The notes beneath the pieces were generated by a model. It was not told the DNA's origin. It saw only the letters and a program-made list of their open reading frames with translations, and made no database searches. A stretch of DNA of 64,000 nucleotides from positions 228,780,001 through 228,844,000 of the forward strand of contig OZ024742.1 of assembly GCA_964016885.1 (NCBI GenBank). Reading direction: 5' to 3'. This document shows positions 1 to 64,000 of this stretch, in pieces; the stretch's first letter is position 1, and each line of letters begins with the position of its first letter. The position numbers were made by a program, and so were the translations under genes. The DNA is from Eledone cirrhosa (taxonomy: Eukaryota).

Positions 1-274
1 AAGCATTTTTGCAACACAAAAATAACGCTGGAGCCACTTTTTTAACATAAAAACAGGTAGAATTCCCAAAACTAATCAGATCAGAGCAAACAGCATGGAC
101 ACTCTATCTCAAAATTATTTTTGAAAAGCATTTAGAAATGCGCAACCGGTAAAAACTTAAAAACTTAAAACCACAACTGAATACTAACCCATACAATCAC
201 TAATACTCTTTTATTCCTAATTAAACCATTTTTCAACTGTGAACAATTTGTCAGCATTTTCTATTCCGTCTACC

Positions 275-1037
<763 letters not shown>

Positions 1038-1061
1038 CATATATATATATATATACATATA

Positions 1062-1222
<161 letters not shown>

Positions 1223-1342
1223 GGTAGATAAGGATGCAATTCAAATCAAGCACTCGACGTCATATTACTTCTTCAAAATAAGGATGAAGAGTATATTTAT
1301 AAAGAGGAAAGTGCGAAGTTGTAGATGTTAGAGTCTTTCATG

Positions 1343-1489
1343 TGGATTGGCAGTATCGGTAGAGAGTCGGACACCTTGCTTTGCAGCAAAGAGTTGCGGC
1401 CCTTTATGGTCTGAGTTCAAATCCTGCCGAGGTCAACTTTGCCTTTCATTCTTACGGGGTCGATAAAATAAAGTACCAGTAATGTACTG
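1343..1489 (+). mobile_element. tRNA-derived SINE with Meta/MESC-type core (abundant family in this window)
   Basis: A-box-like TGGCAGTATCGG, B-box GAGTTCAAATCC, then GGTCAACTTTGCCTTTCATTCTTACGGGGTCGATAAAATAAAGTACCAG. More than 20 copies in the window. Confidence 0.88.
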
Positions 1490-1702
1490 TATATATATAT
1501 ATATATATTATTTAGGTTTGTTGGTTCACCACTGGATAGAACTGGTCATTCGGTATGGTCAACCTCGATGTAATATTATGGAGAGCACTCAACGTGATGC
1601 AACTCACCCGTCTTCGTTAGTGTAGTTGGTGATGCGAGTTCGGAGTTAATTATTATAAAATAACAGGAGGCTGGACTGGTGTAAATCCTTGAAAGGTTTA
1701 TT

Positions 1703-1760
1703 ACACTATGATCATTTCAATGACCGGGTCCAGTATGAATCCGGTGACATCGTCAGGTAT
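1703..1760 (-). ncRNA. Type I hammerhead ribozyme, left arm of a fold-back PLE terminal repeat
   Basis: Reverse complement reads atac CTGACGA [stem II accgg..ccggt] GAAA TGATCA TA gtgt, then AATAAA. Confidence 0.8.
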
Positions 1761-2529
1761 TTCAAAATATAACAAAGGAATATAACAGATAAAATCCATG
1801 GGGCTGAAAATCAGAGACAAGAGGACGACCGACTATTTAGCAGCTTTTCCCTCGGTCGGTCGCTCTCAAGTGTTGATTATTAAGTCTACTTATGACCATC
1901 TGGTGAGAGGGTGCAAGCTTATAATGTGCTACTACCTTCCCGTCAAAGAGTAAAGTCAGCGTTGAGGTCATGCCTCAACCAGGCTGATCATGCTAGAAAT
2001 TGCCGCGAAAAATGTTTTTTCCAAAGAACACACACCTTCCACAAAGACATTTCTGTGGACAGAAATTTCGGTTAACAATTAGAAACGTTAAACTTATGTT
2101 TAGAGTTATAGGGTGAAATTAGAAAAATATTTGCTAATCTTTTCTAATTTCATCCTATAACTCTAAACATAAGTTTAACGTTTCTAATTGTTAACCGAAA
2201 TTTCTGTCCACACATTATAACATACAGACGCCCACTATATATGTCTTTGTTGAAGGTGTATGTTCTTTGGAAAAAACATTTTTCGCGGCAATTTCTAGCA
2301 TGATCAGCCTGGTTGAGGCATGACCTCAACGCTGACTTTTCTCTTTGACGGAAAGGTAGTAGCACATTATAAGCTTGCACCCCCTCACCAGATGGTCATA
2401 AGTAGACTTAATAATCAACACTTGAGAGCGACCGACCGAGGGAAAAGCTGCTAAATAGTCGGTCGTCCTCTTGTCTCTGATTTTCAGCCCATGGATTTTA
2501 TCTGTTATATTCCTTTGTTATATTTTGAA

Positions 2530-2587
2530 ATACCTGATGATGTCACCGGATTCATACTGAACCCGGTCATTGAAATGATCATAGTAT
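2530..2587 (+). ncRNA. Type I hammerhead ribozyme, right arm of the same fold-back
   Basis: atac CTGATGA tgtcaccgg...ccggtcatt GAAA TGATCA TA gtat AATAAA. Stem I atac/gtat; palindromic stem III ATGATCAT. Confidence 0.82.
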
Positions 2588-2793
2588 AATAAACCTTTCA
2601 AGGATTTACCCTAGTCCAGCCTCCTGTTATTTTATTATATATAAAATATATATATATATATTGGAAAATGTATGTGATCCTTGGTATAGTTAGGGACCAA
2701 AGGAGAAAGGATATGTAGATGTATACGTGTGACTATATATATATATAAAATAAAATAAATAAGTCAAATGTTTAAAATTTGGCTTCGTTTATT

Positions 2794-2848
2794 ACTGCTA
2801 TATATATTTCGGTGACAGCCATCTTTGGTTGTGACCTCTTCAGGCAGT
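2794..2848 (-). ncRNA. Type I hammerhead ribozyme
   Basis: Reverse complement: actgc CTGAAGA ggtcacaacc-aaagat-ggctgtcacc GAAA TATATA TA gcagt AATAAA. Stem I actgc/gcagt. Confidence 0.82.
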
Positions 2849-3020
2849 CCGAATTAGTGTGGTAGAGACGAGTACACATGTTGTTGAGGTGTTTAACTTT
2901 GTCAATACTCTGATATGCCCAGTTCCTCAATGAAACAACAACCCAACCAGGAACTGGGCATATCAGAGTATTGACAAAGTTAAACACCTCAACAACATGT
3001 GTACTCGTCTCTACCAACCT

Positions 3021-3096
<76 letters not shown>

Positions 3097-3098
<2 letters not shown>

Positions 3099-3711
3099 TA
3101 CGTATAGTAGTATGTATATATAAATACATACATGCACACATATATATATATATATATGTACGTATGGATTCACCAAACATTTATTATAATGCTCGGTGTG
3201 TTTGTAAACAAACATCCCGAATTAAGCCGTACAGTGTCCAGCAACCATCGTTGCTCATTTGTTCAACACTGACAAAGGAACGCTGTACTAGTTTCAAGCT
3301 TATTAGCTATCGTCAGCAACGTATACCTTCTTGCCAGATGATTGAACGTCTGAAAATATATACTTTCCTTATGCATATTAACGGCTGAGCAGCCTAATTT
3401 GCATATCGAGTGAGTTAATCGGCCGGGGTACCGAAAACGATAAACGGAAAAAATGAAACGAAATTTCATTTCTCACTCTTAGTACGGCTGTTAATTAAAT
3501 ATAAGTATGTATACGTACATACATATATTTATACACACCGAGCATTATAATAAATGTTCGGTAAATCCATACGTACATATATATATATGTGTGCATGTAT
3601 GTATATATATATACATACTACTGTATACATATATGTATGTACGTATACATACTTATATTTAAGTAACAGCCGTACTAAGAGTGAGAAATGAAATTTCGTT
3701 TCATTTTTTCC

Positions 3712-3715
<4 letters not shown>
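3097..3715 (-). mobile_element. Non-coding ~450-bp HHR-bearing unit (retrozyme-like) with an inverted arm
   Basis: Homologous to 42768-43541. Minus arm 3097-3530, plus arm about 3533-3715, both ending in (TA)n. Confidence 0.75.
3280..3322 (-). ncRNA. Type I hammerhead ribozyme with intact core
   Basis: Reverse complement: acgttg CTGACGA t agct aata agct t GAAA CTAG TA cagcgt. 6-bp stem I; palindromic ACTAGT. Confidence 0.85.
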
Positions 3716-3786
<71 letters not shown>

Positions 3787-4080
3787 CACAATGATATTAA
3801 ATAAATGGAAACTATATTTATAAAACCATATGTATTTCAAGGGTACCATATATATTTCAAGGGTACCAAAACACTTTGGTACGCTTTCTTCAGATAAAAT
3901 ACAAAGTTTGTTTTATAAGTAGAGACCTACCCAGGAAAAGCATACCTTATCAGTTGGATATTCTCTGGATATTTAATATCATTGAATAATTACTCCAGGA
4001 ACTTGTTGAGTGCTCTAAATCAGTTATAAACATTTATATTTATATTTGTCAGATTTCCAACAAATTAAATACCCCTTCTA

Positions 4081-4123
<43 letters not shown>

Positions 4124-4218
4124 GTGTGTGTGTGTGTTAAGTAATTCCGAAGGAAAAGAAAAGGAAAAAAGAGTGTTCTATGTATAGAACAGAGCTATTT
4201 AATTAGAAAGTGAACAAC

Positions 4219-4311
<93 letters not shown>

Positions 4312-4410
4312 GGTCTCCATGTATATTCACTTCAGCATTCCAATAAAAGTATGTATACATTTTTTAGGAAACCCTGTATCTCTCTCTCTCTCTCTCACAC
4401 TCTCTCTCTC

Positions 4411-4513
<103 letters not shown>

Positions 4514-4548
4514 AGGGAATGTAACCTGGAGTAACTGTAGGTTCACCT

Positions 4549-4640
4549 GTAGGGTCTGTCGAGCTGCGGATTATAGAGTCGGGTAAGATCGATACAGATC
4601 GAACCATGAGCTGGTCAGTGGCGAAACGCGCGTCACCTAC
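4549..4640 (+). ncRNA. Hammerhead-like motif with long stem II and one core substitution
   Basis: gtagggt CTGTCGA gctgc...gtggc GAAA CGCGCG TC acctac c AATAAA. A6 of the core reads T. Confidence 0.6.
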
Positions 4641-4685
4641 CAATAAATGTATTGAAAGAGCAACCAATCGTCCTTGTTATCTTTT

Positions 4686-4779
<94 letters not shown>

Positions 4780-4781
<2 letters not shown>

Positions 4782-4927
4782 CGAAGGAAATGTGGTAAGG
4801 AACCAGATGGACCATAACGCACCAAAGTACTCAATATTTAGGTAGTAGAGTGGGTAATAGGAACCAGTAAGACCCCAGAATTAGCCGTCGAAACGGCTTG
4901 AGCTCAGCCGTCGGGTTCTTACTGGTT

Positions 4928-4930
<3 letters not shown>
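4780..4930. mobile_element. 138-bp (TA)n-inserted element, fold-back copy
   Basis: Same sequence at 6985-7113, 7560-7744, 9541-9601, 15811-16016, 16169-16256, 16338-16577, 30328-30390, 30742-30820, 37701-37895, 40279-40473 and 50290-50326. Confidence 0.85.
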
Positions 4931-4985
<55 letters not shown>

Positions 4986-5478
4986 TTTTCTTATACGCAT
5001 ATATATATGAATCTATGATTATGTAGACATGTCTTTGTGTGTATATGTATATATACACACACGCAGAGATAAATACCGACACATTTACCTCTATATTCAA
5101 CCATTCCACTACCGATACTTATTAAAGAAGCTAGTTTAACTTACTTTATTCATATCCAATATACATAATAGACTTCTTATATAAAATATTACAGAAATCA
5201 TATCTATCATAGTCACGACATATTTTATATAAGCACTCTAAATGAAAATAGCTACATGTTAAAATATCTTATTATTCTTTCCATTTGTAAGTATGATTTT
5301 GTCTAATAGTTACATAATGAAAAATTATACTAGCATAAAGGAATATATTATATATATTGTTATATATTTATATTATTTTATGTATTTATATATTTGGCTA
5401 TTAACGAATTGTTTTATCAATAGAATATCATCCTATTATATTCTACACCTAGTACATATGTATGTGAATATATGTCTA

Positions 5479-5529
<51 letters not shown>

Positions 5530-5573
5530 GTATATATATATAAATGTGTATATATATATATACACATATATAC

Positions 5574-5653
<80 letters not shown>

Positions 5654-6483
5654 GTGTTTATATGTATATATATATATGTATATATATATGTATATATATA
5701 TATGCGTGTGTGTGTGTGTGTGTGTTTATATATATATAAATGTGTATGTGAATATATGTGAGTATATATGAATGGAATTATATGATGTACACTTTTTTTG
5801 TTACGATACATTATACATATGCAAATATGAAGTATTTGGAAAGTTTAGTCCAAATAAGTATATCTATAATAACATTCACTGCTACAACACATTTAACCAC
5901 AGTTAACTCTTCAAGATTATAATTCAATATCACGCCTATAAAATATTGCATTTAAATTGGAAGTATAATTTTTTGTGAGTCTGTATATATATATATATAT
6001 GGTGGCTGCCAACTCGTTTTCGAGTACGGCCACTACTTTATATCCATGTAGGAGAACCCATACCGATGCGCTGAACGAGTGTGACTTTTTAGTCCAGCCA
6101 GCGACTTGAAAACTCTGGTACAAACACTACACTTGTGACAATTATTGACACATAGTGCTGGGCCCATGGTACCATGTGACGGCAAGAGCAGAGAGATCTC
6201 CAGATATCAAGCAATGCCTGTGCCGTGAAGCTTTTATAGTGAGCCAAGGCACTGCACAAAGCCAGTCCCACTCTCTTAACCAAGATGATATTTACCAAAA
6301 AGAAGAACAAGTCAACATCATTGGATACCACCAGGGTTGCAGGTGTTATATCAGAGTTTTCCTTCTTCTAGAATTCTGCCTTGACAAAGGCTAAGGGGTC
6401 ATCACTATATATACAGACTCATAAAAAAATCATACTTCCAATTTAAATACAATGTTACATATATATATATATTTATATATATA

Positions 6484-6522
<39 letters not shown>

Positions 6523-6592
6523 CACAGAGGTATCCACTGTAAGTTGTGGGGTCTATTCTGTATGAAGAACTCAATGTTAATCGATCTCTAGT

Positions 6593-6646
<54 letters not shown>

Positions 6647-6851
6647 ACTAGAGATTGATTAACATATAAATAAACATGAATAATCACAGGAGATAATTTT
6701 TACAAGTGTATAACCACACATAGCTAGGTAGGTAACTAAATAAAGTTGACCAGAACTTAGAGCTTATTTTGCGGGTGATATGGCGTATGTCTTTCTGGCA
6801 TGACACCCATAATTTTGATTTAGATTAAATTAATTTGATTTATCTTAATTT

Positions 6852-6983
<132 letters not shown>

Positions 6984-7514
6984 TCCAGTTCGGATCTAGC
7001 TGTCGAAACGGCCGGAGCTCAGCTGTCGGGGACCTGAATCTTTTCATATTATCCACTCTACTACTCCAAGTATCGAGTACTCTGGTGCATTATCGCCCAC
7101 CTGGTATCTTACCACACCCTCTTTGATCTTTAACTCCCACTTTCGTAGTGGAGAACTCTTCGACCCATTCCACACTTACATCCCGGCATTTATAACCAAG
7201 TTCCTGTTTCTTCATAGACTTTTATACCCACCATGCGTAAACATTCAATCGAATTATATATATATGTGTGTGTGTGTATGTGTGTGTGTGTGTGTGTGTG
7301 TGCGTTAAGTATTTCCGTGGGAAAAGTAAAGGAAAGAAGAGTGCTCTATGTATAGTACAGAGCTATTTAATTATGTAATAAACAACACAATATAATTATT
7401 CCATTACCCAAGGTTTCACGAAGTCAGACGATTCTAGCAGAGGCGCCTCAATCCGTTCATTAGGATAATGGTATAATTATATTGTGTTGTTTATTGCATA
7501 ATATATATATATAC

Positions 7515-7560
<46 letters not shown>

Positions 7561-7993
7561 GAAAATGTATAAGCCCGACGGCAGAGCTCAAGCCGTTTCG
7601 ACGGCCAGTCTAGAAATAGTCGTCGAAACGGCTTGAGCTCTGCCGTCGGGGTTATACATTTTCCTATTACCCACTCTACTACCCTAAGTATCGAGTAGTC
7701 TGGTGCGTTATGGTCCAAGTGGTTCCTTACCACACTTCGTTCGATATATATATATATAGAGAGAGAGAAAGAGAGCGTGCAGGGGAGAGAGAGAGTGGAA
7801 AAGCGCGAGAGAGAAAGAAGGAGAGAGCGAGAGGGAGAGAGAGAAAGAAAGAGAGAGCGAGAGAGGGAGAGAGAAAGAAAGAGAGAGCGAGAAAGAGAGA
7901 GAGAGAAAGAAAGAGAGAGCGAGAGCGGGAGCGAGAAAGAGAGAGAAAGAGAGAGAAGGAGAGAGAAATAGAGAGAGGAAGAGAGGGAGATAG

Positions 7994-8034
<41 letters not shown>

Positions 8035-8160
8035 TCCGGTAATATGGTGAAAGCAGCGATTCTTAGCTTAGAGCAAATAAATATTTGCTCTGCGGGTTTA
8101 TATATAGTATTTTATATACGAGCCCGCTTTGGATTTTGGTTTATAGTTATTATTACTATA
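8035..8160 (+). mobile_element. PLE terminal-repeat fragment related to the 58.8-62.3 kb element
   Basis: GAAAGCAGCGATTCTTAGCTT...AATAAATATTTGCTCTGCGG...GAGCCCGCTTTGGATTTTGG matches the reverse complement of 62040-62170. Inverted copy at 9605-9735. Confidence 0.7.
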
Positions 8161-8355
8161 TATTTGTCTCGCTCGCTTTACGCGATATTACTTGTCCCAA
8201 TAGCTTTATTTAGCTATTGCTCGCACCAACTGGAGGTATATGATTTTCAAAGCGATGAAATACCGATGATAGTTGGCAAATCACTGATGAAGGATTAATT
8301 TTTTTCCTATGTAACCCATGTGCAACCACGCAGCACTCAATTCTTCTCATATTTT

Positions 8356-8413
<58 letters not shown>

Positions 8414-8814
8414 CCGCCAAAAACTGGGGTTACCTCCTTCGCAGGGTAATACACGTGTGGTTATCACTACACTACTACATATTACTACTGCCGTAATCCC
8501 GCACGCTGGATGAGAACAACATACCTGTTGAGGAAGTGGCAGCCTTGATGGATCATTATACCAAAAACTTAATATGGAAGCAGGCAGTATGATTGATTTA
8601 GGTGTCGCAGAAACCCTTTACTGGATTATACCATCAATTCCAAGGGGTCCAGATAAATATTCATTTGTTTGACCTGCTTAGCTTGCTTCGTTTTTTTTTT
8701 GGCTTAGGTGGCTGATGGCTTCTTGACCGCCATTCTCAGTTTGTTTGGCCTTATTGCTCTGGTCATTTTTCTAGTCCATGGAGCGCTTGCCGCATAACTC
8801 GCTGAAATTATATT

Positions 8815-8876
<62 letters not shown>

Positions 8877-8970
8877 AATATAATTTCAATATATATACAA
8901 ATATAATGTCCCAAGGCTCTGATACCATCAACACTATAAACACAGAGCTGGCATATCTAAGAACTGACTA

Positions 8971-9027
8971 ACTGCCTGATGAGATCATAGCTATTCAATG
9001 GCTATCATCGAATATATATATAGCAGT
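8971..9027 (+). ncRNA. Type I hammerhead ribozyme with slightly damaged GAAA
   Basis: actgc CTGATGA gatcatagc-tattcaatg-gctatcatc GAA TATATATATA gcagt aAATAAA. Same architecture as 2794-2848 with a different but still pairing stem II. Confidence 0.72.
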
Positions 9028-9503
9028 AAATAAAGGATTATGAGTTCATGCAATTGACTTATGTTTCGTCACTATATATATATAGGATATATATAAAGGA
9101 TATATAAATCTTTTAAACTTATATATATATATAAGAGTTATTAACTCTGTCTTTTATTTGTATATATATATCTATATAAGTTTAAAAGATTTATATATCC
9201 TTTGAGAAACACATACCATTTTGTAAACATATATAGAGTAAATAGTATGTAGGAAAATATAGAAAAGTTAAGGTGGTATTAATTCTATAGTGTATATTTT
9301 CCTACATATTATTTGTTCTATATATGTGTATAACATGCTATGTGTTTCTCAAAGCATATATGTCTTTTCTTCTCTGTATATATCTTTTAAACTTGTATAA
9401 TTAATACTCTGAATTAAAGTCAATTGAGGTTTTTTTTTATTATTATTGAGAAACATGATCGTTACACATTTTATATGTATCAATACCATAATATTATATA
9501 TAT

Positions 9504-9541
<38 letters not shown>

Positions 9542-9730
9542 ACGTAGGAGTTGTGGTAAGGAACCAGATGGGCCTTAACGCACCAGAGTACTCAATACTT
9601 AATATATAGTAATAATAACTATGAAGACCAAAATCCAAAGCGGGCTCGTATATAAAAAAATATATATAAACCCGCAGAGCAAATATTTATTTGCTCTAAG
9701 CTAAGAATCGGTGCTTTCACCCTATTACGG

Positions 9731-9796
<66 letters not shown>

Positions 9797-9811
9797 CCTC
9801 TCTCTCTCTCA

Positions 9812-9995
<184 letters not shown>

Positions 9996-10090
9996 GTGGA
10001 ACACTGGAAGGTAATATCCGTAGTGGTAGAGCACTCAGTCCAAGGGAAGGGTTAGGTGGAAGTGGTTACACAACAGTTAGTTCACCATAT

Positions 10091-10128
10091 CGAGAACAAT
10101 TGTTTCACCTTCGTGGATCTTCAGCTCG
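10091..10128 (-). ncRNA. Minimal type I hammerhead ribozyme
   Basis: Reverse complement: cgag CTGAAGA t cc acgaa gg t GAAA CAATTG TT ctcg. Palindromic ACAATTGT. Lies in an insert (about 9992-10400) abutting (TA)n. Confidence 0.75.
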
Positions 10129-10686
10129 GGATGTGTATGTTTATACAACCGTACGAACGCGCATGCGCAGAAACTCGGTCACTTCACACAGGCAATACTA
10201 GACTGCGTGCGGGAGGTGTAAGGGAGATAACTGCGAAAGTCCGGAAAGTTTTTAGGTTGAAAATAAAATTTAAAAAAATTAAAAATAAAATTACAAAGAA
10301 TCAGTCCGGAGCCTTGTAGTTATGCAATAGATGTTTGGTGACGTGTGGACAACGTGAGAAAAATTCACTTCTCGTGTTTAGGCAATCACTATTGCGTAAT
10401 CTGTCTCTCTCTATATATAATAAAGATGAAATAAAGATGGTTATAAGAGTTCCATATATTTTATTATACGTATTTTGAATACAAAATCATGCTGGGACAG
10501 ATGTTGTGTTCTACAAGATCTGTCCCAGGATGATTTTGTATTCAAAATACGTATAATAAAATATATGGAACTCTTATAACCATCTTTATTTCATCTTTAT
10601 TATATATACTCCAGGTCTTCCAACTGTTGAGTGCTACTTATCTGATATATTCATAGTTTTATTATTCTACAATATTATTCACCTTC

Positions 10687-10851
<165 letters not shown>

Positions 10852-10852
10852 G

Positions 10853-10895
<43 letters not shown>

Positions 10896-11000
10896 GTATA
10901 TATATATATAATGGAAACATTTGAACAGGAACAAAACAGAGAGGCAGTACAACGAATGTTTATTAATTTCACGCTCTGGAGAGTGGGGTGGTGGTGGGGA

Positions 11001-11033
11001 ACGACGTTTCGGGCATAAGCCCTTCCTCAGGTG
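11001..11033 (-). ncRNA. Minimal hammerhead ribozyme in a PLE terminal-repeat-like insert (10911-11318)
   Basis: Reverse complement: CTGAGGA a GGGC TTAT GCCC GAAA CG TC, with downstream AATAAA. Stem I is weak. Confidence 0.6.
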
Positions 11034-11312
11034 AGAAGTGTGTGGGAACAGAGTTCAAAGGGTGTGTAGGGGAGTGGTGGAGAGACATATAGCGAAAGGA
11101 AACGGTGCGAATGAAATTAAAAATAAAAATAAAAATAAAGCATGATCAAAATACAAGGAATGAAATAAAATTAAATATAAAAGCATGATCAAAATAAACT
11201 GAAATTAAAAAGGGGTAAAACAGGTGGTGGAAGGGTGTGGGGTGTGTAGGGGTGGTGGCGGGTGGAGTGGGGAGAGGGAGACGGGGTGTCCGAGCGGGGA
11301 GGGCTGAAGGTG

Positions 11313-11394
<82 letters not shown>

Positions 11395-11589
11395 TATGCA
11401 ATAAACAACACAATATAATTATACCATTATCTTAATGAACGGATTGAGGCGCCTCTGCTAGAATCGTCTGACTTCGTGAAACCTTGGGTAATGGAATAAT
11501 TATATTTCGTGTTGTGTATTACATAATTAAATAGCTCTGTACTATACATAGAGCACTCTTCTTTCCTTTACCTTTCCCACGGAAATACT

Positions 11590-11627
<38 letters not shown>

Positions 11628-11759
11628 ACACACACATACACGCACACATATATGTGTATGTATATATATGTATATATGATATATATATAAATTAATTTCT
11701 ATCGATGGATTTGTAGTCTATAGTTCTCTCATCCCAGTGTGAATGTAGGAACAAGCGAG

Positions 11760-13270
11760 TAATTGAAATGTTTGGTCACGAGGTCACGAGTTTGAGTCCT
11801 CAGTGTCACGTTTGAGCAAATGTCTTTTACCATAGTCTCGGGTCAATCCATGCGATTCAAATTAAATAGGGCTGGGAGAAACTGAATGGAAGATGGTCAG
11901 ACGTTTTCACCAATGATTCAAAAGCATGGGAATTACATTAAAGGGACACGTGATCGTGGAATACTGCACATGTTCTTTCACAAGCCGGACGTTCGATTGA
12001 TTGAACAACTAAATACTCACGTCGAAGCCGACGGATGATCCATGATGCCTGTATAACATAAATAATTTTGCCCAGTAGTATTATGCTGCTATTTTCTACA
12101 ATCCTATTATTGAAGTAGGTGGTGAATTGGCAGATTCGTTAGAGTCGGCTAGAATGATTTATGGTATTCGTTCCGCCTCTCTGCTCTCTGAGTTCAAATC
12201 CCACCGAGGTCAACTTTGCCTTTCATCCTTTCGAGGTCGATGAAAAACGTACCAGTCTACTACTGGGGTTGATTCCTCTTCTATATCTCTTTCTCATTTC
12301 CTCTTTCTCACTGTCTATCTTCCTCTAGAAGAATTTTTGCTGTACTCATGTCTGTTGAGGGATGGGCTCTCCCAGGCTTAAAATGCTCGAGAAACGCCGT
12401 ATGTCAATACTGCACACCTACAACTCTATCAGGAGTTAGGGTACCATACAAAAAAAAAAAAAAATTGAAGGAGTCGGGAACTGTATGGAAGTCCGTCGGA
12501 AGAATTATATCTCTAATTCAAACGCGTAGTCTTGTTAAATATTGGGTCACTATGATTCAGTTTGGGAATAAGTTTAAGAGTACACGTGTCTGTTGAATAC
12601 ATAGCCACTTACGTGTTAAATGACAATGTAGATAGATGGATTGTATCTGCAATTCAAAAGCAGTCTTGTCACATATTGAGTCATGTTGATTCTAATTGTG
12701 GATTACTTTAAGGTTATACGTGGCAGTAGAATACTCAGCCACATACACATTAATTAATAAGTTAGACGCTCAATAGATAGAACAATTGAATGCTTATCGT
12801 CGAAACTGACGGAGTACACATTATGTCTGCATACATTGATAATTACGTTTATACATCTCTCTTTATACGGCTTTCAGTTGTTAATTAGCTTAGCAATTAG
12901 CTGGATTTGTTTGAACATCTGAAAGAAGAATACAAAACTGAAAGTTTAAAGACATGATATTATTAATTTGTCATATAAATTCGAAGTATGTGTTGGGCAT
13001 CGGCCTAATTCGTCGTCGAGTGACTCAGTTGTTCAATCCACAGCACAGGCTGTTCGTTAAATCAACATGCAATTGATTGAGCATTCCATAGACACATGTA
13101 CCTTTAACGCAGTTCTCAGGGAAGTTCAATGTGACAATGTGGGACAACTCATTTTTGCCAGCTGAATGGACAGGAAAAACAGGAAATATGTTTTTCTCAA
13201 GGATACAACCCACCACCGGGAATCGAATTCATGATTGAGAGTCCAAAGTTTCACCTATAAGCCACAATTT
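11760..13270. mobile_element. Cluster of old, diverged SINE copies from at least two families
   Basis: Recurring blocks such as AAGGGTACACGTGTCTGTGGAATACTCAGCCAC-like sequence, also seen near 17080-17430, 17845-18080 and 41440-41700. A Meta-core SINE lies at 12117-12270. Confidence 0.6.
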
Positions 13271-13609
13271 TTCACTGTACATAAAATATCTTCATAGCAA
13301 ATGGAGAAGTAGTTAGGTGCGTTATTATGCCACTCGATAGTGATGGACACCCTAATTACTTAGCTACACACCTCAATACATACATGCACCCCCCCCCACA
13401 CACACAAACACACATACTGTCTACAACATGATTTATATTATCATATAAGATCCTTGCAGATCTAATTGGTTATCAATATAGAATTGTGAAAATTGAATTA
13501 CTATCACATGCTGATAGTGGACTATTATGATGTTTTTGTATTTAATGTATATAGTACAAAAATAAAAACCATTAATCTGGATACCTAAATATGGAATGTT
13601 ACGCAATAC

Positions 13610-14800
13610 CCCCCCCCCCACTCCCCAGCCCCGGCGGACAAGATGGAGAAGGCGTTCCCACGGAGGACGGCAAGGGAGACGCGCTGGAAAAGCGTCTCCA
13701 AATCGTGGGGTTCACACCTGCGGCTGGCCAGCTCAGCGCCTATGGTGGTGAGTAGGGAGGTAGCCCTAGAGCCGAGGACACCAGAAGTCTCCACTGCCAG
13801 GGGTACAACTGCAAACCTGTCGGAGAGCGACCGGTATTTGAGGATCTTGGCCTCCTCAGCCCGACGTGCAGCAGAACCTGGGTTAGTCGCAGACTGCACC
13901 AGGTTGCGGTTGCAGAAAGTGTCGGTGCAAGTAGCATCCCAGACGAGGGGTTTGCCACCGCGGAACGGGAAGATGGTCATGCTATCTGGCCTTTTGCCAT
14001 CCCCTCAATCCAGCCCCACCGGCTCAAGCTGGGAAGGGAAGCCCGCAGCGTCGAAGCCATGCTTTATGACCTCGCTGCGTGCAGCATGGGGTGGAAGGCG
14101 CCTGGCACTGTGGCGACAGGAAAGCGGGTGGAGGCTGAAAGAGTCCACGGTGGATCCGCAGCGACATTGGTGTGGCTCGCAGATCCGGAGGCCGAGCCTC
14201 AAGGAAACGTCGATGCGCAGGCTATTGTTGTCTAGCTGCGTGCCAGTGGAGAAGGAGGTCAGGGCATGGAGACAGGCACCACTATGGGGTTTGGACGACG
14301 CACGAAAGCAGGCAAGGCGGTGCTGGTCGAGCTGGCGCGTGAGCCTGTCTGACGCCAGGCTGCACTGGATGGCATCCCAAGTGCTTTGGGGGGACTTGAC
14401 GTCAACAGGGGTAGAAGGAGGAGGCACGTCTACTAGGCTACGTCCCAACCGGTCCCACGTCTCACAGGCGGCCTCACGTCCTCTGAACACAGAGGGTTCT
14501 ATTGTGTTTTGAAGAACCCAGCTGACGAGGGCGCGGCACGAGGTTATCGACGAAAGATACGCCGGCAAAGCCAGCCAGATCGGGGACTGGAGGCCAAGGC
14601 CGCCATACCTGACAGGTAAAGTGGCCTGTTGCCATCCAATGTCGTCAAACTTGACGTTGAATATCTCATCGGTTGCTGCTCGGATACAAGTATCGAGGTG
14701 AGCGAGCAGAGATGTGTGGGTGTAGCACGGAGCGCTGCGAAGGGTATAGAGGAGCTTCGGCTGTGGTGGTTAAACACTCTGCTTCGCAACTACGTAGTTT
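13610..14800 (-). mobile_element. 5'-truncated CRE-like non-LTR retrotransposon (RT C-terminus, CCHC finger, restriction-like endonuclease), frameshifted
   Basis: Minus-strand peptides WQQATLPVRYGGLG, CRCGSTVDSFSLHPLSC, EPVGL..RPD..LVWDATC, AEEAKILKY, VPLAVETSG and FQRVSLAVLRGNA are typical of CRE-type RLE elements. The segment is GC-rich relative to its flanks. Confidence 0.85.
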
Positions 14801-15810
14801 TGGGTTTAGGTTCGTTGCGCAGGATCTCGGGTAAGTGGCTTCTACTATCGATTCAGGCTAACCAATGTGAGGGAAATCTGATAGAAGGAGACTAGGCGGA
14901 AGCCCGTCATATATATATATCTCGCTCTGTTCGATCAACAAGATCCCAGACCTCATTCACTTGCCGAGTGGAGTAGATCCCTTCAAATCGGACCAAGGAA
15001 ACAATGTATCTATTGGTCTTTCCATTGCTGATACTATCTACCTGTCGAAACTCCTGGTAGATGGAGTAACGTGAAATAAAGTATCTTGCTGAAGGACATA
15101 ATGCATCACCCGGTCCGATTGCGAATCCCACTCTGCCACTCGCCGTACATAGATATTATAAATATAATATAATATAACGGTTAAGATTTTTATGATAAAC
15201 TTAACGTAAATGATACATTTATATATATACATTTATATACATTTATATATATACTGATACATTTATATATATACATTTATATACATTTATATATATTTGA
15301 CAGAAATATATACATTTGAAATGGTGCGTTCCAACGAAAATGACAATAAAAATAGTAGATAAATACATATATATAATAGTTGGTGACGAAAAACGTGGAC
15401 AGAGGCGTTTATTCGATTTTCTCAACTATTATTTATAGTGATCGACTATCATGGTCGTTTGCATTGGGACGTACTTATTTCAAATTCTAAAATTTCCCAA
15501 TGTTTACTAAGTCATCTGCTTTGTTTATAGACTTAGAGAGAGGTAGAGAGAGAGAGAGTGGGATAGAGAAAGAGAGAAAGAGAGAGCGAGTGAGATAGAG
15601 ATAGAGAGAGAGGAGAGAGAGACACATAACCACAGACACACGCATCTACATGTATGTAGAGAGAGAGAGACAAAGAGAGAGAGAGAGAAAGAGAGAGAGG
15701 GAGAGAGGGAAGAGTTAGAGAGAGAGAGAGAGAGGGGGAAGAGAGAGGGAGAGGAAGAGAGAGAGTGAGTGAAAGAGAGAGTAAGATATATACATCTCTC
15801 TATATATATA

Positions 15811-16015
15811 GGAAAATGTATAACTCCCACGGCAGAGCTCAAGCCATTTCGACGGCTATTTCTGGACAACTATTCTGAGTCCAGAAATAGCCGTCGAAAC
15901 GGCTTGAGCTCTGCCGTCGGGATCATACATTTTCCTATTTCCCACCCTACTACCCTAAGTATTGAGTACTCTGGCGCGTTATGGTTCATCTGGTTCCTTA
16001 CCACAACTCCTTCGT

Positions 16016-16046
<31 letters not shown>

Positions 16047-16102
16047 GGCGGAAGAGAGAGAGAGAGAGAGAAAGAGAGAGAGTGGGAGAAAGGGAGAGTA
16101 AG

Positions 16103-16141
<39 letters not shown>

Positions 16142-16250
16142 TGTATATATATATGGATATATATATATAACGAAGGAGTTGTGGTAAGGAACCAGGTGGA
16201 CCATAAATAGCCGTCGAAACGGCTTGAGCTCTGCCGTCGGGATCATACAT

Positions 16251-16316
<66 letters not shown>

Positions 16317-16573
16317 TGTATATATTTGTATATATATAACGAAGGAGGTGTGGTAAGGAACCAGATGGACCATAACACACCAGAGTACTCAATACTTAGG
16401 GTAGTAGAGTGGGTAATAGGAAAAAGTTTTACCTCGACGGCAGAGCTCGAGCCGTTTCGACGGCTATTTCTGGACTAAATTAGGAATTTTTATTACTACG
16501 CTAAAAATGTTTAAATTAGTCCAGAAATAGCCGTCGAAACGACTTGAGCTCTGCCGTCGGGGTAAAACTTTTT

Positions 16574-16577
<4 letters not shown>
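15811..16577. mobile_element. Three clustered fold-back copies of the 138-bp element
   Basis: Full-length unit GTCCAGAAATAGCCGTCG...CTCCTTCGTT at 15879-16016. Each copy is bounded by (TA)n. Confidence 0.85.
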
Positions 16578-16645
<68 letters not shown>

Positions 16646-17654
16646 TAGATAGAAATAGAGAGAGTGTGATAGAGAGGAAAGAGACACTACCACAGACACG
16701 TATTTATATGGAAAACGAGCCAATAGACAGATCGAACTAAAAACAAATATATATCCATTGGTCTTTACATCGCTGATACTATCTGCCGGTTGCAGCCCTT
16801 GTGTATGTGTGTGTATGTATATATGTGTGTATGTGTGTGTGTATATATGTGTATGTGTGTGTAGGTGTGCGTGTGCGCGCGCGCGCGTGTGTGTGTATGT
16901 ATCTTTGTGCCTGTATCTATGTTCCGTAACTTAGCGATTCGACAAAATGAGATCGATTAGTTATATAGTGGGAGTGTTATAATCGATTACCTCCCTTGAT
17001 GACCGCAGTCTAATGAATAGAATAAAGGAATAACGCCATACATATTGTCATATATATTGTTATAGTAACATATAGTCTTTAATGTTTCAGCTTTGATTTG
17101 TTCACTCAGATGGATATTCAATCAACCACAGTTAACTTACTTCGCTAATTAACACCTGAAATGTGTATGAAAGAGGATTGCAGAAGCATAATTATTAATG
17201 TATGCATGCAATCTCAATGGGATCTCCGTCGATTTCGACGATGAGCATTTAGACTTTCCATTACATAAACGTCAAACTTATAAATAATAGAGAGACAAGC
17301 TTTAGTATTCAGCCCACATCACAAGAAGGCGAGCTGCAAATGAATCTTACAGACGGGAAAGGTGTCAACTTCATTATCAACATTACATTGCATGTAAACA
17401 ACTGTGATAACTGTCAAGAAGGTATTAGTACAACTTAGGGTAAACAACAAGCTGTCATGAGTGCGTGACATACATATATAGCAGGTCCCTCCCCCGCAAA
17501 TATATATACCAGGTCCAAAATATGTACATATATACCAGGTCCGAAACATATATATGTACATCAGGTCCGAATACAAAAGAACAAAACTCTCACCTTCAAG
17601 CCTCCGTCTCTCTCGCTCTCCTCATCTGTCACTATTATGAGCAAATAGTGACGC

Positions 17655-17820
17655 ACTCGTTGACCACCCCGCAACCCCGACGGACAGAATAGAGAAGGCG
17701 TTTCCCCCGAGGAGGGTGAGGAAGATGCGTTGGAAGAACCATTCCAGCTCGTGTGCCTCACACCTGCGGGAAGCCAACTCTGTGCCGATGGTGTTGAGCA
17801 GGGTGAGGTGTGGGGTGATG
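17655..17820 (-). mobile_element. 3'-end fragment of a related CRE-like element
   Basis: Aligns by eye to 13630-13760 (GAGAAGGCGTT.CC.CG.AGGA.GG...CACACCTGCGG). Confidence 0.7.
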
Positions 17821-18125
17821 GTAGAGTCAAATAATCATGTAAGTGTAAGTGGCTGAGCATTCAACAATCACGTGTGCCCATAAAATAATTTCCTCCAATC
17901 AGAATGAGCGTGACACAAAATGTGACAATGCTGGATCTTTGAATTACATATTGTGTCACACAGATTGGCGTGGGAGTTACGATAAATGTACACATAGTTT
18001 TGGAATACTCAACCGCTTATACGTTCAGTTAATTGAATAAGGAAATGTTCATTGTCGAAACCGACGGAGGATACATCCTGTAAATAAACTATAGCTATCT
18101 TCTTCTTCTTCTTCTTCTTCTTCTT

Positions 18126-18188
<63 letters not shown>

Positions 18189-18406
18189 ATTGAATGCCAT
18201 GGTTGACGGAGGCTCGGCTCTGTAAGGTATTGTAAATTTTGACCGCTATAACAATTGTAAATTGTTTAAAACTTTAATCAAATTGTAGACAAAAACACCC
18301 TCCTCCTCGTGAGAGGGGTCTTTCAGTCCGTTATTTGGCCCTTCGGGGTTAAATAACCGCTTATTGGGTTTTGTGCCCAATATTTATTTTAAACCCCCCC
18401 AAAAAC

Positions 18407-20558
18407 ATGGCTACGAAAAAGAATTTTCACAAGTCACTCCCACTCATTCCGTCTTCTTCTTCCTCAATCGTCACTACAGCAGAGAGAAGATTGTCTCTCT
18501 CCCTCCCTTCTCTAAATGTGTCTCTCTCCCTCCCTTCTCTTTCGCAAGCGACGCCAGTAAAGAAAAATCACGTGCAAAGCATGGAACATTTCTCCACGAC
18601 GACGACAACGACGAAAAAGGTGTGCGGTAAATACGAAAACCCATTTCATTCGTCTGACGTCATGAATAATAGCAGTAGCAGCCGTAATAACAACAGCAGC
18701 AGCAACAGTGACAAGGAAAACAACAGTAGCAGCCGAAACAGCATCAGCAGCAGCATAAACAACATCAGCATTAGCAGCAATAGAGACAACAACAGCAGCA
18801 GCAACAACAATAACAACAACCACAGCAACAGCGGCGGCGGCAAGAGTCGTAGTACCTGCAGCAACAACAAAAGTAACAGCAGCTCTGACGACAACAACAA
18901 CAACAGCAGCAAAGAAAAACCAATCTCCTTTGCAGGTATCGCAAAGAACCTGGAAACCATCCTCATAACAAATGAGGAATTACAGGAAGCGAAGAAGATG
19001 GTGACGAAAACCGGACACCGAGCAATCTGCAAGGCAGCCGAAAAATTTTTCGAAACCCAACAGCACTGTACGGTGACGTACCGTACAGTAAGCACAAAAT
19101 TCCGTAGGGTTGAAAGAGCCACAGAGGCTCAAATACAAAAAGCCTTAGGGTCTGTGTGGCAGCGGAAAACGCATATCACCCGAGGCAAGAAATATGCCAC
19201 CGTAGACGTGCTTTTGCCACACCCCAGGAGGCAAACGCTCAATCCTTAGTGACCCTAAGGAGCGAGGAAATGGTGTTGATGCCCTCCTACTGCGGGTAAA
19301 AGATTGTGAGGGTCAAACTGACCCACGCCCCCCCCCCCCCCCCCCCGGGATGGCCCCTTCTTGGCTGTCCGCATCTGTCCTAGTCGGAATCGAGGACAAA
19401 ACAACTGTACTGCAAGTACAGAAAAGAGTAAGAGAAGATTGGGTCGGCACCTCCATTGAGATGTTAATCCAAACCAACCAGGAGTGCATCGAAGCCATCC
19501 CGGATGTGATAAACTTCGATAACGGCACTCAACTGGCCATAAGTGTTGAGGGCAAACGCCCGAAATACTTTCGTTGTGGATCGAAGACTCACCTCAGGGC
19601 CTTCTGCAACGAGAAGACCCTGAGAAAGGAGAAACCCCGCCTCCTTCCGAAACCGGCCCCACTGCTACCAGCAACAGGACAAGCGGCAACCAGGAACGAT
19701 AGGTCAGTGGGACCCATACCCACGCCACAGAAATCAAGAACAGCAGCGGCAGTGGAAGTATTAACAACAACAACAGTAATACCAACTGCAGCTGCAACAG
19801 AGACTCCACTGCAAACATCACCAACAACAACAAGTGAAAGAGTGGAGCTGGTACCCCTCCCCGACCTCACAGAATCAGACATGGAGTGTGAGGTGGGAGA
19901 GGGATGGCAAAAGGTCGCAAGAAGGCACAGACGCAGAAGCAGTGCATCGTCGCCTTCAAAAAGGGAGGAAAGAAATGAAAAAAGAGTAAAGGCTACTGCA
20001 AAGAGACTCACAGCAGCAACACCACCAACACCATCACCACCCACACTAGCACCACCATCACCACCGGCGACAACCCCACCGCCAACAACAACAACAACAA
20101 CATCTTCAACACCACCACCACAAGCACCAACATCGCAAACACAACAACAAAACACACACACCCAGCAACAACGACAAGAAAATAGCAGAACCACACCCCA
20201 CCCCCAGAAAAACAAATGCACGGCAATAAATACACACAACAAGAAACTAATGACTTACATAATTGAACACACAGACATTTCACAGCACGACTACATAATA
20301 CCAGCACCAATCAAAACACCAACGAACACAAGACTGGTAAAAATAGCACAGAAACAATACACAAACATTAAAACGAAATTCCCCAACGCAGTTGGTGATT
20401 TCAGAGACCTAGGAGGGACTCTCAACCGGAGAGTATATTCGGACATACTCATTGAAGAGCCAACGACCAGCCGAAGGGACGATTCAACGGTCCCTTCACC
20501 AGACGATCAAGTGAAAAGGGACGGAGAAACCATCCTTCCTCTACGAAAAGTACGGTAA
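18407..20558 (+). pseudogene. LINE ORF1 (gag-like), broken near 19210-19350
   Basis: Two ORF pieces; knuckle YFRCGSKTHLRAFC (CX2CX4HX4C with the first Cys replaced), preceded by ISVEGKRP. Long S/N and T/P low-complexity tracts. Confidence 0.75.
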
Positions 20559-20592
20559 GTGGTCTTTCCCATCTTTTCCACTCCATTTCAAC

Positions 20593-23500
20593 ATGACCTC
20601 ACTCAGAATAGGCAGCATAAATGCGCGTGGCTTGGGGTCGTCATGGAAGCAGGGCCACCTGCTCAACGACCTCAGGTCACTAAACATAGATTTAGTGGCC
20701 ATCAGCGAGACCAGAAACTCCGAAGCACGGGCCTTCGCACCGATCTTCGGCGGCTACGATGTGTACGCATCTCCCAGCCGTCCTGGATCGGGGGGAGAGT
20801 TGCTGTGCTTTTTCGGAGAGGTTTGGATCTCGCCATACGGGCTATCTTCCTGAACCCAGAATGTAATTTGGTGGTGCTGGACGTGACCAGCGGAGACGGG
20901 CAAGCTTTCAGGCTAGTGGCCGTCTATGCCCCGACAGGAGCAGGGCGGCCTGATTTCTTCCGGCGTCTGGAGACCTTTCTTGGAACGTCCCGCTCTTTAG
21001 TGTTAGTGGGCGACTGGAACGGGATCGTAGATGCACGCTGGGACTGTGTGGGATAGGGGAGGAGGGTGCAAGAGCCTCACCAACCTGCTCAGGCGTTTTG
21101 AACTGTCTGACAGGTACCGATTGGATTTCCCGAATGTGCCAATGTGGACTTGGACAAATCGCATAGGGTCATCCAGATCATATCTAGATAGAGTATTTTG
21201 TAGGGAAATAGATAGGTTTAGCATAGGCTGTCCACAATTCAAGATAGTCAGCTACACGGACCACAAATTCATGATCTGTATGCTTGACTTAGATAGGCTT
21301 CATAGACGAGGACCCGGCTACTGGAAGCTAAACGCGTCCTTACCAACGCGCAAGGCCTACAGAGACCGGATTAGCGAACTAGTTAAGCGGGCGTTGACGG
21401 GGGCCATCATCAACCACAAGTGGTGGTTTGCTCTGAAAAGAACGATTAGAATAGAGTCCATTAGGTTTAGTAAGGCTTTAGCAATAGAGAAAAATAGAGC
21501 AGAGGGAGAACTAGTTAGAAAATTAGACGAGGCGCTTAGCAAAGGCATCGCGACTGACGTACTTGCGGCGAAATTGGCCCTTGACCAATTCTTCAATGCA
21601 AAGCACGAAGGCTGCGTTGTCAGAGCTAGGGTGCGTGCTCTCAGACACGAGGGGACGAAAGCCGTTCAATGGGCCCGAGTGGCGGAGGCGCGTCGTGGCA
21701 ACAAAGCCACGATCCGGTCTTTGGTGGACCACGACGGGCGCATGCTACTCGATCCCGGGCAAATGTGTGAAGCTTTTCAGCGACACTTCGCTCAGCTGTT
21801 CGGGTGCAGCGGTGGGCCGGGTCGAGGGATGGACTTTAGTGTCTACCTCGAAGGACTGCCGCGGCTCTCGGCCACTGAGGCGGAGTGTTGCGAAAAGCCG
21901 ATAACAGCCGCTGAAGTAAGGGAGGCAATGACTGGCTGCACAAGCGGTAAATCGCCTGGTTTGGATGGTCTGCCCTATGAACTTTACGTACAGATGCCAG
22001 ACTTGTACGGAGGCCTCTTGGCGGACGTCTACTGGAACTGGCAACAGAACGGGAGAATTCCCAGCTCTGTGAGTCGAGGAGCGGTGGCACTGCAGAGAAA
22101 GGATCCGAACAAGGGGGAAACATAGATAATTTCAGGCCCATAACTCTGCTAAATACAGAGTTCAAGATTTTGGCCAAGGTGCTAGCAAAGAGATTGGCGC
22201 TTGTCGTTGGTGGTCTGGTGGGAGAGGCTCAGACATGCACCATTCCCGACAGATCCATCCACGACAACCTCCACCTCATGCGATACATCGTAGAGAGGGT
22301 AGCTAGGGACCTGGCACGGGTGGGTCCTTGATCAATTTAGATCAGTCGAAAGCTTTCGATAGGGTCGACCATCGTTACCTAGCGGCAGTCCTGAGGGCGC
22401 CTGGCTTTGGGCCCGTCTTCAGAGGCTGGATCGCTGCCATGCACAGCCACATCTGCTCTGTGGTGAGAGTGAACGGTCACCTTTCCGAACCGTTCAACAT
22501 CATGCGCTCGGCCCGCCAAGGATGTCCCCTCTCGTTCCTCTTGTACGTATTGACTCTCGAGCCATTACTGCACAAACTGGAGACGTTGAGGGGCGTCCCG
22601 CGCGAACTAGGATGCGGAAGATCCGTGTCAGCATATGCGGATGATGTCACCGTAGTGGTGTCGAACGCCAAACACATCGAGGCGATCGGCACTACACTAA
22701 GAGAATACGAAGCGGTGACAGGAGCAATGATCAACCAGGAAAAGTCAGTGGGCCTGCAGCTCGGCACCTGGAGAGGCAGGTCCATGCCGTCCAACAGCGT
22801 CGTCGGACGCTGGACGGACGGACCGGTTAAAGTGCTAGGGGTCTGGTTCGGTCCGGACCTCCAGACGGACAAAAACCGGGACGAGGTGACGAGCAGGGTG
22901 GCTTCTCTCACCCAGAAATGGGCGGAGAGGAAGCTATCCCTGAAAGGTCGAGCGAAGGTGGCTAACGCGTACATCGCGTCTGTCATCTGCTACCGCCTGA
23001 CCGTCGTACCTTGTCCTAAGCCCCGCCTGACTGCGCTGGAGCGTTTGCTCTTTCGCTTTTTGTGGAAGGGACGCGCTCCGATGGTCAGGCGGTCCATCTG
23101 TTGTCCACACCCACTACGTGGAGGGCTGGGCATGCCGTGGCTGATGATGCGAAGACACGCGCTCAGGCTACGACATCTCCTCCTCTTCCTCGACGTTGAT
23201 CAGGTGTGGTCGCCGTTTGCTAGACACGTATTTCCCCAGCTCGTTTCCTTGACGGAGCTGCAGTCCTGGGTCAAGCGAAGACTGAGAGGGAGCGCCTGGA
23301 GACTGGAATGTCTTCAGGCGCTCAAAGCCCTCGACCAATCGGGCAATGTGATCGGTGGAAACTCCACCTCGGCGTTCTATAGAGGATTAGTGGAGGGGAA
23401 GAGCGACGACGTACTTGGGGAAAATCTAGGCGTCGACGAAAATCAACTAGCCAATCTCTTCGGAAGAACTTTCGGGCCAGGGCCTATGGACAACTTCCAG

Positions 23501-23960
23501 AAATCTCTGGCCTGGCAGTGCTACCGAGGAGCCATGCCAGTTCGGGATAAACTCTACAGGCATGGAGGTGCCGTCAGCCGGGCATGTCCGAGATGCGCGC
23601 AGGGCGACGAAACCGTCCTGCACGCACTCGTCCAGTGTCTGAAAATAGCTGACTTGTGGGTTTATGTCGAACACCTGCTGTCGCGTGTAGGACGGATCCG
23701 GCTATCATCTGAGTCCATCGTGAGGATTGCCCCGCCGGGAAGGGCAGGCGAAAGAGATAGTATGGTGAACACGTTTGAAAAGGTTGAAGACGAGCACTTA
23801 CCTCTTCGGTGATGCCCTGATTAACTTTTTCAAATTTCATTTGAAAAGGAAAATCAGGGTAGAGAGGGAAATGCTCTCTTCCCAGCATTTTGTTGAAAGA
23901 TGGGTGAGAGAAGCAAGTATGGCCCGAGTGAATGGGCCTACTCTGAGTATGTGTCTGTAA
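20593..23960 (+). pseudogene. LINE ORF2: apurinic endonuclease, reverse transcriptase and Zn finger, about 5 frameshifts
   Basis: GSINARGL, AISET, VYAP, VGDWN, SYLDRV, TDH (APE); KSPGLDGLP, LDQSKAFDRV, RQGCPLS, AYADD (RT); GGLG; CPRC..ETVLHALVQC. Confidence 0.92.
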
Positions 23961-24231
23961 ATTAAAGGTGGAAAACTGGGAGAGGGCACTTGCGCTGGTG
24001 GTCAGGGTCACTGTGGCCTTTTAATGGGCTTTCTCCACAAATGTTCCTCGGAAGTCTCCCCCCTATTGGGGAATTTTTCATTGTTATTTTTTTGTTACAT
24101 CCTCTGTTTTTGTTTTTTTACACGCAGAAATGCCCATTTGTACCGTCCTGTATTGTCCTGTACTGTCCTTAATGTCTACTTTATGTAAACCCTTGTGGTT
24201 AATAACGAAAGCATTATTATTATTATTATGT

Positions 24232-24420
24232 GAATTGGCAGTATCGGTAGAGGGTTGGACGCCATGCTTTCTAGCATAGTTACGTCCCTTTACAGTCTGA
24301 GTTCAAATCCCGCCGAGGTTAACTTTGCCTTTCATCCTTACGTGGTCGATAAAATAAAGTACCAGTAATGTACTGGGGAATTGCTGGCCTTGTGCCTAAA
24401 GTAGAAACAATTATTATTCA
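24232..24420 (+). mobile_element. Meta-core tRNA SINE
   Basis: Same A box, B box and core as 1343-1489, plus tail ATTGCTGGCCTTGTGCCTAAAGTAGAAAC. Confidence 0.88.
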
Positions 24421-24732
24421 GAGATCCATATAGAAACTTGTTTGTGGAATCACTAACAATCAAGTCTGCCATGACAGTGTGTACCATGTTTTCACTAGGA
24501 TGTTTAGGAACCCATGCCATCGTGAGCAGACATAGACCGCTTCTCAATGTTCCGTCCTAGGATCCTGCAGAACCTCCAGGGTGAGATAGCTGGAAGAAGG
24601 TTGCACCAATACTGACATAGCACTTTCTTTTACGACCCCGAAAGGACGAAAGGCAAAGTGGTTCTCGGCGGGATCTAAACCCATAAACTAACGACTCAAT
24701 CAAATCGACCACCTATCCTGTGTGTGTATGTG

Positions 24733-24794
<62 letters not shown>

Positions 24795-25346
24795 TGTGTG
24801 TATTTATGTCAGCTCACTCTTCAGTGCTACTGGTAACAAGTAACCCAGTACAACGTGTGTATGGTCGGGTCCTCGGCGACTAAACCGGCAACCCCACCCT
24901 TGGCAATGAGGATGATTTTAGACAACTTGCGGGATGAAAAACAAGACCCGTCAAAGGGCGGACGAATTCAGGAGAGTCAACGGCCATCCAATAAAGATTT
25001 TTTTGTTGTGGAGTGAGGGACTCCTAGTCTTCATTAAGACATCTCTGTGGGGGAAGGTCACTCTGATATAAAACCTGTGACTTCCTTTTTATCCAATGAT
25101 GTAGACTAGTTCTACTTTTGGGTAAATGCATTCGATGTTCAAACAGTGAGAATGGCCCTGTGCAAAGCCTTTCCACACTTAAAAAAATATGAAGCACAGG
25201 CATCGCTTGATATGTGAAATTGTTTGCGATGCTTGGCATTGTGGGCCATAGAGAAATCCTTAGTAGGACAAAAATGCCGCATCCGTGATGTTCATGCTTA
25301 AGTATCAAATGATAGCATTACACGAAATTGAGTTGCAGCCATCACC

Positions 25347-25379
<33 letters not shown>

Positions 25380-25896
25380 TGTATGTATGTATGTATGTAT
25401 GTATGTATAGATGGATGCATACAAATGCAAGTATGTATGTATGTATGTATTTGTATGTGTGTATATATGTAGGTGTGTGTATGTAGATGTGTGTGTATAG
25501 ATATGTGTAAGTATAGATATGTGTAAGTATATATGTATGTGTCTGTAATTACGTATGTAGGTGTATGTATTAAATATACCCATTAATGAAATAGTAAATT
25601 AGAATAAATATATTCTTCTAAATCCATAGTGGAACAATACTCTTCTCAGTCAGTAATAAGCTCTATTTGCAGACCTCTTATGGCAGTCTTGCTAAATTAT
25701 AGCAATTTAACCAAATCTGTTCCCCATTCTTGACTGAACCAGTCGCGCCATCTTGCTAAGTAGCTATCGTTATATTCCATATAATTGGGAGATTAACTGA
25801 AATTTCGGTCAAGTGATCTTTCAGAGGAAATCGTGATGCAACTGACATATCTATAAATAGGATCAGATTACATACGGAAATAGTTTTATTCTTTAG

Positions 25897-25965
<69 letters not shown>

Positions 25966-26045
25966 ATACACACGTGCTTTTCTAAAAAAAAAAAAATCCC
26001 GTTCCTTCTCATTATCTTTCTATTTCATCTTTTATTTCTCATTCT

Positions 26046-26083
26046 ATCTTCTGATGAAGGACTAGTGACCGAAACATAAAGAT
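26046..26083 (+). ncRNA. Degenerate minimal hammerhead
   Basis: atctt CTGATGA agg actagtga cc GAAA CA TA aagat. Stem III reads ACAT rather than palindromic ACGT. Confidence 0.55.
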
Positions 26084-26189
26084 TCCTTTCCTACTATATC
26101 AAGCGTTAAACTAATATATTTCTTCATTGTACTGAGTTGTTTGCTTTGTTTTTTCCGTTTATCTTTTGCACACACACATACAGATACAT

Positions 26190-26287
<98 letters not shown>

Positions 26288-26362
26288 TCCGGAGCTTCCA
26301 ACAGTAATGGTTGCATTTTTTAAGGGTATGTCAATATCTATTTATAAAACTGATCTATATTG

Positions 26363-26427
26363 TATTTTGTCTGATGAAAGCACACCATAATTTAACGTGG
26401 TATCCTTGAAATATGTATAATAAAATA
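26363..26427 (+). ncRNA. Type I hammerhead ribozyme; a rearranged homologue lies at about 3850-3901 (-)
   Basis: tattttgt CTGATGA aagcacacca..tggtatcctt GAAA TATGTA TA ataaaata. 8-bp stem I. Confidence 0.75.
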
Positions 26428-26837
26428 AATATGGTTTTATAAATATAGTTTCCATTTGTTAATATCGTATATATATATATATATAGTAATAATAAATGTG
26501 AAGACAATATATATATAAAATAGACTATGTGTGTGTCTGTCTGTTTCCGCGTAACTTCTACAACTTGCAACCGATTTTCTTTAAATTTGGCACAAACATG
26601 CGTTATGCTCCTGACTTGCGTACGAACTCATTACATGTTCATGTTGTGTCTACTGCGCCCTCTATAAGAGAAAACCCGACTAAAAAAAATCATTTTTGTC
26701 AATAACTTCTAGTTTACAGTTTTTTTATCCATATACTACTTATAGACCGTACTAACACATTCAATTATTTCATCGGCTTAAACTATAGATCAAAGGTTTA
26801 ACAATAAGTCGTTTTACAGTCTTTCATTTTACGGAAC

Positions 26838-27037
26838 NNNNNNNNNNNNNNNNNNNNNNNNNNNNNNNNNNNNNNNNNNNNNNNNNNNNNNNNNNNNNNN
26901 NNNNNNNNNNNNNNNNNNNNNNNNNNNNNNNNNNNNNNNNNNNNNNNNNNNNNNNNNNNNNNNNNNNNNNNNNNNNNNNNNNNNNNNNNNNNNNNNNNNN
27001 NNNNNNNNNNNNNNNNNNNNNNNNNNNNNNNNNNNNN
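26838..27037. other. Assembly gap (200 N)
   Basis: Run of N characters. Confidence 0.99.
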
Positions 27038-28702
27038 GGAGACATTTAGGTTGAAAGGAGGGTTGAAAAATGTATTATTTCTTCTTCTATTTTTGCTTTT
27101 AGTGTTTGGTGTGTTGCTTCCTCCTAAGGCCCCACAGTAGTTTCCATGGTAATGGTTACTTCCGGTGGCACCCTCCGCTTTGGTGTACTTGTGGTTGCTA
27201 TTCCTATTATTAGATTTCCTCATGGACATGTTGTGCGAGATGATGTTGTAGCTATGTGTTTTCTTAGGTAGGAACTCAATTTCTATATTATGGTCAGAGC
27301 TAGCTAATGCTTGATTGTAATATTGTGAGTTTTTGCTAAATATGTTTGCGTCATAGGACAGACTAGAGATTCTATTGGACACCCCCTTAGAGATAGAGTT
27401 TAATATTGATCTAGGGTGATTAGACTTGGTATCTACGTAAATAAGTTTCTCATTAGGCTTATGGAAAGGTGTATATATTTTTGAGTCTAGGTATAGTGTG
27501 GCGTCTAGGAAGTTAACATTTTTAGTGTTTTTGTCCATGGTGATACTAAGGTTAAAGTTTTTGAATGTCTTATGCAGTTGTTTTCTAGTTCTTTCTATAT
27601 TAAATTTTTTATATTCTATGAGTAGAAGTGCATCATCGCGGTACAAACCACCGTTGAGGTAAGGGAGGTCTTTATGGATTTCATTGAGGAGGTATAGGCC
27701 GACCAAATCAGTGACCTGCGCCGAGTCACTAGATCCCATGGTTATGTCGAAGTTGTTGTGCGTATCCTTGCGTGTCCATAGTTGGTCCTCGAAGGTGATT
27801 ATGGTTTTACGGGCCGCAAGGATGACATCAACCTGGGCTCTAGTCAGGTCGCTATTGGTCATGGCCATGATAAGTGCCTTATTTAATAGGATAGGGGAAA
27901 TAGAGGTGTAGTATGAATTGATATCAAATTGAATACATTTTTTGTTCTTATTATTCTTGATATCCTTGAACCATTCAATTACTTCACCCGTATTTCCCCA
28001 TTGTTTAAGGTGTATCTTGTGTTTAATTTGTGGGATGATTTTATCCAAAATCTTCTTGCTGATAATACCAATGTCGGACTTGGAAGGGCAGATAAGTCTT
28101 ATCGTGGGGTTGCTGATGAAGTTCTCCTTATGGTCCTTCAGAGAGAATCTAGGGGGGTTCGGAGTGAAAGGTTGTGTATGCCTCTGTAGTCCTAGTTTAG
28201 ACACTATATTATAACCCTCTACATTAATATCTTCTAAGTTTTTCAAGGTGGTTTTTTTGTAGCTTTTATGTAGTTCATTATATATAAACTTTCTATAAGT
28301 AATATAATCTAGGCTGTATATGTTATTAGTTTTATCTGCGTGTACAATAATTTTATTACTAGTTTTGAATCCATTAATAGAAGTGTTAAGTTTGTTTAAG
28401 AAGGTGTTGCTTCTAATATGGTGCTTATTGTATTTAATGTTCTTAACTAGTTTAACTAGGTCATTTTCAAAGGAGTTAAGTAGAGTGTTATGAGGGGGGC
28501 TTTTAAAGGTTTTAAAGCCGAAGGAGTCAAAATTGTTAGTATTATTCAAGTTGTTAGATTTGTTTCTATCATAATGGAATGTCCTCCATCTCACTCTATT
28601 GATAAATGAATTTACACTGTTGATCAGCAATTTCTCATATGTATTCCTGGATGGTATTGGTATGTTCTTGGTTGACATGGGGAATTGGTCTTTGATTAGC
28701 AT
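27038..28702 (-). CDS. Penelope-like element reverse transcriptase, open to the gap; the endonuclease is presumably lost in the gap
   Basis: KNIPIPS..RVRWR, ADKTNN, FDINSYYTSI, ITMGS, GLYRDD, NFLD, SNHP, RISSLS, FNPPF. Colinear with the 59.9-62.0 kb element. No stop codon over about 555 codons. Confidence 0.9.
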
Positions 28703-28951
28703 ATTGGCAATATTATATGTCAGCTCAACGATATGGAGCAGTTAATAGTATTAGTTATACTATTTATGGTTATGTAAATACAAATCCCCAAGCAGTTGTA
28801 AGTATTTTACACACACCCTAAATAGTGGTAGGCAGTAATGTATTACTACCTTATTACCAGTAAGTTAAGTAGCTCAATGTAAAAACATCAGATGATTTAC
28901 AGAGCAGTTATATGAAATATAAGAATCAAAGAACTGCTCAAAACATTATTG

Positions 28952-28998
28952 TGCTTACAGCTGTTTCCTCCAAACCGAGGTTTGGATTCTTCGGAGCA
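28952..28998 (-). ncRNA. Hammerhead in the PLE 5' terminal repeat, core variant U4C
   Basis: Reverse complement: tgct CCGAAGA a tccaaacc tc ggtttgga g GAAA CAGCTG TA agca, then AATAAT. About 250 bp upstream of the RT ATG, same strand. Confidence 0.75.
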
Positions 28999-29199
28999 AT
29001 TTATTAATGCATGGACAGTTATATGACCTCCTTTTCAGCCGAGGGACATACCAATACATATTCAAACATTGATACATATTCAAACATTGTGGGGCAACAT
29101 TCATTACAGAATTTAGAGTGGCAGTACACACTTCGAGATTACATTTATATTAATAGGTACAATCAAAGATCAAAGATATAGGTTAAAGTACAACAATTT

Positions 29200-29257
<58 letters not shown>

Positions 29258-29285
29258 TATATATATATATACATATATATATATA

Positions 29286-29321
<36 letters not shown>

Positions 29322-29337
29322 TATATATATATATATA

Positions 29338-30155
<818 letters not shown>

Positions 30156-30216
30156 TATATATATATATATATATATTTACAGGGAATGGCGAGAGTTTAT
30201 GGGTCCGTTAATTTAT

Positions 30217-30299
<83 letters not shown>

Positions 30300-30390
30300 T
30301 TATATATATATATATACATATTAATTCGTCCAGAATTAGCCGTCGAAACGGCTTGAGCTCAGCCGTCGGGGGTCTTACTTGTTCCTATTC

Positions 30391-30421
<31 letters not shown>

Positions 30422-30454
30422 GAATGGCGAGAGTATATGGGTCCGTTAATTTAT

Positions 30455-30498
<44 letters not shown>

Positions 30499-30575
30499 CA
30501 TTTAGAACTGTTTCATGCACATATATATGTACATCTGTCTGTTTGTCTGTCTCTCTCCTCTCTCTCTCTCCCCCC

Positions 30576-30748
<173 letters not shown>

Positions 30749-30935
30749 TGTATAACCCCGACGGCAGAGGTCAAGCCGTTTCGACAGCTATTTCTGGACG
30801 TTATGGTCCATCCGGGTCGTTATATATATATATGTGTGTGTTTATATATATATATATATATATTTATAAATATATGTGTCTATATATATATATATGTATA
30901 TTTATATATATGTGTTTATTATGTATATGTATATT

Positions 30936-30982
<47 letters not shown>

Positions 30983-31031
30983 GTGTGTATATATATATAT
31001 TTATATATATATATACATATATATGTATATT

Positions 31032-31065
<34 letters not shown>

Positions 31066-31109
31066 CATATATATATATAAATACATACATGTGTGTTTGT
31101 ATGTAAATT

Positions 31110-31190
<81 letters not shown>

Positions 31191-31364
31191 TTACATACAA
31201 ACCCACATGTATGTATTTATATATTAAGTTAATGTTGCTAGCAGGACTAGTTCTGTAAAGGGACTATTTGGTGAATGAAAATATATCCACTTTATATATT
31301 AAATTCCGGCTGGATCAATATTCAAAAGCAGCATACAAATTCTCACACCTACACCTCCCTCTCC

Positions 31365-31519
<155 letters not shown>

Positions 31520-31606
31520 TATACATATATACATATGTATATATATATACATATATACATATATACGTATATGTATATATATATACATATATACATACAT
31601 ATATAC

Positions 31607-31651
<45 letters not shown>

Positions 31652-33220
31652 TACATATATATATACATATACATATATATATATCAATATATACATATAT
31701 ATATATATACATATATATATACATATACATATATATATATCAATATATACATATATACATATATACATATACATATATATATATCAATATATACATATAT
31801 ACATATATATATATATCAATATATACATATATACATATATATATATACATATACATATATATATATACACATATAAGCACATGTACCGAGTATGAATGCA
31901 CACACCATCTATATAAATACCAATGCAAATATATATAAAACCTAGCACCCATGATAACGCACCAGGACTTGCATATATATAATTTAAATATATATATATA
32001 TATATCTATATATATAAATATATATATATATATAATGTAAATATATATACATATATGTATGAATGCATACATTTACATACATATGTATATATAATGCAAA
32101 TACAACACACACATACACACACATACACACACACACATATATAAACATACATAGAATATATACATATATAAATACACACGCATACACACGTATGCATGTA
32201 TAATTATATATGTATACATATATATGTGAGGGCTGAACAAATTAAAATGGAATGTAATTTGGCTGATATTTGAAAGAGAAAGAAATAAGAACACAAACTA
32301 ACTAAAATAACATTTTTATATAACTACCGTTTTGTTCTTATAGCTTTATTCTTGAATTCTCATGAGCCAAGGCATTAATTTTTACCGGATGGAAAATAGT
32401 TTTCCTACAGTCTTACTACCCCCACCTCCACCAACTTACAAAAGTCAGCCATCTTTACTTTTTCAAATGAATAGAAAATAAAATTAGTATTCCGTTTTCT
32501 TTTTCTGTCATATATTGAAATATATGAGGATTTGAATTAATTACGAACGAGATTTGTATCGGGAATTAAAATAGAATTATATTATATTAAACTCGCCACC
32601 GCATTTCTATTCTGCGTTCTTCTCTTTCCCCTTCTCGTTTCTTTCATTCTCCTACTTCTAAATTTAATAGCTAGTTTATGTTATAGTTACAATGCGGGCA
32701 TAAAGTTGCCTTTATTAACACACGAGCGGAAATAACGTTAGCATTATGAATTGCGAAGTGCGGTCTTTAGGAGGTTCGTTTTCATCGGAGAGGACTGTGT
32801 AAATGTGTAAAGTCGTTGTGTAAAGTAGTTGTGTGTGTTGGTTCAGTGAAACATTTCTGTGTGATATTTGTGTGGTAATGGCGGACAATCTTTAGCGAAC
32901 GGTCGTAACATAACATTCAGACATTTTGTAAAACGGAAATGAGGAAAGCTATTATGTGTTAATTTTCATACAAGCGGACATTATAAAAAGAAGGTAACAA
33001 GAAGAACACGAACAAAACAAAACATACACAGAAATAAAATCTTACAAACAAACATCGTTAAAGTAAAACAAAATAGAAAAGAGAGAAGAGAAACGAACTT
33101 CAGCATTAGTTTTCGATTTAATTTGATTATTTGATTACTATATATATTTATTTATTTTTGTGTTATCTAAAATTATTTCTAACAGTAATTTCTTATATAT
33201 ATATATATATGTACGCACAG

Positions 33221-33277
<57 letters not shown>

Positions 33278-33404
33278 ATGTATATATATATATATATATA
33301 TAAATATATGTTCTGTGCGTACATATATATATGTGTATATATATAATATACATATGTATATATATATATATATATACATGTATTACATATATATGTATAT
33401 ATAT

Positions 33405-33444
<40 letters not shown>

Positions 33445-33622
33445 GCATATACATAAATATACATATTTTCATATATATGTGTGTATTATACACACACACA
33501 CATACATATACATATGTATATACATGTATATATATATAGATACATGTATATATATATACATATATATATTCATATATGTGTGTATTATACACACACACAC
33601 ACAATCACACATATATATATAT

Positions 33623-33673
<51 letters not shown>

Positions 33674-34869
33674 CATGCCTGTATATTTAGGAAGTGTTTG
33701 TTTAAACATCCTCTTTAGTTCAGTGATTGATTTGTTTCTCACAAGTAATATGTTTGTGTATCGGGACAAACAAAACTTGTTGAACGTTATTTTTTCATTT
33801 CAACTAATCGATGTCACCAAAATTAAAACTTCCACTGAATAAAATAAAATAAAATTAAATTAAAGAAAAACAAAATAAAAATTTTAAGAGAAAAAATTTA
33901 CAAAATGTAACAAAATAACACGAAATACTTGATTTCAATTTATCACTTAAGCCAAAATAAAAATTACGTTTTATATTTAAAGAATTATTAATTTCCTAAG
34001 ATTCAGATAATTTCGGCAAAGAAATATAATTGATTTTAATGAAAATTATATTTTTTTAAATGTTTTATACATCTCGGGGAAATTTCGTGTTCTACCAAAA
34101 ATATTCAGTTTCTCATTTCCCATTTCCTGTTTAAGTTCGTTAAATTTTTTTTTCGCAATCACTGATTCAACTCCAACAATATTCTCAATTTTAAGGACGG
34201 TTGCTTCTTCTGTTATACTTTATCTACTCGATGAAGCCATATTTATTTCTTACTTGATGTAGATCAGTAGTTCCCAGAGACCCAGATCACATCTCACTCC
34301 TTGCGATCCTATGTTTCCTAATTTCCTTCCCCATTTTCAATTATCACCAAGTGATTTTTCAACCAAACACCACGTTAACCTGATCAGGCTTTTGATGATT
34401 TAGTGATCGTATAGTCACAAAGTAGGATTAGATCTGAAACAGCAGTTGGTTCTGATATGTTAATTAGTTATCGACATTAAAGGTGGGTATAGTGAAATTT
34501 CATTTGATAAATACACAATTTACACTACTCTTCCATAGTTTGCATTTATCCTTTACATAACATTAATCTCCAATGGCTCGCAAATGTTTGGTGATGCCCG
34601 GTGCCAACTCCTTGATTGTATGTCTCTAAAACAACAGTATAAAACCTAGTATTGAGAAATGTGTGCAAGGAAGACATTGTATGGTATTGTATAGTCCCGT
34701 ATCTCACGAGGAGTCGTAGGGGCGCCATAATGACATGCGGCGTTTCCACGACATTTTAAAAACCTGGTGGAGGCCATCTTCTCTCCAGGCCTGAATGCAG
34801 TAGATTTCTTCCAGAGAAAGACAGAGAGAGTGAGAGAAAGGAAGTGAGAAAGAGATATAGAGGAAGAAT

Positions 34870-36139
34870 CGACCACAGTACTTGACTGGTACATTTTTTT
34901 ATCGACCTTGAATTGATGAAAAGTAGAGTTGACATCGGCGGGATTTGAACTCAGAGAGTCGAAATTGATAATACAAAGTATTTTATCCGACGTTCTAACG
35001 ACTCTGCCAAATCGCCGCCTAAACAAATGAAATATGAAATTAAAACCTCAAATTAATTAAAAATCCACCACATAAATTTGTCCGAGCTTAAGCATCGAAT
35101 TTCAAGTTAAAAAATTTGATCTGGGCGAAAAACAAAATTAGCAAAAATTCATTACAAAACGTTTATCCACATGTTTCCATCTTGCAATCAATTCAACTTT
35201 AAAGACGTTATTCCCACTGGCATATAGTCACTTCACTTGACAAGTAGTTGCTAGTCTTTCAATATATGAAAGCATCTAAAAACACAAATCTTCCTACCCG
35301 CTAAGTCGTTCTAAGCTTTCCTGTATATGACATCACATAAATACACTGTCTATACGTGTACTTTTTATATCTATTAAACATTTATACATATTTCGGAGTA
35401 GTATCTGTCGGGCATGAGACTTGATCCAAGACTGTGTGTTGGAATTTAAGCAATATTCCAACTCTGGAATGATGAAAGGCGGAATTTGAACACTGAATGT
35501 AAGGAGCCGGAATAAATACCGCAAGTCATTTTGTCCGATGCTCTAACAATTCTGTCAATCCACCACCCTTAATGATAACAGTAGTACTACTACTAATAAT
35601 GGTTTCTGATTTAGGTACAAAGCCAACAATTTTTGGGGAGGGTAAAGTCGCTTATATCGACCCCAGTGCATTACTGGTGCATTATTTTATCGACCCCGTA
35701 AAGATGATAGACAAAGCTAATTTCGGCCGGATTTAAACTCAGATCGCAAAGGACCGTAACTCTATGCTGCAAAGCATGTTGTCCGATGCAGCCAATCCAG
35801 TACCCTAGTACTACTACTAATAATGGTTTCTTATATAGGAACAAGGCCAGCAATTGGGGGGGGGGAGTCGATTAAATCGATCCCAGTGCGTGACTGGTAC
35901 TTTATTTTATCGACCCCGTAAGGATAAAAGGCAAAGCTAACCTCAGCGGGATTTGAACTCAGACTGTAAAGGACCGTGACTCTATGCTGCAGAGCATGGT
36001 GTCCTATACAGCCAATCCACTACCCTAGTACTACTACTACTACTAATAATGGTTTCATTTATTGGCCACAACGGCCGATATATAGGGGACAATACACTAG
36101 ACGAGGACAGAAGGGGTTTTCATAAAAATCGACCACCTT

Positions 36140-36193
<54 letters not shown>

Positions 36194-37050
36194 CGATAGA
36201 GCATCGAACACAATGCTCTGCAGTTTTTGTTACGGATTTTTACGTTCCGTGTTCAAATCCTGTCGAGCTCAACCTTCCAGGATCCTTCCAGGATCGATAA
36301 AAATGTGCCAATCAAATACTGTGTTCGATATAATCGACTTTCCATTTCCCTTAAATTGCTGCCCATGTACCTAGATTATAGAGTTACCTTCCTTTATGAT
36401 CTGAATTCAAATCCCGCCGAGGTTAACTTTGCCTTTCATCCTTACGGGGTCGATAAAAGAAAGTACCAATAATACACTGGGATAATTGCTGGCCTTGTGC
36501 CAAAAGTAGAAATAATTATTTGTAGTAGTAATAGTAATGTTGGTAGTATCAATAATAGTAGTAGTTACAGTAACAGTAGTAATGGAAATGGCGGTGATAA
36601 ATGTGTCAAAATAATTGATTTCCTAATTTGTGTTAAACCACCATTAAAGATGGCCTCATTCCTCATTCGTTTACGTGCATTTCGTGTCAATTTAATTACA
36701 TCTCATTTTTTTCCATTTTCCAACCCATTTCCAGCTCGAAGAATCGTTGAATATTTTATAAGCACCGAAGAGGAAGGTATTCTTACTGTAAATATGGTTG
36801 GATGGATGGAAAGATGGCAAATATATTGTATTCAGACGACTGTGTTGTAAGACAAGTTTATCTTGCTTCTCACACACTATTGTTGACTCATTTTACAGTT
36901 ACTCTAAGGCAGTGAATTGGCAGGATCATTAGAACGTCTAATAGAATGCTTTGTGGTATACTTTCCGGCTATCTGATATCTGGGTTCAATCCCCACTCGT
37001 GGTCAACTATGTTTTTCATCCTTTCGTTGTTTATAAATACATACCAGTTT
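34870..37050. mobile_element. Cluster of about 7 Meta-core SINE copies on both strands
   Basis: Repeated TTTATCGACCCCGTAAGGATGAAAGGCAAAG / GGATTTGAACTC blocks separated by (CTA)n. Confidence 0.8.
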
Positions 37051-37700
37051 GAAACTGGAGTCTATATCTGTTTCTCACTTCATCATTTTCTCTTTTTCTG
37101 AAATGTTAATATCTGGAGGGAGATGGGCTCCATCAGGTCTAAATGCCCAAGATCGCACCATACAATTCCATCAGTTCTGGGCCCTTGGATGGATAGTGTT
37201 ACTGTTTCCCGTTAACATGATATTTTACTATATTGTATTTTGTTTCAAGTGTTTTCTTTATTTAACAAAGAAATAATAGTTTATATGAAAGGTTCATTAG
37301 CTGATTATGGAGGAATGATGCTAGAGCTATGAAATCTTGCATGCAGTAATCTCAACCCTCCTTATTAATAACTGCATTGTTTCTTTCTCGAGATTATGTT
37401 GAAAAATAAACCTCATTTGGTCATTCCATGAGAGTATCTTGGTCAGCCTATGAAATTTTCAACATATGAACTTTTAAGCCGACCTTCATACGAGGGCAAG
37501 ACATAGCATAATCACAAACACTGAAGTTTATTGTTAACTGGGAGTTAAAATGTTTAATTTAGTGAGACTCAAAAAATGTAGAATTATTTACAAATATACT
37601 CTTACGGAAGAGGAAAACTATTAGTTTTAACGTTGAATTTTCATCAAGAAAAGCAAGGTTGGAAATTCCAGAATCTAAATTTATATATATATATATATAT

Positions 37701-37892
37701 AACGAAGGAAATGTGGTAAGGAACCAGATGGACCATAACGCACCAAAGTACTCAATACTTGAGGTAGTAGAGTGGGTAATAGGAACCAGTAAGACCCCGA
37801 CAGCTGAGCTCAAGCCGTTTCGACGGCTAATTCTGGACTCCAGAATTAGCCGTCGAAACGGCTTGAGCTCAGCTGTCGGGGTCTTACTGGTT

Positions 37893-37895
<3 letters not shown>
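37701..37895. mobile_element. Fold-back copy of the 138-bp element
   Basis: Full minus arm plus a short plus arm, meeting at CTGGACTCCAG, flanked by (TA)n. Confidence 0.88.
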
Positions 37896-37965
<70 letters not shown>

Positions 37966-38010
37966 GTGTGTGTGTGTGTGTATACACACATATATATATA
38001 TATATATATA

Positions 38011-38105
38011 CAGGGTGTCCCAAAAATGTATACACTAAGGTTGTGCATTCTAATAAATATTGCCTGTACAGGTAATCAATGTGTATATACATTTTTTGGG
38101 ACACC

Positions 38106-38108
<3 letters not shown>
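38011..38108. mobile_element. Tc1/mariner-type MITE
   Basis: TIRs CAGGGTGTCCCAAAAATGTATA / TATACATTTTTTGGGACACCCTG flanked by TA. A solo TIR lies near 38185 and a related end near 4355-4378. Confidence 0.85.
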
Positions 38109-38162
<54 letters not shown>

Positions 38163-38230
38163 TGGATGTATGTATATATATATACAGGGTGTCCCCAAAA
38201 ATGTATATATATATATTATATATTTATGTT

Positions 38231-38276
<46 letters not shown>

Positions 38277-40129
38277 TGTGTGTGTCTGTGTGTGTGTGTG
38301 TGTGTGTGGTGTGTTTTCCTGTTTATACCTATGTCCGGTAACTTCGTGGCTCTATAAAAAGCGACTTATAAAATTAGTACTAGACTCGAAAAAATTAAGT
38401 ACTGAGGTCGATATGTTTGACTAAATCTCTTGAAGGCGGTATCCCAGCATTACCGCAGTAAAAATAATATAAGAATAAAAGAATGTAGTGGATAATACAC
38501 AAGGCTTCTCTGGGAAATTTTCCTCATAACAGCACATAAAGTTTGACACAATTTGAATTCAATGATAAAATATTCCTGATATGCAAGGAAGCGTCACTAA
38601 TTTCCCTAACTAAGATTACTTCAACCTCATTGTCTATATCACATGTGTCGAAGCAGCTGAAACGATGTTAAAATGCCAGTGCAAATGAGGTGCAATAATC
38701 AGCTTCATCGCTCTGTTTAACATTGTCTTTCATCTTTCCGGAGTCGCTAAAAGGATTGGGGTCAATTGAACTAACCATTCTCGTCTCCAATAAAGCTGTG
38801 ATCTTCTGTCAGTTTAAGGAATCCATATTGTGTTAGTGTTATCACTGATAGAGGTATAATAATATATATAATCCCATATGCCATATGTTTATTCATAACA
38901 AACGTATACTTAGTATCGATGTGGGTATTTTAGTAGCTTACAATACCGTGAGAGTAAACATACGAGCAAGTAGAGCCCATTACTTCAAGTGCTGTATGAT
39001 CATGATAATATTAATAGCAGTGGATTGACAGAGGTGTTAGTGTGTCGGATGAAATGTATTATAGTATTTCGTTACGGTCCACTATATTCTGGTTTCAAAT
39101 CTGGCAGAGATCAAGTCTGCCTTTTCTTCTTTCGTAGTCGATAAAATAAAATACTAGTGAAGTACTGGGATCGATAAAACGGACTTTGACTTTTTTCTCA
39201 AATGAATTCGTACATCGTTAGCTTGTATTACCGTGTTCAAGTTTTGCTAACAGACTTGTCAACTCGCCCCGTCCGACGGATGTTATCTCCTTATGGATAA
39301 ACGAATACACTGCAACAGTGTAATAACAATATAATCGAAACAAACGGCAATAACCACACGTAACGGTACAACAATATTTTAAGAACCAACAATCCAACAC
39401 GCTAACTCGAACTGTGAACTTGAACTCCAACTTTGACTATCAACAATAGAACTGATGTCTTCTTTTGTGAAAATTGGTATAGCTTTCCTTATGTAAAATC
39501 TCCCCATTTTGCTTTATTTCTCCCCATTTTGGAGCCTTCTCTATTCATGATATTCACCGTTTAGGATTTTAGAGTTCGGCAGGTCTGGCTAAGGTTTCCT
39601 CGAAAGTAGCATGAAGCCACAATCAGCAAGAGGATATCTTCAACACAAACCTATCGATCATGAGGTGTTGGGTTCGATCCTACTGTGTGATATTTTGGAC
39701 AAGTGTCTTTATCAGAGATATGTATTCGTACATTCCTCTATATCAAATATTAGTTATCTTGAAAAAAAAAAGTTTAAACTTCAAAGATGGTTTCATTCTT
39801 CAACTGAATTTCATTATTTTATTGATTTTTCATTGATTTTGAACAAGCGTGCCATACTATGTGATGGTTTAAAATTATTATAGTAATGATTTAACCTTAT
39901 AAGAAACCGTATAGAATACTGTATAAATATATATGTGCACACACACATACACACACAGACACACACACACAAACACACACACATACACATATATATATGT
40001 ATACATATATACACACATATACATATATACATACATAGATATATATAAACACGGTGTGTGTATTTATGTGATTATCAACAAGAAACTTTAAATTAAAGTA
40101 GCTATTAAGTTGCCATCTAATGTACAGTA

Positions 40130-40197
<68 letters not shown>

Positions 40198-40198
40198 C

Positions 40199-40229
<31 letters not shown>

Positions 40230-40233
40230 CACG

Positions 40234-40278
<45 letters not shown>

Positions 40279-40281
<3 letters not shown>

Positions 40282-40472
40282 AACGAGTAGGACCCCGACG
40301 GCTGAGCTCAAGCCGTTTCGACGGCTAATTCTTGCGTCCAGAATTAGCTGTCGAAACGGCTTGAGCTCAGGCGTCGGGGTCCTACTCGTTCCTATTACCC
40401 ACTCTACTACCCTAAGTATTGAGTACTTTGGTGCGTTATGGTCCATCTGGTTCCTTACCACATTTCCTTCGT

Positions 40473-40473
<1 letters not shown>
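40279..40473. mobile_element. Fold-back copy of the 138-bp element
   Basis: Short minus arm plus full plus arm. Both arms share the private variant GTCCTACTCGTTCC. Confidence 0.88.
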
Positions 40474-40545
<72 letters not shown>

Positions 40546-41738
40546 GAGGAAAAATGATGAGAAAACTGTGTCAGACTAACAAAAGTTAAAACAATATTCT
40601 AGTTCCTGTTTCTTGGTATAAAACAAAGAATGGAAATAACAGAAGGAGGAAACAAAAGCAAAAGAAGAAAAATCAAAGGGATTTATTCTTACATTCCACT
40701 TTATCAAATCTTAGTAGTTTTCAATGAAATGTATAGATTTGTAAAGATGATTTCATTCTTCAACTGAATTCAATTATTTGACTGATTTTTCGCTGATTTT
40801 TCTGTCTTGTGTGCCAATGTGCCAAGAGCTTTGAACATTAATTGAAAATAGTGTCGTTTCCTGTTTAATCGAGGAGATTTTGAAAACACACCAAGAACAA
40901 CGACCTTGTTGTCCTTTGTAACGAGACTTTATACAAGAAAACAATAAGCATCTAATGAAGGATGTCTCTTTGATGCTCATTAGTATTGGCAAAGTTTGCA
41001 ATCTTATACAATATGTTAAGGAGAATAAGAGTTTTTGAAAAAGAAAGAAAACCAATGACTGAACATTAATCTGTTTGAAGTGCAGCAAAGTAGAGTAAAA
41101 GAAAATGAACGCGTGTGGCGGGGAGGGGTGGATAAGATCGTGTGGGGAAGGGGATGGTGAGACGGGGAGGGGGTGCGGTAAATTTTTAACACACTTCCTC
41201 GAGATAAACAGACTTAAATGTGTTCTAATTCTAAGTGTAAACTAAGATGACTACTGACATAAGGTAAAATAAGATAACAGGTGTGGAGTTAGATGAAGAG
41301 GGGTGGGGGAGGGGAAGAATTAATCTGTGTGTGAAAGGTGAGAAAGAGGGAATGCGGTAAATTTCTAACACACTTTCTCAAGACAAAGAAATTTTCAAAG
41401 TGTAAAAATTCTAAGTGCAGATCACTACAGATATTAGGTTACAGTTATGGACATGCCTTGATGGACCTCCGTCTCTTACGACGATAATTGTCCCAGGTGT
41501 TTGGTCAACGGAAAGGCTAGCTGATGAAATTAACGTTATTGAACATTTCACAAACACGTGTACCCATAACGCAAATCTTAGGGAGATTAAGCGTAACATA
41601 GCGTATGACAAAGCTGGCCCATTAAATTATAGGTGCAATACATTTTTGTCAGCTGAGTTGACTAGAATCGAACTCATGATCTTACGATCGTGAGTTGAAC
41701 ACCTCCATGGATTAAGCTGTATACGTTCACCGGGTGCG

Positions 41739-41854
<116 letters not shown>

Positions 41855-42728
41855 ACACACACACTCTTACACACACACGTGTGATGATGTTAAAACCGGA
41901 TGGCCATTTGATTTTCACTGAAATGTAAGCCTAAATGAAATTTGAACTCAGAGTACAAAAAGGCAGAATAAATACGCAAAAATATGTCACCCATTGACCT
42001 ACTGCTTCTGCATTGATACTTAAGGTATCGACCACGAAAGAATGACAGGAAATGTTGTCATTGGTGGGATTTGCACTCAGAGTCAGAATAAATACTTCGA
42101 GGTAATTTTTGTCAACGCTCTAGCAGATCGCCGCCAATGTTCGGTGGTACACAGCATTTTAGGCCAGAGGAAGGATGGGCTCCGCCAGGCCTAAAATACC
42201 CCAGAAACGCCGTATGTGAATATGATGCCCCTCCAACTCTATCAGCAGTTATGGAACCATACATACTTACATGCACAAAAATTTTACTACCGTAAATTTA
42301 CTTCTTTTACTGGTTGTAATCAGTCATTTGACTGTGGCATTTTAGGGCATCAACTTAAAGAGGTTTAGACGATTTTATCAACCCCAGTACTTTATGTTTT
42401 ATGTATAGTACTTATTTTATAGACATAATTATGCCTTATCGAACATAAACTCAGGCACAGATACAGACGTGCACCCACATGTAAAAGTAAAAAAAATACA
42501 CAGATAGATGAATACCTAGTTTCCGCCTACGGAATTTTACTCATAAGGCATTAGTTTTGTTATAGCACCGAAGACACTCGACGAAAGTCTCATCCAGCTG
42601 AACTGAAGCCTTAACCTCACGGCCATGTGTAATTAATATATATATATATATACTATATAATATTTTGAGAATAAGCTCTCAGTCCTTTACAATAATTAAG
42701 CTCCAGGAAAGGGGCATTTCCGAGCAGT

Positions 42729-42767
<39 letters not shown>

Positions 42768-42770
<3 letters not shown>

Positions 42771-43539
42771 CGTAGAGTAGTATGTATATATATATACATA
42801 CATGCACACATATATATATGTACGTATGGATTCACCGAACATTTATTATAATGCTCGTTGTGTTTTGTAAACAAACATCCCGAATTAAGCCGTACAGTGT
42901 CTCACCGAGCATTATAATAAATGTTCGGTAAACCGATACGTGCATATATATATATGTGTGCATGTATGTATATATATGCATACTACTGTACGTCTGTATA
43001 CATATATGTATGTACGTATACATACATACATACTTACATTTAAGTAAGTGCCGTACTAAGAGCGAGAAATGAAATTTCGTTTCATTCTATTCCATTTATC
43101 GTTTTCGGTGCGCCCGGCCGACTGAACTCACTCGATATGCAAATTAGGCTGCTCAGCCGTTAATATGCATAAGAAAAGTATATACTTTCAGACGTTCAAC
43201 CATCTGGCTGGAAGGTATACGATGGTGACGATAGCTAATAAGCTTGAAACTAGTACATTGTTCCTGTGTCAGTGTTGAACAAAAAGGTGACGTGGTTGCC
43301 TAAACACTGTACGGCGTAATTCGGGCTGTTTGTTTGTTTACAAACAAACAAACCGAGCATTATAATAAATGTTCGGTAAACCGATACGTGCATATATATA
43401 TATGTGTGCATGTATGTATATATATACATACTACTGTACGTCTGTATACATATATGTACGTACGTATACATACATACATATTTACATCTAAGTAAGTGCC
43501 GTACTAAGAGTGAGAAATGAAATTTCGTTTCATTCTATT

Positions 43540-43541
<2 letters not shown>
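42768..43541 (+). mobile_element. Retrozyme-like ~448-bp unit, 1.4 tandem copies plus an inverted arm; HHR at 43219-43261 (core C3G)
   Basis: ACCGAGCATTATAATAAATGTTCGGT recurs at 42904 and 43352. acgatg GTGACGA tagctaataagctt GAAA CTAG TA cattgt. Confidence 0.78.
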
Positions 43542-43583
<42 letters not shown>

Positions 43584-44349
43584 TTTGGTAGTGGATAGGT
43601 AAAGTCTTTTTACTACATATTTGATGATGCTAGTGTCATATTAATCCTGTAAGATGGCACATGATCTTATTTACGGTCATGCTGTTTTGTTATATATTTT
43701 TTATGTATTAGTTCCATCAGCATCCACCTGTTCTTACACTCTCCATGGGTTTCGCTATTTACAAATTATTGTCGTTGATTTTCCTTTATAACTAATTTCT
43801 TTTACAATCACATTATATCTCATAGGGAGATAATATCTAGAAGCCATTCTCTCACAGTTGGCAGTCATGTGACTGCTTGCCTCAGTTTTGATTTGGCATT
43901 GTCGAAAATCATTATTTTTTTCGCATAGGATTTTTTGTCAATAATTACTTTGATTGTGAATTGTACAGAGGTAAATTTCAAGGTTAAATGTAATAAAACT
44001 TGTCGATACTTCATTCCAGGCTTTTAGTATGGTTTATCCGTGTTTTCTAGATTAGTAAATCTATGATAATGTCTTTCCTAAAAGAGTGAGCTTGCAACAA
44101 TTTAAATAGGTGTCTTCGGTTTCGAAAGGCTTGTGGAAGATATGGGCACAACCCATTTCTTCAGATCTGTTCAAACTATAGCTTTTGTTTAAAGATTTAT
44201 GAAGACTGATGAACAAATGCCGTTGTAGTAGCGGTAGGTGACCAGAGTGAGGTGACAAGATATTATATACATACGTGCGATGGCCGTTTTGTCTATTGTC
44301 TATAGGTCTGTCAATTGCTTAAACTACTTGCAGTTGACAACTTCAGACA

Positions 44350-44969
44350 TAATTGTTTCTACTTTTGGCACAAGGCCAGCAATTATCTCAGTGTATTACT
44401 AGTACTTTATTTTATCGACCCGTAAGGATGAAAGGCAAAGTTAACCTCGGCGGGATTTGAACTCAGACCACAAAGGGCCGTAACTCTTTGCTGCAAAGCA
44501 TGGTGTCCGACCCTCAACCGATACTGCCAATCCACCGCCCTTCTGACATAATGATGCGGCGTTTGTGTTCAGATCACACAGAGCGTAGCAACCCGTCTAA
44601 CTCTTAACAATTCCACCAAACCTTCAACCCCGGCAAAGATGAAAGGCAAAAACGAACGTGGCAGGATTTGAACACAGAACGCCATGAGGCGGAACACACA
44701 CTGTGGCGTTTAATCGTATGTTCTAACGACTCTGCCAATTTACCATCTTACATATTCACGACCAGACATGTTTACTGAAGAAGCTACTTATGCTACTTAT
44801 TAGGAAATGCTTCTAATTTTATATAGCAGTTACTGTTGAGATTCTTATTGCTCCTCACCAAGTATAAGAAAGATATTAATAGACATCAAAGTAGGAAATG
44901 TTAGTTAGTAATGTTGTTCTTGTTGGTGGTGGAGGTGAGGTAAGGAATACCCCCACATACACACATACG

Positions 44970-45000
<31 letters not shown>

Positions 45001-46680
45001 AATAATAATCCAAGTATAAACAAGAGAAACACAGAGATGTAAAAGTACAAAGTCTTATTAGTTTCACGCTATATATATTCGGGTGTGTGTTTGTTTGTTC
45101 AATTTAAGAATGGAACTAAACAAATATATAAAATCCGACTTACTTTCTAATAATGTATTACCAAATTTTATGAGACACGACAAATGGAATTCTTCATCAA
45201 TGGCGCCCGCAAAACATAAAACAAAGACAAGAAAAGAAAGGTAAAAGAATGACCACCGCCACCAATACCACCACAAACACTATCACCACCACCACCACCA
45301 CCACCACCACCATAACAACAACATCAACATAAATAATAAACACAATTGTTTATAATTTAGGCACAAGTCAGCAATTTAGATGAAGGAGAGGGGAGTCGAT
45401 TAAATTGTTCCCGGAAGGACGAAAGGGAAAGTTAACATCGGCAGAATAATGATAACTGTGGTTTCTGATTTATAGACAAGGTCAACAATTTTGTGGGGAG
45501 GGGAATGTCTATTAAATCGACTCCAGTGCATTACTGGTACTTTATTTTATTGACCCCGAAAGGATGAGTGGCAAAGCTAACCACGGCGGGATTTGAACTC
45601 AGAACGTAACGGGTCGCAATTCTATGCCGCAAAGCATGTTGTCCGGAGCTCCACCGATACTGCCAATGCAACACTAATAAACATTTCTACTATAGGCACA
45701 AGGCCAGCAATTTTTTTTTTTTTGGGGGGGGGGGGCGATTAAATCGACCTCCAGTGTATTACTAGTACTTTATTTTATCGACCCCGTAAGGATGAAAGGC
45801 AAAACTAACCTCGGCGGGATTTGAACTCGGACCGCAAAGGGACGTAACTATGCTGGAAAGCATGGCGTCCGACCCTCTACCGATACTGCCAATCCACCGC
45901 CCTAACACTTGTAATAATAATAATGATTTCTACTATAGGCACAAGGCCAGCAATTTTGTAAATCGACCCCAGTGAGTGACTGGTACTTTATTTTATCGAC
46001 CCCGGAAGGATGAAAGGCAAAGGTAATCGCGGCGGGATTTGAACTCAGAATGTAAAGGGTCGCAATTCTATGTTGCAAAGCATAGTGTGCGGCGCTCCAC
46101 CGATACTGCCAATCCAACACTAATAAACATTTCTACTATAGGCACAAAAGGCCAGCAACTTTTGGGGAGGGGAAAGTCGATTAAATCGACCCCCAGTCGT
46201 AAGGGTATTACTGGTACTTTATTTTATCGATCCCGAAAGGATGAAAGGCAAAGCTAACCTAACAATTCTATGCCGCAAAACAGAGTGTCCGGCGCTCTAC
46301 CGATACTGCCAATCTAACACTAATAATAATAATAACAATTGCTCTTCTAAAAAGCCTGCCCTGCTGGGCAATCCCCATATACTCAGGAAAGTACTGTCTA
46401 TTCATGGTCTTTGTTGAGATCCGACAGGCAGAAGAAGAACCAATAATTATCATATTCACTGAGCAAAACATACACAATAATGAGTTCTAATTTAGATATA
46501 AGGCTAGAAATTTTAAGGAGCGTAATGTTGATTATATCGACCCCAGTACTTGACTGGTATGTTATTTTGTCGACACTGGAAAGATGAAAAGCAAGTTGAC
46601 CTCATCGGAATTTGAACAATAAAGATTCAGAATAAATACCACGAAATATAGCTTTGTCCAGCACTGTACCGATTCTATTA
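44350..46680 (-). mobile_element. Cluster of about 7 co-oriented Meta-core SINE copies
   Basis: Copies near 44350-44541, 44620-44745, 45480-45670, 45685-45902, 45925-46115, 46130-46315 and 46490-46680. Confidence 0.82.
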
Positions 46681-46905
46681 TTAACCACTTTCATATAACA
46701 ATAGTCGAATTATTAATATGCCCCTTCACGCATACATATATACATAGATATATATATATATATATGCACGTGTGAATGTATGTATGTATAAATGTATAAA
46801 TGTATAAATGTATGTATGTATGTATGTTCTCTCTTTCTCTTAATTTCGAGTATATTTTTGACTGGCCACCTTCCTGGTGGCAAGGTTGTAAAAGAAAAGA
46901 AATAG

Positions 46906-47245
46906 TCATCCCTTGAATCGCAAGAATGTTTTGCAAATTTTGAAGGTGCCAGCTATCGCAGCCATTTGTAGACTATGAATTAGGGAGCTGCGCTCTTTGA
47001 CTGCAAATCCAAGTTCAGTTATACATTGGTCCAAGCGGGTTGGTATATAACCCGTAGCTCCAATAATGATGGGTATCAAGCTAAAAGTGTATCTTGGACA
47101 CTGGATGTGTAAACTCATCAATGGTCCGTAAATGTCCCCCTTTTCCTGTATTTTTCTGACAACGTTTACATGAAGTGGGCAGCTGATCTCCACAACAGAA
47201 CACGTTTTCAATGTGTGGTCCCAAACAACAATATCAGACCGGTTG
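46906..47245 (-). mobile_element. 3' fragment of an R4/Dong-like RLE non-LTR retrotransposon
   Basis: DIVVWD..CSVVEISCP..N..KIQEK..Y..L..IPIIIGATG..LQMAAIAGT fits the restriction-like endonuclease C-terminus. Confidence 0.75.
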
Positions 47246-47420
47246 TGCTTTAATTTGCTATGTATGTATATATGTATATATGTATGTGTGTGTGTGTGTA
47301 TGTATGTATCTCTCTATCCGTATATCTATATCTAAATTCTATCTAGCTATCTCACACATACACATATATATTTACATGTATGTATGTATTTATATCTATT
47401 TATATGTATGCATATATATA

Positions 47421-47545
47421 GGTGAAGGCGTGTGGCTGAGTGGTTAGAGAATTGAATTCGCAATCGTGAGGTTGAGACTTCGATTCTCGGACCAGGTGAT
47501 GCGTTATGTCCTTGAGAAAGACACTTTATTTCACGTTGCTCCTTC
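47421..47545 (+). mobile_element. tRNA-derived head of a second SINE family
   Basis: GGCGTGTGGCTGAGTGGTTAGA (A box) ... TTCGATTCTC (B-box-like) ... GTCCTTGAGAAAGACACTTTATTTCAC. Confidence 0.65.
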
Positions 47546-49674
47546 TACCAGGATTTGCCACCGATAGACAGTATTAGCAATTGGAAAGACCAACGGAAAC
47601 ATTGTTTCCTCGGTCCGATTTGACGAAAGTATGTATGCATGTAGGCATATATGAATCTATAAATATATATAGTTATGCATATAAACCACACACATCCGTC
47701 TCCATATATGTATATATATATATATATGTGTATATATATATATGTATATATATATATATCTATATCTATTTATCTATCTATCTATATATATGTGTGTGGG
47801 TGTGTGTATGTGTATGTAAAAGGTAAACAGAAATAACAACACAATCGGTATATGTATATATGTATATATGTATGTGTGTATATATGTATGTATATATGTA
47901 TATATAAATATATATATGTATGTATCACCCTCTCTCTCCTTCGCTCCTCCTCTCCCTTTCTCTGTCTTTCCCTCTCTCTCTCTCTATATATATATATATT
48001 ATATATATATATATAAATTCATATATATATATGTATATTAAAAGGAGGACAATAGTATTATAAATCAAAGAAGCAAAGTAAAACAAAATGGTTGAAAAAA
48101 ATATACAGCAACAAAAACAAAAATGTAAAAAAACAACAACAACAACACAAAACAGAATGGCTGCCAATGAAGAACAATGTATATTATGAAACGACAGTAA
48201 ACATTACAAATATTGACAAATAAACAACATACAATTAGAGAAATGAGAAACTGGGGGGAAAACGAAGGAATATCGGGGAAAAAAATGAACAACAACAACA
48301 AAAACTACCATTAATGATAACAAGAAAGTAGTATTTCTTTCTCTATAAAAAAAACAAATAACACCAATATTTCATTGCCTGAAACAACGTAAGAGTAAAT
48401 GCAACTTTAAATAAAAGAGTTCTACTTTCATAAAAACAAAACATCATTTTTTATCGATTCTTTTATCAGATCGTAGTTTCAATAATTGTGATTCCTTACT
48501 GAGCCAGACATTTATAATTTGAGGAAGAAGCATATGAGACTGAATGGCACCGAAGTGAGTTTGTGTTTAACAGGGGATTGAAACCAGCTCGTGGAATTAT
48601 CCCGCCTGGAGCTTACTTCTAAAGCTACAGAGTTACACTTCTTTTTAAAAATTGTTTCTTTAGACAGATCATGATGTCCTTTCACTATTGTTAAGTAAAA
48701 CACTATATGTTGTGTTGATTCTTTCACATGAGTTTTTTTCTCCCCAAGAGGACTTATAGTTATAGGGTGAATGGGATCAAAGGACACCGACCGAGAATAT
48801 TAAATAAAAGGACTCCAGCGCAGGTTAAATCTGTGTAGTTGTCTTGCGATACCGAAACTCTTATATATTTTACTTTTAGTCTCATCATCAAACGAAAATA
48901 TATTCAGAATCGTCTAACGTTATTAATAAAATAAATGACTTTCCTAATAGTAGATTATAATAAATACTAGTTGAGAGAACCAAGAAAAGTTACCCGGGAG
49001 ACGGAAACACTAAACAGAGTTCTGTACTTGATTTTGTCAACTTTTATATATTGTGATCAAATATATTTATATTTATAATCATTTTTGTTGAGACTATATT
49101 TCAAATATCCACAATCTTTTCAAGTTAACTGAATATATATATATATAATTAAAAAACGGAGTTAAAGACTCAAATTAATCCACCATAAAGTAATGAGCTC
49201 AAGGAAGAGATTCCGGCCTTTTTAAAAACCAGCATATAGAGAGAAGTGGACATAGAGATATGTGTTCAATCATAGGGGATCAAAAACCACCAGAGAACAT
49301 TAACTACGGAAGGAATGGTGAATATAAATCAATTAAAAGAATAAATTAAAGTGTACTAACCATCCAATTATAATTATAACACCTGAACATGCTCAAATTA
49401 GAGTATGTTTCGCTATAAAAAGTGAAGAATCCGTATTGTAGATGGCTCATTAGCGGAAGTCTAACAATATGATCAACACTTCTAAAAATGTATCAGATAA
49501 CTAAGAAAACACGCATTGTATAGAGAAAAGACATGTGCGTCTTATAGCCCATGGTGATGTGAATAGACCAAAAGACTGCTAACAACAACAGTTCAGAACC
49601 ATTCAACTTAAGAAGCTCTATTTATATATAGAAATGAGTTAGGAGCCAATATATCAAATTGAAAAACGGAGTCT

Positions 49675-49815
49675 CTAACTGATCCGGCTCGATTCCCAAG
49701 CGAGACCAGTAAAGGTCATGTTGGATGTTATCCAACCATCTTGCTCGGGATCTACCCTGGGTCTCCTGCCGGCTGGTTTTGTCCATAAAATCTGTCTAGC
49801 GATTCTTAATCTCGC
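49675..49815 (-). mobile_element. RTE-type LINE 3' fragment
   Basis: RIARQILWTKPAGRRPR followed, after a frameshift, by RPRTRWLDNI; this is the GRP..RW.D motif of RTE C-termini. Confidence 0.65.
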
Positions 49816-49903
49816 TTGCTCCTCTCTCACTCTTCCCTTCCCATTCCTATTCATCTCATCGCCCTCCACTATCACCTATGTCTTTCTTTACTCCTTCTCC
49901 TCC

Positions 49904-49934
<31 letters not shown>

Positions 49935-49969
49935 CTTCTTCTTCTTCTTCTTCTTCTTCTTCTTCTTCT

Positions 49970-50012
<43 letters not shown>

Positions 50013-50177
50013 ATCCCCATCCACTCCCCCTTCCTCCATTGCCTACTACACTACACCCCTCTATCTATCTGTCTCCCACTATCAGCCCTCCCTCCCTTCA
50101 ATATCAATTCCAAGGAAACTATAAACACCGAAACTGACAAAAATTATCTGATAATTTCTTACGAATAAAACAGTTCT

Positions 50178-50264
<87 letters not shown>

Positions 50265-50487
50265 TACAGTATATATGTATATATATATACTTTTCCTATT
50301 TCCCACTCTACTACCCTAAGTATTGATCGGTAGAGGGTCGGACGCCATGCTTTCCAGCATAGTTACGTCCCTTTACCATCTGAGTTCAAATCCCGCCGAG
50401 GTTGACTTTGCCTTTCATCCTTACGGGGTCGATAAAATAAAGTACCAGTAATGCACTGGTAATTGCTGGCCTTGTGCCTAAAGTAGA

Positions 50488-50535
<48 letters not shown>

Positions 50536-50538
<3 letters not shown>

Positions 50539-51825
50539 GGAGTATTGAAGTTTGCTTGAAGCATTGTGGAATAATAGGTAAATATCTTTAAGTCGTTTGG
50601 AAGCCTCGACAATGCAAATGGGTAAATCTCCGGGTAACAAGATCCGGTGGTGGAGAGAGAGATGTAAGTGGGTGTATGTTGAGATGCGTGGTGTGTATAA
50701 GGAAAGAGTATAAAGGATAAAATTAAAATAAGAACACGAGAGAGAGTTACCTTGAGAGAGATTTAATTGTCCCTATATATTTCAGATTCACATCCATCAA
50801 CTGGGGTTTTTTCCCGGGGTGGGGGAAAGGTTGTCTGTCGGAAAGGTGCGAAACGAAACGCGTCCTCCGCTCTTTGTTGTTTTGAATATCTGAGGTATTC
50901 AGCAGGGCGCGCGTGCGCGTGAAATGTGGTCGGCCGGGCAGAGGTCAGCGGCCGAATGTGGGAGTGGGGTGGTGCTAGCTGTCAGTCCATTCTCTGCCTG
51001 TTTGTTAAATGTTACTGTGTGTCTGTGTGTGCGTGTGTTGTTGTCTCGCTTGAGTGTGTGTGTGTGTTGTTGCCATGTTCCTCTGTATTGGCAGTGTAGT
51101 ATGTTCGTATGGTGGAATGCTACTGTGTGCGTGTGCGTGTGCGTGTGTAGTTGTCTCGTTTGTGTGTGTGTGTGCGTGTGTTGCTGCATCGTTTGTTAAC
51201 TTAAACCAGCCACCTCATTTCGCTTCTCTCGGATCGATTGTTTATTTGCAGTTCAAGGCGTTTGATAAAAAGCACGTCCTTGCTACGTAACGTGCCGACG
51301 TTTCTTTCAGTCGCTAGAATTGTGACAATGGGCCTTCCGTCTTTGTTTCCGCATTTGTCTATGTGTTTCCGGAAAGACGAGGCCCTGGTTTTAGTGTGTT
51401 CCTTGATCCGGATGTGCAAAGGTCGGATTGTGCTACCTATATAGTATTGGTTATCCTGTCACATTCTATCTTATACACGACGTATCTGCTGAATACCTCA
51501 GATATTCAAAACAACAAACAGCGGAGGACGCGTTTCGCACCTTTCCGACAGACAACCTTTCCCCCACCCCGGAAAAAACCCCCAGTTGATGGATGTGAAT
51601 CCGAAATATATAGGGACAATTAAATCTCTCCCAAGGTAACTCTCTCTCGTGTTCTTATTTTTATTTTATCCTTTATACTCTTTCCTTCATTCTTCTACAC
51701 GTCTTATACACACCACGCATCTCAACGTACACCCACTTACATCTCTCTCTCCACCACCGGATCTTGTTACCCGGAGATTTACCCATTTGCATTGTCGAGG
51801 CTTCCAAACAACTTAAAGATATTTA

Positions 51826-51828
<3 letters not shown>
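50536..51828 (-). mobile_element. 5'-truncated Penelope-type element (GIY-YIG C-terminal half at about 51201-51450) with an inverted terminal repeat
   Basis: YIGSTIRPLHIRIKEH..SFRKHIDKC..IN. Arms 50577-50905 and 51486-51828 are inverted; both outer ends lie in (TA)n. Confidence 0.85.
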
Positions 51829-51883
<55 letters not shown>

Positions 51884-51890
51884 CATAGAC

Positions 51891-51977
<87 letters not shown>

Positions 51978-51990
51978 TATACATATATAC

Positions 51991-52060
<70 letters not shown>

Positions 52061-52090
52061 AGATCAAAAGATGGTTAAAGGAGTTCCATG

Positions 52091-52161
52091 TATTTTATTA
52101 TGCGCATTTCAAAAACAAACATCATCATGCAATAATATTTGTGTTTTCATCAGATAAAACA
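52091..52161 (-). ncRNA. Type I hammerhead ribozyme
   Basis: Reverse complement: tgttttat CTGATGA aaacacaaat..gtttgttttt GAAA TGCGCA TA ataaaata. Confidence 0.82.
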
Positions 52162-53551
52162 GGAGAACATGATATGAAGGCTAAAAAACACTTGTGGATA
52201 GTGCAGTTTTAAATCAACATATGAAAAGTGGTTTTAGATTGATGTGTGATATTGGGAAAAATATTTTATTTAGAGAGGGGGGGGGGGTGGTGGAAAGGAT
52301 GAAAAAGGGGAGGAGATGAGAGTGAAAGTGGAGAGGGAGAGATGGGTGATAGAGAGAAAGAGATAGTTTTTATAACTGAGAGAAGATATATTGTTTTACA
52401 TAGAGAGGTTGAAAACCGTTGGAAGATAATGTATAAATTAAAAGAATTTGAAAATTAACGAAGGGAAAAATATGTACGAGGAAAAAATATTTTATTTAGG
52501 GAGGGGGGTGGAAAGGATGAAAAAAGGGGAGGAGATGAGAGTGAAGGTGGAGAGGGAGAGATGGGTGATAGAGAGAAAGAGATAGTTTTTATAACTGAGA
52601 AAAGATATATTGTTTTACATAGAGAGGTTGAGAACTGTTGGAAGATAATGTATAAATTAAAAGAATTTGAAAATTAGCGAAGGGAAAAATATGTACGAGG
52701 AAAGAAAGGGAGTTTATGTATGAAGATAGAGAGAAAAAATAATAATTGCGGATGAATATTCTAACGTCAAAAAGGTGTATGTTGATAAGTATTGTGGCAA
52801 TTTCAAAATTAACGAAGAGAAAAAATTATTAAGGTTTGTGTGTAGAAGGATTTGAGAAAGATAATGTGAAGTTAAAGTTTGTATATTGAAGGAATTGATA
52901 ATATGTGCGAAGAAAGAGTTAATATGTATTAAAAAATTATTAAGGTTTGTGTATTAGATGATTTGAGAAAAATAATGTGAAGTTAAGGTTTGTATATTGA
53001 AGGAGTTGATAATATGTGCGAAGAAAGAGTTAATATGTATTAAGAATGAGTTCGTTGATGGGGAGAAAAAAATAGAATCTTTTCTCAAAGGCACATATAC
53101 ATACACCTCTTTAAAATATACCCATCTTCCTACCTTACTTCAAAGGGCATTATACACTCTATAATACTTGTTTACTCATTACCCTCATTCTATCTTCACC
53201 TTGTAAAATCCTTCATAACATATACATTTGTTTTTTTGACGTTAGAATATTCACCCGCAATTATTATTATTTTTTCTCTCTATCATAAAACTTTTTAATC
53301 TCAATTTCATCCTTAATTTATTATTTTTTTCTCCCCATCAACGAACTCATTCTTAATACATATTAACTCTTTCTTCGCACATATTATCAACTCCTTCAAT
53401 ATACAAACCTTAACTTCACAGAGGCATGATTTCTGGATTTCTGGGTGCGTAAAAAACTTTTGTCACAAAACACGTTTCTTGCAAAACGAGCAAGGGCCCC
53501 TTTTACATACTTGCTCGACTTTAGAAATAACAACCAAAACTGTCTCAAATA

Positions 53552-54370
53552 ATTGTTTCTACATTTGGCACAAGGCCAGCGATTACCCAGTACATCACTG
53601 GTACTTTATTTTATTGACCTGGTAAGGATGAAAGGCAAAGTTAACCTCGGCGGGATTTGAACTCAGATCATAAAGGGACGTAACTACGCTGGAAAGCATG
53701 TCCGACCCTTTACCGATACTGCCAATTCACCGCTCATAACTCTCTCAAATAATAATCCACAGAACCAAGAAACACAGGACGCGTTGGCTTACGTTGACTA
53801 GCATACATAATATCTGATTTTTATTAAAAAAAAAAGAATTAATATTTATGATTAAAGAATCTTTGATCAAATGTATTTTCAATTAGAACAAACCTGGGAC
53901 TAAACGACAGCTAGAATAACGAGAAGAGATAAGTACACTTATGTATAATCAACAATTCTATAATTCTGATATTCTACCACAGGAAATGCGAGTGTGTTTA
54001 TTAATATTTCAAATTTGAGTGTCATTTTTTCTCTTCATTTAATATATCTACCACCACGCTTATTCAGCGAATTGTTATAATGATGGCGATGGCGATAAAG
54101 ATGATGACAGCAATATTAACAATATTAATAATGATATCAACAGTGATGAATTATTAATGATAATGATTTTTACTCTAGGCAAAAGGCCAGCAATTTGGGG
54201 AAGGTAAAGTCGATTAAATCGACCGCGATGCATTACTGGTACTTTATTTTTTCGACCCTGTAAGGATGAAAGGCAAAGCTAACCTCGGTGCAATTTGAAC
54301 CCATAACGTAAAGGGCCGTAACTATATGCCACAAAACATGTTGTCCGATGCTGTAGCAATACTGCCAACC
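53552..54370 (-). mobile_element. Two Meta-core SINE copies (53552-53733, 54165-54370)
   Basis: Same core and B box as the other copies. Confidence 0.8.
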
Positions 54371-54419
54371 TCATATTAATAATGATTTATCCACCACCCA
54401 ACCTCTTTCGCTACCAACA

Positions 54420-55330
54420 CCAGACACGGAAAAATTGCCTGCCCTTCCGGGCCAAAAGAAGGCTGCGGTATGATCTTCACTATAGATCGTCAATAGCCGA
54501 ATCCATCCTGCACGCGGCAACGGCTGTTCGACATAACTCCACAAATCAATAATGCCCGGACACTGGATAAGTGCGTGCAGAACACTTTCGTTGCTCTGAC
54601 AGCACTTCCGAACCCGTAGAGTTTATATTTAACCAGCAGCACCCCCGCCCCGGAAGCTCTGCCAAGCGAGGGGTTTCTGAATGTTATCCAAAGTCCTCCG
54701 GACAGACTGGTCAGTTCAACTTTCTCGAGGCCCAGAGCCTCTCCGAGTGCGTCGATGCACATACCCTCCACTAATCCTCTATAGAACTCAAGAGTGGAAG
54801 ATCCACTGATCGCATTGCCCGCCTGATAGAGGTCAGTGAACGCCAAATGCCAGGCGCAAGGTCCTGGTCTCTTCTTGACCCAGGACTGCAGCTCAGTCAA
54901 AGAGACGAGATGTGGAAAGGCCTGTCTCACAAACGGCGACCACACCTGTTGACCGTTTAGGCAGAATACCTGGAGATGTCGAAGCCCCAGCGCATGTTTG
55001 GGCATCATTAACCTTGGCACGCCCAGCCCTCCGCGTCGAGGGTGCTGGCAGCAGACGGACCGCCTCACCAATGGAGCCTGTCCTTTTTACAGGAATTTGA
55101 AGAGGAGATGTTCCAATTTGGTGAGGCTCTAACGGATTCAAGGCAATATTCCCGTTCTGCTGTCAGTTTCAGTAGAACGCTGCGGTGAGATCGGAGAACA
55201 AGTCTGGCATATATACGTAAATCTCGTTGGGCATTCCATCCAAACCGGGTGACTTGCGCCTCGTGTAGCAGACTAGGGCATCCCGAATCTCAGTTGAAGT
55301 TATCGGTCTTTCGCAGCTCCCAGCATCAGC
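54420..55330 (-). mobile_element. Older, deleted fragment of the Tx1/L1-type family seen at 18-24 kb
   Basis: VRRSVCCQHPRRGGLGVPRLMM..QVWSPFVRQAFPHLVSLTELQSWVK matches ORF2 at about 23090-23280. Confidence 0.85.
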
Positions 55331-55559
55331 AATTGAGCAACGCGGTAGGCCATCGAGATAGGCCCACCACTCCCCACGAACAGGCCCAAATATTATGGCG
55401 AGTCTCTTCTTGAGGACAAAGACTAAGTTTTATGCCCCTTTTGAAACAAAACATATTAACAACAGAAGGATTTAAACGCGTTGGAATAGCAAACTTACAC
55501 GGGCTCACAATAGTACGTCTTTTCGCTTCAAACACCAATAATGATAATGATAATAATAA

Positions 55560-56445
55560 TAGTTTTTACTTTTGGCACAAGGCCAGCAATTACCCCAGTG
55601 CATTACTGGTGCTTTATTTTATCGACCTCGTACGGATGAAAGGTAAAGTTAACACCGGCGGGATTTGAACTCAGATGTTAAAGGGCCGTAACTCTATGCT
55701 GCAAAGCAAGGCATCCGACATTCTACCTATACTGCCAATCCACCAAGGTTGAAATGAACAACAAAAGCATTAGTAATGATAAGAACTACAAGAACCACAA
55801 AAACAAATGGTAATATTAATAACAGCAACAATAACAACAGTAACAACTGCTACATCAACGAAGATATCATTAACAGAAACTAGAACAACGAAAACTTTAG
55901 TAATGATAATAATGTTTACGCTTATAATAATTGTTTCTACTTTAGGCACAAGGCCAGTAATTACCCAGTGCATTACTGGTACTTTATTTTATCGACCCCG
56001 TAAGGATGAAAGGCAAAGTCAACCTCGGCGGGATTTGAACTCAGAATGGAAAGGGCCGTAACTCTATGCGTCAAAGCATGGCGTCCGACGCTCTACCGAT
56101 ACTGCCTTATAATAATAACTATGTGGACAATGTTCAGCAGAAAATGGAAGTAGAATAAAATGAACACCCTGAAAAACAATAGGTTTAACTTCATCCATAT
56201 TTTCAAATATGTCTTCTTCATATTTAAATTTCCACAAATATCGTAATCATTATTTATGCTGGATTGGCAGTATCGGTAGAGAGTCGGACGCCATGCTTTC
56301 CAGCATAGTTACGTCTCTATACGGTCTCAGTTCAAATCCCGCCGAAGTTAACTTTGCCTTTCATCCTTACGGGGTCGATAAAATAAAAAAGTACCAGTAA
56401 TGTACTGGCTAATTGCTGGCCTTGTGCCAAAAATAGAAACAATTA
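55560..56445. mobile_element. Three Meta-core SINE copies (55560-55745 minus, 55930-56106 minus, 56261-56445 plus)
   Basis: Same core and B box as the other copies. Confidence 0.82.
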
Positions 56446-56491
56446 TTTATGCTTAGGTCTACATATATACATATATACAAACACACAACTA

Positions 56492-56523
<32 letters not shown>

Positions 56524-56571
56524 AATACAAACACACAACTATATATATATGTATATATAGTTGTGTGTTTG

Positions 56572-56609
<38 letters not shown>

Positions 56610-57060
56610 TAGTTGTGTGTTTGTATATATGTATATATGATTTTACATTCATTTAAATTATTGACGTATTGTTTTATTGATATTTTTTATCTGTTTGTCC
56701 CGAATCTTCCTCTATCGATTTTAAATCGTATGGTTGATTGTAGACTTGTTCTATATGTGACGGTATTTTAACGATAGTTATAGCTCTGATTCATCTGAAT
56801 TATTGAGCCCTCTGCCGCTCATATCGAATCTCGTTTATCGTGAACTCGTGCGCCGATTTTTCGATACTCGATCTTTCTAATATATATATGTATATATATA
56901 TATTATATATACAGTATATATATATACTATAATATATAAGATCAAAAGATGGTTAAAAGAGTTCCATGTATTTTATTATGCACATATTTAAATCAACATA
57001 TATGTTGATTTAAAACTGCACTATTCACAAGTGTATTTTAACCTTCATATCATGTCTTCC

Positions 57061-57131
57061 TATTTTATCTGATGAAAACACAAATGTTATTGCATGATGA
57101 TATTTGTTTTTGAAATGCGCATAATAAAATA
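57061..57131 (+). ncRNA. Type I hammerhead ribozyme, intact, in fold-back insert 56933-57258
   Basis: tattttat CTGATGA aaacacaaatgttat..atatttgttttt GAAA TGCGCA TA ataaaata. 8-bp stem I; palindromic ATGCGCAT. Confidence 0.87.
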
Positions 57132-57266
57132 CATGGAACTCTTTTAACCATCTTTTGATCTTATATATTATGTATACTCCAGTCCTACAAATTGTAGAGT
57201 GCTTCTTATCCGATATCTGCATTGCTTTATTGTACTACAATAAAACACACCTCCTACATATATATA

Positions 57267-57327
<61 letters not shown>

Positions 57328-57399
57328 GTATATATACATATATATATATATAGTATATATATATGTACATACATATATGTCTCTATATATATTATATAT

Positions 57400-57462
<63 letters not shown>

Positions 57463-57828
57463 TATATATATATATACATATTTTCTATATTACTATATAT
57501 CTTTCTATTAATCTCTCTATATATATATTGCTATATGTATTACCTCTCTCTCAATGTTGAGGGTTTTACATAGTTCCTTCTTGCTATCCTTCATTTATCC
57601 TTTTTCCCTTTTTTCTTTCTTTCATTCCTTATTTCTTTATATCTATCCCTCTCTCTTTCTATCTCATTCACTCCTTTCCGACTTTCTTTCTACTTTATCA
57701 TTTCTCCCCCTCTTGGATATTATATATAAGAGAATTAATAAATTCTGTCTTCATTTTTCAATTGTAAATAATGTAATCTGAAATATCAAAGAGAAAGTAT
57801 GTTCTATTCTTTTGTTGTTGTCATTATT

Positions 57829-57882
<54 letters not shown>

Positions 57883-57884
57883 GC

Positions 57885-57921
<37 letters not shown>

Positions 57922-58750
57922 GGTGTTGTTGTTGTTGTTGTTGTTGTTGTTTCTTTTCTCATTATTGAACATTGATAGATAATACTTGCCTCTAACTTTT
58001 CAATTTTGTTCAGTTTTCGATTAGGAAATCAAAAATGGAACAACAAAAGCAAACCAGAATAGAAGCGTGAATATTCTTATGGACTCAGGTATTTTCCGTG
58101 CAAACGGCCATGATAATCTCACAGGTGTTTTGTTCAAATTAATACTATGATAAAAGGACCCCCTTCTATTATTATCCTTCATCCTTTTCTCTCTTATACT
58201 TTTTACTTCGTTCCATTTCTTTATTTTTCCTGCTTAAAAAAATAAAATTCTTTGTTTTTACCTTTTATCTTCTTCAAAATTATTATTTCTTATCAGATGA
58301 TGCTCGCAGTCATTTCACAGAAAATGAGAACTAGTGAGATACTGTTTATTTAAAAAGGAAAATAGATAATCAAGAATGTCTCTAAAGTTTTACTAACCTA
58401 ATGCTTCTTTTGTATATCTTATATATTGGCAACAGACATATAACCTCCCCACCGGAGGAACTTCCAGCCACATGAGGATTAACAATCCCAATCCTCATCT
58501 ACTCCCTCTTCTGTCATCCATTACCCTTTATCTACAGATCTGTCTCGCCAAAAACATAATTTTACATTTACCCACAATCCACCTCTCCGGTAAACATTAG
58601 TGATTCAATAAAGGATGAAAGACAGATGTGGTCAGGCCATACAATAGGTGGGGTGGACCAGTTAGGCCTGTTAGTATAAGCCGAGGACTTACAAGCCATG
58701 ATACTCATGCTTAAGTATAAAAAAAAGGCATTACTAGAAATCGAGTTGCA

Positions 58751-58796
<46 letters not shown>

Positions 58797-58800
<4 letters not shown>

Positions 58801-61800
58801 TAAAATAACAGATTAAAGTTTAAGCAAAGAATCGCTGCTTTTACTCTTAACGGGATCTTCTGAAACTAACAAAGTCAATCTGTGAACGCAGAAGTGAATA
58901 TTTCAAAAAACGTTGCAACCGGAGGAAGACAGGAAGACGATACTTTGGATCGTGGAAACGTTCCCTGGTAAAGAACGGGAAAAAACGAATATAATACGTC
59001 ATTAATTGGAGAGGTGAAAAACAATTACACGCAAACACAAAACCACGTTTATGGTATAAAAGAAGCCGTAGACTAAAATTCTATTAGGTGGTTCATAGAG
59101 ACGTTCTCTGGCAATGAACGAAAAAAACGAAGATAATACGTCATATGTGGAGCGGGGAGAACAATTGGTGGCAAAGACAAAACCACGCAAATGGTATAAC
59201 TGAATTCGTAGACTAAAATTCTAACTAGGAAACCGAATGATTCTCGGCTTCAGAGTTAAGAATAAAGTAAATAAAATACAGAGGTAATTGAAGTTAAATA
59301 AATACATACACGCATCCATATACGTACATACACAAGCATACGCGAAAACACTCGCCATAGGTATACAAATACACGCACGTAAAAAAAAGAAAAGAAAAAC
59401 CCGCACGCACATAAAGAACCCACGCAACGCCTGTACTCGCACGCATACAAAATTATACGCAAAGTACACATAAAAATATATATTGAACATATATATATAT
59501 ATGTGTTTGTGTGTGCGTGTATACATATAATTAAATAAACGTATATAAATAACTAAATACGTATATAACAAGCGCACACACATACCTACATGTAAATACA
59601 CATGTTTGGAGACGTACGTCAACCAAAACACAAAGTACACATATACACACACCCTACATACGTACGAACCCGCATACACACACCGCATATGTACCAGAAT
59701 ATATAATATATACGCCATAACATATACAATCAAATATGCGTACGAGAAAGTATACGTACCTACACAAAACATACAGGTAATATATACTTACCTATACAAA
59801 TAAGTAATGGTATAAACATAACATATACTTAGCTACCACATCAAGTCGTAAAATATCCGTGTATAGATCGTACTATCTGTTAGGGTATAATGTGGGGCTG
59901 TAATACAGGAAAGTTTTGTGCAACTTATGTTTACAAGCCGAAATTGCCTCAGATTTTTTGTTTAAGATGTTGACTTTGGCGTAGAGTATTTCCAGGGCCT
60001 CAGTGGCGCAGAGGTCACATGGTCTTTTATTTCCGTTATACGATCTAGCCCTAGCTAGGATCTCCCAGTGTAACTTATATTGGGTGTGGTTGTCTTTTAG
60101 ACTCCAGATATAAGCTGAAAGTGACGTCATATTCCTTCTTAAAGGGTAACGAAAAGAATGGGTATGCATGTAAAGACGCTGCTTGAATCTATTGGCGGTT
60201 AACCCTATGTAGGCCCTACGGGACGTGGGTGTTTCAACCTTACATTTGTAGACAATGTTACTAGAGAGGCATTTCCTGGATAGGGGCAGTCAACCCGATT
60301 CCTATAATTACAGTTAGTACTAACTAGAGGGTTGCACGTGTTCCTACGGCTAGGTAGTTTAGCTAAATTTGAAGCTGTGATGTTATGTGCAAGGTTAGGA
60401 GTCGTATAGTAAGACATTTTAATAGTATTTTTATTAAAAATGTTACTATATTTATGTGTAGGGGGAAAATGCTTCGTAATAAGGGATAGAAAGATCTTAG
60501 CTAATGGTTTGGCCACCTCCATATTATATGGTGGGTTATACCATATAATGCGTCGGGATCTATTTCTTCTAGGTCTATTCTCGTACTCTGTATAAGCTAC
60601 CTTATCGACAAATCCACTCCGAGCAAGAGCTTCATTTTAATATATGGAATGGTCGTTGAAAATATGCTCGTTAGTAGATAGACAGGAAAGCCTCAAAGAA
60701 ACGTTTCTTACCAAATTCTTGGTTATGCTGGCAGGATGGTTAGAATGCTTACTTATGTAATTAAGCGTATCATTCGGCTTTCTATACGGGTAATGCAAGC
60801 CATTCGATAAATTGAGGGTAACGTCGAGGTAATTACGACCGAGAGGTTGGTCTCAACCTGTATGGAGAGGTTGAAGCCTTTAAAGAATGATGTGAGTTCT
60901 TTTGTGAACCTGTCGCAAGCACGTGGGCAACACTTAGTCATAGTCAAAAGACCATCATCACGGTACAAACCACCGCACACATTGGGGAATTCGTCCTTGA
61001 TAGAGAAAAGAAGGAAAAGGCTGATAAGATCAGTAACCTCCGCAGAATCGCTGGCGCCCATACTCACGTCGAATGGGATACTATTAGATTTTTTAATCCA
61101 AATAGAGTCGTCGAAATTAATCACCGACTTACGGGCATTGAGGATGACATCAAGTTCGAAATCCTTAACCACAGTGAGTGTTTTAGCGAAATTGATAACT
61201 CTAAGGAGAAGTGGTAAAGTGATGGAGGAGTAGTAATTATATAAAACGGCAATGTTCCTTGTTGCATATGCCGTTGAACCAATCAATCACCGCGAAAGAA
61301 TTGTTCCACAGTGCAAGAAGGGCCAAACTTCTAATTTCAGGTATAATTCGATCAAGAATCCTTTTACTAAGTCTACCTAAATCGGACTTCGTAGGGTTAA
61401 GTAGCCGAACAGAGGTGTTGTTCGGAAAATTGGATTTGTGATCCTTCAGGGTAAAGTGGGGGAGAAATAGGGTCCAGAGGTTCAATCCGGTCCAGAATAT
61501 TGAGATCGGAGGTGATTTTAAACCCAGCATCGTTGATTTCATTAATGACGCTCCGATTAGTTTTACAGTAATCCTTAGTTACAGCATTATGTAGCAGTTG
61601 ATGGTAAGTACTGCGCTCCACTTAATATAGATTGCCAGTTTTGTCGCAATGGACATACACGGCATTAGAATCCTTAATAGAACGAATTCTATTTTTCAGG
61701 TCCTGCTGGAAGGAATTGCTCCTATTCCGAAATTTGATACTCCGTATGAGTTCCAAGACATCATTTTCGAAGGGTTACTCGGAGGGTTATTATAGGTTTT

Positions 61801-62305
61801 AAACCCAAATTTATCCTGTTTGTTGTCAGCTTTTCCCTGATTATCGAAATAAAAGGCACGCCAACGCAACTTTTTAATGAACGCGTCTGTTTTCTGTATC
61901 ATGAGTTTTAGGTATGTTTTCCTGCTTGGTACGGGTATGTTCTTTGCAGAAATATTCAGATGTTGTTTCTGCATGATGAATATAAGTCAATAGAGTGCTC
62001 AACCGAAGGAGCCAAATAGTAATAATAATATATTTGAACACTAAAATCCAAAGAGGGCTCGATAAGGATAAATATATATAAAATATATAAGAACCGTAGA
62101 GCAAATATTTATTAAAATAACAGATTAAAGTTTAAGCAAAGAATCGCTGCTTTCATACTTAACAGGATCTTCTGAAACTAACAAAGTCAATCTGTGAAAG
62201 CACTCGCCATAGGTATACAAATACACGCACGTACACACAAAAAAACCCCCAAAACCCACAAGCACATACAGAACCCACGCAACGCCTGTACCCGCACGCA
62301 TACGA
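58797..62305 (-). mobile_element. Near-complete Penelope-like element with direct terminal repeats
   Basis: 58797-58885 matches 62107-62197 and 59349-59450 matches 62201-62303. The 3' end abuts (TA)n. HHR-like motifs at 58809-58882 and 62121-62194. Confidence 0.88.
59873..61974 (-). pseudogene. PLE RT plus C-terminal GIY-YIG endonuclease, several frameshifts
   Basis: KNIPVPS..KLRWRA, DKTGN, GLYRDDGL, KHFPPTHKY..FNKNTIKMSY, CNYRNRVDCP linker, AYIGL, TSLSAYIW, CDLC..E, LNKKSE..CKH. Confidence 0.9.
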
Positions 62306-63127
62306 AATGTATAACCTGTAAAATAAGCCCCCATATTAACTGTAAAACTAGAAATGTAGTATATAGCATAAGATGTACTGAAGGACAATGTAGAGACAAA
62401 AATATAGTGTACATAGGTGAGACAGCTCGTAGTGTAGGGGAACGGATAAATGAACACTGGCGAGATCTTCAAGATAGTAAAGAATCATCTGTACTCTACC
62501 AACATGCTAAAATAGAACATAAGGGTAAATTAGAGAACATAGAAATAAAAATAGAATCTACAACCAGAAAAGACGCAATGTTTAGACAAATGACAGAGGC
62601 AATAAACATAAAAGAATTACAACCAAAATTAAATAGAAAATATGAGTGGAACAGCAACATCACAACTTACAATTAAGGACAAAATGAAAACACACACGCA
62701 CACAGAACAAACAATCAGCCGGTAACATGTAAAGAAACAAATAAATAAACGAATATAAACACACACAGATACCCGGATGTGGCGCATGCGCAGACTGAGC
62801 ACACAACACACACACAGAAACAAAATGGCGTAGGACAGAACAAAGGAGAGGCACAAAAACAAAGAAAAGAATCCCCAGTCACTGAAGAGGTCACAGAATG
62901 TGTGACCAAAGAACTTTGACAATATATAAACAACCATCTGGTTGTGGAACCACCAACCAACCGGAAATTTATAAATTCCTCAATTTATAAATTTATTATA
63001 ATAAATTGAAGTGAAAGCAACTGGTACGTGTGTTTCTTATTGGCAACATGACCCTCCCAAAGTATAACAATATCGGTTTCAACACACGTTTTCAGATAAA
63101 GAATCTTGCTAAACAAATTCAGAAACG

Positions 63128-63130
<3 letters not shown>
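62305..63130 (+). mobile_element. 3' fragment of a different PLE family: GIY-YIG (to stop at 62676) plus terminal repeat with a damaged HHR (about 62877-62920)
   Basis: CITC..NCKTRNVVYSIRC..C..YIGETARS..ERINEH..SVLYQH..H..RQMTEA..LNRKYEW. The 3' end lies in (TA)n. Confidence 0.88.
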
Positions 63131-63177
<47 letters not shown>

Positions 63178-63180
<3 letters not shown>

Positions 63181-64000
63181 AATATAGACATAGAATATTC
63201 GAAAATATTCTGTATGTTTATAATAAACATTTTGAAGACCTAATCGCTATAGAATAGAATACGTCACGTATTACAATTAGATTCTCGATAAAAGCAAGGG
63301 AAGTAAGTCTACGCGTTTCATTCTTGTTAGAATTCATCAGGACTACATATCCAGTGCTTTTATCGAGAATGACACAGCTAGAGACTTATAGAATACTTAG
63401 CTGTGTACAGGAACTGGTTTGAAAGAGCGGTTGCCGGTCCGGCAGAAATTAGAAATTGGAATAAATGCTCTGAAATAGCGATATATATGTGAATATAGAC
63501 ATAGAATATTCGAAAATATTCTGTATGTTTATAATAAACATTTTGAAGACCTAATCGCTATAGAATAGAATACGTCACGTATTACAATTAGATTCTCGAT
63601 AAAAGCAAGGGAAGTAAGTCTACGCGTTTCATTCTTGTTAGAATTCATCAGGACTACATATCCAGTGCTTTTATCGAGAATGACACAGCTAGAGACTTAT
63701 AGAATACTTAGCTGTGTACAGGAACTGGTTTGAAAGAGCGGTTGCCGGTCCGGCAGAAATTAGAAATTGGAATAAATGCTCTGAAATAGCGATATATATG
63801 TGAATATAGACATAGAATATTCGAAAATATTCTGTATGTTTATAATAAACATTTTGAAGACCTAATCGCTATAGAATAGAATACGTCACGTATTACAATT
63901 AGATTCTCGATAAAAGCAAGGGAAGTAAGTCTACGCGTTTCATTCTTGTTAGAATTCATCAGGACTACATATCCAGTGCTTTTATCGAGAATGACACAGC
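63178..64000 (-). repeat. Tandem array of a 311-bp HHR-containing unit (retrozyme-like), at least 2.6 copies, running off the window
   Basis: Units start at 63178, 63489 and 63800 and are identical by eye. Confidence 0.93.
63306..63344 (-). ncRNA. Type I hammerhead ribozyme, intact; repeated at 63617-63655 and 63928-63966
   Basis: Reverse complement: agtc CTGATGA attct aaca agaat GAAA CGCG TA gact. Perfect core, 5-bp stem II, palindromic ACGCGT. Confidence 0.9.

Follow-up and report, generated by a model that had tools for sequence, protein, structure and literature searches.

How did two Penelope-like elements (PLEs) of different clades come to be fused at their 5' ends between two (TA)n tracts, with no microsatellite at the join? 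The locus that raises this question lies in a 64-kb stretch of Eledone cirrhosa DNA (the window). A preliminary description took it to be one cut site filled from both sides using two different RNAs, a reading that would favour twin priming over cDNA snap-back and imply trans-mobilisation between PLE families. For PLEs the literature already describes homologous inverted copies and their tails, insertion into TA targets, and secondary insertion on the opposite strand (PMC8557442, PMC3846280). The origin of the head-to-head inverted copies is named in section 15 of PMC8557442 as needing an in vitro system, and PMC3846280 argues for self-priming as their source. We found no report of a cross-clade PLE fold-back without a spacer in the open-licence full-text literature.

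Anatomy of the fused locus

As Table 1 shows, the two elements, here called A and B, point their 3' ends outward and fill the 4,333 bp between the tracts, in which no long simple-repeat block was found. The head-to-head fusion is confirmed at the sequence level. On the far side of both flanking tracts a different repeat is already present; to the left an unrelated repeat ends there (it matches 25283-25343), and to the right the far flank of the fusion is hidden by a 311-bp array and the window edge. The window contains 87 simple-repeat blocks, 70 of which contain TA. It also carries a 200-N gap at 26838-27037.

Table 1. Features of the A/B locus and of the B-family copy used as reference (window coordinates)
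Feature	Position	Strand	Remarks
Left (TA)n tract, in which the 3' end of A is inserted	58757-58800		3' end of A at 58797
Element A, decayed full-length PLE	58797-62308	-	ORF with 5 frameshifts, 2 stops
A 3' UTR / downstream pLTR	58797-59872	-	
A ORF: RT and C-terminal GIY-YIG-type EN	59873-61974	-	
A 5' leader	61975-62100	-	
Partial upstream pLTR of A, ~205 bp	62101-62308	-	Equivalent to 58797-58890 joined to 59344-59453
5'-to-5' junction	62304-62313		Overlap of 1 to ~10 nt possible; AAAT followed by TATA, shifted by one base; (TA)n tract absent
Element B, 5'-truncated PLE	62308-63129	+	
B ORF end: CxxC-x7-C linker, GIY-YIG EN with CCHH	62308-62676	+	122 codons without a stop
B 3' UTR and pLTR	62677-63129	+	
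Right (TA)n tract, in which the 3' end of B is inserted	63130-63177		
Neighbour outside the fusion: 311-bp tandem array	63170-64000	-	Units 100% identical
Reference B-family fold-back (palindrome)	29417-30034		Arms differ at 2/273 sites; tail on left arm only

Element A had been described as a minus-strand element with a GLYRDD RT and a 3' end in (TA)n, and the alignments bear this out. Frameshift-aware comparison with two full-length relatives (P0002 and P0006) gives 40-42% identity over 61974->59924, GLYRDD included, and the 3' end is inserted in the left tract at 58797, as in the Hydra clade. The P0012 match was spurious. The frameshifts fall near 61772, 61459, 61239, 60832 and 60272, and the stops near 61622 and 60637. 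Both 5' ends had been called truncated, which holds for B; A retains its full ORF and, upstream of it, part of a second pLTR, and is a partial tandem, more than a plain truncated copy. This upstream pLTR is without 454 bp that are present in the downstream copy. The gap, at ~62196-62202, lies 110 bp from the junction and is flanked by an imperfect ~7-nt repeat (microhomology); a spliced intron was ruled out here, the minus strand giving no GT-AG fit. The downstream pLTR contains a 140-bp tandem duplication at 58946-59223 (79%) and two internal TA runs, (TA)4 at 59476-59483 and (TA)7 at 59489-59502. Farther upstream in the element, 62016-62113 resembles Hydra-type pLTR fragments at 8076-8159 and 9606-9691 (76%).

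Because Pfam gave no domain in four pieces of A, nor in the second Hydra ORF of the window, A was classified through its homologues and motifs, the marks of the Hydra clade being taken from section 11 and Fig. S2 of PMC8557442. Where that clade has RWK in place of GxKF/Y, A reads KLRWRAF, aligned to RWKAF of its relatives, a K->R change. The DKG->DKT mark is present as HCDKTGN. The linker CNYRNRVDC fits the spacing of CxCX5C, the second Cys reading Tyr in this decayed copy, and the EN (CDLC...E...N...CKH) has CxxC and CxH around E and N, without CCHH. Judged by homologues and motifs, A is assigned to the Hydra clade. The likeness to that clade as described in PMC8557442 covers an RWK-type RWR, DKT, a C-terminal EN with CxxC and CxH, and a (TA)n target, and in the short linker the Cys spacing. 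A is unlike the Hydra families described there in its 3.3-kb unit and 1.1-kb 3' UTR (the families are generally <3 kb), and unlike the clade in an ORF broken in 7 places and, as read by eye, a degenerate hammerhead core. No canonical hammerhead in A came up in motif scans or in Rfam. The core that each of the two pLTR copies carries is degenerate; the hammerhead-like stretch at ~58830-58870, where Rfam has no match, was recognised by eye.

Element B, as the preliminary description held, lies on the plus strand with its own GIY-YIG domain and terminal repeat and ends at the right tract. Its EN matches PF01541 (E 3e-5), reads C-x4-C...H...H and is followed by the stop codon (62674-62676) and the 3' UTR; the full-length relatives carry the RT upstream. 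The closest named protein is XP_052825841.1 from Octopus bimaculoides (57% over 96 aa). The Nematis clade has a reduced CX2-5CxxC linker. B begins within the linker, at an in-frame CxxC (62308), and the CxxC-x7-C spacing is that of Nematis_C4 and Nematis_Cr (CxxC, 7 residues and C in Fig. S2 of PMC8557442), with the first Cys lost at the truncation and present in the relatives. A type I hammerhead at 62882-62911 has a 7-bp stem II and one altered core base, the core being complete in the B-family copy at 29824-29852; none of the hammerhead regions had a significant folding energy (z -1.9 to +0.2). The pLTR includes the ORF start (ATG at 63048 and the first 27 codons), and a ~56-bp tail runs to 63129. 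The terminal repeat matches both arms of the reference palindrome, and B ends at the identical nucleotide to its left arm, the right arm being without the ~56-bp tail.

A CCHH EN, a type I hammerhead, a pLTR with the ORF start and a tail are what B shares with Nematis/Neptune-type PLEs. It is unlike them in that its RT is gone, so RT phylogeny cannot set its clade; from the EN and the linker spacing, B is probably a Nematis/Neptune-type C-terminal-EN PLE, of a clade other than A's. Searched with tblastn, the B EN finds nothing significant in A (best E 1.4), and the pLTRs of A and B show no detectable nucleotide similarity. A tblastn match of P0001 extends to 62191, as if B started further left; this was ruled out, the DNA there being 86% identical to A's 3' UTR.

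The junction and the ages of its two sides

The 5' ends had been placed together at about 62305-62312 without an intervening microsatellite, and the sequence agrees: the upstream pLTR of A matches the downstream copy through 62308, with a single mismatch at 62304, and the certain sequence of B starts at 62308-62309. Past this point the downstream copy of A reads TATA, shifted by one base relative to the TATA of B. This overlap does not discriminate between mechanisms, since twin priming and deletion repair both predict it. Two other readings of the junction sequence were ruled out. The TATA at 62310-62313 sits in B's in-frame CxxC codons and is no tract remnant, and the open frame 62182-62676, which spans the junction, has no ATG before the last third of the EN and is no chimeric protein. 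No second copy of the junction occurs in the window.

In the downstream copy the breakpoint of A is equivalent to 59453, which is 22 bp from (TA)4 and 35 bp from (TA)7, the only (TA)>=5 tract in A's 3.3-kb monomer. Positions within 35-45 bp to the left of (TA)7 account for 1.1-1.4% of those in the monomer, and for 3.3-4.3% when the 3' UTR is taken by itself, a relation that was noticed post hoc. Both breaks sit at TATA, which occurs at 1-3% of positions.

A large age difference could have explained the adjacency, and none is seen. The pLTR pair of A differs at 15/192 sites (7.8%, CI 4.4-12.6), or at 11/177 without the poly-A/C stretch, and B differs from its palindrome relative (29417-30034) at 21/307 (6.8%, CI 4.3-10.3), with no age difference detected between A and B (Fisher p 0.72). 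The A figure sums the decay of two copies, and B is measured against a near-undecayed relative that may belong to another subfamily; the comparison is therefore unequal and shows only the absence of a large visible age gap. Broken codons are uninformative as a clock (7 in ~683 for A, 0 in 122 for B; P(0)=0.30).

Fold-backs and joins at other loci

The masked window contains 20 inverted-repeat centres, with loops of <=37 nt in 10. A short non-coding family, D, gives 19 matches, of which 15 arms were aligned and 4, without the shared stretch, were left out. In 4/5 D palindromic pairs both arms are of one variant type, though several types occur in the window; therefore the usual local fold-back uses one template. 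In the fifth pair (15808-16015) the arms differ at two sites common to other copies, and it may be mixed, on the strength of those two sites only. Two D head-to-head units, 4780-4929 and 16170-16254, are without a palindromic centre. Other joins of unrelated repeats (9601, 10411 and 6406), all head-to-tail, retain just 3-5 TA units.

Nine distant Hydra loci (L001-L009) were available from a prokaryotic genome scan, on contigs of metagenome-assembled genomes that are presumably eukaryotic contaminants. None of the 9 shows a cross-clade fusion, L002, L004 and L008 being too short to show their ends. In L001, a Hydra head-to-head unit, comparison of the arms over 452 codons gives 62 synonymous and 19 non-synonymous differences (pN/pS 0.078); therefore two selected lineages are the source of the arms, barring a mosaic contig or conversion. 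L001 suggests that Hydra fold-backs can join two different templates, and it could also be an assembly mosaic, a product of conversion or itself two insertions. The arms of L007, L005 and L003 are 100% (over 758 bp), 99.3% and 94.5% identical, respectively. One Hydra copy, in L006, carries a 5' inversion of the L1 type, the halves being contiguous in an intact copy, and in L009 the upstream Hydra pLTR sits directly on (TA)n.

Mechanism of the fusion

We consider it probable, at somewhat better than even, that the locus records two separate target-primed insertions, oppositely oriented within one TA target, and that the spacer between them disappeared through microhomology-mediated joining. The anatomy, clades, ends and position of the junction are read from the alignments above; from them we infer how many events there were, in which order they came and that a deletion took place, and the likelihoods given for the mechanisms are our judgement, not computed. 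Each insertion would have been made by its own family's RT/EN. A would have entered the left (TA)n, its cDNA extending through a complete unit, on into the adjoining pLTR copy, and stopping in or near its own internal (TA)7, or against the remaining target tract. The EN of B would later have nicked the TA run on the opposite strand, and B would have been copied from its normal tail start. The truncated 5' end of B would then have been attached leftwards at AAAT/TATA, with removal of the remaining TA and ~20-50 bp of A. This order is the most economical; the same sequence would result if B had come first or if the spacer had been deleted later.

Two insertions are favoured because A breaks near its internal (TA)7 and has a microhomology-flanked 454-bp gap by the junction. 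Proximity to (TA)7 supports two events because a TA-targeting B would cut there, or A cDNA attach there. The TATA at both breaks, the presence of other repeats at both tracts, the joins that keep 3-5 TA units and the 3' end of B, which equals its family's end to the nucleotide, favour the same reading, and the centre-less D units together with the 454-bp gap favour loss of a spacer, though these could equally have been made during insertion. L009 shows the precursor state that this reading supposes. Opposite-strand secondary insertion of one PLE into another, and 5' joining by microhomology without a TSD, are described in PMC3846280. Against two insertions stand the lack of any TA remnant, unlike the head-to-tail joins at 9601, 10411 and 6406; the lack of an age difference; a layout that is the canonical PLE unit with a tail on the inverted arm; and the hint from L001, if it is read so, of two-template Hydra fold-backs.

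The reading of one cut filled from both sides draws on that same geometry and on the absence of a large age gap; the local clues favour two insertions, and one locus cannot separate the two. Snap-back alone cannot build this fold-back, whose arms come from different templates. As a general claim, the preference for twin priming over snap-back finds no support in the window, given the same-variant arms in 4/5 D-family fold-backs. In the simplest form of the single-cut reading, a Hydra RNP and a B-family RNP, both working from their own RNAs, would prime the two ends of one double-strand break in (TA)n, and the cDNA ends would anneal by microhomology, with no trans-mobilisation. We hold this to be unlikely, yet a serious candidate. 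It accounts for the zero spacer and for compatible ages (6-8% versus 7%), and a PLE protein is reported in PMC11167929 to cleave and extend both strands in vitro, starting at defined internal RNA sites. Synchronous L1 events that swap cDNAs in tumours (bioRxiv 10.1101/2024.08.27.596794), the L1-type inversion in L006, the two selected lineages in L001 and the differing arms of 15808-16015 (1/5 D fold-backs) point the same way. It requires, however, two distant clades active in one nucleus and at one break, and it leaves A's break beside (TA)7 unexplained. The matched arms of the other 4/5 D fold-backs, of the B palindrome and of L007 also speak against it, as do the contaminant origin of L001, a possible assembly mosaic, and the count of 0/9 cross-clade Hydra loci (3 too short).

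It is very improbable that a single RT, which would probably be that of A acting as a predicted dimer, used both RNAs as templates, reaching B RNA through priming in trans or a template switch, and so mobilised B across clades. PLE ORFs are described as mobilising non-autonomous partners and host sequence in trans (PMC3846280, PMC9977147), and a dimer is predicted for one PLE protein (PMC11167929). However, B stops at the exact tail nucleotide of its own family, and the start-site choice reported in PMC11167929 depends on the element's own RNA region; B's own protein therefore probably primed B. The dissimilar pLTRs argue likewise, and the cases in PMC3846280 include no cross-mobilisation, though these concern EN+ and EN- types. 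Trans-mobilisation, which the preliminary description took to be implied, is thus not called for, the 3' end of B being what two RNPs in cis would give, and one locus establishes neither it nor twin priming. With this single-RT form included, the wider proposition that PLE fold-backs can form by priming both ends of one (TA)n break on separate RNAs, which would make this locus a cross-clade two-template co-integration of a Hydra and a Nematis-like element and L001 its within-clade parallel, is doubtful but a substantial possibility. Slighter still than the chance of a single RT is that the junction arose once elsewhere and that the locus copies a read-through RNA (A and upstream antisense B) as a one-unit insertion. 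PLEs do capture flanking DNA according to PMC3846280, and a master locus could have passed on the structure in which the two pLTRs of A differ; the window has no second copy of the junction, and the origin question is merely moved elsewhere. Least probable of all is an assembly or library chimera. The 200-N gap and the identical tandem array that adjoins the locus lend it some weight, but the <=~10 nt common at the join are too short for an overlap mis-join and both outer ends are natural element ends.

Relation to described systems

The structure is real and unusual, and it is a variant of a known PLE arrangement. The standard EN+ PLE unit (Fig. 2 legend of PMC8557442; PMC3846280) likewise has a partial upstream pLTR, a full ORF, a downstream pLTR and a microsatellite target, with an inverted truncated element and its tail at the 5' end; here B abuts A's partial pLTR at 62308. 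The locus differs in that the inverted element comes from another clade and not from the same family, and for this reason the junction has no inverted repeat or palindrome. L1 twin priming as reported in bioRxiv 10.1101/2024.08.27.596794 would be alike under the single-break reading: each end of one target site gives rise to a cDNA, and short complementarity joins the pair head-to-head. It differs in using one RNA and an internal second primer and in giving a 5' inversion, whereas the halves of our locus each have their own 3' end and belong to different families. The nested insertion of Pen2a into Pen3 in opposite orientation, and the Pen2 5' microhomology junction without a TSD (both in PMC3846280), resemble the locus in placing an opposite-strand PLE in or beside another at a simple AT-rich target, and in a possible microhomology 5' join. 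In the nested case the sequence of the host element resumes beyond the insert; at the A/B locus that far side is hidden.

If joins of arms from different templates prove to be in excess genome-wide, they would show two-ended priming on separate RNAs and offer PLE clades a way to exchange modules. If they are only as rare as neighbours that lose a spacer, TA tracts would simply have accumulated insertions in the ordinary way. With this locus as a model, such joins can be counted in any TA-rich genome, the origin of fold-back arms being read from pN/pS and subfamily variants. Two-template co-integration, if true, would give a sequence-level test of the origin of PLE inverted repeats.

No Rfam match reached the gathering score anywhere in the window, and an E-value scan of 58700-64000 gave only sub-threshold miRNA-like matches on TA/CA-rich DNA, plus HH9 in the 311-bp array. 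There, each unit contains one hammerhead core (HH9 17.8 bits, E 1.2, below the gathering score), and the array appears retrozyme-like.

Fold-Backs and Related Elements in the Window

The short non-coding fold-backs of family D turn at a point that is nearly constant across units, while the loop is variable. Two units have no centre, and one may combine arms from different subfamilies.

Coordinates of the additional features (window positions, except L006, which has its own)
Feature	Position	Strand	Remarks
Family D fold-backs	4780-4929, 7561-7743, 15808-16015, 16170-16254, 16339-16578, 37702-37897, 40277-40472		short, non-coding
Nested palindrome	1651-2639		~1 kb, 92%
Hydra-type pLTR fragments	8034-8164 and 9601-9733		mutually inverted
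Hammerhead-bearing fragment	9992-10686		weak match to Hydra EN end, E 0.008
LINE-type RT and related fragment	22307-23812 and 54490-55086	+ and -	RVT_1 + zf-RVT
Second Hydra-clade family	26798-28741	-	
Additional PLE fragment	50536-51827		decayed GIY-YIG, inverted pLTR
Tandem array of 311-bp units	63170-64000		retrozyme-like
L006 Hydra copy	280-1454 and 7386-8006		L1-type 5' inversion

The two fragments of the Hydra-type terminal repeat (pLTR) are 94% alike, and the repeat that their 5' ends meet is (AG)n, not (TA)n; the one at 9601-9733 adjoins a truncated D copy across a short TA remnant. The hammerhead-bearing fragment neighbors a fold-back of another family, with only (TA)4 as spacer, and each arm of the nested palindrome carries a hammerhead-like hairpin. 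In the additional PLE fragment, a decayed GIY-YIG lies at 51443-51228 (the tblastn match is weak), the inverted pLTR arms are 91% identical, and (TA)n occurs at both ends.

The second Hydra-clade family has an ORF that is stop-free as far as an assembly gap (200 N, 26838-27037), and its identity to family A, the decayed Hydra-clade PLE, is only 30-45% in tblastn pieces. The 311-bp array shares a (TA)n tract with the truncated PLE B; its units are 100% identical, with one hammerhead core each. The LINE-type fragment is related to the longer RT sequence at 68%, and a SINE-like repeat of ~150-190 bp occurs in more than 10 copies in the window.

Hydra-Type Loci outside the Window

Two loci come from contigs of metagenome-assembled genomes. 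In L006, where several PLE types are stacked between TA tracts, the forward half of the Hydra copy starts exactly at the end of the inverted half, as judged by a nearby intact copy. L001:1-3734 is a head-to-head unit of Hydra type. The divergence between its arms could reflect two template lineages, conversion, or an assembly mosaic; the differences are nearly all synonymous (62 synonymous vs 19 other in 452 codons compared).

Follow-up and report, generated by a model that had tools for sequence, protein, structure and literature searches.

Circular RNAs and ribozyme cleavage have been demonstrated for metazoan non-LTR retrozymes of coral, mussel and axolotl (Rtz_331 and Rtz_353; Cervera and de la Pena 2020, PMC7229834), and the copying of such circles by reverse transcriptase was put forward in that work as a proposal, with Penelope as a "strong candidate". 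Vertebrate non-LTR retrozymes have been described as Penelope derivatives (Li, Clavereau and Pollet 2026, bioRxiv 10.64898/2026.07.22.740005), a link drawn from sequence likeness to terminal repeats and presented together with a preference for local tandem amplification. In the accessible text of both studies, the return of retrozymes to the genome and the enzyme responsible are still proposals. Penelope-like elements leave insertions with an inverted, 5'-truncated copy and a 30-40-bp tail in (TA)n targets (Craig et al. 2021, PMC8557442), and the origin of this tandem or inverted layout was called undefined in that paper. The purified Anolis Penelope element cuts and extends both strands, two internal start sites define its tail, and its insertion in vitro, for which uncut RNA was used, did not depend on cleavage by the ribozyme (Frangieh et al. 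2024, PMC11167929). Metazoan type I hammerheads with a short palindromic helix III were proposed to cut in multimers and not in monomeric circles, and U3-A8 occurs naturally in place of C3-G8 (Cervera and de la Pena 2014, PMC4209133).

The Eledone family described here was encountered in a window of 64,000 nt (G000:C3:228780001-228844000, C3 being the contig that carries it in a genome of 3.0 Gb), and can be assigned to the non-LTR retrozymes with high confidence. It is dispersed, and like metazoan retrozymes it consists of non-coding tandem units within the 170-400-bp size range, low in GC and with one type I hammerhead each, its predicted circle is highly self-paired, and Penelope-like elements occur in the same genome (PMC7229834). 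The units contain no LTR, PBS or ORF, and the array lacks the reverse transcriptase plus GIY-YIG frame of an autonomous Penelope-like element. In place of the type III hammerheads in two LTRs and the 4-bp duplications of plant-type LTR retrozymes, it has type I units in (TA)n. In contrast to metazoan retrozymes with demonstrated circles and cleavage, the Eledone family has both as predictions, and its inverted arms, fixed start sites and microsatellite target are not described for metazoan retrozymes in the accessible text of PMC7229834.

As in vertebrates, tandem type I units of about 310 bp occur alongside Penelope-like elements; however, the link to Penelope here is an insertion footprint, with no terminal-repeat likeness found, and most arrays appear to have been born multimeric (compare 10.64898/2026.07.22.740005). 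Neptune/Naiad-type Penelope-like elements share with the family the inverted 5'-truncated copy, the tail at one end, the (TA)n target, the two internal starts and the apparent extension of both strands (PMC8557442, PMC11167929), but the Eledone family has no protein, and its 310-bp units number up to 45 per arm. In addition, its short end appears to use (UA)4 pairing, whereas the Anolis element starts at sites non-homologous to the target (PMC11167929). In the literature covered, in which subscription journals were poorly represented, no retrozyme insertion layout with inverted arms or a tail was found described, although such loci may appear in supplementary material of PMC7229834 or of the 2026 preprint.

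The window array and its hammerheads

The array at the end of the window has a tandem period of 311, with 2.7 copies, a 100% match and zero mismatches at lag 311 from 63170 onward (Table 1). The identical 311-bp units reported in the first-pass annotation, which was made from the window alone, were therefore recovered as described, and the array does meet genomic (TA)n at its internal (AT)4, where the junction with (TA)24 was found. The commonest variant of the family is 310 bp, and the 311-bp variant of the window is a minor one (1,143 exact matches genome-wide). The longest open frame overlapping the array has 84 codons and lies partly in the flank. Unit positions are numbered from the predicted cut along the ribozyme strand; lineage-wide length variants, in four spellings, occur at unit positions 2-3 (window 63308-63307), 2-3 nt past the predicted cut, and may reflect either a tuning of helix I or scars of former joining.

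On the minus strand, each unit has a single type I hammerhead motif; these motifs, which start at 63340, 63651 and 63962, account for all pattern matches in the window. It comprises CUGAUGA, a 5-bp helix II (AUUCU/AGAAU), GAAA, the GUA triplet and helix I (GUAGUC/GACUUAC), while helix III is a single A-U pair capped by the palindromic loop CGCG. The motif had been called perfect; its presence in each unit stood, but that word is too strong for a 1-bp helix III and for a motif without an Rfam match at the gathering threshold, the best being only HH9 (E = 0.46). The 16-bp stem and the hairpins that had been pointed out are present in the sequence, and nearly all of the hairpins also appear in the circular minimum-energy fold. 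Folded as a circle, the minus-strand monomer reaches -67.2 kcal/mol with 59% of bases paired (z = -4.5 against 100 dinucleotide shuffles), and the plus strand folds equally (z = -4.9), so folding alone does not identify the strand. In the minimum-energy fold of a dimer (1.4 units), two ACGCGU palindromes are paired into a double hammerhead, as has been described for metazoan motifs whose helix III is short (PMC4209133), and with its 1-bp helix III the motif is predicted to need a neighbouring unit to pair. A 1-bp helix III with a palindromic tetraloop and, in the main haplotype, a U-U pair at the helix II base are shared with axolotl motifs (PMC7229834). The short palindromic helix III and U3-A8 are likewise those of dimer-active metazoan hammerheads, from which the Eledone motif differs in its GUA triplet and in that its activity is predicted (PMC4209133).

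Table 1. Features of the array and its neighbour (window positions)
Feature	Position	Strand	Remarks
(TA)24 target tract	63130..63177	.	final 8 bases common with the unit's internal (AT)4
Left arm, portion inside window (2.7 of 5.87 units)	63170..64000	-	minus is the ribozyme-bearing strand; outer short end in (UA)4, unit position 140
One 311-bp unit, window variant	63178..63488	-	
16-bp stem closing the hammerhead	63281..63370 (63281-63296 with 63355-63370)	-	
Type I hammerhead motif, unit 1	63299..63352	-	predicted cut 63310/63309 after GUA
Type I hammerhead motif, unit 2	63610..63663	-	predicted cut 63621/63620
Type I hammerhead motif, unit 3	63921..63974	-	predicted cut 63932/63931
Putative initiation/tail box, unit positions 129-173	63448..63492	-	mapped outer ends at 129-140 or 166-173; central 20 nt common to sister clade
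Neighbour, outside the element: 3' part of young Penelope-like element	62185..63129	+	its (TA)n is the insertion target
GIY-YIG piece of neighbour	62185-62673	+	
Decayed hammerhead-like motif of neighbour	62882-62911	+	
Tail of neighbour	63073-63129	+	

The window holds only half of the insertion. In full it consists of (TA)24, 5.87 antisense-on-top units, a junction, 5.92 identical sense-on-top units, (AT)n and unique DNA. The left arm extends past the window to G000:C3:228844996, where it joins the inverted arm via 1-2 nt of microhomology, and the right arm reaches G000:C3:228846836 and ends at unit position 166, a long end, in (AT)n. The tandem is thus real but inverts about 1 kb beyond the window end. 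No coding element lies beyond the array at this locus, which speaks against the annotation's alternative that the repeat is the terminal repeat of a coding Penelope-like element just outside the window. The hammerhead-like motif of the neighbouring Penelope-like element reads CAAA in the window copy and GAAA in other copies. Further upstream, window 59873-62000 (minus strand) contains broken reading-frame pieces for which Pfam gave no relevant match; by eye, these are presumably from another Penelope-type reverse transcriptase and endonuclease.

Layout and ends of the insertions across the genome

Exact-pattern matching of the genome gave 18,764 exact 35-mers of the unit and 18,004 exact degenerate hammerhead matches, corresponding to about 18,000-19,000 units or about 5.7 Mb (18,400 units of 310 bp). 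Exact junctions between a long end and (TA)n numbered 1,046, indicating at least as many sites; given a mean of 9.6 units per locus, roughly 1,500-2,000 loci are estimated. Well over a thousand young insertions, whose haplotypes can be read, are available in this family, and they tie a retrozyme to a Penelope footprint. A total of 79 loci were mapped, all on contig C1 except that of the window: 9 were picked by hammerhead, 40 were the first unseen long-end matches, and 30 were short-end matches without the long-end pattern. Among them, 67 are two-armed, 10 are single-armed, one has a second arm of 11 nt and one is cut by a run of N. The dispersed copies in (TA)n that the annotation had suggested looking for are therefore abundant, and the same layout at 67 of the 79 loci disposes of its worry about a single locus. 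No coding element is attached at the mapped loci, L052 adjoining one across a run of N; a reading of L052 as a chimera with a Penelope arm was set aside, as 200 N lie between the two. An older 312-bp subfamily, 93-95% like the unit, is represented by L135 and L136, the latter two-armed with the same two end classes.

All 67 two-armed loci have the same polarity, an antisense arm followed by a sense arm, which is what two target-primed cDNAs would leave. Where both ends are visible, every locus (64/64) has one short end (129-140) and one long end (166-173), 26-42 nt apart. This pairing was found in 8/8 hammerhead-picked, 37/37 long-end-picked and 19/19 short-end-picked loci, and since two of these samples were picked on one end, the far end is the actual test (the end of L130 was read by eye owing to a variant). 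Short ends align in register with (UA)4, while homology at the long end is limited to about 2 nt. Priming by cleaved (TA)n on (UA)4, as proposed in the annotation, accordingly explains the short end but not the long end at 166-173.

The inner ends are uniform round the unit (p = 0.56), with 2 of 90 within 5 nt of the cut against 3.2 expected; copying thus does not run off a cut 5' end. Arms have a median length of 3.4 units, and the cDNA ends are joined at scattered points, often with 2-5 nt of microhomology: among junctions without inserts, 22/34 share two or more bases, where 18% would be expected, and inserts are present in 11/45 junctions. Joining by fold-back at the unit hairpins was rejected as a rule, as an overlap of at least 8 nt was seen at only 2 of the 34 insert-free junctions.

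Taken together with the (TA)n target, these ends make a Penelope-driven two-ended insertion very likely. The inverted second arm and the Penelope-type tail are the most informative features, and both were invisible within the letters available to the first-pass annotation. Long palindromes are hard to assemble and two loci adjoin runs of N, which would suit an assembly artefact of collapsed or chimeric inverted repeats, but the differing flanks, junctions and many haplotypes over 79 loci, together with the occurrence of the unit among the contigs of 6 public runs, which come from 4 studies, reduce the probability of such an artefact to a negligible level. Most arrays are kilobase palindromes, and read-through would give long double-stranded RNA.

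The template of the two arms

When loci with at least one complete unit per arm are compared, the majority haplotype is the same on either side of the junction in 28/29 cases (21/22 in the long-end sample), versus 5.7-9% across loci, a degree of sharing reached in at most 10 of 20,000 permutations. Both arms therefore usually derive from one template, and the family allows a quantitative test of circle versus chain. If a linear multimer were copied by both enzymes, a single-unit variant of the donor would be mirrored in the two arms, whereas copying of a monomer would place a donor variant in every unit. In 13 of 59 two-armed loci, all passes in the two arms carry a locus-unique variant, and only 2 mirrored single-pass variants, beside 53 unmirrored differences, were found over 178.6 mirrored units, a count made outside unit positions 2-4 and outside locus C1_1.24, which is internally rearranged. 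Chain-only templates predict 26-39 mirrored events, an expectation that covers changes other than deletions, position 3 and rearranged pieces and that assumes donors as variable as the sampled loci, while some private variants may be assembly errors. Because variants fill both arms at 13 of the 59 loci and mirrored events fall far below the expectation, the pattern favours a monomeric, probably circular, RNA template, and a monomeric circle is the probable template in the usual case.

The same enzyme and the same two-ended insertion could also have used an uncut linear, or multimeric circular, donor transcript, with the uniformity of arrays coming from clonal donors and later expansion. The mirrored first-pass variants at L074 and L115, the recurrent variants that show expansion in long arms, a helix III so weak that cutting may be incomplete, and the use of uncut RNA in the in vitro Penelope insertion (PMC11167929) all suit such a chain, and the variants confined to the first pass of both arms at L074 and L115 count against the circle, as a monomeric circle cannot produce them. 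However, besides the shortage of mirrored events and the variant-filled loci, 33 haplotypes occur among 70 loci, each of which would need a separate clonal donor, and private variants are common to both arms in only 6/142 observations, indicating that homogenisation across the inversion is slow. Such a donor transcript is therefore considered unlikely as the general template. The two mirrored events, together with L065, in which the haplotype changes within one arm, call for a multimeric template, a template switch or conversion. Long arms (L054, L055 and L077, the last with 45 units) repeat private variants, which indicates that arrays expand or convert after insertion. In L117+L118 (G000:C1:97461510-97476481), where one arm has 45 units, the same block of private variants recurs 27 units apart, which may reflect later expansion or template switching.

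The rolling reverse transcription of a 311-nt circle suggested in the first-pass annotation gains from this test as regards the monomer; as regards the circle, a reverse transcriptase jumping from the 5' end to the 3' end of one cut linear monomer would give the same clonal arrays and shared arms without a covalent circle. Lineage-wide length variants only 2-3 nt from the cut site would fit such jumps, and the 16-bp stem, which holds the two ends of the monomer close, suits the circular and the linear route alike. On the other hand, 729 crossings of the cut site showed the four locus-wide spellings and 3 single substitutions but lacked private indels, and the inner ends show no enrichment at this site, making a linear monomer a rather improbable template.

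Returning to the circle, the family is a young, non-coding hammerhead repeat inserted into (TA)n as two head-to-head arms, and most likely its RNA is cut into monomers that become circles, one of which is probably copied many times from both break ends by a borrowed Penelope-type enzyme. An array would first be transcribed, and adjoining hammerheads would pair their ACGCGU palindromes, forming a predicted 6-bp helix III, and would cleave behind the GUA triplet. Since a single monomer could not pair in this manner, its circle, closed by a host ligase as suggested by other retrozymes, would be stable. A GIY-YIG endonuclease would then cut both (TA)n strands, with one 3' end primed on (UA)4 and the second one, aided by about 2 nt of homology, at a point 26-42 nt downstream. 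Two reverse transcriptases would roll on the same template, for the median of 3.4 units, before the two cDNA ends were joined at scattered points, often through microhomology of 2-5 nt. About one insertion in eight keeps a single arm; multimeric templates seem to have been used in a minority of cases, and the longest arms are reshuffled at a later stage.

RNA-level signals, the sister clade and Penelope-like families

On the ribozyme strand, A>G changes make up 9/29 locus-wide variants versus 8/86 private ones (Fisher p = 0.008), although the comparison was made post hoc and the variants are few and were counted apart from deletions, position 3 and rearranged pieces. The ratio of A>G to T>C is 9:3 among locus-wide and 8:14 among private variants (p = 0.035), and the changes lie mostly in predicted stems. 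This excess fits template editing or selection for, or tolerance of, G-U pairs, both of which act on RNA. It is possible, though slightly less likely than not, that the arrays record a pair of Penelope-type enzymes rolling round one ribozyme-made circle from starts 26-42 nt apart, with the conserved 45-nt box as the recognition signal and A>G changes of the circle written into every daughter unit. Within the young family, the 11 core bases varied at 130/18,134 (0.72%) versus 188/18,952 (0.99%) for the control, with counts clumped by locus.

An older sister clade, with units of about 320 bp and 2,138 exact box matches, was recognized at L140:318-810 (G000:C1:111534317-111534809) and L141-L170. 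It occurs tandem and inverted in (TA)n and keeps the initiation box, while its hammerheads have U3/A8 or C3/G8, with a palindromic helix III of greater length and closing stems that differ. Of 28 motifs, 18 have U/A at core positions 3/8, 9 have C/G and 1 has another combination. In an alignment of 13 motifs (12 rows chosen from 20 listed, the listing having required helix II pairing), 98% of cells pair and 6/10 pairs change on both sides. The clade shows core and stem covariation, which can be read as probable selection on the ribozyme within the clade.

These signals bear on a purely DNA-level origin, by satellite expansion or by excised DNA circles copied back, in which the hammerhead would be a passenger from an old Penelope terminal repeat. 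Long arms such as L077 with its 45 units are satellite-like, core conservation within the young family is weak, and tandem DNA would account equally well for the cyclic contigs of public runs. The 340-nt contigs in runs X4, X5 and X6 (one each; a 310-nt cycle plus overlap) were accordingly set aside as evidence for circles, since an identical cycle arises when tandem DNA is collapsed and the runs are of unrecorded type. Against such an origin stand the polarity fixed relative to the ribozyme strand in 67/67 two-armed loci, the two fixed outer ends with a Penelope tail, and the strand-specific A>G excess together with core covariation in the clade, which leave it highly improbable.

Two young Penelope-like families with long open frames co-occur with the retrozyme, and one of them adjoins the window insertion. 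This neighbouring family (L172-L199) is young, all 150 of 150 scored matches being at 98-100%, and has an 868-codon open frame in L196, the end of which carries the GIY-YIG piece. It is autonomous, with two fixed ends 56 nt apart (a 56-nt tail), head-to-head copies and one long/long case. The second family (L052:1083-3870; L119-L124) is C-rich, with open frames of 822-828 codons and an 823-aa product that gave a weak RVT_1 match; a minimal hammerhead-like motif lies about 100 nt before its (TA)n end. No unit sequence shared with an autonomous partner was found in about 510 kb of masked flanks or in 30 sister-clade loci, and the score of the unit against the neighbouring Penelope-like family was within that of shuffles; in the low-stringency partner comparison, most of the matches listed were (AT)n noise. 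The family defines a 310-nt substrate with two exact start sites that could be used in the Penelope assay already established in vitro. Other, unrelated hammerhead-like motifs occur in the flanks at L052:3921-3980 and in L048, L075 and L122.
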